A DNA stretch of 64,000 nt from Gammaproteobacteria bacterium (GTDB taxonomy: Bacteria > Pseudomonadota > Gammaproteobacteria > Steroidobacterales > UBA11654). The translations under genes and the position numbers were made by a program. Under the pieces are notes generated by a model. That model ran no database searches and was not told where the DNA came from. It saw nothing but the letters and a program-made list of their open reading frames with translations. The stretch lies in the NCBI GenBank assembly GCA_012965065.1, contig DTSX01000111.1, forward strand, positions 634 to 64,633, written 5' to 3'. Within the stretch, counting starts at the first letter, position 1. The number at the start of each line of letters is the position of its first letter. Shown here piece after piece: positions 1 through 64,000 of the stretch.

Positions 1-41
1 TTGGTATAATATTATTTTCCTTACAAAAAAAGTTTTTTGAT

Positions 42-680
42 ATGTTTGAACTCGCATTATCCATTCTTGTTAGTTACCTAATCGGCTCTCTCAATTCGAG
101 TTTAATTCTGGGTAAAATTAATAATTACGATGTCAGAGAGCATGGTAGCGGTAATGCTGGAGCTACCAATACATATAGAATGCATGGGAGAATCCATGGC
201 ACCATAGTTTTTTGTTTTGATTGTTTTAAGGGATTCTTTGCAATCATATTAGCAGAGTCATTAATACTTTCGGGGTTACATAACCCGCTGTTTGATATAG
301 AGATTTATTTATATTTCTCAGCACTTTCTGTTGTTATCGGCCATTGCTATCCTTTATGGTTTCAGTTTAAAGGAGGGAAGGGCGCAGCCACCGGTCTTGG
401 CATTTTTCTATATTTTGAACCCTTTCTAGTAGCACCTTCTCTATTGGTCTGGATGCTGAGCTTAGTCGTCTTTCGTTTTGTAGGTTTGGCGACAATACTC
501 GCGTTTGCATCTCTACCGGTATTTGTTTTCCTGTTTGAAAGACAAAGCTTTGTTAACTTGGTCTTCTTTTCTTTGATTTTAGGATTATTAATTCTATTTA
601 CACATCGTCAAAACATTAACTCAATGCTTAAAGGAACTGAACACAGAGTATCATTTTCACTGAAATCTGATGCAAATTGA
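42..680 (+). CDS. plsY: Glycerol-3-phosphate acyltransferase PlsY
   Basis: 212-aa polytopic membrane ORF with the PlsY signature HGSGNAGATN near the N-terminus. Overlaps the next gene by 11 nt. Confidence 0.85.
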   Translation: MFELALSILVSYLIGSLNSSLILGKINNYDVREHGSGNAGATNTYRMHGRIHGTIVFCFDCFKGFFAIILAESLILSGLHNPLFDIEIYLYFSALSVVIGHCYPLWFQFKGGKGAATGLGIFLYFEPFLVAPSLLVWMLSLVVFRFVGLATILAFASLPVFVFLFERQSFVNLVFFSLILGLLILFTHRQNINSMLKGTEHRVSFSLKSDAN

Positions 681-1641
681 ATCTAGATTGATCAGAATCA
701 TTGCTGATGGCAATGTTTATGAAAAGAAAGATCTTTTGCAATATTTCACCTCAGAAAAAGAACTTAATAAAACCATCAATAACATCAAATCTTATGGGCT
801 AAATTTGATTGAAGAGGGCAATCGTTATCAGTTAGAGGATTCCATAGAATTCCTAAGAAAATCAAAAATTTATGATCATTTGAGTGCATTAGGTTGTGCC
901 CAAAATATTTTCATTTCAGTCAAAAATATAGTGGAATCAACCAGCAGAGAATTTGACACTAGTGACATTAGTACTAAAGAAATAAAAGTAAGCTTAGCAG
1001 AATACCAAACCTCTGGTCGGGGAAGACAGCACCGAACATGGATCTCCCCTTTTGCTTCGGGAGTATGTCTTTCTGTGTACCAAGAAGTCGCCTATGCTAA
1101 TTTTCCAGTTGGATTAAGTGTTTTTATTGGGATTGAGTTGATAAAGTGCCTTAAAAAACTGGGTTTAAGACGGTTGAGAATAAAGTGGCCTAATGATCTT
1201 TATTGTAATGAAAGGAAATTGGGAGGGCTGCTTGTTGAATTGCATCAGAGTAGCTCTTATAAATTGGTTGCAAATGTTGGATTGGGTATAAACTACAAAT
1301 TGCCAGCAATACGGAGCTGGGAGAAAAATCTAGACCATAAACCAATTGGTCTTTCTGAGATTAAAGGAAGCACTTATCTAAACCGTAATCTTTTGACCGC
1401 CCATTTTATACACTCAATCACCAACAGTTTATTAAACTTTAATGGGGATTCTTTGAGAATAACTCAATCTGATTGGGGTGATCTCGATATGCTTTTTGGC
1501 AAAGAATTAAAAATCCAAGTAGGCAGCCAAATCATCAGGGGTATCAATAAGGGCATTGACCGTGAAGGGAGGCTGGTGTTAGAGACGAATGGGGTGGCAA
1601 AAACTATCGTTTCAGGCCATATAATTGACTCGAGCATTTAA
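670..1641 (+). CDS. birA: Bifunctional biotin-[acetyl-CoA-carboxylase] ligase / repressor BirA
   Basis: 323-aa ORF with an N-terminal HTH-like segment and the biotin ligase motif GRGRQHRTW (GRGRxxRxW). Lies upstream of the tRNA-tuf cluster, as birA does in E. coli. Confidence 0.85.
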   Translation: MQIESRLIRIIADGNVYEKKDLLQYFTSEKELNKTINNIKSYGLNLIEEGNRYQLEDSIEFLRKSKIYDHLSALGCAQNIFISVKNIVESTSREFDTSDISTKEIKVSLAEYQTSGRGRQHRTWISPFASGVCLSVYQEVAYANFPVGLSVFIGIELIKCLKKLGLRRLRIKWPNDLYCNERKLGGLLVELHQSSSYKLVANVGLGINYKLPAIRSWEKNLDHKPIGLSEIKGSTYLNRNLLTAHFIHSITNSLLNFNGDSLRITQSDWGDLDMLFGKELKIQVGSQIIRGINKGIDREGRLVLETNGVAKTIVSGHIIDSSI

Positions 1642-1727
1642 TTCTCATCCTATCTGTTAATATCGAGCAAAATGTTTATAATTCACCCACAAAATAAGAC
1701 TCAAATGTTTTCATTTGTTGGTAAAAC

Positions 1728-1804
1728 GCCGGAATAGCTCAATTTGGTAGAGCAACCGCCTTGTAAGCGGTAGGTTGGGGGTTCAATTCCCTCTTCCGGC
1801 ACCA
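1728..1804 (+). tRNA. thrU: tRNA-Thr (anticodon UGU)
   Basis: Hand-folded cloverleaf: acceptor GCCGGAA/TTCCGGC, anticodon stem ACCGC/GCGGT, loop CTTGTAA, T-loop TTCAATT, encoded CCA. Confidence 0.9.
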
Positions 1805-1879
1805 CCGTTGTGCATCAAAAATTATTTATTTTTGTTGACACCTAAAGTAGTTAATCAGAAAATAGTGGGTTATGTCCGC

Positions 1880-1964
1880 GGAGGGGTACCCAAGCGGTCA
1901 ACGGGGGCAGACTGTAAATCTGCTGGCTTAGCCTTCGTAGGTTCGAATCCTACCCCCTCCACCA
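1880..1964 (+). tRNA. tyrU: tRNA-Tyr (anticodon GUA), long variable arm
   Basis: Acceptor GGAGGGG/CCCCTCC, anticodon loop containing GTA (GCAGACTGTAAATCTGC), long extra arm, T-loop GGTTCGAATCC, encoded CCA. 85 nt. Confidence 0.9.
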
Positions 1965-2008
1965 ATAGTAATAGTAATTACAAGGTGGAAAAAGGCTAAC
2001 AGAAAACA

Positions 2009-2036
2009 TTGACGATGAGAAAATATGTTGTATATT
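2009..2036 (+). promoter_or_regulatory. Candidate sigma70 promoter inside the tRNA cluster (TTGACG-16 nt-TATATT)
   Basis: TTGACG at 2009-2014, a 16-nt spacer, and TATATT at 2031-2036, about 38 nt upstream of tRNA-Gly. Based on hexamer match only, in AT-rich DNA. Confidence 0.35.
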
Positions 2037-2074
2037 GCGAATAAAAATAACGAGTTGGGGCACATCGTTCTTGT

Positions 2075-2148
<74 letters not shown>

Positions 2149-2169
2149 TTCTATCAAGGAAGTGCATCT

Positions 2170-2242
<73 letters not shown>

Positions 2243-2300
2243 GAGATTATAGATAACATAAGGATCAATATAATTTAATTTAATAGGGAGTTTAAAAGTT

Positions 2301-3491
2301 ATGGCTAAAGAGAAGTTTGAACGAAATAAAATGCACATCAATGTTGGAACCATCGGTCACGTAGATCATGGTAAAACCACGTTGACAGCTGCTTTGACTA
2401 AAGTAAGTGCTGCCAAGTATGGTGGTGATGTTTCTTCATTTGACGATATAGATAATGCTCCTGAAGAAAAGGAAAGAGGCATAACTATCGCAACAGCTCA
2501 TGTTGAGTATGAAAGTGATACTAGACACTACGCGCACGTTGATTGTCCGGGACATGCCGATTACGTTAAAAATATGATAACCGGTGCTGCTCAAATGGAC
2601 GGAGCGATTTTGGTTGTATCCGCTGCTGATGGCCCGATGCCTCAAACTAGAGAGCATATTCTCCTAGCTAGAAATGTCGGTGTTCCCAATATTGTTGTTT
2701 ACCTTAATAAAGCAGACCAAGTAGACGATGAAGAGCTTGTTGAGCTTGTTGAGATGGAATTGAGAGAATTGCTATCAGAGTACAATTTTCCCGGGGATGA
2801 TGTCCCTATCATAACGGGAAGCGCCCTTAAGGCTTTGGAAGGAGATACCGGCGACTTAGGCAGCGTAAGTATTGAGAAACTTGTCGCAACAATGGATGAA
2901 TATTTTCCAGAACCTGAAAGAGCAATTGATGGTGATTATTTAATGCCCATTGAAGATGTATTTTCCATTTCAGGAAGAGGTACGGTGGTTACTGGTCGGA
3001 TAGAAAGGGGAATCGTCAAAGTTAATGATAAGGTTGCAATTATTGGCATCAAAGACACTCAGGAATCGGTATGTACTGGCGTTGAAATGTTCCGAAAATT
3101 ACTTGACCAAGGTCAAGCTGGCGATAATGTTGGGGTATTGCTTCGGGGCACCAAACGAGAAGAAGTTGAGCGAGGACAAGTGCTCGCAAAACCCGGTAGC
3201 ATAACACCCCACACAAAGTTTGAAGCTGATGTTTATGCACTATCCAAAGAAGAAGGTGGCAGACACAAGCCTTTCTTTAATGGCTACCGCCCACAATTCT
3301 ATTTTCGCACAACAGACGTAACCGGAGCCGTTACTCTCTCAGAGGGTTCGGAGATGGTGATGCCTGGTGATGATACAAGCCTCACAGTTGAGTTAATTGC
3401 ACCCATAGCAATGGAAGAACAAGTTCGTTTTTCCATTCGTGAGGGTGGTAGAACTGTTGGGTCTGGAGTGGTAACAAAAATTATCGAGTAA
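2301..3491 (+). CDS. tuf: Elongation factor Tu
   Basis: 396 aa with [17 protein letters not shown] and NKAD GTPase motifs. Full-length similarity to EF-Tu by eye. Confidence 0.98.
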
Positions 3492-3500
3492 AGCTACAAA

Positions 3501-3576
3501 AGGCCAGTAGCTCAACTGGTAGAGCGGCGGTCTCCAAAACCGCAGGTTGGGGGTTCGAGTCCCTCCTGGCCTGCCA
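3501..3576 (+). tRNA. trpT: tRNA-Trp (anticodon CCA)
   Basis: Acceptor AGGCCAG/CTGGCCT, anticodon loop CTCCAAA, T-loop GGTTCGAGTCC, encoded CCA. The tuf-secE spacer is a common location for it. Confidence 0.9.
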
Positions 3577-3603
3577 GAGTAAGGAACCATTGGGGTTAAT
3601 ATT

Positions 3604-3975
3604 ATGAATGACAATACAGGACAACAACAATCAAGTTTGCTTGATACAGTTAAACTTTTAGGATCGGTTCTGGTCCTTTTAGCGGGTATTGTTTCCTATT
3701 ACTATTTAATTCAGATATCAATACTCTTTAGGGTTTTGATAATTTTAGCTTCGGTTGTTGTAGCTCTTGTAATTTTTTTCCAGACCCTTAGAGGTAAAAC
3801 ATTGTGGGAATTCTTCCAAGGATCAAGGGTTGAAATTAAAAAAGTTATTTGGCCAACGAGACAGGAAACATTGCAGACTACCCTAACGGTCTTTGTCTTT
3901 GTTTTGATAATGGGCATATTTTTTTGGGTGCTTGACTTTCTGTTACTTTTTCTTACAAATTCAATTACTTCTTAG
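3604..3975 (+). CDS. secE: Preprotein translocase subunit SecE
   Basis: 123-aa protein with three hydrophobic segments, directly upstream of nusG (conserved secE-nusG pair). Confidence 0.8.
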   Translation: MNDNTGQQQSSLLDTVKLLGSVLVLLAGIVSYYYLIQISILFRVLIILASVVVALVIFFQTLRGKTLWEFFQGSRVEIKKVIWPTRQETLQTTLTVFVFVLIMGIFFWVLDFLLLFLTNSITS

Positions 3976-3994
3976 AAGCTAGAAGGAAATACTT

Positions 3995-4528
3995 ATGGAA
4001 TATCAGTGGTACGTTTTGCAGGTCTTTTCAAATTATGAAAAAAAAGTTCTAACAATGCTGGAAGACAGAAGTAAAGTACTGGGTCTGTCAGAACAATTTG
4101 CTGATATTGTTGTCCCAACTGAAGAGATCGTTGAAATGAAAGGAGGCCAGAAGAAAACAACCGAAAGAAAATTTTTTCCTGGGTATGTTTTGGTCAATAT
4201 GAATTTAAATGATGAAACATGGCACTTTGTAAACTCTATACCGAATGTCATGGGGTTTGTAGGAGGTAGCAGTGAAAAGCCAGCTCCTATTTCTGATAGG
4301 GAAGTAATGATTATATTAAATAAAGCTGAGGATGCTGCTAATGCCCCCAGACCAAAAATAACCTATCAACCTGGAGAAGTTGTGCGGGTCATTGAGGGCC
4401 CTTTCAATGATTTCAATGGTGTTGTTGAGAAGGTGAATTATGAGAAAAATAAGCTTTTTGTGGCAGTACAGATTTTGGGAAGAGCAACACCAGTTGAACT
4501 GAATTTTAACCAGGTTGAGAAATCCTAA
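3995..4528 (+). CDS. nusG: Transcription termination/antitermination factor NusG
   Basis: 177 aa. N-terminal WYVLQV...YEKKV NGN domain and C-terminal KOW segment (GEVVRVIEGPFNDFNGVV). Confidence 0.95.
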   Translation: MEYQWYVLQVFSNYEKKVLTMLEDRSKVLGLSEQFADIVVPTEEIVEMKGGQKKTTERKFFPGYVLVNMNLNDETWHFVNSIPNVMGFVGGSSEKPAPISDREVMIILNKAEDAANAPRPKITYQPGEVVRVIEGPFNDFNGVVEKVNYEKNKLFVAVQILGRATPVELNFNQVEKS

Positions 4529-4569
4529 TCAATAAATAAAATAATTACTCTTTTTAAGAGGAAGATTGC

Positions 4570-5022
4570 ATGGCGAAGAGAAAGAATAAAAAATTAGAAT
4601 GTGTTGTCAGGTTGCAAATCCCAGCAGGCCAGGCAAATCCAAGCCCACCTGTTGGCCCTGCTCTTGGTCAAGTTGGCTTAAACATCATGGAGTTTTGCAA
4701 TGCCTTCAATGCGAAAACAGCTGATGCAGAGCCAGGTATCTTAATTCCTGTGGTTATTGACGTCTATAAAAATAAAACCTTTACATTCATCACAAAAACG
4801 CCACCAGCATCAACTTTACTGAAAAAAGCTGCCGGTATCGCCAAGGGTAGTGGTGAACCAAACACAGAAAAAGTTGGAAAGATTAATCAAAAACAATTGG
4901 AGGAAATTGCACAAATAAAAGCACCTGACCTGAATGCTATTGAGATAGAAGCAGCTATGAAGATCATAGCTGGCACAGCAAGAAGTATGGGATTGGAAGT
5001 AGAGGGTCAAAGCGATGAGTAA
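4570..5022 (+). CDS. rplK: 50S ribosomal protein L11
   Basis: [17 protein letters not shown] signature. 150 aa, slightly longer than E. coli at both ends. Overlaps rplA by 8 nt. Confidence 0.97.
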
Positions 5023-5704
5023 GTCATCTAAAAGAATGGCAGTTAATCGGGAGTCTATAGATTCCAATCAACACTACAGTCTTGATGAAGCAATTTCTCT
5101 TTTGAAGAAAACTAGCAATGCAAAATTCAATGAAACCATTGATATTGCAATTAACTTAGGAATTGATGCTAAAAAATCGGACCAAAATGTAAGAGGGTCG
5201 ATGGTGTTGCCGAATGGCACTGGAAAAACATTGAGAGTTATTGTTTTTGCACAGAGTGAACAAGTAGACGCCGCAAAAAATGCTGGTGCTGACAAAGTTG
5301 GTTTTGAAGATTTAGCTGAGGAAATCAAATCAGGTTTTAGCGAATTTGATGTGGTAATAGCAACGCCAGACACTATGAGAATCGTAGGACAGTTAGGCAA
5401 GATACTTGGCCCCAAAGGCATGATGCCTAATCCGAAGGATGGAACAGTTACAAAGAATGTTGAAGATGCAGTGATTAAAGCCAAAACAGGCCAGATAAGA
5501 TTTAGAAATGACAAAGGTGGAGTTGTGCACTGTCCTATAGGAAAAATAGATTTTTCAGAGGAATCGATAAAAGAAAACCTAGAGTCTTTGTTGGGTGCAA
5601 TTATGAAAAGTAAGCCATCTTCTGCAAAAGGTGCGTTTATCAAAAAAGTGACCGTTTCATCTACCATGGGTCCAGGCATAACAATTGATCACAGCACAAT
5701 CTAA
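5015..5704 (+). CDS. rplA: 50S ribosomal protein L1
   Basis: 229 aa. Carries L1 motifs ([27 protein letters not shown]) and follows rplK. Confidence 0.97.
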
Positions 5705-5722
5705 AATTTATGAGTACTGATT

Positions 5723-6253
5723 ATGCCCCTAACAATTGAAGATAAACAACGTGTAGTCCGGGAGCTGAATGCAACAGCAAGCTCATCTATTGCCGGTGCA
5801 ATAGCTGATTATAGTGGACTTAATGTTACTGAGATTACCCAACTACGCACTAAAGCTAGGGAATCAGGCGTCTATCTTAAAGTGGTGAAAAATACTTTGA
5901 GCAAAAGAGCATTTTCAGATACAAGTTTTGAGTGTCTTACAGAGAATTTGAAAGGACCTATCATAATTGCGCTCTCAAAAGATGATCTAGCTTCACCAGC
6001 AAGATTATTTAAAAACTTTAGTAAAGACTATGAGCAACTGAAAACCATCAGTTTGGTTATAGATGGTAATACTTTTCCTGCCTCTGACTTGGATAGAATT
6101 GCAAAACTACCAACCCAGCAAGAAGCGTATTCAATTATTGCTTGTCTTTTGCAAGCACCTATAGAAAAAGCAGTTAGAACGTTAAAAGAAATACCAACTA
6201 AATTCACAAGAATGACAGTTGCTGTCAAAGATAATAAAGAAAAGGTTTCCTAA
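5723..6253 (+). CDS. rplJ: 50S ribosomal protein L10
   Basis: 176 aa, placed between rplA and rplL. L10-like N-terminus (K..VV.EL......S...A.ADY.GL.V..IT.LR). Confidence 0.93.
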   Translation: MPLTIEDKQRVVRELNATASSSIAGAIADYSGLNVTEITQLRTKARESGVYLKVVKNTLSKRAFSDTSFECLTENLKGPIIIALSKDDLASPARLFKNFSKDYEQLKTISLVIDGNTFPASDLDRIAKLPTQQEAYSIIACLLQAPIEKAVRTLKEIPTKFTRMTVAVKDNKEKVS

Positions 6254-6307
6254 GGGAATTTTTTTATATAAAATGTCCATCCTTTTGGGCTCATTGAGGA
6301 GAATGTA

Positions 6308-6703
6308 ATGGCTAAAAGTAACATAGCATCAAGAGAGGAACTTTTGGAAGCTATTTCAAAAATGTCGGTTATGGATCTGGTGGAATTGATTTCCGAAATG
6401 GAAGAGAAATTTGGTGTTAGTGCATCAGCACCTGCTCCAGTTGCAGCTGCCGCAACAGCTGGTGAAGAACCATCAGACAAGGAAGATGAACAAACTGAAT
6501 TTGACCTTATATTAAAAAGTTTTGGTGATAATAAGATTGCTGTTATCAAAGCTGTTCGGGCCATTACTAGCTTAGGACTCAAGGATGCTAAGGACATGGT
6601 GGAAGGGGCACCGATAACAATACAAGAAGCGGTCTCAAAAAAGGAAGCGGAAGAAATGACAAAACAGCTAGAAGACTCTGGCGCTGTTGTAGAGCTGAAG
6701 TAA
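6308..6703 (+). CDS. rplL: 50S ribosomal protein L7/L12
   Basis: 131 aa with an Ala/Pro hinge ([15 protein letters not shown]) and the conserved C-terminal domain [27 protein letters not shown]. Confidence 0.97.
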
Positions 6704-6756
6704 CTTTAACTGATAGCTCATAGTTTACTCTGCATGTATTTTAGATAACACATAAA

Positions 6757-6791
6757 CACACTCAGTAGATGGGTAGGTCTGCTGCTGTGTG
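6757..6791 (+). terminator. Candidate rplL-rpoB attenuator hairpin
   Basis: CACAC(T)CAGTAG pairs with CTGCTG(CT)GTGTG (5 + 6 bp with a small internal loop and a 10-nt loop), followed by ATTATTATTT. E. coli has a partial terminator in the same spacer. Confidence 0.35.
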
Positions 6792-6816
6792 ATTATTATT
6801 TAAGCCATCAAACAAT

Positions 6817-9800
6817 ATGACATATTCATTTACTGAAAAAAAACGAATTCGTAAAGATTTTGGAAAGCAAAAATCAGCGCTTGATGTTCCAAATTTACTT
6901 TTAATACAGCTCGACTCTTACAATGTTTTTTTGCAAAAAGATATTAACCCAGAAAAAAGAGAAAATACCGGCCTGGAAGCAGCTTTTAATACACTGTTTC
7001 CCATTGAAAGTTTTTCCAAGAATGCGAAGTTGGAATTTCTCAGTTATAGATTAGAAGAACCAATGTTTAGCGTTAGAGAATGCCAGCTCAGAGGATTATC
7101 CTACTCAGCTCCTCTAAGAGTTAAAACTAAATTAACAACTTATAACAAGGAGACCGGGAAACACACAGTTAAGGAAGTTAAAAATATAAAAGTATCTGGA
7201 GACACTACGGATGTTTATTTTGGTGAAATTCCATTAATGACCGAACATGGAACTTTTGTTATCAATGGAACAGACAGGGTAATTGTATCTCAGTTGCACA
7301 GATCCCCAGGTGTATTCTTTGATCATGACAAAGGGCTACACAGTTCTGGAAAACTTCTTTTTTCAGCTCGGGTTATTCCCTATAGAGGTTCATGGTTAGA
7401 TTTTGAATTCGATGCCAAGGATGCAATTTTTGCAAGAATTGATCGCCGCAGAAAGATACCTGTGACTGTCATACTCCATGCATTGGATTTATCAGATGAG
7501 GAAATACTAGATACCTTCTTTGAAAAAGACAAATATAGCATCTCAAAAAAAGACATTAAACTGAAAATAAATCCAGATCACCTGAAAGGAACAGTTTCGG
7601 ATTTTGATATTAAAGTTGGACGGAAACTGATCGTTGGTAAAGGAAATATGGTTAATGTTGGCCACTTAAAACAACTTAAAAATTCTGGGGTGAAGGGTGC
7701 TTACTTAACTGTCCCAGCAGAACACCTAGAAGATAAAATCATGTCCCAAGATGTAATTGATCAAGAAACAGGAGAGCTTTTGGTATCTGCAAATGAAATA
7801 CTCACAGCTGATAAAATAGAACTTCTGATTGCGAATGGCATTAAAGAAATAGAAACGATCTATATCAATGATCTAGACCATGGTTCCTACATCTCAAACT
7901 CTCTCAGAATTGACCCATCATCCTCAAAGCTAGAGGCACTGGTAGAAATATATAGGATGATGCGACCTGGAGAGCCGCCAACCAAAGACTCATCAGAAAA
8001 CCTCTTCCAGAATCTTTTTTTTAATCCAGAAAGATATGATTTGTCTGACGTTGGTAGGATGAAATTCAACAGAAGAATTGGTAAAAAGTCAGATTCTGGT
8101 TCATCCATTCTCAGCAAAGAAGACATTATTGATGTACTTAAAACTTTGATCAATATAAGGAATAGTAAAGACACTGTTGACGATATTGATCACTTAGGAA
8201 ATAGAAGGATTAGGACAGTTGGGGAAATGACTGAAAATGCATTCCGAGTAGGACTGGTTAGAGTAGAGAGAGCGGTAAAAGATAGACTCTCCCTGGTTGA
8301 AACTGAAGAACTTATGCCCAGAGATCTAATTAATTCAAAGCCAGTTTCTGCAGCTATAAAGGAGTTCTTTGGGTCAAGTCAATTATCTCAATTCATGGAT
8401 CAAAATAATCCACTTTCTGAAATTGCTCATAAGAGAAGAATCTCCGCTTTAGGTCCAGGAGGTTTGACCAGAGAAAGAGCAGGATTTGAAGTCAGAGATG
8501 TTCACCCCACACATTATGGTAGGGTTTGTCCGATAGAAACACCTGAGGGACCCAATATTGGTTTAATTAATTCCTTGGCGCTGTATGCAAAAGTCAACAA
8601 GTTTGGATTCTTAGAAACTCCTTACCAAAAAGTTGTTAAGGGTAAGGTAACCAAAAAAATTGAATACTTATCCGCCATTGATGAGAGTCAATACGTCATC
8701 GCTCAGGCGAATACTCCAATTGATGCACAAAATCGTTTACAAGGAGAGCTCATTTCTTCCCGATACAACAATGAATTTAGTTTGATGCCAGTAGATAAGA
8801 TTGACTATATGGATGTGTCACCAAAACAGATTGTTTCAATTGCAGCTTCCCTTATACCATTTTTGGAGCATGATGATGCAAACCGTGCCTTAATGGGCTC
8901 CAATATGCAGCGGCAAGCTGTGCCTACCCTTTTAGCAGAAACCCCTCTTGTTGGAACGGGCATGGAAAGAATCGTTGCAACTGATTCTGGTGTAACAATA
9001 ATTGCAAAGCGGAGTGGTGTTGTGGATTCTGTTGATGCGTCAAGAATTGTGATTGCTGTAGATGATGAAGAGACTCAATCTGGTGAATCCGGTGTGGATA
9101 TTTATAGCCTGACTAAATATACAAGATCCAATCAAAATACGTGCATTAACCAAAGACCCCTGGTCAAAGTCAGGGATAAAATCAGTATTGGAGATGTTAT
9201 AGCTGATGGAGCTTCAACAAGCTTAGGAGAACTGGCTATTGGTCAAAATTTATTGGTAGCCTTCATGCCTTGGAATGGGTTCAATTTTGAAGATTCTATT
9301 CTGATTTCTGAAAAAGTAGTAAAAGAGGATAGATTTACTACGATTCATATTGAGGAATTGCAGTGTATTGCAAGGGACACAAAGTTAGGATCAGAAGAAA
9401 TTACAGCAGATATTCCAAATGTTGGAGATGCTGCGCTGAGAAAACTGGATGAGTCGGGAATAGCTTACATCGGTGCGGAAGTAGTAGCTGGAGATATTTT
9501 AGTTGGCAAAATTACTCCTAAGGGGGAAACACAGCTTTCTCCAGAAGAAAAATTACTGAGAGCTATTTTTGGAGAAAAAGCGAGTGATGTTAAAGATACA
9601 TCATTGAGAGTCCCCTCTGGCATGGATGGTGCCGTTATTGATGTGAGGGTTTTCTCTAGAGAAGGAGTGGAAAAAGATGACCGAGCCAATACGATTGAAG
9701 CTTCTGATGTAGATGCTGTTAAGAAAGACTTAAACGATCAACAGCGAATTGTGGAAGACGACATTTATAACAGAATAGAAAAGCTGCTCCTAAATAAAAT

Positions 9801-10932
9801 GGCAAAAGTTGGGAGAAAGACAAAAAAGATAAGCAAAGATGATCTTGAAAAATTAAACCGCGACAAATGGTTTGGCATCAAGCTAAAGGATAAAAAGAAA
9901 AATTCAGAATTAGAAAGCTATTACCAACGCTTGCAACTTCTTGAGGAAGAATTTCAAGGCAAGTTGCAAGCGGCAAAAAATAAAATAGAAGCTGCTGATG
10001 AGCTTGCCCCGGGTGTATTAAAGATGGTCAAGGTTTTTTTAGCTGTCAAGAGAAGAATTCAGCCAGGCGATAAAATAGCAGGTAGGCATGGTAATAAAGG
10101 AGTTATATCTAGAATAGTGCCAGTAGAAGATATGCCCTATATGGAAGATGGGACAACAGTTGATATTGTTTTAAATCCACTGGGTGTGCCTTCAAGAATG
10201 AATGTCGGACAAGTTTTAGAAACACACCTTGGTTGGGCCGCTAAAGAATTGGGAGTAAAGATACAAAGCCTTTTAAAAGATAACACTGGCAAGCAAGTTA
10301 AGAAGATTAAAGATTTTCTCAGCAAGATATACAATTCTGGTGCCCAAGGTTCAAAGATTAATTTATCTAAATTTTCGGATGATGAAATAATAGAATTAGC
10401 ACATAACTTGAAGGACGGTGTGCCTATGGCGACGCCTGTTTTTGATGGTGCTCATGAGTCTGAAATTAAGGATTTATTAGAATTAGCAGGACTTCCCACA
10501 ACTGGGCAAACTGAATTAATTGATGGCAGAACAGGAACACTATTCGCTAGACCAGTGACTATAGGCTATATGTACATGTTGAAACTGAATCATTTAGTCG
10601 ATGATAAAATGCATGCAAGATCAACAGGTCCTTATAGCCTTGTAACTCAGCAACCTCTCGGTGGCAAAGCCCAATTTGGAGGTCAGCGATTCGGTGAGAT
10701 GGAAGTTTGGGCACTTGAAGCCTATGGTGCCGCACACACTCTAAGAGAGCTGCTTACTTACAAGTCAGATGATGTACAAGGCAGAACAAGAATGTACAAG
10801 CAGATTGTAGATGGTACCAACGAAGTTGAAACCGGTATGCCTGAGTCATTTAATGTTTTAATGAAAGAAATTCGATCGTTGGGCCTAAATATAGATTTGA
10901 TTGAAACTTCGGCTGCTGCCAAACGCAAATAA
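6817..10932 (+). CDS. rpoB: DNA-directed RNA polymerase subunit beta
   Basis: 1371 aa with many invariant blocks (for example [13 protein letters not shown] and [29 protein letters not shown]). Confidence 0.99.
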
Positions 10933-10944
10933 GGAACACCCTTT

Positions 10945-13900
10945 ATGAGAAACCTACTAAATATTTTCAAACCAAAAGACCAAACCCAAACTTTTGACGC
11001 TATAAAAATCGGCCTAGCTTCTCCAGAAATGATCAGATCTTGGTCATATGGGGAAGTAAAAAAGCCCGAGACGATTAATTACAGAACTTTTAGACCAGAA
11101 AGAGACGGTTTATTTTGTGCAAAAATTTTTGGACCCGTTAAAGATTATGAATGTTTATGTGGTAAATACAAGAGACTCAAACATAGAGGAGTTGTCTGTG
11201 AGAAATGCGGTGTAGAAGTTACTCAGAGCAAAGTGAGAAGGGAGCGAATGGGCCATCTGGAATTGGCTAGTCCAGTTGCGCATATCTGGTTTTTAAAATC
11301 TTTACCGTCGAGAATTGGTTTGTTGCTGGATATGACATTACGTGAACTTGAACGGGTTTTATACTTTGAAGCATATCTGGTAGTTGATCCGGGAATGACC
11401 ACCCTCAAGAAGGGTCAGTTGCTTTCGGAAGAAGAGTATATTGAAGCTTTGGAAGAGTTTGGAAATGATTTTGATGCTCTCATGGGAGCAGAGGCAATCC
11501 ACAGTGTTCTCAAAGATGTAAAACTTGATGATCTTTTAGATAGTATTCACCAGGATATGGGTGCTACCGCATCTCAAATTAAACTTAAACGTCTTACCAA
11601 GAGATTAAAATTGGCTGAATCATTATTAAAATCAGGAAACAGACCAGAATGGATGATTTTGAAAGTCTTGCCGGTTCTACCTCCAGATCTTAGACCACTT
11701 GTACCTCTAGATGGAGGCAGATTTGCAACATCGGATCTTAATGATCTTTATAGGCGTGTTATAAATAGAAATAACAGACTGCAAAGATTGTTGGAATTAA
11801 ATGCCCCAGAAATTATCGTTCGTAATGAAAAAAGGATGCTGCAAAAATCAGTAGATGCATTGCTTGATAATGGGAGAATGGGTAGAGCAATAACTGGATC
11901 TAATAGACGCCCGCTCAAATCGCTAGCTGATATGATTAAAGGCAAACAAGGTCGATTCAGGCAAAACTTGTTAGGTAAGCGTGTTGACTATTCTGGACGT
12001 TCCGTAATAGTTGTTGGACCCACCTTAAAACTACACCAATGTGGCATTCCAAAGAAAATGGCACTTGAACTTTTTAAACCATTTGTTTTTAGTAAATTAA
12101 TTTATCAAGGAGAAGCAGGAACAATAAAAGCGGCAAAGCGACTTGCTGAGGCTGAAGGCCCAGAAATCTGGGATATTCTAGAAGATGTAATACGTGAACA
12201 TCCTGTTTTACTAAATCGTGCACCCACTCTGCATAGACTTGGCATCCAGGCTTTTGAACCGGTGTTGATTGAAGGCAAAGCGATTCAGTTACATCCCTTA
12301 GTTTGTAAAGCCTTTAATGCAGATTTTGATGGCGACCAAATGGCGGTCCACGTCCCGTTATCAATTGAAGCTCAACTTGAGTCTCGCGCTTTAATGATGT
12401 CTTCCAACAATATTTTATCACCTGCTAATGGTGAACCAATTATCGTCCCATCCCAAGATGTTGTTCTTGGTTTGTATTATATGACTCGAGAGAGGATTAA
12501 TGATCTAGGCGAAGGGCATATTTTCACAGATGTCACAGAACTTCAAAGAGCTTATGATGGTGGATATGTAGGCTTACAAGCAAAAGTAAAACTCAGAATT
12601 CTAAGAAATACAGAACCTGAAGATGAATCTAATGTAACTCACGAGTTGGTAGAAACAACCGTTGGTAGAGGTTTACTTTCAACAATCATGCCACCAGAAC
12701 TCCCGTACTCAGCGATTAATCAAACTATGGATAGTAAACTTATAACTCAACTGATTAATAAATGTTATAGAGATGTTGGCTTAAAAGCAGCAGTAATTTT
12801 TGCTGATAAACTTATGTATATGGGCTTTGAGCATGCAACAAAGGCGGCGGTTTCAATATCTATTGACGATATGGAAGTGCCAGAAAAGAAGGAGGAAATA
12901 CTTGCAACAGCTGAGCGACAGGTGAAAAATATTCAGAATCAATTCTCTTCGGGACTACTTACCCAAGGGGAAAGATACAATAAAGTTGTCGATATTTGGT
13001 CTAGAACAAATGATCTAATTGCTAATGCAATGATGGAGAAACTAGGTCAGGAAGAAGTTGAAGACCAAGCTGGAAATAAAAAAATCCAACCTTCTTTTAA
13101 TTCCATTTTTATGATGGCAGATTCTGGAGCAAGAGGTTCAGCCGCTCAGATCAGGCAGCTCGCAGGCATGAGAGGGTTGATGGCTAAACCAGATGGTTCA
13201 ATCATTGAAACGCCAATAACCGCAAATTTCAGAGAGGGATTAAATGTTCTCCAGTACTTTATTTCAACTCATGGTGCTAGGAAAGGTCTCGCAGATACGG
13301 CATTAAAGACAGCTAATTCTGGTTATTTGACGAGAAGACTAGTTGATGTTTCACAAGATTTAGTTGTTACTGAGGATGATTGCGGGACAACTAAAGGGCT
13401 AACAGTTTCAACCATTGTTGAGGGCGGTTCAATTGTTCAGGGACTTGGTGATCGCATACTTGGTAGGTTTATTGCTGAACCTTTAATAGATCGTGAAAAA
13501 AATGAAATTCTTCTCGAATCAGGAACACTAATTGATGAAAAAAATGTCCATTTGTTAGAACTTCATGGAATAGAAACGATATCAGTCAGGTCTCCAGTAA
13601 CATGCGAAACAAAACATGGAATTTGTATTTCATGTTATGGAAGGGATCTAGGACGTGGCAATATTGTTAACAAAGGAGAGGCAGTTGGCATTATTGCAGC
13701 TCAATCTATTGGAGAACCAGGAACCCAGCTGACTATGAGAACTTTCCACATTGGAGGAGCAGCTTCAAGTTCTGCAGCTGTTAACAGTATCGAAGTAAAA
13801 AACGATGGAAAAATCCATCTCTATAATATCAAAACCATTAAAAGCAAAGATAAAAATTTGGTTGCTGTTAGTAGATCAGGAGAAATTTCAGTAACTGACA

Positions 13901-15135
13901 AATATGGTAAAGAAAAAGAACGGTACAAGGTCCCCTATGGGGCAAGAATCACCACTAAGGATGGCCAAAAAGTAAAAAGGGGTCAAATTATTTCCACTTG
14001 GGATCCTCACACTCATCCAATTGTTGCAGAAGCAGCTGGAATTATTGGATTTGAAGATTTTATTGATGGTGTCACTGTTACAGAACAAGTAGATGACCTC
14101 ACTGGAATAAACAATACTTTAATTATGGATTCACAGAAACAATCTGCTAAAAGTAAAGAATTAAGACCGAGAGCAAGATTGCAAAATGCGAAGGGGAAAC
14201 CAATATTTTTTAGTGGTACTGAGACGCCCATAATTTATGCGTTTCCATCTGGAGCAATTATTAGGGCAACTGACGGTGCAAAAATAAATGCAGGCGATGT
14301 GATTGCAAGAATACCATTGGAATCTTCCAAAACAATCGATATAACAGGAGGTTTGCCTAGAGTGGCAGATTTATTTGAAGCAAGAAAACCAAAAGACGCT
14401 GCAATCCTGGCGAAATACAGTGGTATAACAAGTTTTGGCAGAGAAACAAAAGGAAAAGTTAGACTCGTAATAACCACTGAAGATGGCGATGTCCATGAAG
14501 AGCTTATTCTTAAAACTCGGAGATTAAATATTTATGAGGGTGAAAGCATAGCAAAAGGGGAAATCATAGCCGATGGTGAATTAAGCTTGCACGACATACT
14601 TGAAATACAAGGTGTACAAGCACTTTCAGAGTATTTAGTTAAGGAAGTTCAAGATGTTTATAGATTACAAGGGGTACCAATTAACGACAAACATATTGAA
14701 GTTATTATCAGACAAATGATGAGAGTAGTGGAAGTTGAAAATCCAGGCGATACTGCATTTCTAAATAAAGAGCAAATTAACAAATCTGATCTGTTGGTAG
14801 TTAATGAAACAATGCAAGCAGAAGATCTGGAACCTGCTACTTACAGACCTATTCTCATGGGGATTACCAAAGCTTCTTTGGCAACTACATCTTTTATATC
14901 AGCTGCATCGTTCCAGGAAACGACCAGAGTATTAACTGAAGCTGCAGTAAGAGGCAGCGTGGATAAATTAAGAGGGTTAAAAGAGAATGTTGTTGTTGGC
15001 AGGTTGGTTCCAGCCGGAACAGGATTTGAGCCTGCAATTGATGAAACAGCGATCGCTGAAGAAGAGTTCTCCAAAGGCTTAAGAGATTTGGACGAGTCTC
15101 CAGATCAAGATCTAAATCAAATGGGAGCCCAATAA
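10945..15135 (+). CDS. rpoC: DNA-directed RNA polymerase subunit beta'
   Basis: 1396 aa with a Zn-finger region ([23 protein letters not shown]) and the catalytic [12 protein letters not shown] motif. Confidence 0.99.
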
Positions 15136-15149
15136 GCTGATGAAATAAC

Positions 15150-15179
15150 TTGACAGCTTTTTGTAGACAGGAATAGAAT
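15150..15179 (+). promoter_or_regulatory. Candidate promoter upstream of rpsL (TTGACA-18 nt-TAGAAT)
   Basis: A perfect -35 hexamer at 15150-15155 and TAGAAT at 15174-15179, inside the 75-nt rpoC-rpsL spacer. Confidence 0.4.
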
Positions 15180-15210
15180 CCAGAACAATTTATTTAAGAT
15201 ATAAGCAATT

Positions 15211-15585
15211 ATGACAACGATTAATCAACTTGTAAGAAAACCTAGGAAGAGGAAAGTGGATAAAAACACTGTGCCTGCCCTAGAAGGGAAGCCTCAAAAA
15301 CGGGGAGTGTGCACTCGTGTCTACACGACCACACCAAAAAAACCAAATTCTGCCTTACGAAAAGTTGCAAGAGTCAGGTTAACCAATGGTTATGAGGTTA
15401 CCAGCTACATAGGTGGTGAGGGTCATAATCTTCAGGAGCATTCGGTGGTTTTAATAAGAGGTGGCAGAGTCAAAGATTTACCAGGTGTTCGATATCATGT
15501 AATTAGAGGCACTCTGGATTGTTCTGGAGTTAATGACAGAAAACACTCCAGATCAAAATATGGGGCTAAGAAGCCCAGGAACTAA
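15211..15585 (+). CDS. rpsL: 30S ribosomal protein S12
   Basis: 124 aa with [11 protein letters not shown] at the N-terminus and [16 protein letters not shown]. Confidence 0.98.
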
Positions 15586-15587
15586 TT

Positions 15588-16067
15588 ATGTCAAGAAGAA
15601 AAAGAGCTGATAAAAGAGAAATATTGCCTGAGCCGAAGTATTCAAGTCGGTTGTTGGCAAAATTTATAAATGTGGTCATGAGAGATGGCAAGAAATCTAT
15701 TGCAGAAACCATTGTCTATGATGCATTGGAAACATTGGTTCAAAAACTTGGGCAACCACTTGAAAAGGCACCAGAATTATTTGCAGAAGTCCTAGAGAAA
15801 CTTAAACCGGTTGTTGAAGTCAGATCGAGGAGAGTTGGAGGTGCCACATACCAAATTCCAGTCGAAGTTAGGCATGAGAGAAGAGAAGCCTTGGCCATGA
15901 GATGGCTTATAGAAGCAGCTCGTTCCAGAAGTGAAAAAAACATGAAAACCAAACTTGCCAATGAACTCTTGGATGCCTCTAATAATCGTGGAATTACGAT
16001 CAAAAAGAAAGAAGAGACTCACAGAATGGCAGAAGCAAACAAGGCGTTTTCCCATTACCGTTGGTAA
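15588..16067 (+). CDS. rpsG: 30S ribosomal protein S7
   Basis: 159 aa with MSRRKRA...[10 protein letters not shown]7-like throughout. Starts 2 nt after rpsL. Confidence 0.97.
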
Positions 16068-16100
16068 GTGCTGAATAATCAAGAACTCAGGAAGCAAGTT

Positions 16101-18194
16101 GTGGCAAGAAAGACACCAATAGAGAGATACAGAAATATCGGTATTATGGCTCACATAGATGCCGGAAAAACTACAACTACCGAAAGAGTTCTGTTCTATA
16201 CCGGTATTTCTCACAAGATAGGTGAAGTACATCACGGTAATGCCGTAATGGACTGGATGGAGCAAGAACAGGAAAGAGGTATTACAATTACTTCAGCTGC
16301 AACCACATGTTTTTGGCAAGGAATGGATCAACAATATGATCAGCACCGAATCAATATAATCGACACGCCTGGGCATGTTGATTTTACTATTGAAGTTGAG
16401 AGATCTCTTCGAGTCTTAGATAGTGCAATTGCGGTTTTTTGCGCAGTCGGAGGAGTTGAGCCTCAATCTGAAACAGTCTGGAGACAAGCTAACAAATACT
16501 CAGTCCCAAGGTTAGCTTTTGTTAATAAAATGGATAGAGCTGGTGCTGATTTTTTAAGAGTAGTTGAGCAAATTAAGCAACGTTTGGGATCCAACCCAGT
16601 TCCAGTCCAGCTTCCTCTTGGCTCAGAAGATAATTTCTCTGGAGTAGTAGATCTAATTAGAATGAAGGCCATAAAATGGAATGATGAAGACCTTGGGGTA
16701 ACTTATGTTGAAGAAGATGTACCAGAAAATATGACTGCTATTTGCAAAGTCTGGCGTGACAAGATGATCGAGTCAGCTGCAGAAGCATCAGAGGAAATTC
16801 TTGATCATTATTTAGAAAACGGGGATTTAGACCTAAATCAAATCATAACTGGTCTTAGGACTCGAACATTAAGTGGTGAAATAGTTCCAGTAATTTGTGG
16901 ATCTGCTTTTAAAAACAAGGGTATCCAAGCAATGTTGGATGCCGTAATTGAATTTTTGCCTTCACCCGTAGATAAACCAGCCATCACTGGTATTCTTGAA
17001 GATGGATCTAAAAGCACTAGAAGAGCAGATGATAGTGAAAACTTTTCAGCATTGGCGTTTAAAATAGCCAATGATCCATATGTCGGTAATCTCACATTTT
17101 TTAGAGTTTATTCTGGGGTCTTGCGTTCAGGGGATACAATATACAATCCTTTGAAATTTCAAAAAGAAAGAATCGGAAGAATCCTTCAAATGCACGCAAA
17201 TTCAAGAGAAGAAATTAAGGAGGTCAGGGCAGGTGATATTGCTGCTGCTGTTGGGTTGAAAAATGTTACCACGGGCGATACTTTGTCAGATCGAAAGAAT
17301 ATAATTACTTTGGAAAAAATAGAATTTCCAGATCCCGTTATTTCTGTTGCCCTAGAACCTAAATCAACTGAAGACGAATCCAAGATGAGTATTGGACTTC
17401 AAAAGTTGGCAAAAGAGGACCCTTCATTCAAGGTTGCAACTGATGAAGAGTCAGGCCAGACAATTATCTCAGGAATGGGAGAACTACATCTGGATATTAT
17501 AGTTGACAGACTATCCCGTGAATTTAAGGTTGGAGCAAATATAGGAAGGCCCCAGGTTGCTTACAGAGAAACAATTAGAAAATCTGTTAATCAGGAAGCG
17601 AAATTTGTTCGACAAACGGGTGGCCGTGGCCAATATGGGCATGTTTATATCAGAATGGAGCCCCAAAAACCTGGTGAAGGATATGAATTTATTAATGATA
17701 TAAAGGGTGGAGCGATTCCAAAAGAGTTTATACCTGCGGTAAACAAAGGTATCCAAGAGCAAATGACAAATGGAGTTATTACAGGTTTCCCAGTGGTGGA
17801 TGTAAAAGTAAGTTTATATGATGGCTCTTTTCATGCTGTTGATTCTAGCGAAGTTGCCTTTAGAGTTGCTGGCTCTATGGCTTTTAGAGAAGGTGCTTTG
17901 AAAGCCAATCCAGTGCTATTGGAGCCAGTTATGAGCGTAGAAGTTGTAACGCCTGAAAATTATATGGGTGATGTAAACGGTGATTTGAATAGAAGAAGAG
18001 GCATACTGCAAGGCATGGATGAATCACCTGCTGGTAAAATTATAAGGGCCGAGGTGCCGCTTGCTGAAATGTTTGGATATGCCACTGATTTAAGATCAAT
18101 GAGTCAAGGTAGGGCTACCTACACAATGGAATTTTCCAAATACAGTGAAGCACCAAAGAAGCACATTGAAGTATTATCTGGGACAGGAAGTTAA
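16101..18194 (+). CDS. fusA: Elongation factor G
   Basis: Contains [12 protein letters not shown] and DTPGHVDF motifs. The ORF track starts at the GTG at 16068, but the GTG at 16101 gives the canonical [16 protein letters not shown]-terminus and has AGGAAG 7 nt upstream. The start is therefore ambiguous (16068 or 16101). Confidence 0.95.
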
Positions 18195-18196
18195 TC

Positions 18197-18511
18197 ATGG
18201 CAAATACTCAGTCAATTAGAATCAGATTAAAATCATTCGATCACAAGCTGATTGATACCTCTACTGCAGAAATAGTTGAAACGGTGAAAAGAACGGGTTC
18301 TGCTATCTCTGGCCCAATACCTCTGCCTACTTCAAGGGAGAGGTTTACATTGCTGATATCGCCACATGTAAACAAAGATGCCAGAGATCAATATGAGCTC
18401 ACAACTCATAAGCGAGTGATGGAAATCATTAATCCAAATGATAAAACCGTGGATGCTCTGATGAAGCTTGAATTACCTGCTGGTGTTGATGTTCAAATAA
18501 AATTGAACTGA
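18197..18511 (+). CDS. rpsJ: 30S ribosomal protein S10
   Basis: 104 aa with [16 protein letters not shown]...ISGPIPLPT. Starts 2 nt after the fusA stop. Confidence 0.98.
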
Positions 18512-18530
18512 TATTAAAAATTGATATAAT
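18503..18530 (+). promoter_or_regulatory. Candidate promoter at the rpsJ 3' end (TTGAAC-16 nt-TATAAT)
   Basis: TTGAAC at 18503-18508 and a consensus TATAAT at 18525-18530. It would drive a leader of about 210 nt ahead of rplC. Based on hexamer evidence only. Confidence 0.3.
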
Positions 18531-18746
18531 TCCCCAACGATTTCAGCCTATAAATTGAAAAGAATTGTAGGCCTGTTTGGGTGAGTTTCATACTTGCAGG
18601 CGTGCGTACCATTCGTTAGCTTAGTTTGTAATTGTTTTATTTGTTGTAAACCTTTGTAAAACAATAACTTAGTTAAATTAGGAATCAAATTATTTGAATG
18701 GAAGATAAGATTATAAACAAGGACAAAATTTTTGTAAAAAATCAGA

Positions 18747-19604
18747 ATGATTGGGATCATTGGAAAAAAATGCGGGATGACAAGAGTTTTTACGGACGAT
18801 GGAAAGTCTGTACCGGTTACTATTATCCAAGCACATCCCAACCAGATAAATAGAATTAAAACACTAGAATCGGATGGCTATAATGCTATCCAAGTTACCA
18901 CAAACCAAGCATCTTCAAAGATAACCAAACCGGTACAGGGGCAATTCAGCAAGAGTAATATTACCCCAAGAGCCACACTCCACGAGTTTCGAGTTGATGA
19001 TCATGAATTAGAGCAAGTTGAAACTGGTAAAGAAATTAAAGTTAATTACTTCAACAAAGGTGAGCGGGTTGATGTTGTTGGTAAGACTATCGGCAAAGGA
19101 TTTGCAGGGGTAATAAAAAGACATAATTTCAGCATGCAAGATGCCACACACGGTAATTCTCTTGCACACAGGGCACCAGGGTCAATTGGCCAAAACCAAA
19201 CTCCCGGAAGAGTATTCAAAGGCAAAAAAATGGCAGGGCACATGGGTAATGTTAGAAGAACAATACAGAATCTTGAAGTTATTGAAATTGATGAAGAGAG
19301 AAATCTATTGTTTATCAAAGGCTCTGTATCTGGACATGTAAATTCTGATTTGATTGTTACCCCGGCAACAAAATCAAAAAAGATCGACAGAGAAATTTTT
19401 GGGACATTAGATCAAGAAGACCAGCCAGAAATCCCAGAAACATCCTCAGAAGCCCAGCCAGAAACTCCAGAAACATCCTCAGAAGCCCAGCCAGAAACTC
19501 CAGAAACATCCTCAGAAGCCCAGCCAGAAATTGTAGAAAACAGATCCAAATCTGAGCAAAAGCAGTCCATTGATTCGGATCAAGTAGATAGTGAACAGGC
19601 CTGA
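18747..19604 (+). CDS. rplC: 50S ribosomal protein L3 with a 75-aa acidic repeat-containing C-terminal extension
   Basis: Canonical N-terminus MIGIIGKKCGMTRVF. The L3 body ends near aa 210 (SDLIVTPATKS), and the ORF then continues to 285 aa. Confidence 0.95.
   Translation: MIGIIGKKCGMTRVFTDDGKSVPVTIIQAHPNQINRIKTLESDGYNAIQVTTNQASSKITKPVQGQFSKSNITPRATLHEFRVDDHELEQVETGKEIKVNYFNKGERVDVVGKTIGKGFAGVIKRHNFSMQDATHGNSLAHRAPGSIGQNQTPGRVFKGKKMAGHMGNVRRTIQNLEVIEIDEERNLLFIKGSVSGHVNSDLIVTPATKSKKIDREIFGTLDQEDQPEIPETSSEAQPETPETSSEAQPETPETSSEAQPEIVENRSKSEQKQSIDSDQVDSEQA
19434..19532 (+). repeat. 3 x 33-nt direct tandem repeat inside rplC (encodes PETSSEAQPET units)
   Basis: ccagaaacatcctcagaagcccagccagaaact occurs at 19434-19466 and, identically, at 19467-19499. 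The third copy at 19500-19532 has one substitution (ends att). Confidence 0.95.
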
Positions 19605-19609
19605 TTACT

Positions 19610-20227
19610 ATGAAAATTGATCTTATAAGTCAGAATAAAGAGAAGATAAAGAATATTGAGCTATCAAGTTCGATATTTGAAGTGCCTTTCAATGAAACAC
19701 TAATTCATGAAGCGGTTACATCTTATCTCACAAATTCCAGGGCTGGAACCAAAGCTCAAAAAAATAGATCTGCTGCGAGAGGAGGTGGAGCGAAACCCTG
19801 GAAGCAAAAAGGTACTGGAAGGGCTAGAGCAGGAACAATAAGAAGTCCTTTGTGGGTTGGAGGCGGCAAGACATTTGCTGCAACCAATAAAACTTATCAC
19901 AAGAAAATAAATAAAAAGGTTCTCAAGTCTGCATTGAAGTCAATACTTTCAGCCTTAGCAAGAGAAAACAGATTAATAGTTATTGATGAAATTACTATAG
20001 AAGAACCAAAAACTAAATTTATGATTGGTTTATTAGAAAAATTGGAATTGGAAAACGTTTTAATCATTCTGAAGGAACTAGAGATAAACATTAAGTTGGC
20101 ATCGAGAAACATACCCAATGTAGAAGTTATTACTCTAGATAAGATGAATCCTGTCAGCCTAATTAAATTTGATTATGTGTTGATGGATTCTAAGGTTCTT
20201 GCAGAGATAGAGAGCACATTGCAATGA
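19610..20227 (+). CDS. rplD: 50S ribosomal protein L4
   Basis: 205 aa with GGGAKPWKQKGTGRARAGTIRSPLWVGGG. Confidence 0.97.
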   Translation: MKIDLISQNKEKIKNIELSSSIFEVPFNETLIHEAVTSYLTNSRAGTKAQKNRSAARGGGAKPWKQKGTGRARAGTIRSPLWVGGGKTFAATNKTYHKKINKKVLKSALKSILSALARENRLIVIDEITIEEPKTKFMIGLLEKLELENVLIILKELEINIKLASRNIPNVEVITLDKMNPVSLIKFDYVLMDSKVLAEIESTLQ

Positions 20228-20535
20228 GCCACAAAATAAGACACGACCAAATTAGATCAGTGCTGATAGCACCTCATATTTCTGAGAAAACAACAAATTT
20301 GAATGAAAAGAATAAACAAATAGCTTTCAGAGTTAGACCAGATTCGAATAAAGCACAAATAAAAAAAGCAGTAGAAAAATTATTTAATGTAAAAGTTTCT
20401 GCAGTGAAGACTGTATCAGTAAAAGGCAAGAAAAAAAGAACTGGCATGAGAACTGGAACAACAAAAGATTGGAAAAAAGCTTACATAATTTTGTCTGAAG
20501 GACAAGATATAGATCTTATGGGAGTTGATGTTTAA
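20224..20535 (+). CDS. rplW: 50S ribosomal protein L23
   Basis: 103 aa with APHISEKTT and [13 protein letters not shown], matching the E. coli L23 pattern. Overlaps rplD by 4 nt. Confidence 0.96.
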
Positions 20536-20546
20536 TAGGGAAAGTT

Positions 20547-21374
20547 ATGACGTTAATAAAGACAAAACCAACCTCTCCTGGAAGAAGATTTGTTCTAAAT
20601 ATCAAAACAAATAATCTTCATAAAGGTGAACCACATAAGCCTCTTGTTTCAGGACTGAAAAAAACTGGAGGTAGAAATAATTATGGAAGAATGACCACCA
20701 GACATAAAGGTGGAGGACATAAGAGGCTTTATAGAACGATTGATTTTAAGCGAAACAAAGATGACATTCAGGGAAGAATAGAGACAATTGAATACGATCC
20801 CAATAGAAGTGCCCATATTGCATTGGTTTTATATCAAGATGGAGAAAGAAGATACATTATTGCTCCAAAAAAACTCAGTGTTGGAAACACTATTATCTCT
20901 GGAGATAAAGTGTCTTTATCTACTGGCAATAGCATGCTTTTGTTAAACATCCCTATTGGTACCGTTGTGCACTGCATTGAAATGAAACCAGGAAAAGGTG
21001 CACAAATAGCAAGGTCTGCTGGCGCAAGTGCTCAGTTATTAGCAAGAGAGGGTAATTATGCTACTCTCCGCCTAAAATCAGGCGAAGTCAGAAAAGTTTT
21101 AACAGCATGTAGAGCAACTATAGGAGAAGTAGGTCATTCGGAACATAACCTTAGAAAACTTGGTAAAGCTGGTGCTAACAGATGGAGAGGAGTTAGGCCA
21201 ACAGTTAGAGGAGTTGCTATGAACCCAGTTGATCATCCTCATGGAGGAGGAGAAGGGAAAACGTCAGGCGGCAGACATCCAGTTTCACCATGGGGCGTCC
21301 CTACAAAAGGCTATAAAACAAGATCAAATAAAACTACGAATAAATTTATCGTGAGAAAACGAAATAAAAGATAG
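20547..21374 (+). CDS. rplB: 50S ribosomal protein L2
   Basis: 275 aa with [14 protein letters not shown] and [15 protein letters not shown] motifs. Confidence 0.98.
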
Positions 21375-21387
21375 TGGATAAATAGAA

Positions 21388-21669
21388 ATGCCAAGATCAA
21401 TAAAAAAGGGACCATTTGTAGATTTACATCTCCAAAAAAAAGTTGATGAAGCAATAGCTCAAGGTGGAAGAGTGAGAATAAAAACTTGGTCAAGAAGGTC
21501 GATGGTTATTCCTGAAATGGTGGGAATGACAATTGCTGTGCATAATGGAAGAGAGCATATTCCAATTCTGATATCTGAAAATATGGTTGGTCATAAATTG
21601 GGAGAGTTTGCACCTACTAGAACGTTCAGAACTCACTCTGGTGACAGGAAAACCAAGGAAAGGTTGTGA
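21388..21669 (+). CDS. rpsS: 30S ribosomal protein S19
   Basis: 93 aa with [12 protein letters not shown] and [11 protein letters not shown]. Confidence 0.98.
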
Positions 21670-21670
21670 T

Positions 21671-22003
21671 ATGAAAGTATCTGCAACATTAAAATATGCC
21701 AGAATTTCTCCACAGAAATGTCGATTAATAATGCATGTAATTAGAGGAAATGAAGTTTTACATGCTTTAAGAACAATAAAATTTATGCCTCAGAAAGCAG
21801 CTAGGATAATAGCTAAGGTTTTGGAATCAGCTGTTGCAAATGCCGAAAATAATTTCGGTGCAGATCTTGATGATTTAAAAATCTCACAAGCATATGCTGA
21901 TCAAGCACCTACTATTAAAAGATTTCGTGCAAGAGCAAGAGGCAGAGGCACCAGAATCCTTAAAAGAAATAGCCACATAACTATAGAACTATCGGACGAT
22001 TAA
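21671..22003 (+). CDS. rplV: 50S ribosomal protein L22
   Basis: The ORF track starts at 21587, inside rpsS. The ATG at 21671 gives a 110-aa L22 ([19 protein letters not shown]), the canonical length, 1 nt after the rpsS stop. Confidence 0.95.
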
Positions 22004-22008
22004 AAATT

Positions 22009-22659
22009 ATGGGACAGAAAGTACATCCAATAGGTATCAGATTGGGAATCAGTAAGGACTGGTTATCCAAGTGGTTCTCTAACTCAGCTGATTTTCCAAT
22101 AAATGTTCACCATGACTTTCTAATTAGAAAGACCTTAGGTGAAAAATTGAAAGATGCTGCTACCAGTAGGATTGAAATAGAAAGGAGTTCAAAAAAAATA
22201 ACGATCACAATTCATTCTGCAAGACCAGGAATTGTAATTGGTAAAAAGGGAGAGGGAATTGAAGCATTAAGATTGGGGTTAGGAAAGTTACTGAATACAT
22301 CAATAAATAATATCCATCTTAATATTAATGAAATTAAAAAACCTGAGTTGGATGCAAGGCTTGTGGCCGCTTCAATTACCCAACAGCTGGAAAGACGTGT
22401 TCTTTTCAGACGAGCAATGAAAAGAGCTGTCACTAACACAATGAGATTAGGTGCTGAGGGAATTAAAGTGAAAGTTGCCGGCAGGCTTAATGGTGCAGAG
22501 ATCGCAAGATCAGAATGGTACCAAGAAGGCAGAGTTCCATTGCACACACTTAGGGCTGATATTGATTATGGTGTTGCAGAAGCAAAAACGACCTATGGAA
22601 TAATTGGAGTGAAAGTTTGGATTTTTAGAGGTGAAGTTGAGAAAGCAAAAACAAGCTGA
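22009..22659 (+). CDS. rpsC: 30S ribosomal protein S3
   Basis: 216 aa with [14 protein letters not shown] and a KH-domain pattern. Confidence 0.98.
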
Positions 22660-22677
22660 CTAACAGAGGATTTTTAC

Positions 22678-23091
22678 ATGCTGCAACCAAAGAGAACAAA
22701 ATACAGAAAACAAATGAAAGGTAAAAACCGAGGCTTGGCATCTCAGGGAAATAAAGTTTCTTTCGGTGAATATGGCCTCAAAGCTACTGATCGTGGAAGG
22801 ATAACGGCTCGCCAAATTGAAGCTGCAAGAAAAGCGATGACAAGGCACATCAGAAGGGGAGGTAAGATTTGGATAAGGATATTTCCAGACAAACCTATCA
22901 CAAAAAAACCTCTGGAAGTTCGCCAAGGCAAAGGTAAGGGTAATGTTGAATACTGGGTTGCACAAATCCAACCGGGCAGGATTCTCTACGAGATGAGCGG
23001 TGTTGATGAGAATTTAGCAAAAGAAGCACTTAAATTAGCCGCAGCTAAGTTACCGGTTGATACCAAGTTTGTGACTAGGAAAATCATATGA
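22678..23091 (+). CDS. rplP: 50S ribosomal protein L16
   Basis: 137 aa with [15 protein letters not shown]. Confidence 0.98.
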
Positions 23092-23285
23092 TTGATCTAC
23101 AAGAAATAAGAATGAAAAATACATCCGATTTAAAGTTGTTGTTGGAAGATCTATTGGAGGAGCAGTTTAAACTGAAGATGCAAGCAGCTACAGGACAATT
23201 GGCCAAATCTACTGAATTTAAGAAGGTTAGAAAAAATATTGCAAGAATAAAAACCATCATGAAAGAAAAACAAAATAATGACTAA
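23088..23285 (+). CDS. rpmC: 50S ribosomal protein L29
   Basis: 65 aa, helical and L29-like ([15 protein letters not shown]). Lies between rplP and rpsQ and overlaps both. Confidence 0.93.
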
Positions 23286-23544
23286 GAAAGTAGAAAAAAC
23301 ATCCAAAAAATCCACCGTCACTGGCAGGGTTGTCAGTACTTCTATGGATAAAACTATCAGTGTCGAAATAGAAAGGAGAATTAAACATCCGCTTTACAAC
23401 AAGTTTATCTTTAAGACCACCAAGTTGATGGCTCATGATGAAGACAATGCTTCGAAGGTAGGTGACACCGTTTCTTTAATACAGTCACATCCAATATCCA
23501 AAAGAAAATCGTGGTCTTTAAGAAAGATCATCCGGGAAGGATAA
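23278..23544 (+). CDS. rpsQ: 30S ribosomal protein S17
   Basis: 88 aa with TGRVVSTSMDKTISVEIERRIKHPLY. Confidence 0.96.
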   Translation: MTKKVEKTSKKSTVTGRVVSTSMDKTISVEIERRIKHPLYNKFIFKTTKLMAHDEDNASKVGDTVSLIQSHPISKRKSWSLRKIIREG

Positions 23545-23561
23545 AGAGGAAGAAGAAATAA

Positions 23562-23930
23562 ATGATACAAGCAGAAACAGTATTGAGTGTTGCAGATAAC
23601 AGTGGGGCTAGAAAAGTTCTGTGCATAAAGGTTTTGGGAGGTTCTAGGAAAAGGTATGCCCAAATTGGCGATGTTATTAAAGTGACTGTTAAAGACGCGA
23701 TACCAAGGGGTAAGGTAAAAAAAGGGGAGATCTATAATGCTTTGGTTGTAAGAACAAAACATGGAGTTCGAAGACCTGATGGATCACTAATCCGTTTTGA
23801 TGGCAATGCTGCAGTACTTCTAGACAGCAAAAGAGAACCAATAGGAACTAGAGTCTTTGGGCCAGTAACACGAGAACTAAGGGCCATAAATTATCTTAAG
23901 ATAATTTCTCTTGCACCAGAAGTTATTTAG
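23562..23930 (+). CDS. rplN: 50S ribosomal protein L14
   Basis: 122 aa with [19 protein letters not shown]. Confidence 0.98.
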
Positions 23931-23945
23931 TTAGGAAAAATCAAG

Positions 23946-24263
23946 TTGAATAAAATCAAAAAAGGAGACGAAGTAATTGTTTTGACAGGCAAGGATAAGG
24001 GACGCCGAGGACAAGTTATAAAAGTAATTAAAAATAGGAAAGTTCTTATTGAAAACGTAAACCTTGTAAAAAAACATCAAAAAGGAAATCCAAACACAGG
24101 CGAAGCATCAGGAATCATTGAAAAGGAAATGCCAATCCATGTATCAAATGTAATATTGTTCAATCCCATAACCAAAAAAGGTGACAAAGTGGGCTTTAGG
24201 ATTTTGGAAGATGGTAGAAAAGTGAGATTCTTTAAATCCAATAATGAAGTAGTGGATATATAA
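23946..24263 (+). CDS. rplX: 50S ribosomal protein L24
   Basis: 105 aa with a TTG start and the KOW motif [20 protein letters not shown]. Confidence 0.95.
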
Positions 24264-24276
24264 ATTATTATTAAAA

Positions 24277-24816
24277 ATGTTAGGAATTAAAGAAAAATAC
24301 TTAAAAGAAATAGTACCCGTGCTGCAAAAAGAGTTGGGGTACAGTAACTCTATGCAAGTTCCAAAAGTTCAGAAAATTACATTAAATATGGGTGTTGGTA
24401 AAGCTGTGGGGGATAAGAAAGCTATTGAAAAAGCCCAAAATGACCTTGAAAAAATAGCCGGTCAGAAACCCATAATTACCAAGGCAAAAAAATCTGTAGC
24501 ATCATATAAAATCAGGGAAGGGTTTCCCATTGGCTGCAAAGTCACTTTAAGGAAGACCAGAATGTATGAGTTTTTAGATAGATTAATCAACATTGCATTA
24601 CCTAGAGTTAGGGATTTTAGGGGTCTAGATAAAAAATCATTTGATGGCACTGGAAATTATTCTATAGGGGTAAAGGAGCAAATAATCTTTCCAGAAATTG
24701 ATTTTGATAATATCGATACAATCAGAGGGTTAGACATAACAATTACAACATCTGCAAACAGTGATGCTGAGGCTTTAGCCTTATTGCAAGCTTTTAATTT
24801 TCCGATAAAACAATAA
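24277..24816 (+). CDS. rplE: 50S ribosomal protein L5
   Basis: 179 aa with [13 protein letters not shown] and [10 protein letters not shown]. Confidence 0.98.
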
Positions 24817-24829
24817 ACGAGAGATACAC

Positions 24830-25135
24830 ATGGCACGTAAAGCACTAGTAGAAAGGGCATTGAAAAGAGTTAAAACAGTTGAGCGTTTTGCGGGTAAAAG
24901 GCGTGTGTTAAAGAAAATTTTATCAGACTCAAACGCGACCCCTGAAGAGAAAAGAGCAGCAAGGGTGAAATTGCAAAAGTTACCAAGAAATGCCAGCCCA
25001 GTTAGACTGAGAAACAGATGTGTTGTTACCGGTAGACCGAAAGGGTTTTATAGAAAATTTGGGCTAGGAAGAACTACATTAAGGGAACAGGCAATGGAAG
25101 GAAATATTCCTGGTTTACACAAAGCAAGTTGGTAA
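24830..25135 (+). CDS. rpsN: 30S ribosomal protein S14 (long form)
   Basis: 101 aa ending in the canonical [41 protein letters not shown]. Confidence 0.97.
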
Positions 25136-25148
25136 GAGAGAAATTAAT

Positions 25149-25547
25149 ATGACAATGACTGATCCAATAGCAGATATGCTAACTCGAATAAGGAATGCGC
25201 ATAAAATAAAAGCAACATCGGTTGTTATGCCTTCATCTAAAATGAAGGTTAACATTGCAAAAGTTTTGCTTAGGGAAGGTTATATCAAAGGGTTTGAGGA
25301 AGAAGAAATGGGAAACAGTAAAAAAGATTTGAATATACATTTGAAATACTACGAGGGCAGTCCTGTGATTGAAAAAATACACAGAGTCAGTAGACCTGGT
25401 CTTAGAATTTATAAACCCAAAAGCCAGCTACCCCAAGTCATGGGAGGCTTAGGTATTGCAATAGTTTCAACCTCTAAGGGTATTATGAGTGATAGAGAGG
25501 CAAGAGAACAAGGTGAGGGTGGAGAAATCTTGTGTTTTGTTGCCTAA
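25149..25547 (+). CDS. rpsH: 30S ribosomal protein S8
   Basis: 132 aa with [14 protein letters not shown]. Confidence 0.98.
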
Positions 25548-25563
25548 TTTTATGAATATGATC

Positions 25564-26103
25564 ATGTCGAGTAAAGCAAAAAAACCAGTCCAATTTCCTG
25601 ATTCAGTTGATGTTTTAATACAAGATAATGAGAGTATTGAAGTCAAGGGTAAAAAGGGTGAGCTTCGATTGGATTTAATTTCTGAAGTGGCTGTAAGCAT
25701 CCACGAAAGTTCATTCAATGTTCAACCCACATCGAACTCAAAATTTTCGAAAGCAGCTGCGGGCACCTTTAGAAGCTTAATTAATAACATGATTATTGGT
25801 GTTTCAGAAGGGTATGAAAAAAAATTGGAATTAGTAGGAGTTGGTTATAGAGCAAGCATTCAAGGCAAGAAGGTCAACTTGACATTAGGATTCTCGCATC
25901 CTGTGGTTTACAAGATCCCTGATGAGATTGAAATACAAACTCCGTCCCGAACTGAAATTACAATCAAGGGGATTGATAAACAAAAAGTTGGGCAAGTTGC
26001 TGCAGAGATCAGGTCACTTAGACCACCTGAACCCTATAAGGGAAAAGGGGTTAGATACCAAGGTGAACAGATATCTCTCAAGGAAACAAAGAAGCAAGTG
26101 TAG
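25564..26103 (+). CDS. rplF: 50S ribosomal protein L6
   Basis: The ORF track start at 25489 lies inside rpsH. The ATG at 25564 gives MSSKAKKPVQFPDSVDV, like E. coli MSRVAKAPVVVPAGVDV. The ATGs at 25552 and 25558 are alternative starts. Confidence 0.93.
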   Translation: MSSKAKKPVQFPDSVDVLIQDNESIEVKGKKGELRLDLISEVAVSIHESSFNVQPTSNSKFSKAAAGTFRSLINNMIIGVSEGYEKKLELVGVGYRASIQGKKVNLTLGFSHPVVYKIPDEIEIQTPSRTEITIKGIDKQKVGQVAAEIRSLRPPEPYKGKGVRYQGEQISLKETKKQV

Positions 26104-26119
26104 GTAGATAGGTGAAATT

Positions 26120-26482
26120 GTGATTCCGAAACTATTAAAAAGAAAAAGAAGATGTAAAAAAACCAGGGCTAAAATCAGGGAACTGCAAGCATATCGTTTA
26201 AGTGTGCATAGAACACCAAAGCATATGTATGCCCAAATCATCTCTCCTGAGAATAATACCATTGTTGCCTCTGCATCAACCTTGCAGGCAGAGGTCAAGA
26301 AATCATTAAAGAACGGTAAAACAGGAAATATAGAGGCCGCAGAAATAGTCGGAAAAGTTATCGCACAAAAAGCTAAAAAAGCAAAGGTTGAAATCGTGGC
26401 GTTTGATAGATCTGGATTTATGTTTCATGGCAGAGTAAAAGCATTAGCAGAAGCTGCACGAGAAAATGGGTTGAAATTTTAA
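26120..26482 (+). CDS. rplR: 50S ribosomal protein L18
   Basis: 120 aa with a GTG start, [16 protein letters not shown] and [27 protein letters not shown]. Confidence 0.96.
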
Positions 26483-26495
26483 GAGGCTGAGAAAA

Positions 26496-26996
26496 ATGAT
26501 CAATGTTGGAAGAAATAATGAAGAATTGATTGAAAAATTAGTGGCAGTAAATCGAGTGGCTAAAGTGGTTAAAGGAGGACGGCAATTCGGGTTTACAGCA
26601 ATAACAGTTGTTGGCAACGGCAAGGGCAAAATTGGAATGGGGTATGGCAAGGCGAAAGAGGTTCCATTGGCCATTCAGAAAGCGATGCAAACAGCAAGAA
26701 AAAATTTGCATTCAGTGGCTCTTAATAAAGAGACAATTTATTATGAGACAACCGGAAAGCATGGAGCATCGAAGGTTTTTATGCGGCCAGCTGCAGATGG
26801 AACAGGAATAATTGCCGGTGGAGCTATGCGTGCGGTTTTTGAATGTGTGGGCATAAGAAATGTGTTGGCGAAGAGCTATGGTTCGAGAAACCCTATCAAT
26901 TTAGTTCGAGCAACAATTAACGCACTTGACCACATACGTTCACCAGAACGTGTTGCAAAAAGGAGAGGTATACCTCTTTCAAGAACTTTTAGCTAG
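26496..26996 (+). CDS. rpsE: 30S ribosomal protein S5
   Basis: 166 aa with [36 protein letters not shown]. Confidence 0.98.
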
Positions 26997-27004
26997 ATAA
27001 TTTT

Positions 27005-27196
27005 ATGAATAAAAAAGTCAAAAAACTACGCGTCAAATTGGTAAAGAGTCAGTTTGGTAGGATCAAGAAGCATAGGGCTTGTATTGCAGGTATTGGTTTG
27101 AAAAAGATCAACCAAGTTGTTGAGCTTGATGCTACTCCTGAAAATTTAGGAATGGTTAATAAAATCAGATACCTAGTTAATGTAGAGGAGCTTTGA
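27005..27196 (+). CDS. rpmD: 50S ribosomal protein L30
   Basis: 63 aa, L30-like ([25 protein letters not shown]), between rpsE and rplO. Confidence 0.95.
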
Positions 27197-27197
27197 A

Positions 27198-27632
27198 ATG
27201 AGACTCAATACTCTTCAACCCAAGATAGGCAGCAAATTTACTAAGAGTAGAAAGGGTAAAGGCCATGCAGCTGGATTGGGTAAAACAGCGGGCAGGGGGC
27301 ACAAAGGGCAGAAAGCAAGATCTGGTGGTTTTCATAAAGTTGGTTTTGAAGGAGGTCAAATGCCCTTACAAAGAAGACTGCCTAAAAGAGGATTTGCCTC
27401 CAGGAAACTGCAAAACACTTACGAAGTTCGTCTCAATGATTTGGCCAAGGTAGAAGAAGAAATCATTGATTTGGATGCTTTAAAAAACGCAAATATCGTT
27501 CCAAGGTCTGCTGAAAGTATAAAAGTTATTGCAACTGGTGAAGTGAATAAAGCACTAACAATTCAGGGTTTACTTATCACTGTAAAAGCTAAAGAAGCAA
27601 TCGAAAATGCAGGCGGTAAGGTAATAGATTAA
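27198..27632 (+). CDS. rplO: 50S ribosomal protein L15
   Basis: 144 aa with MRLNTLQP...[13 protein letters not shown]. Confidence 0.97.
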
Positions 27633-27634
27633 AT

Positions 27635-28978
27635 ATGGCAAAATCAGGCATAACAAGTCCAGCATCTGCTTTCGGGGAAATAACTCGTTTTACCGAGTTA
27701 CGCCAGCGTTTGTTATTTCTGGTAGGTGCCTTAGTTGTTTATAGAATAGGAACATACATTCCAGTTCCTGGTATTGATCCAAATGCTTTGCAAAATTTCT
27801 TCCAAGACCAATCCGGGACTATTCTTAGCATGTTTAATATGTTTTCTGGCGGTGCTTTAGAGCGCTTAAGTATTCTTGCTTTAGGAATTATGCCGTATAT
27901 TTCATGTTCCATCATTATGCAAATGGCGAGTGTGACGGTTCCTTCACTGAAACAATTGAAGAAAGAAGGGGAATCAGGTAGGAAAAAAATAACTCAATTT
28001 ACAAGATATGGGACTGTGGTCTTAGCAGGATTTCAATCTATAGGTGCATCCGTCGCATTACAAAATCAAGGTGTGGTTGTGAATCCCGGTTTCAATTTTG
28101 TTTTCACTGCTTGTATTAGCTTGGTGACAGGAACAATGTTTCTGATGTGGTTAGGTGAGCAAATTACGGAAAGAGGACTAGGTAATGGTATTTCAATGAT
28201 TATTTTAGCCAGCATTATTTCCGGTCTTCCGTCAGCAATTGGGGGAACACTCGAATTAGCAAACACTGGTGAACTTTCCCCAGCAATAGTCTTAATTCTT
28301 CTAATGTTAGTTCTCTCAGTTACTGCTATTGTCGTTTTCATAGAAAGAGGGCAAAGGAGAATTCCTGTCAATTACGCAAAAAGGCAACAAGGAAGGAAGT
28401 TATATCAGAGTCAGTCAACACATTTGCCCTTTAAGATAAATATGTCTGGGGTTATTCCACCAATATTTGCTTCCAGTATCATATTATTTCCAGCTACAAT
28501 TGCCAGTTGGTTTGGTACTTCTGAAGGTTTTGATTGGATGCAAAATATTGCTGCTAAATTAACACCTGGTCAACCTATTTACATTATGTTGTATGGATCT
28601 CTGATCATGTTTTTTTGTTTCTTCTATACTGCCTTGGTCTTTGATTCAAAAGAAACAGCAGATAATTTGAAGCGATCAGGAGCATTCATGCCTGGAATTA
28701 GACCTGGACACCAAACAGCTCAATACATAGATAAAGTGCTAACAAGGTTAACATTTTGGGGCGGATTGTATATAGTGTCCGTCTGCCTTTTGCCAGAATT
28801 CATGATTCTCTACTACAGAGTCCCATTTTATTTTGGTGGAACGTCATTGTTAATTATTGTAGTTGTGACCATGGATTTTATGGCACAAATGCAGGCATTA
28901 ATGATGTCAAAACAGTATGAAGGCCTGTTACAAAAAGCAAATCTCAGGGGATATGGTAAAAGTGGGCAGTTAAAGTAA
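27635..28978 (+). CDS. secY: Preprotein translocase subunit SecY
   Basis: 447-aa protein with about 10 transmembrane segments in the canonical position. SecY blocks present ([31 protein letters not shown]). Confidence 0.98.
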
Positions 28979-28994
28979 ACGAATGTAGGTTGGT

Positions 28995-29108
28995 ATGAAA
29001 GTAAGAGCATCAGTAAAAAAAATGTGTCGAAACTGCAAAATAGTTCGCCGAAAAGGTGTTCTCAGGGTTGTATGTAAGAACCCAAGGCATAAACAAAGAC
29101 AAGGATAG
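28995..29108 (+). CDS. rpmJ: 50S ribosomal protein L36 (Zn-ribbon form)
   Basis: Absent from the ORF track because it is under 60 aa. Hand translation gives [37 protein letters not shown] (37 aa), with C-x2-C...C-x4-H, between secY and rpsM. Confidence 0.95.
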
Positions 29109-29116
29109 GCAAAAAC

Positions 29117-29473
29117 ATGGCAAGGATTGCAGGAATAAATATACCAGATAATAAGCATGTGAGAATTTCACTAACTTACATTTTTGGCATCGGTAATTCT
29201 CTGGCTAATAGTCTTTGTAAAACTCTAGCTATATCTGGTGATACCAAAGTCAGTGATCTATCTGAACAAGAATTGGAATCACTTAGAACGGCAATAACAA
29301 ACCTAAACGTAGAGGGCGATCTCAGACGAGAAATCTCAACAAATATTAAACGCTTACTGGATTTAGGCTGTTATCGAGGTATAAGGCACAGAAGAGGTTT
29401 GCCTGTTCGTGGACAGAGAAGTAAAACAAATGCTAGGACTAGGAAGGGTCCTAGAAAACCAATGAGAGCCTAA
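29117..29473 (+). CDS. rpsM: 30S ribosomal protein S13
   Basis: 118 aa with [15 protein letters not shown]. Confidence 0.98.
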
Positions 29474-29504
29474 AAGGGACATATTAATTACAACGCAGAA
29501 TACT

Positions 29505-29870
29505 ATGAAAAAAGTAAAAAAGAATATTACCGATGGTATCGCACATATCCATGCTTCTTTTAACAATACAATCGTGACAATTACCGACAGAGCTGGAAAT
29601 ACTTTGTCGTGGGCGACTGCCGGAGGTTCAGGTTTTAGAGGGTCAAGAAAAAGCACTCCATTTGCAGCACAAGTGGCGGCTGAAAAAGCTGGTACTGCTG
29701 CTAAGGCATTGGGATTAAAAAATCTTGATGTTAAAGTCAAAGGACCGGGACCAGGAAGAGACTCAGCCTTACGTGCATTGAATTCAATCGGCCTCAACAT
29801 AAGTAGCATCGAGGATGTTACTCCCATCCCACACAACGGATGCAGACCCCCAAAACAAAGAAGAGTGTAA
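29505..29870 (+). CDS. rpsK: 30S ribosomal protein S11
   Basis: 121 aa with [22 protein letters not shown]...[15 protein letters not shown]. Confidence 0.98.
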
Positions 29871-29877
29871 AGTAATT

Positions 29878-30501
29878 ATGGCACGATACTTAGGACCAAA
29901 ATGCAAACTATCTAGAAGAGAAGGTACTGACCTGTTTCTTAAAAGTGGCATTAAACCACTGGAAAATAAATGCAAACTTAACACTCCCCCTGGATCGAGG
30001 CTTGGATCCAGAAGGGAAAGACTATCTGGTTATGGTGTTCAATTAAGAGAAAAGCAAAAGTTGAGAAGAATGTATGGAATATTAGAAAAACAGTTCAGAA
30101 ACTATTATAAAAAAGCAGCAAAGATTAAAGGTTCAACAGGAGAGAACCTTCTCAAGTTGTTGGAATGCCGCTTGGATAATATGGTTTACAGGATGGGGTT
30201 TGCAGTTACAAGAGCTGAAGCACGACAAATAGTCAGCCATAAAACAATTACCGTTAACAGTACTGTTGTTAATATTCCATCCTACCAAGTCTCAGCAAAT
30301 GATGAGATAGGAGTAATCGAGAAGGCGCAAAGCCAACTAAGGATCAAGAACGCAATGAAAATAGCAACTCAGTTAGGGATTTGTGAATGGTTGCAAGTAG
30401 ATGAAAAGAAATTCTCTGGAATAGTAAAATCCATACCCGACAGGGAAGATATTTTACCCGATATCAATGAGAATTTGGTTGTAGAGTTTTACTCTAAATA
30501 A
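29878..30501 (+). CDS. rpsD: 30S ribosomal protein S4
   Basis: The ORF track start at 29815 is inside rpsK. The ATG at 29878 gives the canonical [24 protein letters not shown] and 207 aa. Confidence 0.96.
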
Positions 30502-30517
30502 TAGGGAGAATCGTAAT

Positions 30518-31567
30518 ATGGTAGAGCAAATAGAAACAGTAGTGGAAGAGATTGAAAAAGAAGAAATCGTTTTGGACCTACTCAGCCCGAGGGTAATCAA
30601 ACTCGAATCAAAGTATGAGCTTCACTCAAAAGTATCCATCGAACCTTTTGAAAGAGGTTTTGGTTACACACTGGGGAACGCTTTGAGAAGGGTATTGTTG
30701 TCCAGCTTACCTGGTTTTGCAATTACAGAAGTCCAGATAGATGGTGTACTTCATGAATACACAACGATTGATGGAGTTCAGGAAGATGTGGTTGAAATAC
30801 TTCTTAATCTAAAGAATGTTGCAATTAATCTACAAACCCGTGATCACGCTGAATTTGTTATCAGTAAAAAAGGTCCTGGAGAAATAACAGCCGGTGATAT
30901 CCAAGTTGACCAGGATGTCGTGATTGTAAACCCCGATCACCACATTGCCACAATTAATTCTGATAAAGAACTAAACATGCAATTGAGGGTTGAAAAAGGG
31001 ACTGGTTATAGACCAGTTGTAACAAACAAAGGACAGGATGATATCGGTGAAACTATTGGTCTGTTAAAACTAGATGCATCTTTCAGCCCAATAAAAAAAG
31101 TAAGTTATACGGTAGAATCTGCTCGTGTTGAAAACAGAACAGATCTTGATAAATTGATTGTTGATTTGGAGACAGATGGGACAATTGGACCTGAAAGTGC
31201 AATAAAATATGCCGGTGCTATTCTTCAAAATCAACTGAGTATTTTTGTTGACTTGACCAGAGTGCAAGAACAACAACAAGAGGAAGAAGAAGTTTTGATC
31301 GATCCGATTATGTTAAGACCTGTGGATGAATTGGAATTAACGGTGCGCTCAGCAAATTGTCTTAAGGCTGAGAATGCAAATTATATTGGCGATTTGGTCC
31401 AGAAAACAGAAGTGGAATTATTACGCACACCCAATCTAGGCAAGAAATCCTTAAATGAAATCAAAGCTGTCTTGGGCAGCCACGGATTGTCATTAGGAAT
31501 GGAATTAGATAACTGGCCCCCCAAAGAATTAATGCCAGATGACGACGCAGATAAGAATGAAGATTAA
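30518..31567 (+). CDS. rpoA: DNA-directed RNA polymerase subunit alpha
   Basis: 349 aa with [14 protein letters not shown] and, in the C-terminal domain, [20 protein letters not shown]. Carries an acidic N-terminal extension of about 13 aa relative to E. coli. GGGAGA lies 7 nt upstream of the ATG. Confidence 0.97.
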
Positions 31568-31590
31568 CACAGTAAGGATTCGGTGGTGTC

Positions 31591-31980
31591 ATGCGACATA
31601 AGAAGATAGGAAGAAGACTGGGCAGAGACAGCAGTCACCGTAAAGCAATGTTTCGTAACATGGCTGCGTCTCTTATTGAACACGAGTCAATCTCAACTAC
31701 CTTATCCAAAGCTAAGGAGCTCAGGAGAACGTTAGAGCCCCTGATTACACTTGCTAAAGAAGACGATGTTTCCAGGAGAAGAAGGGCGTTTAATAAAATT
31801 AGAAACAGAGCAGCAGTCGGTAAGCTTTTTAATGAAATAGGACCCAGATTCAAGGATAGACCTGGGGGTTATTTAAGGATTCTAAAAAAAGGAAGCAGGC
31901 CTGGTGATTCTGCACCAATGGCTCTTATACAATTAACTGACTACGAAATTGAAAACGATGAAAATACAAATGATAACTAG
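31591..31980 (+). CDS. rplQ: 50S ribosomal protein L17
   Basis: 129 aa with [25 protein letters not shown]. Confidence 0.98.
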
Positions 31981-32220
31981 ATACTAGTATTTTTTTCATT
32001 GTTCATCTTGGTTGTTCCCGTTGCTGTAGCCCCAAAATTTTCCTGAGATTCTTTTTGCCAAACCGGAATTATTTATTATTTTTCAATGGCATTTCATATG
32101 CAGCTTTCAAGATGTTACATACTAAAAAACCCTTAAGCTTTATTTAATCAGATAGTTAAATGGTTTGTTATTCTATGTATGATGATTATAGTTTGAGATG
32201 TTTTAGATAAGATTGAGAGC

Positions 32221-33231
32221 ATGAATCAAAAAACAATACTGACAGGAATAACTACCACAGGGAGACCACATTTAGGTAATTATGCTGGAGCTATCAGACC
32301 AGCAATTAAGGCAAGTTTTGAGCAAGGTTTACAGTCTTTTTATTTTCTTGCTGATTACCACTCACTGGTAAAAAATAAAGACCCTAAAGAAGTTAAAAAA
32401 TCTTGCATGGAAGTTGCTGCAACATGGTTGGCACTTGGTTTGGATACCAAAAAGACCTATTTTTATCGCCAATCTGACATCCCTGAAATACCAGAACTTA
32501 TGTGGATTTTAAGTACATTTACAGCTAAAGGCTTAATGAATAGGGCCCATGCTTATAAATCTGTGGTTCAACTGAATGAAGAATCTGGTGGATCCGAATC
32601 AGATAAGGGAATCTCCATGGCATTGTTTTCATATCCAATTTTAATGGCTGCTGATATTCTAATGTTTAAGGCAACTGATGTACCTGTAGGCCAAGATCAA
32701 AAACAACATATGGAAATGGTCAGAGATGTAGCGCAGCGTTTCAATCATCACTATGGTGATATTTTTGTTGTTCCTAAAGCGATAATAGCTAAAGCATCGG
32801 CTATATTGCCTGGTTTGGATGGTAGGAAAATGAGTAAAAGTTACAACAACTCAATACCCCTATTTTTAGGCAGCAACGAGTTGAGAAAATTAATCATGAA
32901 GATTAAGACCAATTCTCTTGAGCCAGGTGAGCCTAAATCAACTGAAGCTTGCACACTTTTTGATATTTACCATGCAATTTCGAAACCAGAAGAATCTCTG
33001 TTGTTTAAAGAACAATTAGAACAGGGTATGGCATGGGGTGCTGCTAAAGAGGAGCTGTTTGTTTATATAGAAGATCTTTTCTCAGGACCCAAAGAAGAGT
33101 ACTTGAAATTGATTGATGATCAAACTTATATTGAGTCTGTGTTATCTGCAGGAGCAGAAAAAGCTAGAGATTTATCGTCTTCTTATTTAAAAAAGATCAA
33201 AACTGTTGTTGGTATTGGATCTTTAGTCTGA
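32221..33231 (+). CDS. trpS: Tryptophan--tRNA ligase
   Basis: 336-aa class I aminoacyl-tRNA synthetase with a HIGH-type motif (TGRPHLGNY), [12 protein letters not shown] and KMSKS. Matches the TrpRS pattern. Confidence 0.85.
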
Positions 33232-36054
33232 AGCCAGTGACAGAATGTTTTTTAAATACTTTCCTGTATGAGATCTTTTACATTTAGAAACGGTTTCGGG
33301 TGTGCCCACGGTTATTATTTCTCCTCCCTTATCCCCTCCCTCTGGCCCGAGATCTATAATCCAATCTGCTGTTTTTATAACATCAAGATTGTGTTCAATA
33401 ACAACTACTGTATTGCCATCATCTCTTAGCTTTAAGAGTACTTTAAGTAATTGATTAATATCATGAAAATGAAGTCCAGTTGTCGGTTCGTCCAGGAGAT
33501 AAAGGGTGCCACTATTCCCCCTTTTAGAAAGTTCTTTGGACAGTTTAATACGTTGAGCTTCACCACCTGATAGTGTTACGGCATTTTGACCAAGCTTGAT
33601 ATATCCAAGGCCAACTTCTACAAGCGTATTTAGTTTATTTTTAATACTTGGGATATTGATGAAGAACGAATAAGCTTCATCAACGGTCATTTCAAGAATG
33701 TCATAAATATTTTTCCCCTTATAGTTTATTTCCAGTGTCTCTCTATTGAAGCGCTTTCCTTTACAAGCATCACAAATTACATAAATGTCTGCTAAGAAAT
33801 TCATTTCAACTTTAATTACACCACCACCTTGGCATGTTTCACATCTGCCGCCTTTCACATTGAAACTAAAACGTCCTGGTTTGTACCCTCTTGATCTGGA
33901 TTCTTCTGTTGCAGCAAACAATTCTCTGGTTGCTGTAAATAACCCTGTATAGGTTGCCGGATTTGACCTTGGTGTTCTTCCTATTGGACTTTGGCTTATG
34001 TTTATGATGCGTTGAATATATTCAGAACCGTCAATGGTGGTTTCTGATAGGTATTCACTGGGCCTTTTATTCAGCTCTGAAACCATTAGGGGGTGTAGAG
34101 TTCCATTTATTAAACTTGATTTTCCAGACCCGGAAACTCCTGTAATGCAAGTCAATAAACCCAATGGAATTTTGACATGTAAACCTTTTAAATTATTTTT
34201 TCTGGCGTTGTTTATTTTGATCAGTTTTTCATTATTTACGTTTTCTCTTTTTAACGGTATTGCAATAGATTTTTGTCCATTTAAATATTGACCGGTCAAC
34301 GATTGTGGTTCATTTTCAAGACACTCAATACTCCCCTGACTTACAACTTTACCGCCTTCATTACCAGCGCCAGGTCCTAGATCGACAATATAATCCCCCG
34401 ACCGAATGGCTTCCTCATCGTGCTCGACTACAATGACGGTATTTCCGAGGTCTCTTAATCTTGTGAGAGTTGAAATCAGTCTTTTATTGTCTCTTTGATG
34501 CAGTCCTATGGTTGGTTCGTCGAGTATATACATTACCCCGACTAAGCCTGATCCTATTTGACTTGCTAGCCTGATTCTTTGAGATTCTCCACCAGAGAGA
34601 GTTTCCGCACTTCGTTCCAAATTAAGATAGTTTAAGCCTACGTTGGATAAGAAAAGTAAGCGCTCATAAATCTCTTTTATAATATTGGCTGCAATCTCAC
34701 CTCGAGTGCCTCTGATGTTCAGTTGTTCGAAAAAAATCAATGCTTCATCAATATTCATTTTGGTGATATCAGCAATATTCTTTTTCTGGATCAAAACGTT
34801 TCTTGCACCTATGTTTAATCTAGCGCCGTTGCATGTTTTGCAAGTTTTTACACTCATAAACTTAGACAAAGCATCTTTCACAGTCTGTGAATCAGTTTCT
34901 TTGTATCTTCTCTCAAGATTTGGAATAACGCCTTCAAAAACATGTTTTCTAGATATTTTTCTGCCTCTTCTTCCAGGGTAATAAAACTGTATTTTTTCAT
35001 TTCCACTTCCATATAAAAGGGTGTTTTTTATGGATTCACCGTAGGATTCAAAAGGCGCTTCGATGTCAAAATCAAAATGTTTTGATAGCCTTCTGATCAA
35101 GTGAAAGTAATAAAAATTTCTTCTGTCCCATCCTCTGATTGCACCTTCTGCGATGCTTAATTTAGAATTTTTGATAACCAAATGTGGACTAAAGAATTGT
35201 TCGACGCCCAAACCTTCACAAGTTTCACACGCACCTGCAGGATTGTTGAATGAAAATGTTCTTGGTTCAAGTTCCTGAATGGAGTAGCCACAAACAGGGC
35301 ATGCAAATCTATCTGAAAATAAGTACTCTGAAGCATTGTTTTCTAGGTGTATAACTTTCGTGACACCCTGTGCCAAATCCAGAGCCGTTGCAATGGATTC
35401 AGTTAGTCGAAGAGCAATATCAGGCTTGACCGTGAATCTATCAACAACGACCTCAATTGTATGTTTTTTCTTTGGATCAATGCTTGGTAATTGATCGATA
35501 GCGTAAACTTTTTGGTTGATTCTGACTCTGATGAAACCCTTTCTCTTTATTGTTTTCAGCAACTCTGCATGTTCTCCTTTTCTATCATTGATAAGCGGTG
35601 CTAGGAGCATTAATTTTGATCCTTTCTGTATTTGTAAAATCTGATCAACCATTTCACTGATGTTTTGTATTCCTAAATTTCGTTTGTGTTCAGGACACTT
35701 TGGAATTCCAGCTCTGGCATAGAGCAAACGGAGGTAATCGTATATTTCAGTTACAGTGCCGACAGTTGACCTGGGATTGTGTGAATTGGTTTTTTGCTCT
35801 ATAGATATGGCTGGAGACAATCCTTCAATCAAATCAACATCTGGTTTTTCCATCACTGACAAGAATTGTCTGGCGTATGTAGACAGAGACTCTACATAAC
35901 GTCTTTGACCTTCAGCATAAATGGTGTCAAACGCCAACGAGGATTTACCAGATCCTGAGAGCCCGGTGAAAATGATCAATTGGTTTCTTGGCAACTCCAG
36001 GTTTATATTCTTTAAGTTGTGAGTTTTTGCCCCTTTGATACTAATATTCCGCAT
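33223..36054 (-). CDS. uvrA: Excinuclease ABC subunit A
   Basis: 943 aa with two ABC ATPase modules ([23 protein letters not shown] signatures) and Zn-finger cysteines. Divergent from ssb, as in E. coli. Confidence 0.98.
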
Positions 36055-36270
36055 ATTTTTACTCTAAAATTTTTGCCAAACACTCCATGATAAATCTTTT
36101 TGTATCTAAGAACCAAGTTCTGTACTGGAAACTTTGAAATCTTCTAGATAAAAAGAAATGCAGGTAATCTATTCTGGTACATTTTTTAATGCTCTAAGGT
36201 ACAATCATCAAATTTTTTGTTTACAATAAGAAGTCGAGTAATGAACCATTAGTTAAGGCAAGGAAATAAT

Positions 36271-36702
36271 ATGGCACGAGGAATAAACAAGGTAACAGTA
36301 CTAGGTAATTTGGGCGCTGACCCAGATGCCCGTTATATGCCTAACGGAAATGCAGTCACAAATATCAGTATTGCAACAACTAGGGCATGGAAGAATAAAG
36401 AATCTGGCGACAGCAATGAAGAAACTGAATGGCATAGAGTTGTTTTTTTTGGGCGTCTAGCAGAAATTGCGAGTGAGTACCTAAAAAAGGGTTCACAAGT
36501 TTATGTGGAAGGTAGGCTTCAAACAAGAAAGTGGGAAGATAAGGAAGGAAATGATCGTTGGACAACTGAAATTGTTGCCAATGAGATGCAAATGCTCGGC
36601 GAGCGCATCTCATCGTCGTCAAACTCGGATAATTTTAGTGCTCCAAGACGCAGTGGTTCTGAATTTGCATCGGATGATTTTGACGATGATATTCCCTTTT
36701 AG
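36271..36702 (+). CDS. ssb: Single-stranded DNA-binding protein
   Basis: 143 aa with an OB fold ([13 protein letters not shown]...[13 protein letters not shown]) and an acidic tail ending DDDIPF. Confidence 0.97.
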
Positions 36703-36732
36703 CCACTTTTAACAATCCTATATTTTATACTT

Positions 36733-38055
36733 GTGTCTGGAAAGATCTTTATAAAGTCTTTTGGCTGTCAAATGAATGCATATGATGCCGATAAAATGGC
36801 CGATATCATGTGTAGTGATAGAAATATGGAACGCACTGATGATCCATCAAAAGCCAGTGTATTACTTTTAAATACTTGTTCTATAAGAGAAAAGCCACAA
36901 GAAAAAGTTTTTTCACAACTGGGCAGATGGCAAGTATATAAAAAAACTAATCCCAATGTTGTTATCGGTGTTGGAGGATGTGTTGCGAGCCAAGAAGGCA
37001 AATCAATCGTTAAGAGGGCACCCTATGTTGATATAGTTTTTGGTCCTCAAACATTGCACCGTTTACCTCAAATGTATGATCAAGTAGTGGCATCAAGGCG
37101 TTCGGTCGTGGATATTAGTTTTCCCAAAACAGAGAAATTTGATTTTCTACCCAAAACCAACCTAATAAAGCCTTCTGCGTTTGTCACGATTATCGAAGGT
37201 TGCAGCAAATTTTGTTCTTTTTGTGTTGTTCCATACACAAGAGGCTTGGAAGTCAGTAGACCTCCAGAACAAATCCTTGATGAGATTAATCATTTGGCCT
37301 CAATGGGGGTCAGAGAAGTGACACTTTTGGGGCAAAATGTAAATGCCTATCGGGCAAAAAATTCAGAAGGGGCGAGAATCAAATTATCACAGTTAATTGA
37401 CCAAGTAACAACAATAGAGAATATAGATCGAATCCGTTTTACCACTTCCCATCCACTGCAGTTTAGCCACGATTTAATTGAATCTTTTTCCAATAAAAAG
37501 TTAGCTAATTTTCTTCACTTACCCGTGCAGAGTGGATCAAATCGTATCCTAGAGTTGATGAAAAGAAAACATACTGTTGAGACTTACATAGCCAAAATCA
37601 ACAAGCTTAAAAAAGTGCGACCTAATATCAGTATATCTTCAGATTTTATAGTTGGATTCCCAGGTGAAACGGAAGATGATTTTAGACAAACTATGGCGTT
37701 AATTGAAACAATAGGTTTTGATCAATCCTTTAGTTTTATATTCAGTCCCAGACCACAGACACCTGCGGCATCCATGAAAGATACAACGAGCTATGATGAG
37801 AAATTGGATAGGTTGAAACGATTGCAGGCAAAAATCTCTTCCAATGCGATGAAAATAAGCAAAAGTATGGTTGGGACCAGCCAAAGGATTTTGGTTGAAA
37901 AGAAATCTAAAAAAGTAAAGACGCAATTGGCAGGCAGAACAGAAAACAATCGTTGGGTTAACTTTGATGGTCCCGAAAATTTAATAGGCCAATTCATTGA
38001 TTTGACAATCACAGAAGCTTTGCCTAATTCTCTTAGGGGGAGACTATATCATTAA
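36733..38055 (+). CDS. miaB: tRNA-i6A37 methylthiotransferase MiaB
   Basis: 440 aa with a GTG start, an N-terminal FGCQMNAYD cluster and the radical-SAM motif [15 protein letters not shown]. Heads the miaB-ybeZ-ybeY-corC-lnt string. Confidence 0.93.
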
Positions 38056-38080
38056 AACTTATTAATGAGGGTCGTTTAAC

Positions 38081-39028
38081 TTGAAAACCAAAGAATTTCA
38101 AATAGATGCAGCTGACAATGAGATCTTAGCTAACTTGCTGGGAGTGTTTGATAAAAACTTGCGGGTTATTGAAAAGGCCCTAAGCATAGAGATTAAAAAT
38201 AGGGGCAATATTTTCTTGTTGTCTGGGTCAACCAAGGATTTAATTAGAGGTGAAAAAATCATCAAAGATTTATACATTACCGCTACCAATGAAAATTTAT
38301 CAGAGAAGAAAATACATTTATTAGTAAGAAAAAATATGGGAAATCATGAAGAACAAGGAAATATGGAACCGACTCCAGATATTAAAACACCTAGGCGAGC
38401 AATTAAAACCCAGGGTAAAAATCAATCCATTTATATCAAAACTATTAGGGAGAATGATCTCTGTTTTGGAATAGGGCCAGCAGGAACTGGTAAAACCTAC
38501 TTAGCAGTTGCAGCTGCGATTGAAGCACTGCAAAAACAAGTTGTTAGCAAGATTATTTTAGTTAGACCCGCTGTTGAGGCAGGCGAGAGACTTGGGTTTC
38601 TCCCCGGTGATCTTTCCCAAAAAGTTGATCCTTATCTTAGACCAATGTATGACGCTCTTTATGAAATGCTAGGCTTTGATCAGGTCAACCATTTAATTGA
38701 ACGAAGGGCGATAGAGTTGGCCCCACTGGCTTTTATGAGGGGTCGGTCGCTCAATGACAGTTTTATTATCTTGGATGAAGCACAGAATACCACTGTTCAA
38801 CAGATGAAAATGTTTCTTACTCGCATGGGTTTTGGTTCTAAATCAGTGATCAATGGAGATATTACTCAAATAGACCTGCCAACAGACAAAGTGTCAGGGC
38901 TTAAACATGCTGTGGAAGTTCTTGATGGCATTGAGGGTATAGGTATTATAAATTTTAATCACTCCGATGTGGTTAGGCATAAAGTCGTTCAAAATATTGT
39001 TGAGGCATATGAAAAACATGAAAGATAG
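38081..39028 (+). CDS. ybeZ: PhoH-like ATPase YbeZ
   Basis: 315 aa with a TTG start and the Walker A motif GPAGTGKTYLAVA. PhoH family, in the conserved position. Confidence 0.9.
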   Translation: MKTKEFQIDAADNEILANLLGVFDKNLRVIEKALSIEIKNRGNIFLLSGSTKDLIRGEKIIKDLYITATNENLSEKKIHLLVRKNMGNHEEQGNMEPTPDIKTPRRAIKTQGKNQSIYIKTIRENDLCFGIGPAGTGKTYLAVAAAIEALQKQVVSKIILVRPAVEAGERLGFLPGDLSQKVDPYLRPMYDALYEMLGFDQVNHLIERRAIELAPLAFMRGRSLNDSFIILDEAQNTTVQQMKMFLTRMGFGSKSVINGDITQIDLPTDKVSGLKHAVEVLDGIEGIGIINFNHSDVVRHKVVQNIVEAYEKHER

Positions 39029-39053
39029 ATTTAATCATAAGGCTTAATCACTT

Positions 39054-39545
39054 ATGAATCTGTCGGGCCATCAACGGGTATATGTACAAACTCAAATTGA
39101 AATCGACCATGTTCTTCCCTTGAGCGCCGAAGATATTCAGGAATGCATTGATTTAAGTTTTGCGGCTGCAAAGGCAGAGTTGAAATTTCCATTTGCAGTC
39201 AATGTTAGAATTGTTGGTCATGATGAAAGTATGATTTTGAATAACAAATATAAAAAAAAGAAATTACCAACAAATGTTCTGGCGTTTAAAGGCAATTTGG
39301 ATGAAGAGAGAAATATGGGTATTCAGCCACCTTACCTTGGCGATGTTGTTATTTGTTTTCCTGTGGTGGAGAAGGAGGCAATGGAACAAGAAAAGAGCTT
39401 TAGTTTTCATTTTGCCCATATGGTAGTGCATGGGTTCTTGCATTTACTTGGTTTTGATCATCAAAACGATAGGGATGAAAAAAACATGCAAGAGATAGAA
39501 AATCAAGTCCTAGAAAAAATCAGTATTCTGCAATGGGTGCAATAA
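39054..39545 (+). CDS. ybeY: rRNA maturation endoribonuclease YbeY
   Basis: 163 aa with the metal-binding motif HGFLHLLGFDH. Confidence 0.93.
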   Translation: MNLSGHQRVYVQTQIEIDHVLPLSAEDIQECIDLSFAAAKAELKFPFAVNVRIVGHDESMILNNKYKKKKLPTNVLAFKGNLDEERNMGIQPPYLGDVVICFPVVEKEAMEQEKSFSFHFAHMVVHGFLHLLGFDHQNDRDEKNMQEIENQVLEKISILQWVQ

Positions 39546-40363
39546 TTCATACGATGAGTTCTTTGATCAAAAAATTAATTTCTTTCTATAAACCAAAGGA
39601 AGACGATTTAGAATCTTTTTTTGATTTCATGAATTCAGATCAATGGAGTGAACTTATAGGGCAAGATGAAATTCGGATGATTCGAGGTGTTTTTGAAGTT
39701 TCGGAACTACAGGTTAGGGACATTATGATACCCCGTTCAAATATGATTGTATTGGATACTAATTCATCCATAACTGATCTTTTGCATCAAATTGGCAACT
39801 CTGGCCATTCTCGATTTCCAGTAATTGGCGAAAACAAAGATGAAGTTGTTGGAATCTTGTTGGCTAAAGACTTGCTAAAATTTTCAAATCAAAACGATAA
39901 CAGTGATTTTAAAATAAAAGATTTTCTCAGACCCCCAACTTTCATACCTGAGAGCAAGAGGTTAAAAATTTTACTCAACGAATTTAGAAAGAGTCGGAAT
40001 CATATGGCAATTGTTGTTGATGAATATGGAAGAATTGCTGGACTACTCACCATTGAGGATGTGCTGGAGCAGATTGTTGGAGATATAGAAGATGAATTTG
40101 ATGCTGAAGACTTACCGATGATCCAGGAGAAAGGGAAGGGGCAATTTGAGGTCGATGCTTTGATCCGGATTGAAGATTTCAACGAGTTTTTTGACACTCA
40201 ATACCTGGATGAAGACTTTGATACCCTTGGAGGAATGATCATTAATAAATTGGGTAAATTCCCTCAAAAAGGAGAAAGTTTATCGATAAATCCGTTGACT
40301 TTTAAGGTCCTTAGATCTGACAGTAGAAGACTGCAGTTAATAGAAGTGAGGGAAATTGAATAG
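39533..40363 (+). CDS. corC: CBS-domain Mg/Co efflux-associated protein CorC/YbeX
   Basis: 276 aa with a CBS pair (VRDIMIPRSNM..., HMAIVVDEYGRIAGLLTIEDVLEQIVGDIEDE) and a CorC_HlyC C-terminal domain. The start could instead be the ATG at 39551. Confidence 0.9.
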   Translation: MGAIIHTMSSLIKKLISFYKPKEDDLESFFDFMNSDQWSELIGQDEIRMIRGVFEVSELQVRDIMIPRSNMIVLDTNSSITDLLHQIGNSGHSRFPVIGENKDEVVGILLAKDLLKFSNQNDNSDFKIKDFLRPPTFIPESKRLKILLNEFRKSRNHMAIVVDEYGRIAGLLTIEDVLEQIVGDIEDEFDAEDLPMIQEKGKGQFEVDALIRIEDFNEFFDTQYLDEDFDTLGGMIINKLGKFPQKGESLSINPLTFKVLRSDSRRLQLIEVREIE

Positions 40364-41849
40364 GCATCACTTAGTGTCCTCTTTTGTAGGAGCTTTATTT
40401 CTTTTGGCCTTTGAACCTTTTGGTGTTTCAATTTTAGCAGCAGTCTCTATTGGCTATTTATTCATCTTGTGTTTAACACAACCACCAAAGATTGTAGCCC
40501 AATGCTATTTTTGTTTTGGCCTGATATTATTTGCTTCTGGATTGTACTGGCTTTATATAAGTATTCATACGGTCAGCGGAGGTCCAATTTGGCTGGCAAT
40601 ATTATTGATCGCTATACTGTCTGTTTTCATGGCTTTGTATTATGCGATTACAGGTTACTTGATTAGTTACAGTTACACTAAATTCCAATCAAAATCTTTA
40701 ACGTTATTAATTATTGCACCCTCAATTTGGGGTTTAATTGAGTGGGTTAGGGGCTGGCTTCTATCTGGGTTTCCTTGGTTCAGTGTGGGCTACAGCCAAA
40801 CCAACACATACCTTTCTAATTGGGCACCCATAGGTGGCATTTATATGGTTACCTGGGTTTGTGGAATCTGCGCAGGCCTATTAGCTTTGATTTATTTGGG
40901 TAATAAGCAACAGAGCTATAAAGGAGCAGGAGTATTGATTGCAGTCATCATTGTTTCGCTGCTGCTGGGGACGTTTTCATGGACTCAATCAACGGGTGAA
41001 AAATTAACTGTTAGTTTGGTTCAAGGAGGGGTCCAACAAGAAAAAAAATGGCTGCCTAGTGAATTCAGGAAGACACTTGATTTGTATAAAAGCAGCCTAG
41101 CAGCTGCTAGTAAAAGCGATTTAGTGGTCTGGCCTGAGGTTGCAATTCCTGGCATTGCAGCCAACGTTGAACCCTATTTAGACGATGTCAGGAAAATTAT
41201 AAAAGACAACAAAATACAATTGTTACTCTTAGGTATTCTTACCTCAGACAAGGCATCCGGTAAGATCAGAAATTCGATGATAGCAATTGGTTCCAATGAT
41301 GTTGTTTACCACAAAAGGCATCTTCTCCCATTTGGCGAGTACTTCCCTGTGCCGGATATGGTCAGATCCTGGCTCCAAAGCATAGGACTTCCCAATAGAG
41401 ACATTGAGCGTGGAAAGACTGTCCAAAGCATGCCACGGGTGAGCAACTTTCTTATTGCTCCATCGATTTGTTACGAAGATATTTTTGGTTCAGAGCAATT
41501 AGGGTATTTTCCAAAGGCAAATGTTTTGGTCAACATAACTAACAATGCTTGGTTTGGCAAATCCTTTGCTTCAGAACAGCATTTCCAGATGTCAAGAATG
41601 AGAGCGATAGAGACGGGTCGTTATTTACTGAGAGCAACTAACACTGGAGTGACAGCCATTGTAGGGCCAAATGGCACTGTTCAGAAACATGCAGAATCTT
41701 TTAAGTTTTCTGTATTATCGGGAACATTTGAGGCGATGATTGGCAGCACTCCTTACATAAAATATGGTAATTCTTTGATTGTCATCCTAATGATTCTGAA
41801 TCTTTTTTTAGGCTATTTTTGGGGTAGGAATCGGATAAAATATAGATAG
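40356..41849 (+). CDS. lnt: Apolipoprotein N-acyltransferase
   Basis: 497 aa with N-terminal multi-TM segments and a C-N hydrolase-type domain (VVWPE, ICYEDIFG). In the conserved position after corC. Confidence 0.92.
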   Translation: MNRHHLVSSFVGALFLLAFEPFGVSILAAVSIGYLFILCLTQPPKIVAQCYFCFGLILFASGLYWLYISIHTVSGGPIWLAILLIAILSVFMALYYAITGYLISYSYTKFQSKSLTLLIIAPSIWGLIEWVRGWLLSGFPWFSVGYSQTNTYLSNWAPIGGIYMVTWVCGICAGLLALIYLGNKQQSYKGAGVLIAVIIVSLLLGTFSWTQSTGEKLTVSLVQGGVQQEKKWLPSEFRKTLDLYKSSLAAASKSDLVVWPEVAIPGIAANVEPYLDDVRKIIKDNKIQLLLLGILTSDKASGKIRNSMIAIGSNDVVYHKRHLLPFGEYFPVPDMVRSWLQSIGLPNRDIERGKTVQSMPRVSNFLIAPSICYEDIFGSEQLGYFPKANVLVNITNNAWFGKSFASEQHFQMSRMRAIETGRYLLRATNTGVTAIVGPNGTVQKHAESFKFSVLSGTFEAMIGSTPYIKYGNSLIVILMILNLFLGYFWGRNRIKYR

Positions 41850-41911
41850 CGTTTCCACTAATTTTCATACCGATGTATGCTTGGTAACTGTTTTTTTGTT
41901 TAAAATACAAT

Positions 41912-44371
41912 ATGTCTGATAGACCATATAATCCAAAGAAAATTGAATCAGAAGCTCAAGCGTTCTGGAAAGAGAATCGTATTTTTGAGGTTCAAGAAGA
42001 TTCTAGCTTAGAGAAATTCTATTGTTTGTGTATGTTTCCTTACCCCAGCGGAAGGTTGCACATGGGACATGTTCGCAATTATACAATTGGTGATGTGATC
42101 TCAAGGTATCAGAGAATGTTGGGTAAAAATGTCTTGCAACCAATGGGTTGGGATGCTTTTGGGTTGCCTGCAGAAGGAGCTGCGATTAAGAATAATATGG
42201 CCCCAGCTCAGTGGACCAGAGACAACATTGAATACATGAAGCATCAATTTAATTTGCTTGGTTTTGGGTACGATTGGAATCGGGAACTTACCACTTGTGA
42301 TCCAAATTATTACCGATGGGAACAATGGATGTTTTCAAGGTTGTATGCCAAAGGTTTAGCATACAAAGATAAAGCCATTGTCAATTGGGATCCAGAAGAA
42401 AATACTGTCTTGGCGAATGAACAAGTAATTGATGGTAGAGGATGGCGATCAGGGGCTTCTATTGAACGACGTGAAATGCCTCAATGGTTTCTTAGGATTA
42501 CAGACTATTGCGAGGAGCTTCTTTCAGACTTGGATGATTTGGATTGGCCGGAGCCTGTCAAAATTATGCAAAGAAACTGGATCGGACGATCAGAAGGAGT
42601 TGAGATTGTTTTCGAAGTAGTTGATTCATCCCAACAGTTAACTGTTTATACCACCAGGCCAGACACTTTATTTGGGGCAACTTATATGGCTTTGGCCCCT
42701 GAACACCCTCTCATCCAACCGTTGGCAGAGAAAAACAAGGAGGTCCAAGCATTTTTAGACAAGATAAAACTTCAGGCTGTTTCTGAAGAAGCCCTTGAAA
42801 AAATGGAAAAAATTGGAATTCCATTAGGGCTTGAAGCAATTAACCCAATCAATGGCAACAAAATTCCTATATGGGCTGCTAATTTCATACTCATGAGCTA
42901 TGGAACAGGAGCAACAATGTCTGTTCCTGCTCACGATCAGAGAGATTACGATTTTGCAAAGAAATATAAATTACCCATTCAGCCAGTGATTGTTCCCAAC
43001 AAACCTGGGTTGGAGCATGATTTCAATGAAAGCGCTTTTACCCAACTGGGCACATTAATCAATTCAAACAAATTTGATGGTATGGATTCTGAGGAGGCAA
43101 TTGAGGCCATAGGCTCAGAGTTAGAGCAAAAAGAAAAAGGAAAAAAAGTAATCAATTATCGTATGCGGGATTGGTTAATTTCTAGGCAACGGTACTGGGG
43201 CGCTCCAATTCCAATGCTTACCGATGAAAATGGGGACATTTTCCCTGAACGTGATGAGAATTTGCCAGTAGAACTCCCCGAAAACGTATCCTTTTCTGGG
43301 GTGCAGTCACCGATTAAATCAATGAAAGAATTTATTGAATCAGTTGACCCAATATCAAATGAAATCTACCAAAGGGAGACTGATACATTTGATACTTTTA
43401 TGGAATCTTCTTGGTATTATGCACGTTTTTGTTGTCCAGATAATCATGAAAAAATGCTTGATGAGAGAGCTAACTATTGGTTACCAGTTGATTTATATAT
43501 TGGGGGTATCGAACATGCAATTCTTCATCTACTGTACGCTCGGTTCTATCACAAACTATTACGAGACGAGGGTTTGGTAGAAGTAGATGAACCATTCAAG
43601 CGTTTACTGACTCAGGGTATGGTACTAAATGGCGGGTCAAAGATGTCTAAATCTATGGGCAATACCGTTGATCCAGAGGAGATGATTAATAATTATGGAG
43701 CCGACACGGTAAGATTGTTTATGATGTTTGCTGCACCTCCAGAACAGTCATTGGAATGGTCAGATAAGGCTGTAAATGGTGCGTATCGTTTTTTACGAAA
43801 ATTTTGGACAATGGTCCTAAACAGAATTGATGACATTTCCAACGTAGACGATATTGATCCGGATGATTTTTTTAATGATTCACAGAAAGAGTTGAGAAAA
43901 GAGACTCATAAAACCATTGCAAAGGTAAGTGATGATATTGGAAGGAGGTACACTTTCAACACCGCCATAGCGGCAATTATGAGTTTGTCTAACCGTGTTT
44001 CTAGGTATCAAATAGACACAGACCTTGATCGTAAAGTTGTTCGGGAAGCTCTGGAATCAATGGTTTTGCTGCTGTCCCCAATTGTGCCTCATATTTGTAA
44101 TCATTTATGGACTGAGCTTGGCCACCAGACTGCAGTGGTAAATGAACTGTGGCCTACTTTTAACGAAGATCTAACGGTTGATGCTACATTGGAGATAGTT
44201 ATTCAGATTAATGGTAAGTTAAGGGCACGCTTGAATGTGGCGGCCAACATCGATGAGGAAACACTTAAAGAGCTTGCATTCAATGAGCCAAAAATAGCCA
44301 AACTTATTGCTGAACAGACAATTAAGAAAACAATCGTAGTACCCGGGAAACTAATTAATATTGTGACGTGA
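41912..44371 (+). CDS. leuS: Leucine--tRNA ligase
   Basis: 819 aa with the HIGH-type motif HMGHVRNY and KMSKSMGN. LeuRS-like throughout. Confidence 0.97.
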
Positions 44372-44859
44372 TAAATTTATCGAAAAAATTGATAATCATC
44401 GTCACATCCTTGCTGCTACTTGGTTGTGGCTTTCAGTTGCAAAACAGTGCTAATTTTGTTGGAAAATTAGAAACCCTTTATATCCAAACCACTGATCCAT
44501 ATACTGTTTTTTATCAAACCATTAAGCGACAACTGGTGGGCAATGGCGTTGAAATAACAACTGAAAGAGCCGCTGCAGAGTTTGTGTTAACCATTCACGC
44601 TGATGAATCTGATCAAAGGATTTTATCAGTCTCGGGAAGAAACACACCCATAGAATATGAAGTTTACTATCTTGTTAAGTGGTCATTAACTAAGGGCAAT
44701 CAGGTAATTATCCAGCCAACGAACAGCAATAGATTCCAGGATTACACTTTTGATCAACGTCAATTATTGGGAAAATCTACCGAAAGTCGTATCATTCAGG
44801 AATCATTGGCGGAGGATATTGTCCAGATGATCTTGGTTAAACTAAACCAATCGTTGTAA
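44368..44859 (+). CDS. lptE: LPS-assembly lipoprotein LptE
   Basis: 163 aa with the lipobox LLLGCGFQL. Directly after leuS with a 4-nt overlap, as in E. coli. Confidence 0.8.
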
Positions 44860-44863
44860 AGGA

Positions 44864-45448
44864 ATGGCAAGAATACATTTTATTTATTCGACCATGAATG
44901 CAGGCAAGTCGACCGCATTGCTGCAAACTAATTTTAGCTATCTGGAAAAAGGCATGAACACTGTTTTATTTACTTCAGAACAAGACAACCGATATGGAAA
45001 TTCAGAAATTGTTTCAAGAATCGGCTTAAAGAGTAAGGCCGAGACTTTTAAAACCAATGATAATTTGTTTGATCATGTCTCCAAAGCACATAGTGAAAAT
45101 GCCATAGACTGTGTATTGATTGATGAAGCACAGTTTTTAACAAAAGGCCAAGTGTATCAATTGGGTCGAATTGTTGATGAGCTTGATGTTACTGTTTTGG
45201 CTTATGGAATCCGGACAGATTTTCGTGGTGAATTGTTTGAAGGCAGCCGTTATTTATTAGCTTGGGCAGACCATTTAAGTGAAATTAGAACTGTTTGTCA
45301 TTGTGGACGAAAAGCAACGATGATCGTGCGTGTTGACGATAAAGGAGAGGTTGTTAGAGAAGGAGAACAAGTGGAGATAGGTGGCAATGAGAGATATTTA
45401 TCTTTGTGTCGACTCCATTTTTATCAAGGCATTACAACAAGAACCTAA
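44864..45448 (+). CDS. tdk: Thymidine kinase
   Basis: 194 aa that aligns by eye with E. coli Tdk (YSTMNAGKSTALLQ, IDEAQFL, YGIRTDFRGELFEGSRYLLAWAD, CHCGRKAT...GGNERYLSLCRLH). Confidence 0.95.
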   Translation: MARIHFIYSTMNAGKSTALLQTNFSYLEKGMNTVLFTSEQDNRYGNSEIVSRIGLKSKAETFKTNDNLFDHVSKAHSENAIDCVLIDEAQFLTKGQVYQLGRIVDELDVTVLAYGIRTDFRGELFEGSRYLLAWADHLSEIRTVCHCGRKATMIVRVDDKGEVVREGEQVEIGGNERYLSLCRLHFYQGITTRT

Positions 45449-46698
45449 TAAATTATCCCTACCACCAGCCCTGTAAAGCAAGAGGCGAGTGTGGCGGCAA
45501 CCAACGCTTTACCACTGACAGCAATCAAATCATCCTTTCTCTGAGGTACCATGGTGCCCATTCCACTTAGCAGAATACCCACACTGGACAAGTTGGCAAA
45601 ACCACACAGGGCATAGAGCATGATTATTCTACTTCGCTCTGAAAATTCACTGGCATCTATCGCTGCTAAATTTACGTATGCAACAAACTCATTAAGAATG
45701 GTTTTCACACCTAATAAGGAACCACCTAATTGTGCTTCTGCCCACGGTATACCCATGCACCAAGCAATCGGAGAGAAAATCCAGCCGGCAATCCTTTCTA
45801 GAGAAAGAGCCTCTCCAGCAACTACTGGCAGTGTTCCAAGACCATAATTTACCAGAGTTACAAGCGATATCAGTACCAATAAGAGTGCTGCGATGCTCAA
45901 AGTTATTTGCAATCCATCTTGGGTCCCCCGCGTCAACGCATCCATTGTGCTTCTGTACAACTGAGATTTCTCAATTGCACTTTGATCTTCTGTCTTTTGA
46001 TCACTAGGCATCATAATATTGGCGTACATGATTGCAGCTGGTACAGAGATGATTGAAGCGGTTAAAAAGTGACCAATAAGTGCGGTTCCGTAAAGGTCAG
46101 CTAGCATGGTGGTATAGACAACCATCACACCTCCTGAAATTGTTGACATTCCAACTGTCATGAGCACAAGCAATTCATGTTTTGTCATTTGTCCGAGATA
46201 CGGTCTGATCAACAATGGCGCCTCCACTTGACCAAAAATTATGTTTGCAGTTGCACTTAAACCGACCGGCCCACCTACGTTAAGCGGTTTTTTGAACAGC
46301 AGAGAAATAAATTTGATAATTATCGGAAGTATTCTCCAGTGCCAGAAAATTGCAGCGATAGCTGACACAACAATAATCAACATTAACCCAGAAAATATAA
46401 ATATATTGGCGCTGGCAGGGTTGGTCACCTCAAAGGGTTTTGGTGTACCATCGGCAAGGTAACCAAAAACAAATCCAGTGCCTTGATCTGTGGCAGCCTT
46501 TAAGGCTAAAACTCCCTGGGATATACTTTCAAAAAAAGCAGTGATGAACGGTACTTTAATAAGCAGAATTGCAAGCACAAACTGGAGCAATATCGCATTG
46601 AACAAATACTTAGGATTGATTTTTTTTGCATTATTGCTAAATACTGCCCCTATCAGCAGTAAAAGTGATGCGCCTATTATAATTTGCAGGTAATACAT
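45445..46698 (-). CDS. nupC: Concentrative nucleoside transporter (CNT/NupC family)
   Basis: 417-aa multi-TM protein with GTGFVFGYL and a C-terminal CGFANLSSVGILLSG block, matching the NupC pattern. Its stop overlaps the tdk stop. Confidence 0.85.
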   Translation of the reverse strand: MYYLQIIIGASLLLLIGAVFSNNAKKINPKYLFNAILLQFVLAILLIKVPFITAFFESISQGVLALKAATDQGTGFVFGYLADGTPKPFEVTNPASANIFIFSGLMLIIVVSAIAAIFWHWRILPIIIKFISLLFKKPLNVGGPVGLSATANIIFGQVEAPLLIRPYLGQMTKHELLVLMTVGMSTISGGVMVVYTTMLADLYGTALIGHFLTASIISVPAAIMYANIMMPSDQKTEDQSAIEKSQLYRSTMDALTRGTQDGLQITLSIAALLLVLISLVTLVNYGLGTLPVVAGEALSLERIAGWIFSPIAWCMGIPWAEAQLGGSLLGVKTILNEFVAYVNLAAIDASEFSERSRIIMLYALCGFANLSSVGILLSGMGTMVPQRKDDLIAVSGKALVAATLASCFTGLVVGIIY

Positions 46699-46710
46699 GT
46701 AGATACCATT

Positions 46711-47640
46711 CTACAAAAGTTTTATTTCATATAAACGTTGTTGAAGAAAATCATCAGACAAAATACTTTCTGTGTAAAGATTGGGGTTTTCTTCATCAAT
46801 ACAGGATGCCAAGGTTTCAATGACCCAATCCGGATTAGGATGTAGGAAAAAAGGTATTGAATATCGGGAAGTATTTTTAATCTCATCAGAATCGGAAGTA
46901 ACTCTGTGAATTGCAGAAGGTAATTGATTGTTTGTGAACCGTTCCAACATATCACCAACGTTGCAGAGGATGGTTTCTTGTCCAGTTTCAGCTGGGATCC
47001 ATTTGTTGTTTTTAAGTATTTCTAAGCCGGGTTTGTGACCACCTATCAGTAGGGTTATTAAATTGATGTCACCGTGAGGCCCAGAGCGATCACCCAATTC
47101 TTTCGCAATTATGGGTGGGTAATGAATGGCACGTAATACACTGTTCCCTTGATCAATAAATCCATCAAAATAATGTGAATCAAGGCTCAAATGGATGCTT
47201 ATTGCTTGCATCAATTGTTTTCCAAATCGATCAAATTCTCGAAACAACCGCTGAATTTTAGTTTTAAATTCTGGCATTTCAGAAACAAAGCAATTATCGA
47301 ACATAAATTGTTTGTACGGATGTTGTTCCGGCAGATCCCTTCCCATTTGCCAAAATTCTTTTAAATCTGCATGTTCACCATCCTTTGGGGTTTCAATTTT
47401 GTAGGGTGTGTAGCCTCTTGCTCCACCAATATCTTTATCAAAATACTTCATTTTTAATGCTGTTGGCTGCCCAAAAAATTCTTTGAAGAGGGCAATTGAA
47501 TCGTCAACTAAATCTTTGGTTATGGGGTGATTGGTAACTCCGCAAAAGCCGATGGATTTAAGACTGTTGCCAAACAAATGAGCAAATTTTTCTGGATCCT
47601 TATCCCAAAGATCGAAGTTGATTTCTCTGATCGAATCCAC
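46711..47640 (-). CDS. 2-oxoglutarate/Fe(II)-dependent oxygenase (IPNS-like family), substrate unknown
   Basis: 309 aa with the facial triad H189-x-D191...H245 (GPHGDIN...SAIHRV) and the 2OG-binding R259-x-S261 (SRYSIPFF). No signal peptide. Ends 12 nt upstream of the transporter gene. Confidence 0.8.
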   Translation of the reverse strand: MDSIREINFDLWDKDPEKFAHLFGNSLKSIGFCGVTNHPITKDLVDDSIALFKEFFGQPTALKMKYFDKDIGGARGYTPYKIETPKDGEHADLKEFWQMGRDLPEQHPYKQFMFDNCFVSEMPEFKTKIQRLFREFDRFGKQLMQAISIHLSLDSHYFDGFIDQGNSVLRAIHYPPIIAKELGDRSGPHGDINLITLLIGGHKPGLEILKNNKWIPAETGQETILCNVGDMLERFTNNQLPSAIHRVTSDSDEIKNTSRYSIPFFLHPNPDWVIETLASCIDEENPNLYTESILSDDFLQQRLYEIKLL

Positions 47641-47676
47641 TATGACTCAGACTGTAGTTTGGTTGGTTATCTGAGA

Positions 47677-47690
47677 GAAAATATTTTCTG
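47677..47690. promoter_or_regulatory. Perfect 14-bp palindrome AGAAAATATTTTCT in a divergent promoter region
   Basis: Self-complementary on inspection. Lies between the oxygenase start (47640) and the cysS start (47768). Confidence 0.25.
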
Positions 47691-47767
47691 TTTTCACTGA
47701 ACGAACCTCAGTATCTTCTTGCAACATTAGGTATTATAACTTTGGAAAGAGGATTTAAACTATTTTA

Positions 47768-49138
47768 ATGAAAATAAAACTATACAATACTTTTTCTGGC
47801 AAAAAGGAAGAATTCAATCCGATTCAACCGAACCGAGTTTCAATGTATATCTGCGGACCGACAGTCTATAGTTCTCCGCACATTGGCAATGCAAGAGGCC
47901 CTGTTATTTTCGATGTCTTGGCCAAACTACTGAGGATGAATTATGAACTAACTTATGTTCGAAACATCACTGATCTTGACGATAAAATTTATCAGGCAGC
48001 CAAGGATGAAGGAACCGATATTAATTCCATTACCAAAAGGTACACGGATATTTACCAAGAAGATATGAAGGCTCTGGGAGTCCACAAGCCTGATGTTGAG
48101 CCTAGAGCAACTGACCATGTCCCTCAAATGATTGAGATGATAAACAAACTGTTGACGACTGGTCACGCCTATGTCAGGGAGGAGCATGTGCTGTTTAGTG
48201 TCGACTCTTTTCCGGACTACGGTCAATTGTCCAACCGGCAACAGGAAGATCTGATCCCAGGTTCTCGTGTGGAGATTGCCACTTACAAAAATAATCCAAA
48301 TGACTTTGTACTTTGGAAGCCTTCAACATCTGATCTTCCAGGATGGGAAAGCCCATGGGGTTTTGGCAGACCTGGATGGCATTTGGAATGCTCTACGATG
48401 GCTAAGAGTTACCTTGGAGAAACCATCGACATACATGGCGGTGGCAGTGACTTAATTTTTCCCCACCATGAAAATGAACTGGCACAGAGCATGTGTAGCC
48501 ATATGGGCAAGAATTTTTGTAATTACTGGGTCCATCATGGACTTGTGGACTTTAAAAAAACAAAAATGTCAAAATCCGAAGGCAATATTTTGTTGATTAG
48601 AGATCTTCTTAGTATTTCTTCTGGTGAGGTCGTTCGACTCGCATTACTCAGTACTAAATACCGCCAGCTGATTAATTGGAGCGAGGACTTGATTTTAGAA
48701 TCTAAGAAAAAACTGGATCGACTCTACAGGGCACTTCAGTCTTGTCCCGATGATAATCTCGAAGGCAAACCATCTGAGAAAGTACTACAAGCACTTTGTG
48801 ATGATCTTAATACCCCTATGGCATTGGCTGAGTTGTTCAAAATAGCCAGAGAGATTAATAGCACTAAAGATAAGGGGAAATTGATTGTTTTAGCGTCAAA
48901 TCTGAAAGCTTCTAGCGAGTTAATGGGATTGTTGCAGTCGACTCCTGACCAATGGTTTAAATCTGCTTCCAATGACTCTTTAGCGCCTGAGGAAATAGAG
49001 GATATGATCAAACAACGAGAATTAGCCAGATCTTCCAAAAATTTTACTGAGGCTGACGAGATCAGAAACAGGTTACTTCGTTCCGGTGTAATTATCGAAG
49101 ATGGATTTGATGGCACACGCTGGAGGTTTTTGGATTAG
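47768..49138 (+). CDS. cysS: Cysteine--tRNA ligase
   Basis: 456 aa with HIGNARG (HIGH), the Zn-site region HLECS and KMSKSEGN. Confidence 0.96.
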   Translation: MKIKLYNTFSGKKEEFNPIQPNRVSMYICGPTVYSSPHIGNARGPVIFDVLAKLLRMNYELTYVRNITDLDDKIYQAAKDEGTDINSITKRYTDIYQEDMKALGVHKPDVEPRATDHVPQMIEMINKLLTTGHAYVREEHVLFSVDSFPDYGQLSNRQQEDLIPGSRVEIATYKNNPNDFVLWKPSTSDLPGWESPWGFGRPGWHLECSTMAKSYLGETIDIHGGGSDLIFPHHENELAQSMCSHMGKNFCNYWVHHGLVDFKKTKMSKSEGNILLIRDLLSISSGEVVRLALLSTKYRQLINWSEDLILESKKKLDRLYRALQSCPDDNLEGKPSEKVLQALCDDLNTPMALAELFKIAREINSTKDKGKLIVLASNLKASSELMGLLQSTPDQWFKSASNDSLAPEEIEDMIKQRELARSSKNFTEADEIRNRLLRSGVIIEDGFDGTRWRFLD

Positions 49139-49147
49139 AATACTCAT

Positions 49148-49606
49148 ATGAATGTATTGCTATTGAAATCGGTTAAAGAAATTGAACTGGAGATATCGCA
49201 AGAATTTGAGATTTTCGACAGTTGGATGGATCGATATGAATATATCATTGACCTTGGAAGGCAATTATCTTCATTCCCAGATGAATGGAAAATTGAGGAG
49301 AATAAAGTTCAGGGTTGCCAATCACAGGTCTGGTTCAAAACCGAGTTAAAGAACAACTTGTTTGTTTGCCAGGCCATCAGTGATTCTGCCATAGTGTCTG
49401 GTTTAATAGCGCTGTTGCTAAGGATTTACAACCAAAAAGATCCCAGTGATATTGTTGCCACAAACCCAACCTTTGTATCCGTGATTGGCTTGGACGAGCA
49501 TCTGAGTCCAACTCGGAATAACGGTTTAAATGTAATGCTGCAAAAAATCAAAAATGATGCCAGAAATATGGTTTTAGATCAACAACTTAAGACAAAATTG
49601 AATTGA
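49148..49606 (+). CDS. sufE: SufE/CsdE-family sulfur acceptor protein
   Basis: 152 aa with the active-site motif [10 protein letters not shown] and the [10 protein letters not shown] block. Confidence 0.8.
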
Positions 49607-49872
49607 TTTATACAATTATGCTTACCCCAGAAAAACTAACAAAATTTACCATAAAAGCTTACCAAAGGTTCTTGTCACCTTTTTTCAAACCAACCTGTCG
49701 ATTTCAGCCAACCTGCTCGCAATACGCGATGGAAGCACTGGACCGTTTTGGATTTATCAAAGGTATTTACTTATCACTTTCCAGAATTCTCCGTTGCAAC
49801 CCTTTGTTTGCTTTTGGTCATGATCCTGTTCCTGAACAGTTTCATTTTATCACTCGTCTCAAGAAGTCCTAA
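49603..49872 (+). CDS. yidD: Membrane protein insertion efficiency factor YidD
   Basis: [27 protein letters not shown]...RCNPL matches the YidD signature. The TTG at 49603 overlaps the sufE stop, and the ATG at 49618 is an alternative start. Confidence 0.88.
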
Positions 49873-49875
49873 ACC

Positions 49876-50133
49876 ATGGATCCGAACCTGCTAAACATCA
49901 TTTGCTGTCCAGTTACCAGAGAAAAATTGAGTACAGCCACGCCTAAACAACTCGCATTAATCAATGCTGAAATTGCCAACAATACACTCACAAAACTGGA
50001 CGGATCAATAGCTGAAAACCCGCAATCTAAGGCACTCATTAATGCTACTAAAACACTGTTGTATCCGATTGAAGAAGACATCCCGATCTTGCTGGAAAAC
50101 GAAGCTATCGAGCTTAAGGGGATAGTTATTTGA
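49876..50133 (+). CDS. Trm112/YcaR-like small protein
   Basis: 85 aa. The N-terminal LLNIICCPV and C-terminal YPIEEDIPILLENEAIEL resemble the UPF0434/Trm112 fold. Longer than E. coli YcaR, with an internal insertion. Confidence 0.6.
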   Translation: MDPNLLNIICCPVTREKLSTATPKQLALINAEIANNTLTKLDGSIAENPQSKALINATKTLLYPIEEDIPILLENEAIELKGIVI

Positions 50134-51143
50134 AACTCTCAAGTAATGAATTGGCAAAGCATCTTGCCAAGGCCATTCATTCAATTTATTTTATCTCTGG
50201 TGTTGAGGATTTATTGATCATTGAGTCCTTAGATCAAATCAGAAAGGCAGCAATTAGCAATGATTTTACCGACAAGGTTGCCTTCACAGTTTCAGGACAG
50301 TTCAACTGGAGTGAGGTTGATAATTGTTTCAAAAACCAGTCTCTATTCGGGGGCAAACAATTCGTAGAAATTCACATTCCCAGTTCCAAGCCAGGTAAAA
50401 AGGGTTCAGAAGCAATCACAAACTTAATTGCCAACCTCCCTGAAGATGCTTTGCTTGTGGTGGTTGCAGGCAAACTTGAAAAGAGTACTAAACAAGCGAA
50501 ATGGGTGAAAGAACTCTTGAAGCATGCAACTGTCATTGACTGCCAAAAAGTTTACCTATCTCAATTTTCAAGCTGGCTACAAAATAGATTGACAGCCTAT
50601 GATTTGGGTATAGATCGTGATGCATTGGAAATGTTCGTGGCACTTACTGAGGGCAACTTAATTGTCGCTAAGCAGTCAATTGAACGTTTGTTGATGATGG
50701 AAGTCACTGGAAGAGTAACCATGGAAGATGTTTCTCAATGCGTGGCTGATGGGGCACACTTTGATTTATTTCAATTGACGGAAGCAGCAATAATGAGGAA
50801 ACCTGAAAGAGTGCACCGTATTTTTGAACGCTTAAAAAGCGAAGGCATGCGACCAGAACAAATGCTAGCCGTGTTGTACTGGGAGATTAAAAACTTGATG
50901 GATGCCTCGTTGGACATTGATAATGGTTTATCGGTCAAACAAGCAATGCAAAAGGCCAACATCTGGCAAAGCAAACAAAAGATTATAGGACCGTATCTTG
51001 CCTCTCAACCTAAGGAAAAAATTGATCAATTAGTCCACCAAGCATGCAAAGTTGACAACGTTATTAAAGGAGTTGATTTGGGTAGTCCTTGGGAAGAGAT
51101 TGGTCTTTTATTGTTTATGTTCTCAGTACCTGAACCTGCTTAA
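50130..51143 (+). CDS. holA: DNA polymerase III subunit delta
   Basis: 337 aa with a TTG start. Length and position (before rsfS-rlmH) and the HolA-like pattern (IYFISG.E..L, LF....FVEI). Confidence 0.8.
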   Translation: MKLSSNELAKHLAKAIHSIYFISGVEDLLIIESLDQIRKAAISNDFTDKVAFTVSGQFNWSEVDNCFKNQSLFGGKQFVEIHIPSSKPGKKGSEAITNLIANLPEDALLVVVAGKLEKSTKQAKWVKELLKHATVIDCQKVYLSQFSSWLQNRLTAYDLGIDRDALEMFVALTEGNLIVAKQSIERLLMMEVTGRVTMEDVSQCVADGAHFDLFQLTEAAIMRKPERVHRIFERLKSEGMRPEQMLAVLYWEIKNLMDASLDIDNGLSVKQAMQKANIWQSKQKIIGPYLASQPKEKIDQLVHQACKVDNVIKGVDLGSPWEEIGLLLFMFSVPEPA

Positions 51144-51149
51144 GGATCG

Positions 51150-51488
51150 ATGCAAAAAGACCTCCTAGAATTAACCTTGACCACACTCGATGGCATGAAA
51201 GCAAAGGCAGTTAATAATATGAATGTTTCTGCATTGACCGACATTAGTGATTATATGATTTTTTCCACCGGTAACTCGTCTAGGCATGTTCGTTCAATTG
51301 CCGATAAAATTGCTGAGAATGTTAAAAAAGAGGGCCATTCAATTTTGGGTATTGAAGGCTATGAAAGATCACAATGGGTACTGATTGATCTCGGAAACAT
51401 CATAGTGCATATCATGTTAGCGGAAACCAGGGAATTCTATAAATTGGAGGACTTATGGAGTCTTGGTCTTAGAGAAGAAGCGCCATAG
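51150..51488 (+). CDS. rsfS: Ribosomal silencing factor RsfS
   Basis: 112 aa with DYMIFSTGNSSRHVRSIADKI and WVLIDLGNIIVHIM (iojap family). Confidence 0.92.
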   Translation: MQKDLLELTLTTLDGMKAKAVNNMNVSALTDISDYMIFSTGNSSRHVRSIADKIAENVKKEGHSILGIEGYERSQWVLIDLGNIIVHIMLAETREFYKLEDLWSLGLREEAP

Positions 51489-51490
51489 AA

Positions 51491-51961
51491 ATGAACATCC
51501 AGATCTATGCGATTGCATCTAAATCGACTGACTGGTTTGAACAGAGTTTCTCAATTTATCAGAAAAGACTGCCAGCCCACATCAATCTTAAGCTGACCAA
51601 AATACCTCTCGCTTACCGCAGTAAGAAGAGCCCGATAGAGACAGCAGTGAAAAAAGAGGGGGAATTATTATTGACCCGTATCAACAGCAAAGATACATTA
51701 ATTGTTTTGGATGAAAGTGGTAAGACACTTTCCACAAAAGATTTTTCAGATTGGATGGATCAATGGTTGCTGCATTCAATCAACCCAATTTTAGCGATTG
51801 GTGGACCCGATGGATTCTCTAACGCTGTGCATCAACGCGCCAATAAACATCTTTCTTTGTCTAAAATGACCCTGCCTCACGCATTGGTTCCCATTATTTT
51901 AGCTGAACAAATATACAGAGCTTGGACCATTCTCAATGGGCAACCTTACCACCGCAGTTAA
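51491..51961 (+). CDS. rlmH: 23S rRNA (pseudouridine1915-N3)-methyltransferase RlmH
   Basis: 156 aa with IGGPDGFS and LSLSKMTLPHALVPIILAEQIYRAWTILNGQPYHR, matching E. coli RlmH. Confidence 0.95.
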   Translation: MNIQIYAIASKSTDWFEQSFSIYQKRLPAHINLKLTKIPLAYRSKKSPIETAVKKEGELLLTRINSKDTLIVLDESGKTLSTKDFSDWMDQWLLHSINPILAIGGPDGFSNAVHQRANKHLSLSKMTLPHALVPIILAEQIYRAWTILNGQPYHRS

Positions 51962-52042
51962 GGAATTATAAATCCATATTTAATTCATGATTCGCAGAGG
52001 AGAAAACCCCATTTTACCTTTAGAATTAGATATTGGATCCTT

Positions 52043-54022
52043 ATGAGACGAGTGTTAAAAATATGTCTAGCTTTTGCTGCGATGCTATTTCTAGCAGTTG
52101 TGGCTTTGAGTACGTTTCTGCCCAGGCAAATACCAAATTTAAAAACTCATATTATCGAGGAAATGAATTCAAGCTATGGCGCTATCATTGATTATCAAAA
52201 CCTTGTCTTTCAATGGCCAACGTTCGATGAATTTTCACTAAGGCCAATTCTAACTTTTGATCGAATTTCAATACGTTTGTCTCAGCAAGAAGGGCCGGGC
52301 CAGATTAACCTTAGGACCGCTGAAATTAAAATCAATCTGATTGGCTCACTGATTGCAAGGTCACCACGCTTCAAATCAATCAAACTTGATGGCAGCCAGA
52401 TCCTAGTTACCCGTTCCCCAGTTGATGGCTTTCTTTTTAACCAGATACCGGTTAAGCAATTGTTAAATTTGAATTCTGAAGGTGTTAAACAAGTGGCACT
52501 GGATTTTAAAAATATAAATCTAGAGCTGCCATTTGGCATAACAACAGCCTTTTTTTCAAATCTCAGCGGACGTATTAAATATAAATACAACATGGCACTG
52601 GTTGAGCTTGAAAATATGGATTATGCAATGACTGGTAGTAATCTTGAGATCAATAATATAAGTGGTTTGATTGAGATAGCGAGAGCCAGATTCAAGGCGA
52701 ACTCCTTGAACGGTCAATTTCTTGGTCAGCCGGCTTCGATTCAAATTGATCCATACAGCAAAGACAGCTATTCACAATTAATTTTGCTTAAAAGTGAATC
52801 AGAATCAATCAAGTTGATTGATGCATTGAACCTTCCTTTAGCAGAATTTTTAACAGGTACTGTGGAATGGGAGGCTGAAATTTATTTATCCAACACACCT
52901 GAAGAAACTCCTACAAAAATCATTTGGGACATAGATCTAGGCAAGGCAATCTCTACGCTTCCTGAAATGGTTCAAAATTTATTAGGGGACAGCACAAAAG
53001 CTAAATTTGATATTACATTATCTGATGCAAAAACAATGACTATAAATGGGTTGTTGGGCGAAGCATTGTCCTCATCTTTTTTACTCAGGAAGAAAAATGG
53101 TAAATGGCAATTTAGCAAAGGGGTGATTCAACAAAGTTTATCGGCATCCATATTGCCCAAATCAGAAATCCTGGAGGTACTTTTGGAAACCACCTTTGGT
53201 CCTTTGAAAATGAATATTATTTCAAAAGAAGGCGGTTTTATTTTGGATAACATAGCAATCAAAAACGATAGTCTTTTGGTAACAGGAACGGTTGAATTGA
53301 TCAAAAAAACAGATCAACTTCACAATTATTCAACAACCGTTGATGCGCAACTAAAAAGTCAAAATACCAAGGCTTTGATGGAAGAATTTGGATTTCAAGG
53401 AATCTTATCCAGTAAAAACTTAACAATTGATTTAGATTTATTTTGGCCTTATATCCCATCTTCTGACGCGGTTTTCTATGCAAATGGCACCGTTAAGGTG
53501 ACCATTAATGATGGGCAAATTACTGCTATAGATCCAATCGCAGGAAAAGTTCTAGGATTACTAAGTATTGCCGAACTGCCAAAGAGATTGGTTCTTGATT
53601 TTAGTGACATTTTTAAAAAAGGGCTTAGCTTCAACCGATTAAGCGGTGAATTTCAATTTAAACAAGGAAGTGCCTACACTTGCAATCTTGCTATGGAAGG
53701 AACATCCGTAGATATTCTGCTTGTGGGTGTCACCGATATGATTGGAGAAACTTATAACCAATTGGCTATCGTTCGACCCCTATTGTCCGATGCCTTACCA
53801 ATGGGTGGAGCGGTGTTTGGAGGGCCTGGGGTAGCAGCAGCTGTATACTTGTTTACAAAACTACTGAGGAAGCCTTTAAAGAATATCGGGGTATCTTACT
53901 ACTCAATTGGTGGCACTTGGGATAATCCAACAATTGAGAAAATACCAGCTCAAGAAATTGATATGACGTTTTTCAATGACTGTCAAAATTACCTTCCTGA
54001 GTCAGTTGATGATCAAGACTAA
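52043..54022 (+). CDS. yhdP: YhdP/AsmA-like envelope protein, roughly half the E. coli YhdP length
   Basis: 659 aa with an N-terminal TM anchor. The C-terminal block (LSIAELPKRLVLDFSDIFKKGLSFNRLSGEF...GGTWDNPTIEKI) resembles the YhdP C-terminus. Lies upstream of the C-N hydrolase and tldD, as in other gammaproteobacteria. Confidence 0.6.
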   Translation: MRRVLKICLAFAAMLFLAVVALSTFLPRQIPNLKTHIIEEMNSSYGAIIDYQNLVFQWPTFDEFSLRPILTFDRISIRLSQQEGPGQINLRTAEIKINLIGSLIARSPRFKSIKLDGSQILVTRSPVDGFLFNQIPVKQLLNLNSEGVKQVALDFKNINLELPFGITTAFFSNLSGRIKYKYNMALVELENMDYAMTGSNLEINNISGLIEIARARFKANSLNGQFLGQPASIQIDPYSKDSYSQLILLKSESESIKLIDALNLPLAEFLTGTVEWEAEIYLSNTPEETPTKIIWDIDLGKAISTLPEMVQNLLGDSTKAKFDITLSDAKTMTINGLLGEALSSSFLLRKKNGKWQFSKGVIQQSLSASILPKSEILEVLLETTFGPLKMNIISKEGGFILDNIAIKNDSLLVTGTVELIKKTDQLHNYSTTVDAQLKSQNTKALMEEFGFQGILSSKNLTIDLDLFWPYIPSSDAVFYANGTVKVTINDGQITAIDPIAGKVLGLLSIAELPKRLVLDFSDIFKKGLSFNRLSGEFQFKQGSAYTCNLAMEGTSVDILLVGVTDMIGETYNQLAIVRPLLSDALPMGGAVFGGPGVAAAVYLFTKLLRKPLKNIGVSYYSIGGTWDNPTIEKIPAQEIDMTFFNDCQNYLPESVDDQD

Positions 54023-54059
54023 CTTAATAATTCATGAGAAATAAATTAACATTGGTGTT

Positions 54060-54872
54060 ATGAAAGTAGCCGCTATTCAAATGAATTCATCAGATTCTGT
54101 TTCCGATAATCTGAATCTCCTTGATTCCTTGCTTGCAGTTGCGTGTCAGCAGGATAACAGCCTTGTCCTACTGCCAGAAAATTTTGCATTCATGGGACAC
54201 CCAAAGCAGTTGGTTCAAGAAGTGATGGAAGATTTCAATGACGGACCGATTCAGTCCTTTGTTGCTGACAAAGCCAAAGAATATGGATTGTGGGTGGTCG
54301 CGGGGTCTATTCCGATAAAGAACCATGACCAGAGCAAGAGTCGTGCTCGCTGTATAATTGTTGATGCAAGTGGAGCCTTGGTTAGTTATTACGACAAGAT
54401 TCATTTATTTGATGTTGTGGTCAACGGCAAAACTTACAATGAATCAAGCTACATTGAACCCGGGAGCACACCAAAAAGTGTGCAAACCCCTTGGTTCAAA
54501 CTTGGACTTTCTATCTGTTACGATGTACGTTTTCCTGAGCTCTACCGCTCGAAAACATACCAAGACTCTGATCTGATTGTTGTACCTGCGGCCTTCACTG
54601 TAGAAACAGGCAAGGCACATTGGCAGACTTTATTGTCTTCCAGAGCGATTGAAAATCTTTGCTACGTTATGGCTTCTGCCCAATGGGGTAAACATTATGG
54701 CAAACGAACAACTTACGGTCATTCAATGATTGTCGATCCATGGGGTGAGATTAAGGATGTTTTACCGACAGGAAATGGGGTGGTTTCAACTGAAATTAAT
54801 TTAGAGTTGATTGCTGAAACCCGAGAAACATTTCCTGCTCTCTCGCATCGAAAAATCGAAACAAATGGCTGA
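54060..54872 (+). CDS. Carbon-nitrogen hydrolase family protein (Nit/omega-amidase-like)
   Basis: 270 aa with the catalytic triad context LLPENF (Glu), KIHLFDV (Lys) and ICYDVRFPE (Cys). Confidence 0.85.
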   Translation: MKVAAIQMNSSDSVSDNLNLLDSLLAVACQQDNSLVLLPENFAFMGHPKQLVQEVMEDFNDGPIQSFVADKAKEYGLWVVAGSIPIKNHDQSKSRARCIIVDASGALVSYYDKIHLFDVVVNGKTYNESSYIEPGSTPKSVQTPWFKLGLSICYDVRFPELYRSKTYQDSDLIVVPAAFTVETGKAHWQTLLSSRAIENLCYVMASAQWGKHYGKRTTYGHSMIVDPWGEIKDVLPTGNGVVSTEINLELIAETRETFPALSHRKIETNG

Positions 54873-56331
54873 AGACCGAACAACAATAAATGATCCTGAT
54901 ATTGCACTCAGCAAAGCAAAATCGATTTTGTTGGATCCTTTTAACCTGGATGATCATGACTTAAGTCTAATGCTTTCAACTTTACTCTCCAGTGGCGGTG
55001 AGATGGGTGACATTTATTTTCAAGCCATTTCCCACGAATCATGGACATTGGAAGATCGTGAAGTAAAAAATTCTGTTCATTCGAATAGGCAAGGGGTTGG
55101 GTTTAGATCAATTCTGGGTGAAAAGTCAGGACTTGCTTATAGTGAAGTTTTTGAAAAAGAATCACTTTTACAGGCAGCTAAAGCTGCCGGCACTATTGCA
55201 ACAGACAGAAAACAAATGACCTATAGGGTTAATCCAAAAACGAGTCAGCAGATTTTATACCCGCTGTTAAACCCGATCAATTCATTGGTTGATGAAAACA
55301 AAGTAAAACTATTAAGATCAATTGATGCTTCAGCGAGAGCAAGAGATCATCGTGTCAAAGAAGTGGTGGCTATGCTTTCAGGGAATTACCAAGTCGTTCT
55401 TGTTGTTAGCCATGAAGGGGAGTTGAAAGCAGACATTAGACCGCTCGTCAGGCTCGGTGTAAGTGTTATTGTAGAAGCCAATGGGCGCAGAGAAAGAGGT
55501 TCCAGCGGCGGTGGAGGTCGGCATGGATACGAGTTTTTTGATCAGGATATGCTCAAAAATTATGCAGCAGAGGCTGTTGACCAAGCACTTATTAATTTAG
55601 AGGCAATTGATGCCCCTGCTGGAGAAATGACGGTGGTTTTAGGTTCTGGTTGGCCTGGGGTACTTGTCCATGAAGCAATAGGACATGGGTTGGAGGGTGA
55701 TTTTAATCGTAAGAAAACATCGGCTTTTTCTGGCTTGATGGGAGAGAAAGTGGCTTCATCAATTTGTACAGTAGTTGACGATGGTACTTTAGAGGGACAA
55801 AGAGGTTCATTGAACATCGACGATGAAGGAGAAGAGACACAACGAACAGTACTCATAGAAAACGGCAGGTTATGCAATTACATGCAGGATAAATTGAATG
55901 CAAAATTGATGGGTTCCCATTCTACAGGCAATGGACGCAGAGAATCTTATTCCACACAAACAATACCAAGAATGACCAACACATTTATGATGGCGGGACC
56001 ACATGAGCATGATGAAATTATTCAATCGGTTGATTCTGGCTTGTATGCAAAAAATTTTGGAGGAGGTCAGGTTGATATCACTTCTGGTAAGTTCGTCTTT
56101 TCGGCAAGTGAGGCATATTTAATCAAGCATGGAAAACTGGATGCACCAGTAAAAGGCGCAATGCTTATAGGCGATGGACCATCGGCACTTAAACAAATCT
56201 CCATGGTTGGTAATAATCTTGCTCTTGATCCAGGAGTTGGTAATTGTGGCAAGGAAGGTCAAACCATACCGGTCAATGTCGGGCAACCCACAATGAGAAT
56301 AGAGAATTTGACCGTTGGGGGAACCAATTAA
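54865..56331 (+). CDS. tldD: Metalloprotease TldD
   Basis: The ORF track start at 54811 is inside the hydrolase gene. The ATG at 54865 (ATGGCTGA overlap) gives 488 aa. Contains the HEAIGHGLE motif. Confidence 0.93.
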   Translation: MAEDRTTINDPDIALSKAKSILLDPFNLDDHDLSLMLSTLLSSGGEMGDIYFQAISHESWTLEDREVKNSVHSNRQGVGFRSILGEKSGLAYSEVFEKESLLQAAKAAGTIATDRKQMTYRVNPKTSQQILYPLLNPINSLVDENKVKLLRSIDASARARDHRVKEVVAMLSGNYQVVLVVSHEGELKADIRPLVRLGVSVIVEANGRRERGSSGGGGRHGYEFFDQDMLKNYAAEAVDQALINLEAIDAPAGEMTVVLGSGWPGVLVHEAIGHGLEGDFNRKKTSAFSGLMGEKVASSICTVVDDGTLEGQRGSLNIDDEGEETQRTVLIENGRLCNYMQDKLNAKLMGSHSTGNGRRESYSTQTIPRMTNTFMMAGPHEHDEIIQSVDSGLYAKNFGGGQVDITSGKFVFSASEAYLIKHGKLDAPVKGAMLIGDGPSALKQISMVGNNLALDPGVGNCGKEGQTIPVNVGQPTMRIENLTVGGTN

Positions 56332-56335
56332 AGAA

Positions 56336-56818
56336 TCAATCTAACTCCGATTCAAGAATTTTTTGTGCTTGTTTTTCTCTGTATGCTGAGATTCGGTCTG
56401 CGATGCTGGCATCGGTCAAGGCTAAGATTGCAGCTGCAAACAAGGCTGCGTTGATGGCTCCTGGTTTACCTAAAGCCATTGTTCCAACCGGAATGCCAGG
56501 AGGCATTTGAACGATTGACATCAATGCATCTAAACCATCTAAGGAACCCACTACCAAGGGGACACCAACAACCGGTATGGTGGTTTTTGCTGCTATCACA
56601 CCAGGCAGAGCTGCGGCAAGCCCAGCGCCTGCAATAATTACTTTGATTCCCTTTTCTTGTAACCCGGCACAGTACTCATCCAACAAGTCTGGTGTTCTGT
56701 GTGCCGATATCACTTTTGCTTCATGTTGGATACCGAGATTCGAAAGCATTTCTGCTGAATGAGACATAACGTCCCAGTCAGATTTTGAACCCATAATAAT
56801 GGCTACTTGAATATTCAT
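56336..56818 (-). CDS. purE: N5-carboxyaminoimidazole ribonucleotide mutase PurE
   Basis: 160 aa with VAIIMGSKSDWDVM, SAHRTPD and AGLAAALPGVIAAKTTIPVVGVP. Confidence 0.95.
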   Translation of the reverse strand: MNIQVAIIMGSKSDWDVMSHSAEMLSNLGIQHEAKVISAHRTPDLLDEYCAGLQEKGIKVIIAGAGLAAALPGVIAAKTTIPVVGVPLVVGSLDGLDALMSIVQMPPGIPVGTMALGKPGAINAALFAAAILALTDASIADRISAYREKQAQKILESELD

Positions 56819-56904
56819 TGAACAATTTTACAATGACTTATTTGTTGTGTCTAAGTAAGTTAAAATAAAACCGAGAAATAATTCTTTTAAATCCCTATTA
56901 GATC

Positions 56905-58227
56905 GTGAAAAAACAAACAATAGAATCTGAGGCAGAAGCAGCCCTCGTTCACGCTAAACAGTTAGGTGCTGATCAAGCAGCAGTCACTGTTTCTTCAGGA
57001 AAAGGATTTTCAGTTAAAGCTCAGAATAGGTCAATAGAAACCGTTGAGCATTATGAGGATCAGGCTTTCAGCATCACCGTTTTTGTAAAAAAATCAATGG
57101 GATCTGCAACCACAAACAATTTGTCAAAAGATTCTTTATTGGAAACAACTGAAAAGGCTTTGAGTTTAGCCAGTTTGACTGCAGCCGATGAATGTAATGG
57201 GTTGGCTGACTCAAACTTGATGGCAACAGAGCCCATTGATCTGGATCTTCATCACCCTTGGAAGCTTGATATGGGTAAAGCACAGACGATGGCTCTGGAA
57301 TGTGAACAAGCCGCTCTGGAGTCGGATCCCAAGGTTGATAATTCAGAAGGGGCTACCGTAGGGACATATGAGAGCCATTCTTTGTATGCAAATTCTCATG
57401 GGTTTGTCGGTGCAACAAATACCACAGGGCACACCATTAGCTGTACAGCCGTTGCCAGTGAGAACGGTTCTATGGAAATGGACTATGAATATTCTGCTGC
57501 TAGAAAGGCTGAGGATTTACTTGATCATGAAAAGATTGGTTATAAGGCTGGGATCCAAGCCTGTTCTCATTTGGGCGCGAGAAAAATCAAAACACAAAAA
57601 GCCCAAGTTTTATATTCACCTCGAGCGGCAAAAAGCTTGATCAGCCATATCACTGATGCAATCAGTGGAACCAGCCTGTATAGGAAAGCTTCCTTTTTAC
57701 TTGATAGTATGGATCAACATATTTGCCCTGATTATTTGACCATTACCGAACAGCCGCACCTCAAAAGTTCTTTTGGAAGCACCTATTTTGATGGTGAAGG
57801 GGTCAAAACAAAACCAAGGACTTTGGTCGAGCAAGGCGTCCTAAGAGGTTATCTGCTGTCAAGTTATTCTGCTAGGCGACTGGGTCTTACAACCACTGGG
57901 AATGCGGGAGGACATCACAACCTATTGATTGAGCCTACTTTATCTGGAGGATTGGAAGAGATCATAAGAACAATGACAACCGGTCTGGTTGTCACGGATT
58001 TAATTGGCTATGGTGTTAATATCGTAAACGGAGATTATTCTAGGGGGGCGAATGGTTTCTGGGTGGAGAATGGCGAAATACAATACCCAGTTAGTGAAAT
58101 AACAATTGCTGGAAATCTAAAAAATATATTGCAACAAATCTTAGTTATCGGCAATGATTGTGAAAGAAACAGCGCTATCCATTGTGGCAGCATACTTATT
58201 GATGACATGATGGTAGCGGGCCAGTGA
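56905..58227 (+). CDS. pmbA: Metalloprotease PmbA (TldE)
   Basis: 440 aa with a GTG start. PmbA/TldD-family pattern including the C-terminal GDYSRGANGFWVENGEIQYPV. Confidence 0.9.
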   Translation: MKKQTIESEAEAALVHAKQLGADQAAVTVSSGKGFSVKAQNRSIETVEHYEDQAFSITVFVKKSMGSATTNNLSKDSLLETTEKALSLASLTAADECNGLADSNLMATEPIDLDLHHPWKLDMGKAQTMALECEQAALESDPKVDNSEGATVGTYESHSLYANSHGFVGATNTTGHTISCTAVASENGSMEMDYEYSAARKAEDLLDHEKIGYKAGIQACSHLGARKIKTQKAQVLYSPRAAKSLISHITDAISGTSLYRKASFLLDSMDQHICPDYLTITEQPHLKSSFGSTYFDGEGVKTKPRTLVEQGVLRGYLLSSYSARRLGLTTTGNAGGHHNLLIEPTLSGGLEEIIRTMTTGLVVTDLIGYGVNIVNGDYSRGANGFWVENGEIQYPVSEITIAGNLKNILQQILVIGNDCERNSAIHCGSILIDDMMVAGQ

Positions 58228-58238
58228 GGAACTGATGC

Positions 58239-59459
58239 ATGTACAGAATTTTCTTAATCGCAAGCTTTTTGATCAGTTTTAATTTAGCGTATGGTCACGG
58301 TGCCGTTCAAAGAGCTTCAGAATTAACAGACAGTGATATTCGTCTGTTTGTAGCCGACAATATGGATGGCTCAGTGGTGACCATTGATTTCCCCGATGGA
58401 AAGATTATCAACCGCGTTTCAACGCCTCCATCCATCATGATTCTGGCTTTAAGCAGAAACAAACAATACATTTATGCGATGCGGGGAAGGGATACCGACC
58501 AAGACGTTGTCAGCATTATAACCACCGGATTTGATCCAGAACATAATCAATTCAGGAAGCCTCATGTCCTTAGGACCATTACGGTCGATACCCCAGGAGG
58601 TCCCAGAGACGATAAAATGGCAACGGTGGGCGGTTATGATGCGATTTTGACTGAAGGCAATGCAGAAATTGTAGTTTTACTGTCTGAGGTTATAGATGGC
58701 TTCTCCGAATTAAAAACGAGACGTTATAAGTTAGCAGCACCTGACCATTACCATTATTTAGAAGGTGAAACATATCTTTATATAGGGCATCTTTTTAACG
58801 GGTTTGTACAGGTACTTGATCGATCCTCAGGTGAAGAAGTGACGCGGATTGGAAAATGCCCAATGCTCCATGGAATGACCCGTGATGAGGAATCAGGAAG
58901 ACTGTTTTTTGCATGTGCTACTGAAGTTGTGGTTGTTGGAACACTGGGTGAGGAAAAAGCAAAAGAAATCTCTAGAATTCCTTATCCAGACAACACAGGT
59001 AGGGGGTGTGCGGCTTTCTTTAAAGGCAAAGAACGAGTGCAATGGTGTTACACAGAAGGAATCATACCAAGACTGTATCGACTGGATACATCAAGGGATA
59101 CTTACAAATTTGAAACCTTACCAGTTGAACCGTCGATTAAGCAAAACACTACACACGATGGAAAATATTTGATGGTATTGTCCAAGCAAGGTGTACTCTA
59201 TTTACTCGATGGACTGGATGGAAGCTTCATTAGGGAAATTGAAATATCAGAACCTTTTCTCGGGGATTGGTTTGAGGATGTTGGTAAAGCCATTCTCCCT
59301 GACATTGAATCGCATAATGGCACCGCCTACATTACTCTAACTCATGAGGGAAGAATTGCTGAAGTTGATTTGGAACAAGGAAAAGTTAACAGGTATATTG
59401 ATCTGGGTGGTTTCCCTACAAGAATTGTTCTTCTTTCTAAAGAATCCCTTGTGCAATAA
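58239..59459 (+). CDS. Secreted hypothetical protein, probable beta-propeller (YVTN/lactonase-like repeats)
   Basis: 406 aa with the signal peptide MYRIFLIASFLISFNLAYG. Shows recurring strand-turn patterns typical of propeller blades (LFVADNMDGSVVTIDFPDGKII, LMVLSKQGVLYLLDGLDGSFI, AYITLTHEGRIAEVDLEQGKV). GAGGA lies upstream, and the gene starts 11 nt after the pmbA stop. Confidence 0.55.
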   Translation: MYRIFLIASFLISFNLAYGHGAVQRASELTDSDIRLFVADNMDGSVVTIDFPDGKIINRVSTPPSIMILALSRNKQYIYAMRGRDTDQDVVSIITTGFDPEHNQFRKPHVLRTITVDTPGGPRDDKMATVGGYDAILTEGNAEIVVLLSEVIDGFSELKTRRYKLAAPDHYHYLEGETYLYIGHLFNGFVQVLDRSSGEEVTRIGKCPMLHGMTRDEESGRLFFACATEVVVVGTLGEEKAKEISRIPYPDNTGRGCAAFFKGKERVQWCYTEGIIPRLYRLDTSRDTYKFETLPVEPSIKQNTTHDGKYLMVLSKQGVLYLLDGLDGSFIREIEISEPFLGDWFEDVGKAILPDIESHNGTAYITLTHEGRIAEVDLEQGKVNRYIDLGGFPTRIVLLSKESLVQ

Positions 59460-59502
59460 TGGTATTCAATCAGGTCCTAGTTAACATAACAGAGGAAGCG
59501 CC

Positions 59503-59913
59503 ATGAAAATTAAGATCAAAAGTTTATTTTTAACCATGATCATGCTGCTAATGGGTATTCATTTCCAGTCGGATGTTTACGCTCACGCTGATCATGATAA
59601 AGATGCCAATGTTATAACAATGGCAGATATAGTCATCGGAATTCAGCACTATGCCACCGCAGAGGATCAAAAACATCTGCAGGCTATAGTGGACTCTGAT
59701 TCATCAACGGCAGACGAGAAAATAATAGCAACTGCCATTATAAATATTCAGCATCAAGCTACAGCGGGAGATAAACAGAAGTTGCAAGAGATTATTGTCA
59801 ATACGGCTCCAACTTCTACAGTAAGCGCTCTAGCTACTATTGTTCATGGGTTTTCTCACGGAATCTCTGTGGCGGATAAAAGAAAACTGCAAACAATAAA
59901 ATTCAAAGGTTAA
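59503..59913 (+). CDS. Secreted small protein with three 35-aa His-containing repeats
   Basis: 136 aa with a signal peptide ending VYA/HADHD. The repeats IQHYATAEDQKHLQAIV, IQHQATAGDKQKLQEII and FSHGISVADKRKLQTIK place a His at aa 49, 84 and 119. GAGGAAG lies upstream of the start. Confidence 0.6.
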   Translation: MKIKIKSLFLTMIMLLMGIHFQSDVYAHADHDKDANVITMADIVIGIQHYATAEDQKHLQAIVDSDSSTADEKIIATAIINIQHQATAGDKQKLQEIIVNTAPTSTVSALATIVHGFSHGISVADKRKLQTIKFKG

Positions 59914-59938
59914 GCCAGTACCAATTGTGATATTTGGT

Positions 59939-59967
59939 AGAACAACTGATTCGTAATCAGTTGTTCT
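59939..59967. terminator. Perfect 13-bp stem / 3-nt loop hairpin between convergent genes
   Basis: AGAACAACTGATT-CGT-AATCAGTTGTTCT. It lies 26 nt after the + strand stop at 59913 and overlaps the last four codons and stop of purC. Neither side has a clear U-tract. Confidence 0.45.
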
Positions 59968-60841
59968 TGCCTGTGATGATCTTGTAGGCGCTTTTATATT
60001 TTGCAGCGGTATTTTCAATGATGTCTTGAGGCAATTTAGGACCAGGTGCTGTCTTATCCCAATCCAGTGTTTCCAAATAGTCTCTGAGGTACTGCTTGTC
60101 AAAACTGGGCGGGCTGATGCCGAGTTGATAATCCTCAATGGCCCAGAATCTTGAAGAGTCTGGGGTTAGCACTTCATCAATAAGATACAATTTACCATTC
60201 TCGTCTAAACCGAATTCAAATTTAGTGTCGGCAATGATAATTCCACGTTTTTTGGCATGCTGGACTCCGTGGCTGTATAGAGCAAGGGCTAAATTTCTTA
60301 CCCGATTAGCAAGATCCTCGCCGAGAATATCCACGGTTGTTTCATACGTAATATTTTCATCGTGCTCACCAAATTCAGCTTTTGTCGCTGGGGTGTAAAT
60401 GGGTTCCGGGAGCTGAGCAGCCATTTGAAGATTGTCCTCCAATTCAATTCCACAGACTGAACCATTTGCTTGATAATCTTTCCATCCTGACCCAATTAAA
60501 TAACCCCTGACAACCGCTTCTATTGGCAGTGGGTGCAAGCGTTTGACCACCATGCTCCTTTTCTTGAAGTAATCAATTTCTGACTGATTTTGTATTAGAT
60601 CCTCCAGCATGAACTTATTACTGAGGTGGTTGGCTACAATGTTTTCTGTCTGCTCAAACCAAAAAAGAGACAATTGGGTTAGAACTTCTCCTTTATTTGG
60701 TATTGGATCGGGTAATACCACATCAAAGGCAGACATGCGATCACTTGTTACAAGCAAAATGTGATCCTGATCAATGGCATAAATATCCCTGACTTTTCCT
60801 TGAGCAACCAGATCTAGATTTTGAATTATTGGGGTATTCAT
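59957..60841 (-). CDS. purC: Phosphoribosylaminoimidazole-succinocarboxamide synthase
   Basis: 294 aa (long form) with GKVRDIY, TSDRMSAFD and ADTKFEFG motifs. Confidence 0.95.
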   Translation of the reverse strand: MNTPIIQNLDLVAQGKVRDIYAIDQDHILLVTSDRMSAFDVVLPDPIPNKGEVLTQLSLFWFEQTENIVANHLSNKFMLEDLIQNQSEIDYFKKRSMVVKRLHPLPIEAVVRGYLIGSGWKDYQANGSVCGIELEDNLQMAAQLPEPIYTPATKAEFGEHDENITYETTVDILGEDLANRVRNLALALYSHGVQHAKKRGIIIADTKFEFGLDENGKLYLIDEVLTPDSSRFWAIEDYQLGISPPSFDKQYLRDYLETLDWDKTAPGPKLPQDIIENTAAKYKSAYKIITGKNN

Positions 60842-60935
60842 CTAGGTATTCTATGAATTGCATCTTCTTTTATCAATAAGGTAGACTTCTCTGCCATAAC
60901 TGACTAAATTGCATGATAATATTGTTTATCGATAA

Positions 60936-61628
60936 TTGAGAGAAAGAGTTAGTTCAGTAGTGACAGATTACAAAATAGCACCATCCATACTATCTGCAGA
61001 TTTTGCCCGATTGGGCGAGGAGGTGGATGCGGTGCTCAATGCAGGTGCTGACATGGTTCATTTTGATGTCATGGACAATCACTACGTTCCAAATCTGACT
61101 TTTGGTCCGGTCATTTGTAAAGCACTCAGAAATTATGGTGTTGAGGCACCAATCGATGTCCACTTGATGGTCAACCCCGTAGACGAATTGATTATCAGTT
61201 TTGCTAAGGCCGGTGCAACTTATATCAGTTTTCACCCTGAGGCGACTGAAAACGTTGATCAAGCGATACAACTGATCAAAGATCAAGGGTGCAAGCCCGG
61301 GTTGGCAATCAACCCAGAAACTTCCCTAAACTGCTTAGAAAATTGTCTAAAAAATATTGATCTAATTATCATGATGTCTGTCAATCCTGGGTTTGCAGCA
61401 CAAAGTTTTATCCCTGAAGTTTTGCAAAAATTGGAACGGGCAAGAGAGTTAATTACTCAGTGCGAAAAAGAAGTTTTACTCGAAATTGATGGCGGGGTGA
61501 AGGTCAATAATATCCAAGAAATAGCAAGCCATGGGGCCGATGTATTCGTTTCTGGTTCAGGCATCTTTGGTACTGAAAATTACCAAGAAACCATTGATCA
61601 GATGAGACAAGAATTATCGGTGCTATAA
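60936..61628 (+). CDS. rpe: Ribulose-phosphate 3-epimerase
   Basis: Contains [33 protein letters not shown] and VNPGF. The ORF track uses the TTG at 60936. The GTG at 60960 would give an E. coli-like N-terminus, so the start is uncertain. Confidence 0.93.
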
Positions 61629-61715
61629 ACCACCCATGGATAGCTAAGATTTCATTGAAAAAATCAAGTCATATGAGTAGACTAGCGTCCTTTCAGCAAG
61701 ATTTAGATATTTAGG

Positions 61716-62144
61716 ATGAAAACATTTTCTGCAAAAAACCATGACATTGACAGGAATTGGTACCTTGTTGATGCACAAAATAAGACTTTGGGAAGATTAT
61801 CCACAGAGATCGCTAGCCGTTTACGCGGCAAGCACAAGCCAATTTACACACCTCATGTCGATACCGGTGACTACATCGTGGTTGTCAATGCGTCCAAAAT
61901 TCGAGTGACTGGTAACAAAATGACCGATAAAATATACTACAAACACTCAGGCTACATTGGTAATTTAAAATCAGAAAATCTTGAGACCATGCTGGAAAAA
62001 TACCCTGAAAAAGTCCTTATGAAGTCAGTAAGAGGAATGTTGCCAAAAAGTAAACTTGGCAGGGCCATGATCAAAAAATTAAGAGTTTTTGCAGGACCAG
62101 AGCACACTCATATCGCTCAACAGCCAGAACCTTTGGAGTTGTAA
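61716..62144 (+). CDS. rplM: 50S ribosomal protein L13
   Basis: 142 aa with [28 protein letters not shown]. Confidence 0.98.
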
Positions 62145-62154
62145 AGGATTAGTT

Positions 62155-62547
62155 ATGGCATCTGAAGTCTTCTACGGTACAGGCAGGCGAAAAACATCCA
62201 CAGCTCGTGTTTTTATTCAAAAGGGCAAAGGCAAGATTACTGTTAACAAAGAGCTACTGGATAAATATTTTGATAGAGAAACCGCAAGAATGATTGTTAG
62301 GCAACCACTTGAGCAGGCGGAACTGCTTAACAAAATAGACGTCAGCGCAACAGTCAAAGGCGGTGGGGGCAGTGGTCAGGCTGGAGCAATACGCCATGGC
62401 TTGAGCAGAGCATTGCTGCAGTACGATGAAAACTTGAGACAAATATTGAGAGAACGGGGCTTTTTAACTAGAGACGCCCGCAAAGTTGAGCGCAAAAAAG
62501 TAGGCTTGAAGAAGGCCCGAAAAGCAACGCAATATTCCAAACGTTAA
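62155..62547 (+). CDS. rpsI: 30S ribosomal protein S9
   Basis: The ORF track start at 62089 is inside rplM. The ATG at 62155 gives 130 aa ([15 protein letters not shown] ... ending [19 protein letters not shown]). Confidence 0.96.
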
Positions 62548-63458
62548 TCCGCAACAACTTCCACCATTTTCTTTTGCAGGCCCACCTCTGGGATAGGCCC
62601 AATGCCTCCGATGAGGTTGTCGATCATATGGGCCGGATTTGACGTTGCAGGTATTACCGTGGTTACAGCCTGATTGGCCAAGATAAATTTTAAAAAAAAT
62701 TGTGACCAAGTGTTCACGTTGTATTCATAGGTCCAACTGGGCAATTTCTTTCTAGCTACTGCTTTAAAAAGCTTGCCTCTCATAAAGGGTCTGTTAATCA
62801 AAGTTGCTACTCCCTTTTCCCTGCAAAGTGGCAGCAATCTTTTTTCTGCTTCTCTTTCCTCGAGTGAATAATTAAATTGGGCAAAGTCTATGCGCTCTTT
62901 TGTGATAATTTTTTCGATTTGATTAAATGCATTTGATCTAAAATGACTTATACCAATGTAATTTATTTTCCCTTGTTCCTTCCATTCATACAGAGTTTTT
63001 ATGTGTGTTTTCCAGTCAAGTAAATTATGAATTTGCATTAAATCGATGACTGCTTTATTCAATTTCTTAGAAGATGCATTCATCTGTATTTCCCCTGCTT
63101 CTTTGCCTTCTATCCATACCTTTGTTGCCAAAAACAGCCGATCATTTATTTTCAGATCTTGAGCGATTTTTCCGGTTACTTCCTCCGCTCTGCCATACAT
63201 GGGGGAGGTGTCGATTAAACTGCCACCATGGTCAAGCAAGGCCTTTACAATCTCTTTTCTTGGATTTAGTGATTTTTCAGAGAGGTTGGTGTCAAAGACT
63301 CTCGATGTCCCCAATCCAATAACGGGTAACAATTCTCCTGTCGATGGGATGATTCTCCGAGCCATGTAATTTTTTGCATCGGTTGCTTGCAAAGCTATTG
63401 AAGGGGTGAGGCTGGATACTCCCACGACTTTAAGGACCGTTCTTCTTGATGTTTTCAT
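62544..63458 (-). CDS. Aldo/keto reductase with a twin-arginine (Tat) signal peptide
   Basis: 304 aa. The N-terminal [25 protein letters not shown] fits S/T-R-R-x-F-L-K plus an AxA site. The remainder is AKR-like ([18 protein letters not shown]). Its start overlaps the rpiA stop (ATGA). Confidence 0.8.
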
Positions 63459-64000
63459 CGATTTTCTAGGGTGAGTACCCCGTTGGATTGACCAATCAGC
63501 ACCACATCTGCTGGTTTAATAGCAAAAATGCCATTGGTAACAACACCAGCAATATTATTAATTTGTTTTTCCAATTGCGGAGGGTCAACGATGGTCAAGT
63601 TGTGAACATCAAGAATAAAATTTCCATTGTCGGTAACGAAATTGTGTCTCAGTTCTGGTTGTCCACCAAGACGAATGATCTCTCTGGAGATGTAAGACTT
63701 TGCCATTGGGATTACTTCAATTGGAAGCGGGTATTTTCCCAAGACATCAACAATTTTTGAGCTATCAACGATGCAAATTATTTTCCTTGAAGCCGCGACT
63801 AGGATTTTTTCTCTAGTCAGAGCACCACCTCCACCTTTGGTCATGTAAAAATTACGAGTGACTTCATCCGCACCGTCTATGTATAGGTCTGGGGAGCCAA
63901 CATTAGAGAGTTCATCAACTACAAACCCAGCGTGCTTAAGCTTATCTGTCGTATCCTCTGAGCTGGAGACCAATGCTTTAATGTTGTGCTTAACTTTCTT
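63455..64000 (-). CDS. rpiA: Ribose-5-phosphate isomerase A (5' end beyond the window)
   Basis: Aligns to E. coli RpiA from about aa 45 onward (VSSSE..., DGADEV, KGGGGALTREKI, PLPIEVIPMA). The frame stays open to base 64000, so the track start at 63973 is artificial. Confidence 0.93.
   Translation of the reverse strand, partial: KKVKHNIKALVSSSEDTTDKLKHAGFVVDELSNVGSPDLYIDGADEVTRNFYMTKGGGGALTREKILVAASRKIICIVDSSKIVDVLGKYPLPIEVIPMAKSYISREIIRLGGQPELRHNFVTDNGNFILDVHNLTIVDPPQLEKQINNIAGVVTNGIFAIKPADVVLIGQSNGVLTLENR

What the first reader, a model, noticed from the sequence alone, without database searches (positions are those of the whole stretch)
19377..19604. Ribosomal protein L3 carries a 75-aa acidic C-terminal tail built on a near-perfect 3 x 33-nt tandem repeat
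The conserved L3 body ends near aa 210 (SDLIVTPATKS), about where E. coli L3 (about 209 aa) stops. Here the same frame runs on to 285 aa: KKIDREIFGTLDQEDQPEIPETSSEAQPETPETSSEAQPETPETSSEAQPEIVENRSKSEQKQSIDSDQVDSEQA. At the DNA level, a 33-nt unit is identical at 19434-19466 and 19467-19499, and the copy at 19500-19532 has one substitution. Near-identity at the nucleotide level points to recent slippage or expansion. Copy number may therefore vary between strains, which would be unusual inside an essential 50S gene. The tail is Pro/Glu/Ser/Thr/Gln-rich, strongly acidic and probably disordered. rplD starts 5 nt after its stop, so it looks genuinely translated. A surface-exposed acidic appendage on L3 could recruit factors or modulate assembly, but that is speculation.
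Basis: partly seen in the sequence, partly recalled or inferred. Interest (0 to 1): 0.6.

Follow-up and report, generated by a model that had tools for sequence, protein, structure and literature searches.

The report
Variable acidic repeat tail on L3
The ribosomal protein L3 of this uncultured marine gammaproteobacterium really does carry a 75-residue acidic, probably floppy tail, and its 11-residue repeats vary from one to five copies between close strains; similar disordered L3 tails are already known from about one bacterial species in eight, so this is a clean example and not a new kind of thing.

Summary
rplC (18747-19604) encodes 285 aa, and the L3 family model ends at aa 204. The rest is a conserved 14-aa linker (TPATKSKKIDREIF), three in-frame 33-nt units (two of them identical) and a 27-aa acidic end. 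rplD starts 5 nt after the stop.

It is not an assembly artefact. Dozens of independent metagenome assemblies carry the same gene, with 1, 2, 3 or 4 units (1-5 in a sister group) between identical flanks.

The tail itself is old. All 148 relatives down to 65% identity have one (33-96 aa; median net charge -15). The repeat unit differs by lineage, yet within each genome the copies are 98-100% identical at the DNA level. By contrast, 157 other gammaproteobacterial L3 genes have no tail.

Acidic low-complexity L3 tails recur in unrelated phyla. Published surveys report L3 extensions in 13% of bacterial species, including a 74-aa one in Mycoplasma pneumoniae.

Most likely this is a solvent-exposed, disordered polyanionic appendage that evolves by replication slippage and is selected for charge and disorder, not for sequence. 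Its function is not shown. Interest is modest.

The parts
18747..19604 (+). rplC, encoding ribosomal protein uL3 (285 aa) including the tail and the stop codon
   Evidence: ORF list. Pfam PF00297 and NCBIfam TIGR03625 both score above their cut-offs. The gene sits between rpsJ and rplD, as in the relatives.
18753..19358 (+). Conserved uL3 core, aa 3-204
   Evidence: TIGR03625 covers profile positions 1-201 of 202. The core aligns end to end with solved bacterial uL3 chains of 204-217 aa.
19359..19400 (+). Conserved linker TPATKSKKIDREIF (aa 205-218), the start of the extension
   Evidence: K209 and I217 are invariant, and S210, R215 and F218 are at least 90% conserved, in 35 diverse clade members. 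The motif KSK(K/Q)xDREIF is seen in nearly all of the 120 hits.
19401..19421 (+). Short variable flank GTLDQED (aa 219-225)
   Evidence: This is the most polymorphic non-repeat segment among close strains, with 4% mean pairwise difference.
19422..19454 (+). Repeat unit 1, QPEIPETSSEA (33 nt; differs from units 2 and 3 at 2 nt)
19455..19487 (+). Repeat unit 2, QPETPETSSEA
   Evidence: Its DNA is identical to unit 3.
19488..19520 (+). Repeat unit 3, QPETPETSSEA
19521..19601 (+). C-terminal 27 aa, QPEIVENRSKSEQKQSIDSDQVDSEQA. It begins with a partial fourth unit (CAGCCAGAAATT)
   Evidence: The last 25 aa are nearly invariant among 52 close strains: 0.6% mean pairwise difference against 1.2% for the core. 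A related S-I-D-x-D...N-I-E-K-V ending is visible in the subgroups at 78-87% identity.
19610..20227 (+). rplD (uL4), which starts 5 nt after the rplC stop
   Evidence: In relatives the gap is 5 nt (L176), 2 nt (L173), a 4-nt overlap (L172) or an 11-nt overlap (L174).

Best explanation
This is a genuine, genome-encoded, lineage-specific C-terminal extension of ribosomal protein uL3.

What is shown:
- A short conserved linker (KSKKIDREIF) is followed by an in-frame array of 33-nt (11-aa) units and a short acidic end.
- The array behaves as a variable-number tandem repeat. Units are gained and lost, presumably by replication slippage or unequal recombination, faster than point mutations accumulate. 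Strains that are nearly identical elsewhere carry 1-5 units.
- Each deeper lineage has replaced the unit with its own (periods of 8-14 or 19 aa), kept 98-100% identical within a genome.
- What persists across the whole clade is the presence of a tail (33-96 aa), its strong net negative charge, its near absence of hydrophobic and basic residues, and the linker.

What is inferred:
- The tail is translated.
- It projects as a disordered polyanion from the solvent face of the 50S subunit, away from the catalytic sites.
- Selection acts on charge, disorder and approximate length, not on sequence.

The role I think most likely is passive and electrostatic. The tail may act as a surface 'bristle', or as a built-in counter-charge that keeps the very basic L3 (+9) soluble and off non-cognate RNA until it binds 23S rRNA early in 50S assembly.

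Confidence is about 0.95 that it is a real, translated, slippage-driven disordered tail, and about 0.35 for the specific role. The figure given is a blend.
For: - Reality: the identical 285-aa protein P0013 was read on 12 contigs, and the six shown come from six different ENA assemblies in the same S10-operon context. Hits come from ENA, JGI, NCBI and Logan.
- Copy-number variation: DNA alignment shows 1, 2, 3 and 4 units between identical flanks. The distribution among distinct proteins is 3, 15, 36 (+6 with an extra PET) and 1 in the window's group, and 1-5 units in a sister group. Strains differing in copy number differ at only 4-13 of 225 other codons.
- Clade-wide tail: all 148 relatives (65-99% identity) have tails of 33-96 aa. 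Median net charge is -15, with 29% acidic and 7% basic residues.
- Lineage-specific units with within-genome DNA identity of 98-100%: 5.5 x 30 nt, 3.8 x 30 nt and 3.9 x 36 nt; a 5.2 x 42-nt array is 88% identical.
- Absence elsewhere: none of 157 other gammaproteobacterial L3 genes has a tail.
- The linker is conserved.
- Disorder: the tail lies on the disordered side of the charge-hydropathy boundary and is 73% disorder-promoting residues. The AlphaFold model has no secondary structure in residues 205-285.
- Surface location and precedent: published extensions of 11 M. pneumoniae ribosomal proteins, including a 74-aa, 91%-disordered one on L3, are all solvent-exposed and away from the active sites. 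Ribosomal low-complexity regions are mostly C-terminal and on the ribosome surface.
- Only L3, among the ribosomal proteins in this window, has such a tail.
Against: - There is no protein-level evidence; translation is inferred from frame conservation.
- The exact allele in the window is not on record anywhere. Its particular unit order could be a consensus of a mixed population.
- The AlphaFold model was poor overall (mean pLDDT 41), so its lack of structure in the tail is weak evidence.
- Persistence of the open frame could be explained by translational coupling to rplD instead of tail function.
- Nothing here tests the electrostatic or chaperone idea.
- One distant member (P0116) has a mixed K/E tail with net charge only -6 and no DREIF linker.
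Confidence: 0.6

Rival explanations
1. The tail is a tolerated passenger. An ancestral rplC lost its stop and read into the rplC-rplD spacer. The frame now stays open only because L4 translation depends on ribosomes arriving from rplC (translational coupling). Acidic, disordered sequence is simply the least harmful thing to hang on a ribosome, and the repeats expand and contract neutrally.
For: - rplD starts 5 nt after, 2 nt after, or overlapping the rplC stop in every lineage.
- The repeat sequence, unit length and copy number are all unconstrained.
- The tail mRNA is unusually unstructured, with z = +2.77 against shuffles. That is compatible with a simple run-through spacer.
Against: - No lineage among the 148 has shortened the tail below 33 aa, although single-unit alleles show that deletions happen readily.
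- The linker and, within the species-level group, the last 25 aa are as conserved as the core.
- Charge is consistently negative although the A-rich coding strand could equally well give lysine.
- The genome is compact, so a useless 225 nt in a highly expressed gene should be costly.
Confidence: 0.3
2. The tail is a flexible tether that presents a short C-terminal peptide motif to recruit a partner protein to the 50S solvent face, with the repeat number setting its reach. This would work like the acidic tip on the disordered linker of SSB, or like the stalk-protein tails.
For: - The architecture is anchor, then variable spacer, then a relatively conserved end. The last 25 aa are nearly invariant among close strains.
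- A similar S-I-D-x-D-x-x-N-I-E-K-V ending is seen by eye in subgroups at 78-87% identity.
- In M. pneumoniae, ribosomal protein extensions cross-link to other proteins.
Against: - The C-terminal end is not conserved across the whole clade. Other lineages end in ...DENKKDK...EAEKKDK...DTKHEN or ...EEKAKE.
- No partner is known.
- The tail alone matches nothing in the PDB.
Confidence: 0.15
3. The tail is an assembly or sequencing artefact: a false repeat expansion, or a missed stop or frameshift near 19,380.
For: - The window's exact protein is not on record.
- Two database entries (P0087, P0085) show frameshifted or garbled tails, so errors do occur in this region.
Against: - The same tail was recovered in many independent assemblies from four repositories.
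- The array (99 nt) is shorter than typical reads, and most alleles contain distinguishable units.
- Tails are present in all lineages despite different sequences.
Confidence: 0.02
4. The region functions at the RNA level, for example as a structured element controlling rplD translation, and the peptide is incidental.
For: It lies immediately upstream of rplD.
Against: - All 200 shuffles fold at least as well as the native sequence: -23.2 against a mean of -34.7 kcal/mol, z = +2.77.
- No credible Rfam match at E <= 1 in 18450-19700; the single weak hit (a microRNA family, 24.5 bits against a gathering score of 48) lies on the minus strand inside the L3 core.
- The nucleotide sequence is not conserved between lineages.
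Confidence: 0.02

Closest known systems
C-terminal extension of uL3 in Mycoplasma pneumoniae (PDB 7OOD chain b, 287 aa; Xue et al. 2022, PMC9534751)
   Same: Almost the same length (74 aa against 75 aa). It is C-terminal, predicted 91% disordered, solvent-exposed and not modelled in the map. It belongs to a class found on L3 in 13% of 4,396 bacterial species.
   Different: It is an unrelated lineage and there is no detectable sequence similarity in the tail. I did not see its tail composition. No tandem DNA repeat or strain-level copy-number variation is described in the parts of the paper I read.
Low-complexity regions in bacterial ribosomal proteins (Ntountoumi et al. 2019, PMC6821194)
   Same: L3 is listed among the ribosomal proteins with low-complexity regions in at least 20 genera. 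These regions are mostly C-terminal and on the ribosome surface, and their function is unknown.
   Different: The reported L3 regions are mostly Ala/Glu-rich (>70% A+E). This tail is E/S/Q/P/T-rich, with only 25% A+E, and is built from exact tandem units.
Acidic L3 tails in other bacterial lineages found here (for example P0154, P0155, P0165, P0166, P0187, P0247, P0263)
   Same: They have 60-190-aa C-terminal tails with net charge from -15 to -34. Some have obvious tandem units (PEAKQEAQPEPA; QEAATEQxDTAAAEVKDDVEPK).
   Different: Their cores are only 40-52% identical, so they are independent acquisitions. They lack the KSKKIDREIF linker. Several instead begin with a proline-rich motif of the ...P-F-P... 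type.
Variable-number tandem repeats in bacterial coding genes
   Same: Head-to-tail near-identical units, and copy number that differs between close strains. Slippage or unequal recombination is the accepted mechanism (established knowledge).
   Different: Classic cases are surface or contingency genes, often with frame-shifting units that switch expression. Here the unit is 33 nt, always in frame, and lies in an essential housekeeping gene.
Disordered linker plus acidic tip of bacterial SSB, and the acidic tails of ribosomal stalk proteins (from general knowledge, not tested)
   Same: A flexible, compositionally biased spacer of variable length ending in an acidic peptide.
   Different: In those systems the tip is strongly conserved and has known partners. 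Here the end is conserved only within subgroups, and no partner is known.

Membership tests
Bacterial ribosomal protein uL3 (TIGR03625 / PF00297) | Scores above the curated family cut-off over the full model | tested here: met
   TIGR03625 scores 281.5 bits against a cut-off of 142.9, covering profile 1-201 of 202 on aa 3-204. PF00297 scores 63.3 against 22.
Bacterial ribosomal protein uL3 (TIGR03625 / PF00297) | Position in the S10 operon between rpsJ and rplD | tested here: met
   The order rpsJ, rplC, rplD, rplW, rplB, rpsS, rplV is seen in the window and in all relatives examined.
Ribosomal protein extension in the sense of Xue et al. 2022 | More than 20 residues beyond the E. coli terminus | tested here: met
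   E. coli L3 (209 aa) aligns to query 1-209, leaving 76 residues beyond. The criterion is quoted.
Ribosomal protein extension in the sense of Xue et al. 2022 | Extension predicted to be mostly disordered | tested here: met
   On the charge-hydropathy plot the tail has H = 0.33 and R = 0.18 against a boundary of -0.23, with 73% disorder-promoting residues. This is a cruder predictor than the IUPred used in the paper. The AlphaFold model shows no secondary structure in the tail but is poor overall.
Ribosomal protein extension in the sense of Xue et al. 2022 | Solvent-exposed on the ribosome, away from the active sites | not testable with these tools
   Inferred from the published statements for M. 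pneumoniae and for ribosomal low-complexity regions. No structure exists for this ribosome.
Ala/Glu-rich low-complexity region of L3 (Ntountoumi et al. 2019) | More than 70% Ala+Glu in the region | tested here: not met
   A+E is 19 of 77 residues (25%). The dominant residues are E, S, Q, P, D and T.
Variable-number tandem repeat | Head-to-tail copies with high identity | tested here: met
   TRF reports period 33, 3.5 copies and 96% matches. Two units are identical.
Variable-number tandem repeat | Copy number differs between otherwise near-identical alleles | tested here: met
   1-4 units (and 1-5 in the sister group) between identical flanks. The rest of the gene differs at 4-13 of 225 codons.
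Phase-variable contingency locus | Repeat changes shift the frame or promoter spacing and switch expression on and off | tested here: not met
   All units are multiples of 3 nt (30, 33, 36, 42, plus a 9-nt PET insertion), so the frame is kept in all but two of the 148 clade proteins examined. Those two frameshifted entries look like errors.
Factor-recruiting acidic tails of ribosomal stalk proteins | C-terminal peptide conserved across the group | tested here: not met
   The end differs between lineages (...DSEQA...NIEKV...ENKKDK...EAEKKDK...DTKHEN).
Factor-recruiting acidic tails of ribosomal stalk proteins | Binds translational GTPases | not testable with these tools
   This needs biochemistry.
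RimK-type poly-glutamate tail (as on bS6) | Acidic residues added after translation | tested here: not met
   The tail is encoded in the gene.

The most novel reading that the evidence does not exclude
The repeat array is a selected 'length dial' on an essential ribosomal protein. Slippage would generate heritable ribosome heterogeneity within natural populations, and tail length or charge (or the C-terminal S-I-D...N-I-E-K-V peptide it presents) would tune 50S assembly or recruit a partner. Copy number would then track environment such as depth, temperature or pressure.
Probability: 0.12. Interest if true: 0.6.

Novelty: new member of a known kind. Interest (0 to 1): 0.3.

Why it matters
The function of disordered extensions on bacterial ribosomal proteins is an acknowledged open question. 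This clade offers an unusually clean natural experiment. One protein has one tail, with a conserved anchor. There are dozens of natural alleles that differ only in repeat number, and sister lineages have swapped the repeat sequence while keeping charge and disorder.

That pattern argues that composition, not sequence, is what is maintained. It also supplies ready-made constructs (1-5 units) for testing whether such tails matter for assembly or solubility. Beyond that, the finding is a well-documented example of something already catalogued, not a new mechanism.

Tried and rejected
- Scans for related loci. They returned only relatives at 63% identity or less, none with a tail. They served as a negative control but did not identify the organism.
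- Taxon. It is therefore unresolved. The window is about 39% G+C and fetched loci of relatives are 34-38%. From their names, the samples look like deep-ocean and vent-plume metagenomes (Malaspina, Station ALOHA, Abe). Any name such as SUP05/ARCTIC96BD-19 or SAR86 would be a guess.
- Structure prediction. The AlphaFold2 model from 35 clade sequences was poor (pLDDT 41), so no fold search was run.
- PDB search with the tail alone found nothing meaningful. An attempt to display the M. pneumoniae tail alignment failed.
- RNA-element idea: rejected.
- Artefact idea: rejected.
- dN/dS. Synonymous and non-synonymous counts among close strains have too few changes in the tail to give a dN/dS.
- Exact look-up of the window's own L3 found no record.

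Full report
**What is in the sequence**

The + strand ORF 18747-19604 encodes a 285-aa protein. It scores far above the curated cut-offs for bacterial ribosomal protein L3. TIGR03625 gives 281.5 bits against 142.9 and covers aa 3-204; PF00297 gives 63.3 against 22. Solved bacterial uL3 chains, including the 209-aa E. coli protein, align to residues 1-209 only. About 76 residues therefore lie beyond the usual C-terminus.

Tandem Repeats Finder reports one strong tandem repeat in the whole 64-kb window: period 33, 3.5 copies, 96% matches, score 211, at 19415-19530. 19434-19466 equals 19467-19499, and 19500-19532 differs by one base.

In codon register the extension has four parts:
- a linker TPATKSKKIDREIF (19359-19400) and a short flank GTLDQED (19401-19421);
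- three 11-aa units: QPEIPETSSEA (19422-19454) and two copies of QPETPETSSEA (19455-19487 and 19488-19520) with identical DNA;
- a 27-aa end, QPEIVENRSKSEQKQSIDSDQVDSEQA (19521-19601), which opens with a partial fourth unit.

The stop is at 19602-19604 and rplD starts at 19610.

**Not an artefact, and copy number does vary**

A protein search returned more than 100 close relatives from ENA, JGI, NCBI and Logan assemblies. Their lengths fall on a ladder of 11 residues: 263, 274, 285 and 296, plus 288 for alleles with an extra PET. One 90%-identity cluster of a sister group contains members of 263, 274, 285, 296 and 307 aa.

DNA fetched for alleles of each length shows 1, 2, 3 or 4 units of 33 nt in perfect register between identical flanks. 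rplD always follows 5 nt after the stop.

Among distinct protein variants of the window's group, 3 have one unit, 15 have two, 36 have three, 6 have three plus PET, and 1 has four. Three main unit variants (QPETQETPPEA, QPEIPEISSEA, QPETPETSSEA) occur in many arrangements. The strains whose DNA was compared differ at only 4-13 of the other 225 codons, so unit number changes faster than point mutations accumulate.

The window's own arrangement is unique, and its exact protein is not on record. Every unit type in it is seen elsewhere. Only read mapping could show whether this order is a true allele or a consensus of a mixed population.

**The tail is old; the repeats are young**

Every one of the 148 relatives retrieved, down to 65% identity, has a tail of 33-96 aa. 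The median net charge is -15, with 29% acidic and 7% basic residues. The only exceptions to the acidic rule are two entries that are visibly frameshifted or garbled.

The repeat unit differs by lineage: ETPE(A/T)VAQPE, DTQEAEVETQ, ETTETAAPEAE, SSEEAQPETPET, and a 19-aa unit. Within each genome examined the DNA copies are nearly perfect:
- 5.5 x 30 nt at 100% (L172);
- 3.8 x 30 nt at 98-100% (L174, L175);
- 3.9 x 36 nt at 99% (L176);
- 5.2 x 42 nt at 88% (L173).

This is the signature of continual expansion, contraction and replacement of the array inside a persistent tail.

The first ten residues of the extension are conserved. K209 and I217 are invariant, and S210, R215 and F218 are at least 90% conserved. 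Within the species-level group, the last 25 residues are as conserved as the core (0.6% against 1.2% mean pairwise difference).

**The tail is specific to this clade among gammaproteobacteria**

That failed to name the organism but gave a control. In 157 complete L3 genes from other gammaproteobacteria, the distance from the GKKMAGHMG motif to the stop is 43-55 residues, against 119 here.

In an exhaustive search of representatives clustered at 50% identity, only three hits above 60% identity have a tail: P0015 (97%) and P0087 (96%, the frameshifted tail), plus one fragment at 92% (P0273) that aligns into it. The closest full-length outsider (57% identity, 221 aa) has none. Among the ribosomal proteins encoded in this window, only L3 has such a tail.

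**It is not unique among bacteria**

In the same exhaustive search, 43 of 129 full-length L3 representatives from other lineages (40-52% identity) carry C-terminal extensions of at least 30 aa. Of these, 26 are strongly acidic, and some are plainly built from tandem units. This list is enriched by the query's own tail, so the fraction is not an unbiased frequency.

Published surveys give the unbiased picture. Xue et al. (2022) found L3 extensions of more than 20 aa in 579 of 4,396 representative species (13%), and 86% of those were mostly disordered. In M. pneumoniae the L3 extension is 74 aa and 91% disordered. All eleven extensions in that ribosome are solvent-exposed and away from the active sites, and their function is unknown although disruption reduces fitness. 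The M. pneumoniae L3 chain in the PDB is 287 aa.

Ntountoumi et al. (2019) list L3 among ribosomal proteins with low-complexity regions in at least 20 genera. These are mostly Ala/Glu-rich, mostly C-terminal and on the ribosome surface. The present tail differs in composition (25% A+E; rich in E, S, Q, P and T) and in being an exact tandem array.

**Physical character**

The core has net charge +9 and pI 9.7. The tail has net charge -15 and brings the whole protein to pI 5.8. The tail lies well on the disordered side of the charge-hydropathy boundary and is 73% disorder-promoting residues.

An AlphaFold2 model shows no secondary structure in residues 205-285. The model is poor throughout (pLDDT 41), so this carries little weight. 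The tail alone matches nothing in the PDB.

**Rivals tested**

- RNA element. The mRNA of 19400-19625 folds worse than all 200 shuffles (z = +2.77). No credible Rfam family matches: the one weak hit is a microRNA family on the minus strand inside the core. The nucleotide sequence is not conserved between lineages. I reject this reading.
- Passenger model. Here the frame is kept open only for translational coupling to rplD, which abuts or overlaps the stop in all lineages. I cannot exclude it. Against it stand the conserved linker, the consistent acidity despite an A-rich coding strand, and the absence of any lineage with a tail shorter than 33 aa even though single-unit deletions are common.
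- Tethered-motif model. It is suggested by the semi-conserved C-terminal peptide (S-I-D-x-D...N-I-E-K-V in several subgroups). That peptide is not conserved across the clade.

**Verdict**

This is a real, almost certainly translated, disordered polyanionic C-terminal extension of uL3. It is specific to one clade of uncultured marine gammaproteobacteria, and its internal array is an in-frame variable-number tandem repeat.

The mechanism of variation (slippage or unequal recombination) is well supported by the allele series. The cellular role is inferred only. I favour a passive electrostatic or solubility role on the 50S solvent face or during early assembly. It is a new and particularly clear member of a known class, not a new kind of system.

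Noticed in passing
window 18194-18746 (rpsJ 18197-18511; gap 18512-18746): rpsJ follows fusA directly, with no tufA between them. A 235-nt AT-rich gap then separates rpsJ from rplC. The gap (236-239 nt) is present in all clade relatives. Its first ~45 nt, overlapping the rpsJ stop, are almost invariant across lineages of 65-99% identity. They hold an extended -10 promoter-like site, TTGAAC-16-(TG)TATAAT, at 18503-18530. rplC may therefore begin its own transcription unit with a ~215-nt leader, possibly a relocated L4 autoregulatory leader. No Rfam match.
   Followed up: partly
P0087 (280 aa) and P0085 (259 aa), relatives: Two database entries read the repeat region in another frame or end in garbled sequence, which gives a basic 'tail'. 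Each comes from a single contig (12.7 kb and 0.9 kb) and is probably an assembly or sequencing error, not a real variant.
   Followed up: no
L172 2385-2388; L174 2285-2295: In more distant clade members rplD overlaps the end of rplC, by a 4-nt overlap in L172 and an 11-nt overlap in L174. In the window there is a 5-nt gap instead. This suggests tight translational coupling of L4 to the L3 tail.
   Followed up: partly
P0175, P0181, P0199, P0203, P0240, P0245, P0246, P0250, P0292, P0295: Many extended L3s from other lineages begin their extension with a short proline-rich motif (for example ...AAPFPAGL......DLPFPAAL......LPFPTF...) before an acidic low-complexity run. It is a different conserved 'anchor' from the KSKKIDREIF seen here.
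   Followed up: no
window 19357-19509 and 19412-19570, minus strand: Two 50-52-aa ORFs on the opposite strand of the repeat. They are by-products of a stop-free repeat and not genes.
   Followed up: no
window 16068-18194: The mechanical ORF for fusA starts at a GTG and is 708 aa. Gene calls in relatives give 682 or 697 aa, so the true start is probably downstream.
   Followed up: no
window 19400-19625: The tail-coding mRNA is significantly less structured than composition-matched shuffles (z = +2.77). It is A/C-rich, with few G or U residues able to pair.
   Followed up: yes

Follow-up and report, generated by a model that had tools for sequence, protein, structure and literature searches.

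Classical bacterial loci for nucleoside salvage, among them nupC, tdk, udk and the deo genes of E. coli as well as psuK-psuG-psuT, bring together a CNT transporter and nucleoside kinases. In fungi, a pyrimidine deoxyribonucleoside 2'-hydroxylase (EC 1.14.11.3) also acts on nucleosides; to our knowledge no gene has been assigned to it, and our literature search found no paper that gives it one. References to this activity occur in passages of PMC4787775 and PMC2655668. Fungal thymine-7-hydroxylase (T7H; thymine dioxygenase), known from Neurospora and Rhodotorula and from PDB entries 5C3O-5C3S, acts in pyrimidine salvage, and roles have been described for its base contacts Y217, N87 and N294, for the stacking residue F292 and for R190 (PMC4787775). 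As passages of PMC12709175 describe, the 2-oxoglutarate (2OG) oxygenases FJS, from bacteria, and PHYHD1, from humans, demethylate free 2'-O-methyl nucleosides and not nucleotides or RNA. A further structure, PDB 3OOX, is a structural-genomics entry for CC_0200 of Caulobacter crescentus that has been available since 2010 as a "putative 2OG-Fe(II) oxygenase family protein" with no function attached. Our literature search found no paper on 3OOX/CC_0200, on the oxygenase family considered here, or on linkage between such an oxygenase and a CNT transporter.

The window that we analysed, a stretch of 64,000 nucleotides from a marine Gammaproteobacteria bacterium (contig DTSX01000111.1), contains a gene of this oxygenase family beside genes for a CNT transporter and thymidine kinase (Table 1). 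We propose, with a probability of roughly 0.55, that the three genes constitute a nucleoside uptake-and-trapping module.

Table 1. Features of the oxygenase, transporter and tdk locus, in window coordinates.
Feature	Coordinates	Strand	Basis
tdk, thymidine kinase, 194 aa	44864..45448	+	PF00265, NF003300
CNT-family (NupC-like) concentrative nucleoside transporter, 417 aa	45445..46698	-	PF01773, PF07670, PF07662
Spacer, oxygenase stop to transporter start, 12 nt	46699..46710	-	Sequence; operon junction by absence of terminator
Predicted cytoplasmic IPNS-like 2OG/Fe(II) oxygenase, 309 aa, GTG start	46711..47640	-	PF14226 + PF03171
Intergenic region, 127 nt, common to oxygenase and divergent cysS	47641..47767	-	Presumed promoter/5' leader of oxygenase-CNT operon (inferred)

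The sequence-only reading had described tdk and the transporter as converging with overlapping stop codons, and ORF coordinates and sequence confirm this arrangement: tdk ends in TAA at 45446-45448 on the + strand, the transporter ends in TAG at 45445-47 on the - strand, and the overlap is 2 nt for the stop codons and 4 nt for the ORFs. Thymidine kinase probably ends a leuS-lptE transcription unit, because its start lies 4 nt past lptE. On the opposite strand, the terminator scan found no terminator-like site in the 12 nt that separate the oxygenase stop from the ATG of the transporter, which argues that this spacer is an operon junction. In SAR86 relatives the same two genes overlap by 1-4 nt, and the spacing at both loci has the appearance of translational coupling. 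The upstream region presumed to hold the operon's promoter and 5' leader is 94% identical to its counterpart in a Woeseiaceae MAG (L001) and has a TATAAT hexamer. Within this region, no promoter passed the consensus promoter scan, no inverted repeat was found, and promoter and terminator scans gave nothing above background; an Rfam scan of the whole window found no match there, neither riboswitch nor leader, and returned only five tRNAs, far from the locus.

Both salvage genes have family assignments consistent with the proposal. Thymidine kinase matches PF00265 (E 5.7e-55) and, with 280.8 bits where the cut-off is 195, the NCBIfam equivalog NF003300 for thymidine kinase. The transporter matches all three CNT Pfam domains (Nucleos_tra2_N, E 6.3e-17; Gate, E 3.5e-11; Nucleos_tra2_C, E 1.7e-65), its best PDB match is vcCNT (3TIJ, E 1.4e-66), and in the alignment to 3TIJ it retains GQVE (GQxE), NEF and FANLSS, which correspond to what we take to be the nucleoside-site segments of vcCNT (HP1 GQxE, HP2 NEF and TM7 FANxSS). 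Its score for TIGR00804, the nupC subfamily, is below the cut-off (305 vs 442 bits), so it represents a divergent lineage of the CNT family; the CNTs of udk-linked and Pseudomonadales loci pass this model at 486 and 464 bits.

The case for a shared function draws on how often these genes are found together. Our survey covered the best 80 of at least 597 genome loci, plus 12 metagenome contigs. Upstream of the oxygenase in 54 of the 80 genome loci, all assigned to Lysobacterales by record title, lies glmM, a linkage that looks like inherited housekeeping synteny. Among the 26 loci with no upstream glmM detected, 12 have a CNT gene beside the oxygenase and another 3 have tdk as the next gene downstream, such that CNT and/or tdk adjoins the oxygenase in 15 of the 26. 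The same is true of all 12 metagenome contigs, each of which has CNT immediately downstream of the oxygenase, with tdk as well in 10. A nucleoside-related neighbour is absent from the 54 glmM-linked loci and from 7 of the remaining loci, which belong to other taxa.

At least five gene orders and two CNT lineages occur among the linked loci. The order of the window, oxy>CNT><tdk, recurs in the Woeseiaceae MAG, in L081-83 and in SAR86, while L056 has oxy>CNT>tdk>, and L005, L006 and L014 have oxy>tdk> with gaps of 6-22 nt. Altogether, tdk adjoins the oxygenase or the CNT gene in L001, L004-L006, L014, L056, L081-L085 and L088-L092. Two further orders, udk>CNT>oxy> (L026, L039, L043, L060, L061) and CNT>oxy> (L022, L049, L072), involve CNT proteins that have 30-38% identity to that of the window and pass TIGR00804. 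The linkage extends over Woeseiaceae-like bacteria, SAR86, Steroidobacteraceae, Alteromonadales/Chromatiales, Pseudomonadales and a Polyangiaceae MAG. Thus, linkage of the oxygenase to CNT or tdk recurs in distant bacteria, in differing gene orders and with two CNT lineages. The two computational checks suggested with the sequence-only reading, classification of the oxygenase and a survey of gene neighbourhoods, both came out in its favour, and its claims that the oxygenase and transporter are very probably co-transcribed and that the transporter and tdk form a salvage pair therefore hold.

The conserved partner genes, as assigned by family, are all nucleoside kinases or transporters. The linked tdk genes are confirmed as the equivalog, the linked udk genes score above the cut-offs of NF004018 and TIGR00235, and for the PfkB kinase that accompanies the oxygenase in SAR86, all of the PDB matches listed (17 at E <= 1e-8) are adenosine kinases. 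A TonB-dependent receptor subfamily is also among the conserved partners. The neighbours scanned with profiles, which were the genes with Pfam annotation on the 12 metagenome contigs and selected ORFs of the genome loci, include no hydrolase, phosphorylase or decarboxylase partner, an absence that fits a one-step conversion. Lying directly upstream of the oxygenase in L081-L083 is hisI, which we rejected as a member of the module on two grounds: it passes the hisI equivalog, and neither the window, nor L001, nor any other group has it. Genes for histidine kinase, GGDEF/EAL, MCP, RimK-like, GNAT, cytochrome c, SulP, LysR and BirA proteins near linked loci are non-recurrent, and nothing about function could be read from the neighbours at unlinked loci (Obg, DnaE, ABC1, ZIP, Tad, alpha/beta hydrolase, HAD).

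The oxygenase, which is identical to HIA93337.1, is by its domain matches a member of the 2OG/Fe(II) superfamily of IPNS-like, DOXC type. It scores 68.8 bits for PF14226 (cut-off 27.3) and 66.8 bits for PF03171 (cut-off 23), with no other Pfam match at E <= 0.001, PF05721 (PhyH) included, and no NCBIfam match. Its AF2 model (pLDDT 89.1) has the double-stranded beta-helix fold, and Foldseek gives a TM of 0.91 to 3OOX, a match at E 1e-83 and 43-44% identity in which all conserved pocket residues are common to both proteins. The two belong to one tight family without a characterised member. The catalytic set that had been read from the sequence is intact: among 20 homologues there is no variation at H189, D191, H245 or R259, and conservation of S261 exceeds 90%; all five, along with R170 and Y174, are invariant across 94 family members. 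Conservation reaches at least 97% at 69 of 309 positions in these 94 members, and one position only distinguishes linked from unlinked members, a pattern that suggests one function across the family.

The family is also widespread, with members in SAR86, Xanthomonadales and Caulobacter. At 90% identity, the cluster to which the window protein belongs has 570 members on its own, and at 50% identity the oxygenase profile reaches 1022 clusters (E <= 1e-30), a number that includes related IPNS-like enzymes as well. Plasmid and phage collections gave distant matches only (about 28% identity, on Shinella megaplasmids, and one unannotated phage contig). No informative domain fusion was found among 150 representative homologues; a HepT-like N-terminal extension on one homologue is probably a gene-call artefact.

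In the module that we propose, the CNT would carry nucleosides across the inner membrane and tdk would trap thymidine and deoxyuridine as monophosphates. The oxygenase, made from the transporter's transcript and using Fe(II), 2-oxoglutarate and O2, would in a single step turn an imported nucleoside that is no substrate for the kinases of the cell into one that is, and would be the only step of chemistry in a module otherwise given to import and phosphorylation. Because distant bacteria have the same pairing in rearranged forms, it is likely that the oxygenase modifies an imported nucleoside, in a reaction not known to have been described in bacteria; by analogy, the action of T7H, its nearest characterised relative, on a pyrimidine would also speak for a nucleoside substrate. 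Because the kinases found as partners do not share a base specificity (T/dU, U/C and adenosine-like), chemistry directed at the sugar is favoured, and the linkage to tdk favours deoxynucleosides. We prefer 2'-hydroxylation of deoxyribonucleosides to demethylation of modified nucleosides, albeit as a tentative assignment well short of even odds; of the two, it is 2'-hydroxylation that best reconciles the tdk, udk and adenosine-kinase-like partners. The oxygenase would in this case 2'-hydroxylate dU, dC and perhaps dA and dT to ribonucleosides, and the non-thymidine nucleosides derived from DNA would enter the ribonucleotide pool via uridine kinase or the adenosine-kinase-like enzyme, with thymidine entering via tdk. 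It counts against this reaction that the fungal 2'-hydroxylase pathway operates where tdk is absent, whereas the module of the window includes tdk. In addition, a TonB-dependent receptor would be unexpected for plain nucleosides, which leaves room for a larger or an unusual substrate.

Alternatively, the oxygenase may be a T7H-like 5-methyl oxidase that converts thymine, thymidine or 5-methyluridine, by successive oxidations of the methyl group, to a carboxylate, which would then be decarboxylated to give uracil or uridine, as in fungal thymidine salvage. T7H is the nearest characterised relative both by profile (154 bits, 6.5e-44) and by fold (E 3e-29, TM 0.84), and the oxygenase falls outside any clade of known, unrelated substrate. 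The two share the PF14226 + PF03171 architecture and identical metal and 2OG ligands (H189/D191/H245 of the HxD...H triad and R259/S261 of the RxS motif align with H214/D216/H271 and R286/S288 of T7H), and R190, Y194 and the stacking F292 of T7H are kept as R170, Y174 and F265. The tdk and udk partners, moreover, both handle pyrimidines. However, three of the five base-contacting residues of T7H are replaced (Y217 by an invariant I192, N87 by A74 and N294 by an invariant H267), so the oxygenase is not a T7H orthologue; E122 of T7H corresponds to H/Q98 in the family. F292 and R190 are not diagnostic of T7H, because both also occur in an ethylene-forming-enzyme relative, and the annotated or scanned neighbours of the oxygenase, a sample of neighbourhoods rather than whole genomes, include no gene of the iso-orotate decarboxylase or amidohydrolase type. 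We consider a 5-methyl oxidase improbable. A better, though still unlikely, alternative is that the oxygenase cleans up modified nucleosides, either by removing N- or 2'-O-methyl groups as formaldehyde or by desaturating dihydrouridine or dihydrothymidine, to yield canonical substrates for udk, tdk and the adenosine-kinase-like enzyme. Such clean-up would likewise take one step with no partner enzyme and fits the kinase and transporter neighbours; it has a precedent in FJS and PHYHD1, and O-demethylases such as thebaine 6-O-demethylase (5o7y) are among the PDB relatives. Yet FJS and PHYHD1 are PF05721 proteins, the 2'-O-methyl substrates are ribonucleosides and leave the tight oxy>tdk pairs unexplained, and no formaldehyde-detoxification gene is linked to the oxygenase.

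The linkage may also exist without a shared substrate, in that the oxygenase could act on a macromolecule or on a small molecule other than a nucleoside, such as the amino-acid or guanidino compounds of ethylene-forming-enzyme relatives, with an adjacency that is regulatory or historical. The majority of sampled genomes, those of Lysobacterales, are consistent with this idea, as they have the oxygenase by glmM and tpiA with no nucleoside gene, and an ethylene-forming-enzyme ancestor scores almost level with T7H (144 vs 154 bits; TM 0.82 vs 0.84). The TonB-dependent receptor is a further hint of a substrate beyond plain nucleosides. We nonetheless regard this explanation as doubtful, since a linkage that spans several orders and two phyla, in varied gene orders and with both CNT lineages and three types of nucleoside kinase, would be very unlikely to arise without selection, and the coupling-like spacing of the oxygenase and CNT genes also argues against it.

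An uptake-and-conversion module of this kind would bear on several broader questions. The oxygenase family is large and abundant, SAR86 is one of the most common groups of heterotrophs in the surface ocean, and a tie to nucleoside import provides a short, concrete list of candidate substrates. If the proposal is correct, an oxygen-dependent step could join bacterial nucleoside salvage, with relevance to the recycling of dissolved DNA and RNA by marine bacteria and to the reading of labelled-thymidine uptake measurements. Should the reaction be 2'-hydroxylation, the family would provide EC 1.14.11.3, an activity orphaned since the 1970s, with the gene type that it lacks, and would constitute a previously unrecognised route from deoxynucleosides to ribonucleotides in abundant aerobic bacteria. 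In its fullest and most speculative form, the family would be the bacterial, and first sequence-defined, deoxyribonucleoside 2'-hydroxylase, which together with a TonB-dependent receptor, CNT and ribonucleoside kinases would turn DNA-derived deoxynucleosides into ribonucleotides in SAR86, Woeseiaceae, Alteromonadales, Xanthomonadales and Caulobacter.

The classical bacterial salvage loci are not known to contain an oxygenase, and their conversions are phosphorolysis, deamination and glycosidase reactions. T7H, only about 27% identical to the window protein, is a fungal enzyme that acts on a free base and is partnered by iso-orotate decarboxylase, whereas the window enzyme comes from a bacterium, is linked in an operon with a nucleoside transporter and probably acts on a nucleoside. 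FJS and PHYHD1 belong to another 2OG-oxygenase family, and FJS is described, in passages of PMC12709175, on an insert of about 1200 bp with no transporter or kinase operon reported there; these enzymes nevertheless follow the same physiological logic, as they act on free nucleosides and restore them to the canonical pool. The fungal 2'-hydroxylase is defined by activity only, and its comparison with the window oxygenase is one of reaction rather than sequence: like the reaction proposed here, it is 2OG/Fe(II)-dependent and converts thymidine or deoxyuridine to the ribonucleoside in one step of nucleoside salvage.

The three genes at issue lie exactly where the sequence-only reading had placed them (see table), and profile searches upheld the identities it had given: a thymidine kinase gene (tdk), which exceeds the cut-off of NCBIfam equivalog NF003300, a NupC-like nucleoside transporter (CNT), and a 309-aa IPNS-like 2OG/Fe(II) oxygenase, for which no NCBIfam model match was returned. 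The oxygenase and CNT genes share an orientation and are separated by the 12 nt claimed earlier, from oxygenase stop to CNT ATG, with no terminator-like site between them in a scan of the window; thus, they almost certainly share one transcript. The stop codons of tdk and CNT indeed overlap, with two bases in common, which leaves terminators no room and forces the 3' ends of the two transcripts to overlap. A convergent overlap is kept elsewhere, at 4 nt in most of L084-L085 and L088-L092 and at 8 nt in L089, with 0 nt in L081-83. Housekeeping genes flank the locus (corC, lnt, leuS and lptE on one side; cysS, sufE, holA, rsfS and rlmH on the other; names from the window ORF list and annotated relatives). 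The oxygenase has the same sequence as HIA93337.1, which comes from a gammaproteobacterial MAG of marine origin, and the closest named genome among the best 80 of at least 597 loci, the Woeseiaceae MAG L001, has the same gene order and an oxygenase of 90% identity. Between oxygenase and cysS, the intergenic region shares 94% identity with its L001 counterpart, above expectation from that 90% protein identity; a TATAAT hexamer occurs in it, as does a short hairpin, ACTGA...TCAGT, and no Rfam family matches it. Far from this locus, five tRNA genes precede a long same-strand run that reads as the tuf-secE-nusG-rplKAJL-rpoBC-rpsLG-fusA-S10 region, its protein-gene names being inferred from ORF sizes alone.

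Features and gene arrangements in the window, in genome loci carrying oxygenase homologues (L001-L080) and in further metagenome contigs (L081-L092); TBDR, TonB-dependent receptor; udk, uridine kinase gene
Feature	Location	Strand	Basis
tdk	window 44864-45448	+	ORF list; PF00265, NF003300
CNT transporter	window 45445-46698	-	ORF list; PF01773, PF07670, PF07662
oxygenase	window 46711-47640	-	ORF list, GTG start; PF14226, PF03171
tdk stop TAA	window 45446-45448	+	sequence
CNT stop TAG	window 45445-45447	-	sequence
tdk/CNT stop-region overlap	window 45445-45448
oxygenase/cysS intergenic region	window 47641-47767
five tRNA genes	window 1728-3573		Rfam
long same-strand gene run	window ~2300-32000
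TBDR beside oxygenase/CNT	L084:3862-7014; also L003, L004, L085, L086, L088-L092, L026, L039, L043, L060, L056
PfkB kinase	L084:7057-7953
Calx-beta repeat protein	L086:8478-12963
hisI	L081:7543-7998; L082:403-858; L083:7545-8000		NF000768
247-aa protein	L022:3852-4595		PF13557
253-aa ORF	L049:3795-4556
oxy>CNT><tdk	window, L001 (Woeseiaceae), L004 (SAR86)
oxy>CNT>tdk>, then TBDR	L056 (Steroidobacteraceae)
oxy>tdk>, gaps 6-22 nt	L005, L006, L014
udk>CNT>oxy>	L026 (Rheinheimera), L039 (Alishewanella), L043 (Chromatiaceae), L060 (Alteromonadaceae), L061
CNT>oxy>	L022 and L049 (Pseudomonadales), L072 (Polyangiaceae)

The fungal thymine-7-hydroxylase (T7H), to which the sequence-only reading had pointed, proved, by both profile and fold, to be the nearest characterised relative of a family that itself has no characterised member. 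The top PDB match is 3OOX (CC_0200 of Caulobacter crescentus; E 1e-83), a structural-genomics entry without assigned function, against which a profile made from 20 homologues scored 370 bits. Neurospora T7H came second (154 bits, E 6.5e-44), ahead of the ancestral ethylene-forming enzyme 9OVH and the uncharacterised SO_2589 (3ON7), at 144 bits each. An AlphaFold model (pLDDT 89.1, pTM 0.89) gave the same ranking, with 3OOX first (TM 0.91), all T7H chains second (E ~1e-27 to 3e-29, TM ~0.84), then 9OVH (6e-25) and plant and fungal DOXC enzymes (~1e-22); the lead of T7H over other relatives is modest.

When T7H residues described in PMC4787775 were mapped onto 94 family members, drawn from Gamma- and Alphaproteobacteria, a Bacteroidota genome and a Myxococcota genome, the cofactor ligands R170, Y174, H189, D191, H245, V247, R259 and S261 were invariant, including every residue of the catalytic set earlier described as intact (H189, D191, H245, R259, S261). 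The stacking Phe of T7H, F292, is kept as F265, but the ethylene-forming relative has it as well. The other base contacts are replaced (Y217 by invariant I192, N294 by invariant H267, N87 by A74, E122 by H or Q); therefore the family is T7H-like by fold and ancestry, yet has a strictly conserved pocket of its own and is not a T7H orthologue. Conservation at 97% or more of 69 of the 309 positions, together with a single position distinguishing transporter-linked from unlinked members, argues for one function throughout the family.

To survey neighbourhoods, one genome per species was scanned and at least 597 matching stretches were confirmed, the best 80 of which were taken; ORFs were called mechanically, including in high-GC loci, and clustered, and partners were located by tblastn. 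In 54 of the 80, assigned to Lysobacterales by record title, a phosphoglucosamine-mutase gene (glmM) lies upstream and tpiA, secG and nuoAB downstream, all recognised from their translations rather than by profile; such synteny is an inherited housekeeping arrangement, uninformative on function. Among the 26 non-glmM loci in this best 80 of at least 597, CNT directly adjoins the oxygenase in 12, and tdk is directly downstream in 3 more. In the udk>CNT>oxy> and CNT>oxy> groups, CNT shares only 30-38% identity with the window CNT and passes the TIGR00804 cut-off that the latter fails, so two CNT lineages have been recruited; two equivalog models uphold udk. Twelve further contigs, with homologues from different 70%-identity clusters, all have CNT as the next gene downstream (cut short in L087, where the contig ends after its N-terminus), and 10 also carry tdk. 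Nine are ordered lolA, serS, TBDR>, <PfkB kinase, oxy>CNT>, as in the SAR86-titled genome loci L003 and L004, with an oxygenase/CNT overlap of 1-4 nt in most and tdk and matE next in eight; having shared ancestry, the SAR86 contigs were counted as one arrangement. In L086 the place of tdk downstream of CNT is taken by a giant protein with Calx-beta repeats, which exceeds 3265 aa and continues beyond the locus.

Neighbour-joining, an approximate method, splits the linked loci between three or more distinct subclades, among which the glmM-linked clade is nested. With one or two CNT genes per genome, chance adjacency for a given gene is estimated at well under 1% of genomes; because the linkage is repeated in rearranged forms, it is not chance. 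The association first seen in the window thus recurs, as CNT or tdk beside the oxygenase, in 15 of 26 non-glmM loci and 12 of 12 contigs.

Other partners vary. The PfkB kinase of SAR86-type loci (~298 aa), divergent from the oxygenase, passes no NCBIfam equivalog; all 17 PDB matches listed at E <= 1e-8 are adenosine kinases, and it is probably a nucleoside kinase of undefined specificity. The TBDR (~1050 aa; Plug domain, beta-barrel, N-terminal CarboxypepD_reg domain) recurs in SAR86, an Alteromonadales/Chromatiales group and the Steroidobacteraceae MAG, with 29-33% full-length identity between groups and no copy in the window; nucleosides normally need no such receptor. In L022 a protein of PF13557, which we take to be an outer-membrane family, precedes nupC and the oxygenase, and L049 has an ORF at the equivalent position; these may give the module another way in through the outer membrane. 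A stand-alone hisI (phosphoribosyl-AMP cyclohydrolase) ends 1-3 nt upstream of the oxygenase start in three contigs of relatives sharing 62-64% identity, and is missing beside it in the window and L001; a housekeeping role on a shared transcript is probable. None of the recurrent genes among the scanned neighbours encodes a hydrolase, phosphorylase, deaminase or decarboxylase.

The oxygenase is cytoplasmic, with an intact catalytic site, co-oriented with a nucleoside importer and joined, by lineage, to a thymidine, uridine or adenosine-kinase-like kinase and an outer-membrane receptor. We put at roughly 0.7 the probability that its substrate is a nucleoside or base; it would perform a single conversion of the imported nucleoside, upstream of the kinases or parallel to them. 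Sugar chemistry fits better than one-base chemistry because the partner kinases differ in base preference, and a deoxynucleoside is favoured because tdk recurs more often than any other partner and encodes the sole deoxynucleoside kinase that proteobacteria usually have. AdaV, among the weaker PDB matches, is a 2OG halogenase attacking C2' of a deoxynucleotide, giving C2'-H activation a superfamily precedent. We tentatively propose 2'-hydroxylation of dU, dC, dA (and dT) to ribonucleosides, the activity of the fungal pyrimidine deoxyribonucleoside 2'-hydroxylase, to which PMC4787775 and PMC2655668 refer.

A reaction that demethylates or desaturates modified nucleosides, on the model of the PhyH-family enzymes FJS/PHYHD1 (PMC12709175), seems unlikely next to 2'-hydroxylation, and a non-nucleoside substrate somewhat more so, set beside the recurrent linkage to CNT and nucleoside kinases. 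Least probable is 5-methyl oxidation in the manner of T7H, the nearest characterised relative, which is weakened by the altered pocket and by the absence of an iso-orotate decarboxylase among scanned neighbours.

Full-text searches found no literature report of this operon association with CNT, nucleoside kinases and a TonB-dependent receptor. Nucleoside and base salvage already has 2OG oxygenases in fungal T7H and the 2'-hydroxylase (PMC4787775, PMC2655668), joined in 2025 by the PhyH-family 2'-O-demethylases (PMC12709175); by sequence, the family described here is distinct from each of them.

Follow-up and report, generated by a model that had tools for sequence, protein, structure and literature searches.

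What do the two secreted proteins encoded directly downstream of pmbA do, and do they do it together? The question arises from a 64,000-nucleotide stretch of gammaproteobacterial DNA, here called the window, for which the original prediction, made from the sequence alone, proposed a periplasmic metal-handling or envelope-stress pair. The gene layout given there was correct. Two ORFs on the + strand follow pmbA, with a gap of 11 nt between pmbA and the first gene (P1) and of 43 nt between P1 and the second (P2), and a GAGGAA Shine-Dalgarno sequence stands ahead of both. The signal peptides assigned to the two proteins also agree with the sequence and with the family alignments. The locus has the following features.

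56905..58227, + strand: pmbA (TldE-type); an ORF whose syntenic counterpart in locus L001 has PmbA_TldD domains
58226..58231, + strand: Shine-Dalgarno sequence GAGGAA of P1, 7 nt before the ATG and overlapping the pmbA stop codon; read from the sequence
58239..59459, + strand: P1 gene, 406 aa, a secreted 8-bladed beta-propeller of an AztD-like sister family; from the ORF, AF2 model, Foldseek and HMM
59492..59497, + strand: Shine-Dalgarno sequence GAGGAA of P2, 5 nt before the ATG; read from the sequence
59503..59913, + strand: P2 gene, 136 aa, secreted, with three helical-hairpin repeats, of a triple-histidine family; from the ORF, AF2 model and family search
59939..59967, no strand assigned: hairpin between the convergent P2 and purC genes, found by folding; overlaps the purC stop codon (59957-59959, - strand)
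59957..60841, - strand: purC (SAICAR synthetase), convergent, at the end of the unit; an ORF with a Pfam assignment from the syntenic L001 gene

The hairpin lies at the place originally given and has a perfect 13-bp stem with a 3-nt loop; the folding energy of the 72-nt stretch around it is -21.6 kcal/mol (z = -3.6). The hairpin lacks a T-run, and the terminator-like stem that comes next, at 59968-59990, has one. No promoter-like site was found in a scan of the 11-nt gap between pmbA and P1, and pmbA is probably co-transcribed with the P1-P2 pair. As suspected, the link to pmbA looks positional: the conserved synteny is confined to one clade, pmbA is context, and a functional link of the pair to it was rejected. 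A gene survey showed that the rest of the window consists of housekeeping genes, with no metal-uptake genes among them. Neither ZnuA, COG0523 nor other metal genes were found in the 64-kb window or in the clade loci, nor was a Zur box; a search of the window for TGTTATAWTATAACA with at most 3 mismatches gave just two distant, chance-level matches. By base composition (GC content 0.39-0.44 throughout), nothing points to recent horizontal acquisition.

What kind of propeller is P1? Its AF2 model (pLDDT 90.4) has eight groups of 3-4 strands, which make an 8-bladed beta-propeller. The original prediction had mentioned AztD, the zinc metallochaperone, as an analogy. It was revealed that the analogy is homology, since AztD comes first by HMM, by profile search of PDB sequences and by fold. 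The top Foldseek matches of P1 are the AztD structures 6n01, 6cmk and 6ck1 (E 1e-19 to 8e-16, TM 0.70-0.77), while the best non-AztD fold has E 2.5e-11. The alignment of the P1 family profile with CkAztD extends over the full length (E 1.2e-9), and the identity between P1 and AztD is about 20%. Against the NCBIfam AztD model (NF038015), P1 scores 43.3 bits (E 1.9e-11), well below the curated cut-off of 400 bits, and all 34 sister-family members likewise match AztD first and weakly (best E 2.3e-19). P1 was rejected as a true AztD ortholog. It is a homolog of AztD that belongs to a separate, undescribed sister family; in literature searches, neither the P1 family nor the P2 family was found described, AztD itself aside. 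The earlier label of a YVTN/lactonase type was right about the propeller fold and rough about the family, AztD being far closer than any YVTN protein. The YncE match covers one blade alone (residues 33-79; 24 bits, with the cut-off at 400), the YVTN repeat model TIGR02276 matches 3 of the 34 relatives, and the YVTN structure 1l0q ranks tenth in the Foldseek list.

AztD of Paracoccus denitrificans and Citrobacter koseri, which serves the AztABCD transporter, is like P1 a secreted 8-bladed propeller of similar length. Unlike AztD, P1 has no adjoining aztABC or substrate-binding protein (SBP) gene in the window, and the surroundings of the pair in the clade loci are likewise free of SBP and ABC genes. 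The d1 domain of cd1 nitrite reductase and other 8-bladed periplasmic propellers form the second Foldseek tier (E about 1e-10). Certain P1 relatives carry a fused cytochrome c domain, which sets them apart from AztD and recalls the cd1 architecture. However, P1 has about 13% identity with cd1 and shows no evidence of heme d1 ligands, and the cytochrome domain is C-terminal in the P1 relatives, N-terminal in cd1 and absent from P1 itself.

Which parts of the AztD metal sites remain in P1? The relevant features are listed here.

58239..58295, + strand: predicted P1 signal peptide, aa 1-19, from the family alignment and an A-x-A/G cleavage motif
58746..58916, + strand: P1 core motifs PDH170YH, GH184, C207-P-x-L-H211-G and C226, from the CkAztD alignment; invariant in 35 sequences
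59268..59279, + strand: P1 residues 344-347, W-F-E-D, from the residue table; replaces the [FY]-H-E-H of nearly all other family members

In PdAztD, the pore site (site 1) consists of His124, His167 and His218, the transfer site (site 2) of His99, His102 and Asp104 on a hairpin with the C-terminal His408, and the disulfide of Cys214 and Cys231 (PMC6689063). By alignment, His170 and His211 of P1 are the equivalents of the pore ligands His167 and His218, and both are conserved. The position of the first pore ligand is Lys126 in the clade of the window and His in just some relatives; His184 or the N-terminal His20 might substitute for it. All four predicted cysteines (207, 226, 257 and 270) are there. 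C207, which lies inside the shared CP-x-LHG motif, and C226 are invariant in 35 sequences, so that the AztD disulfide would be retained. On the other hand, P1 lacks the hairpin and C-terminal zinc-transfer site of AztD, as judged from the alignment: the segment TGFDPEHNQFRKP, which aligns with the site 2 hairpin region, holds no His conserved in the family, and P1 ends in ...ESLVQ with no counterpart of the C-terminal His. The mature N-terminus starting with HG, also foreseen, fits the family cleavage consensus A-x-A|H-G. Predicted cleavage exposes His20-Gly21, which are invariant in all 34 full-length homologs and always follow the A-x-A/G motif; this His-Gly alone stands in the P1 family where AztD has an N-terminal DHDHDHE motif. 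Besides His20-Gly21, the residues invariant in the family as opposed to AztD are His184, Glu273 and Glu346, the last of which lies within WFED. The loop equivalent to HEH is modelled at lower confidence (pLDDT 75 for residues 341-350). None of the 17 P2-adjacent loci has HEH, whereas every P1 relative with a zinc context does. The metal site of P1 is possibly degraded or altered in the clade of the window, since Lys126 takes the place of the remaining, third AztD pore histidine and HEH is missing.

P2 is of another kind. Its features are as follows.

59503..59583, + strand: predicted P2 signal peptide, aa 1-27, ending in ...SDVYA, with a K-rich n-region, a hydrophobic core and V-x-A; consistent with the alignment
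59584..59604, + strand: mature N-terminal tail HADHDKD (H28, H31), from the clade alignment
59608..59712, + strand: repeat 1, aa 36-70, with the His49 codon at 59647-59649
59713..59817, + strand: repeat 2, aa 71-105, with the His84 codon at 59752-59754
59818..59910, + strand: repeat 3, aa 106-136, with the His119 codon at 59857-59859; all three repeats were placed by repeat register and conservation

The 35-residue period claimed for P2 is real. At offset 35 the ungapped self-score reaches 89, far beyond chance (best offset in 5000 shuffles, -1.9 +/- 7.8, maximum 35), the second-ranked offset is 70, and His49, His84 and His119 are in register. The His/Asp-rich mature N-terminus was also read correctly (VYA|HADHDKD). 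In the AF2 model (pLDDT 82, and above 90 over most of residues 41-130), six helices pair up into a bundle of three hairpins, and the loop of every hairpin holds one invariant His. His84 and His119 are placed side by side in the model by a beta-bridge between residues 85 and 118. I collected the P2 family by HMM search (E <= 1e-3), which gave 474 clusters. Its members are defined as secreted proteins or domains of about 100 residues with three helix-loop-helix repeats of about 35 residues, each with an invariant loop His, and P2 has all of these. Are the regularly spaced histidines conserved, as they should be if they were ligands? All three (His49, His84 and His119) occur without exception in 134 diverse representatives, whose identity with P2 is 24-40%, and the conserved motif is L-N-H-[YF]-P-S-x-x-E-K. 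P2 matched nothing in Pfam, NCBIfam or the PDB sequences, two family profiles matched no PDB sequence either, and a Foldseek search of the PDB with the P2 model gave nothing significant (best E about 1).

The N-terminal tail has a different distribution. H-[AS]-[DN]-H is kept in every genome of the clade, whereas most members of the wider P2 family lack it. Independently, 17 of the 134 family members have a tail with two or more His ahead of repeat 1, and this recurrence of His-rich tails across the family suggests metal binding. ZinT (YodA) is a lipocalin-like beta protein, with no sequence or fold kinship to the all-helical P2. It is one of several His-tailed zinc accessories that assist ZnuA, and P2 is likewise small and periplasmic with a His/Asp-rich mature N-terminus (an analogy drawn in part from PMC6689063); an auxiliary role in metal capture is proposed for P2. 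The clade-wide HxDH tail also resembles the N-terminal DHDHDHE motif of PdAztD, which binds zinc weakly and assists its transfer (PMC7463823).

Do P1 and P2 belong together? The two genes adjoin in 14 other genomes, as the original prediction required of a pair, but they are not a general two-gene module, all of these genomes belonging to one syntenic clade. The clade is marine and Woeseiaceae-like. In 14 of 14 genomes the genes lie on the same strand with gaps of 12-80 nt, and the arrangement is kept even where P2 has diverged down to 35% identity. In contrast, 21 independent loci that hold more distant P1 homologs lack P2, and 30 loci of the wider P2 family lack P1. In the loci examined, the two families were never found within 5-6 kb of each other outside the clade, so that the adjacency is possibly a single inherited accident. 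The two nearest outgroup P1 homologs (P0089 and P0096) have no full HEH, and their contigs end directly after the P1 homolog.

My preferred reading, held tentatively and at slightly less than even confidence, is that P1 and P2 are a lineage-specific periplasmic metal-handling pair, probably for zinc, in which P2 is the capture or hand-off partner of P1. The strongest rival, which I consider rather unlikely, holds that the adjacency is positional. P1 would then be an AztD-like metal-binding propeller that acts alone or with a partner encoded elsewhere, and P2 an independent module (binding a non-metal ligand or a protein, or structural) whose histidines stabilise the hairpin loops. The distribution just described fits this rival, as wider-family P2 genes stand alone in unrelated contexts and the P2 domain also occurs inside large surface proteins of the RTX, FG-GAP and dockerin types. 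So does the synteny of the whole tldD-purE-pmbA-P1-P2-purC-rpe-rplM block in the clade, from which the adjacency appears to be a single evolutionary event. Moreover, the H-[YF]-P-S-x-x-[ED] context of the P2 histidines resembles a helix C-cap/N-cap connection, and the invariant histidines could be structural helix-capping residues. However, the two genes are tightly spaced on one strand with a common 3′ end, and their arrangement has outlasted the fast divergence of P2 over 14 genomes. The His-rich P2 tail and the missing HEH of P1 are each specific to the clade, and the recurrent tails of the P2 family point to metal binding.

If the pair handles a metal, which metal is it? The sister family offers evidence from other genomes. 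At two loci (L025 and L027), the P1 homolog shares its 3′ end with an overlapping ZnuA gene, and the best NCBIfam match of the L025 ZnuA-like protein is AztC. One protein (P0177) is a fusion of a P1 homolog and ZnuA, and a Paenibacillus locus (L032) has ZnuA and two COG0523 genes beside the P1 homolog. The association with ZnuA that the window pair lacks thus occurs in these four cases. Other P1 homologs have as neighbours Fur, a TonB receptor, DUF1826 and CobW (L004), Fur, ZIP, a TonB receptor and DUF1826 (L039), or ZIP, Rrf2 and ZrgA (L024). Themes of the AztD neighbourhood (a ZnuA-type SBP, Fur, CobW/COG0523; PMC6689063) therefore recur in the sister family. Members of the family thus adjoin or are fused to ZnuA/AztC-like proteins and further genes of zinc acquisition, which makes a divalent metal the most likely ligand of P1.

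Zinc is not the sole candidate, because some members of the P1 family are associated with cytochromes c, a cupredoxin or a copper-binding bufferin. Six P1-family clusters have a C-terminal cytochrome c fusion, cytochrome c genes lie directly upstream of two P1 homologs (L005 and L028), a cytochrome c' gene overlaps the start of another (L022), and a cupredoxin-like gene lies upstream of a fourth (L006). BufA2 copper-metallophore precursors adjoin two more (L026 and L027), the second of which has a mixed context, as it holds both BufA2 and a ZnuA-like SBP. It could be proposed that the P1 family is a copper- or redox-linked periplasmic enzyme or electron-transfer partner instead of a zinc chaperone, in which the N-terminal His joins the pore histidines as a ligand of the histidine-brace type, and that P2 is a small copper-buffering or accessory protein. 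The invariant His as the first mature residue would suit such a brace, HEH is missing from the window clade as it is from the cytochrome c fusions, and the AztD pore site, with three His and a water and no known function, has the look of an enzyme site (PMC6689063). I regard this proposal as unlikely. No cytochrome, cupredoxin or copper genes were found near the pair or in the clade loci, zinc-type neighbours of the P1 family are more numerous and include the direct ZnuA fusion and overlap, and AztD, the sole characterised homolog, is a zinc chaperone.

The weakest alternative, in which P2 is a periplasmic stress chaperone or metal-stress sensor accessory of the CpxP/Spy/ZraP type, as a loose likeness of its helical, LQ-containing repeats to LTxxQ helices had suggested, was rejected as almost certainly wrong: P2 is small, helical and periplasmic like CpxP, Spy, ZraP and CnrX, some of which bind metal, and one of the 134 family members has a marginal Pfam Metal_resist match (E 3.8e-4), but neither LTXXQ (PF07813) nor Metal_resist (PF13801) matches P2 at E <= 1 or any of the other 133 members, Spy, CpxP, ZraP and CnrX among the PDB sequences are unmatched by P2 or the two family profiles at E <= 10, the fold search gave no significant structure, and both the repeat architecture and the conserved motif differ from theirs.

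How might the metal-handling pair work? The pmbA promoter probably drives transcription of both genes, and both proteins are probably exported to the periplasm. P1 would most likely bind a divalent metal, probably zinc, at the entrance of its pore and pass it on. The three histidines of P2 most likely form a shared metal site, and the clade-specific H-x-D-H tail may act as a low-affinity capture arm, by analogy with the N-terminal motif of AztD. P2 would then be a separate capture or hand-off partner for P1, which is the weakest step; it is proposed because the clade P1 has lost the exposed HEH and P2 lies directly downstream. A bolder version, which I consider quite unlikely, is a split metallochaperone. 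P1, devoid of HEH (the family counterpart of AztD site 2), would rely on P2, which would combine an AztD-like capture tail with a tri-His site built from three pseudo-symmetric hairpins in a fold unseen in the PDB. The 474-cluster P2 family would then be a new, widespread class of modules that bind metal in the periplasm or outside the cell, some of them within giant surface proteins.

No beta-propeller other than AztD is known to pass zinc straight to another protein, and the mechanism of transfer by AztD rests on one defined site. The sister family lacks that site and is still found beside or fused to ZnuA/AztC-like proteins, which implies a second way for such propellers to handle metal. 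Being sizeable, and keeping the AztD fold, disulfide and part of the pore site, the family also offers a handle on the function of the AztD pore site. P2 in turn reveals a large family to which nothing in Pfam, NCBIfam or the PDB corresponds, and whose three invariant His predict a tri-His metal site. The host organisms are abundant marine gammaproteobacteria, and their habitat is scarce in zinc and other trace metals. If the proposed role is true, a constitutive periplasmic capture system in these bacteria would bear on the acquisition of trace metals in the ocean.

The original prediction of a two-gene secreted pair with an internal repeat and a closing hairpin after pmbA was borne out by the ORFs, GAGGAA sites, signal peptides, repeat and 13-bp hairpin seen in the window:

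ending at 58227, + strand: pmbA, directly upstream of P1
58239-59459, + strand: P1, the secreted propeller protein (406 aa), 11-nt gap after pmbA
59503-59913, + strand: P2, the small secreted three-repeat protein (136 aa), 43-nt gap after P1
59939-59967: perfect 13-bp hairpin without a T-run, between P2 and the convergent purC
59968-59990, + strand: terminator-like stem with a T-run, immediately after the hairpin, within the purC 3′ end on the opposite strand

GAGGAA lies 7 nt before the ATG of P1 and 5 nt before that of P2. As read from the sequence and the family alignments, both proteins have typical N-terminal Sec signal peptides, and the predicted mature ends are H20-G-A-V (P1) and H28-A-D-H-D-K-D (P2). 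The hairpin stretch (-21.6 kcal/mol, z = -3.6) and the stem following it could together be the terminator of the P1-P2 transcript. The GC content is even throughout the region, and housekeeping genes (rpoBC, ribosomal proteins, uvrA, miaB, leuS, cysS, holA, tldD and purE) fill the rest of the 64-kb window. At 54811-58227, tldD and pmbA (TldD/TldE protease subunits) have purE between them, encoded on the other strand (56336-56818), an arrangement kept across the whole window clade, the marine Woeseiaceae-like genomes with adjacent P1 and P2.

A Pfam search with P1 gave no significant match, and its best NCBIfam match was the model of AztD, a periplasmic zinc metallochaperone, with 43 bits (E 1.9e-11) where the cut-off is 400. 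A profile of 34 P1 homologs aligned over the full length with Citrobacter koseri AztD (E 1.2e-9). The AlphaFold2 model of P1 (pLDDT 90.4, pTM 0.87) has eight blades of 3-4 strands; its top nine Foldseek matches were AztD chains only (E 1e-19 to 8e-16, TM 0.70-0.77), with the first non-AztD fold at E 2.5e-11. Thus, AztD came first by NCBIfam, profile and Foldseek, and what had been proposed as a comparison is true homology. In AztD, the disulfide is Cys214-Cys231, pore site 1 consists of His124, His167 and His218, and zinc-transfer site 2 consists of His99, His102, Asp104 and the C-terminal His408 (PMC6689063). P1 and its relatives keep the disulfide cysteines (C207 and C226 in P1), the CP-x-L-H211-G motif and H170. 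In the window clade, Lys takes the place of the first pore ligand, and any counterpart of site 2 is missing from P1 and its relatives. The family has invariant residues of its own (mature N-terminal His20-Gly21, His184, Glu273 and Glu346), and most members carry an [FY]-H-E-H motif (HEH) in a flexible loop. AztD is matched by 34/34 members, each only weakly; the P1 family is a sister family rather than AztD proper. A literature search found no paper describing this sister family.

The P1 family search yielded 129 protein clusters and 35 genome loci. Gammaproteobacteria account for most of them; the others include Alphaproteobacteria MAGs as well as cultured Paenibacillus and Cohnella. Beyond the genomes of the window clade, zinc-acquisition genes recur beside P1 homologs (L, genome loci; P, protein clusters):

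L025 and L027: ZnuA-type binding protein gene overlapping the 3′ end of the P1 homolog (best NCBIfam match of the L025 protein, AztC)
P0177: propeller-ZnuA fusion
L032 (Paenibacillus): ZnuA and two COG0523 genes
L004: Fur, TonB receptor, DUF1826 and CobW
L039: Fur, ZIP, TonB receptor, DUF1826 and MerC
L024: ZIP, Rrf2 and ZrgA

The same neighbour themes were reported for AztD itself (PMC6689063). The best explanation, which I hold tentatively, is that P1 would be an AztD-like propeller of the periplasm that probably handles zinc, with P2 as its lineage-specific small tri-His accessory.

Is the P1-P2 adjacency positional only? This seems rather unlikely. Among genomes with a P1 of 64% identity or more, 14/14 have P2 immediately after it on the same strand, in the constant setting tldD-purE-pmbA-P1-P2-purC-rpe-rplM-rpsI; all are marine MAGs that carry the label Woeseia, Woeseiaceae or Gammaproteobacteria. 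Where the P1 homolog was more distant (21 independent loci), P2 was absent, and in the wider P2 family 30 loci had neither P1 nor any recurrent neighbour. The expected co-occurrence therefore holds within the clade and fails beyond it; the pair is lineage-restricted. Since the 14 genomes share one block and the partners are missing from the other loci, the adjacency is one evolutionary event and by itself proves little about functional pairing. Judging from the alignments, two clade-specific changes make coupling plausible. First, in 17/17 P2-adjacent P1 genes, H-E-H has become F/N-E-D and a second Cys pair (257, 270) has been gained; H-E-H is retained in every zinc-context relative. C257 and C270 (residues 257-270, window 59007-59048) flank the invariant Trp269 in the P2-adjacent clade only, and so point to an additional disulfide, specific to this clade and close to the conserved Glu273. 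Second, P2 falls to 35% identity within the clade, yet its three His are retained, and so is a mature N-terminus of the form H-[AS]-[DN]-H; this HxDH tail is a gain specific to the clade and resembles the N-terminal DHDHDHE motif of Paracoccus denitrificans AztD, a weak zinc-binding motif that affects transfer (PMC7463823).

Among outgroup P1 homologs, the closest (L073:3-836 and L074:2-682; ~50% identity) lack the full HEH. Their upstream gene is methyltransferase-like (spermidine-synthase-like by eye), not pmbA, and their contigs stop right after the P1 homolog, so any P2 downstream would lie outside the sequence. The L018 contig (PBPE01000118.1), labelled as a Dehalococcoidia MAG, is probably mis-binned, because it has the tldD-purE-pmbA-P1-P2 synteny and proteins near-identical to those of the Woeseiaceae-like clade.

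A less probable alternative, quite unlikely overall, is that the propeller family serves copper or redox functions; cytochrome c fusions, cytochrome or cupredoxin neighbours and BufA2 genes speak for it. Redox/copper is the second context theme of the family:

L005:7505-7972, L028:5504-5959, L022:4223-4789 and L006:7492-7920: cytochrome c, cytochrome c′ or cupredoxin-like genes, directly upstream of P1 homologs
L026:1307-1687 (-) and L027:5463-5747 (-): BufA2-like small Cys-rich secreted proteins, adjoining P1 homologs

Cytochrome c is fused at the C-terminus of the P1 homolog in six clusters (P0114, P0124, P0125, P0132, P0133 and P0135), and HEH is absent from 3/3 fusions examined (P0114, P0133 and the L006 copy of P0133). 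The cytochrome c link of this subset has no explanation under the presumed zinc chaperone role. The L026 and L027 proteins match NCBIfam BufA2 (bufferin-type copper metallophore precursor) at 75.7 and 70.8 bits (cut-off 60) and have a His-rich mature N-terminus (HSDxDEGHAH); the L027 locus combines this gene with the ZnuA-like one. Apart from this theme, the Paenibacillus and Cohnella P1 homologs (L032:6001-7650 and L035:5941-7560) have a C-terminal Cu_amine_oxidN1 domain, which presumably serves to keep the protein at the cell surface of these Gram-positive bacteria. Because of the cytochrome c, cupredoxin and BufA2 contexts, zinc is the leading but not the sole candidate metal.

The 35-residue repeat of P2, the putative accessory of the propeller, is real (self-score of 89 at this offset versus a shuffled best of -1.9 +/- 7.8). 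A word-based search with P2 found clade members only, while an HMM search with the P2 family among 1.84 billion representatives gave 474 clusters at E <= 1e-3 (353 at E <= 1e-10), secreted, 120-140 aa in most, and annotated as 'hypothetical' in all sources. Among 134 representatives with 24-40% identity to P2, the sole invariant columns are His49, Leu59, His84, His119 and Leu129, so that the regularly spaced His residues are conserved as foreseen; the repeats share the consensus M-A-x-I-h-x-x-L-N-H-[YF]-P-S-x-x-E-K-x-x-L. At least two His precede the first repeat immediately in 17/134 (e.g., HEDHHH and SDHHHGNSH), and recurrent His-rich tails are typical of periplasmic metal binders. In the AF2 model (pLDDT 82 overall, >90 over most of residues 41-130), six helices pair into three hairpins, whose loops hold the histidines, and a beta-bridge (85-118) places His84 beside His119. 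That P2 is a CpxP-like chaperone is highly improbable: neither Pfam nor NCBIfam has a model for the family, and no PDB entry matches by sequence or by fold. The metal-handling idea is supported in part: it loses its CpxP/Spy link and keeps the AztD homology and the conserved histidines. The domain is also embedded in giant proteins of 250-1200 aa with RTX, FG-GAP, dockerin-like or cadherin-like repeats (P0193, P0210, P0234; L065-L070) and is therefore also an extracellular module. P2 is a member of a large, unnamed and uncharacterised family and yields a clear experimental prediction.
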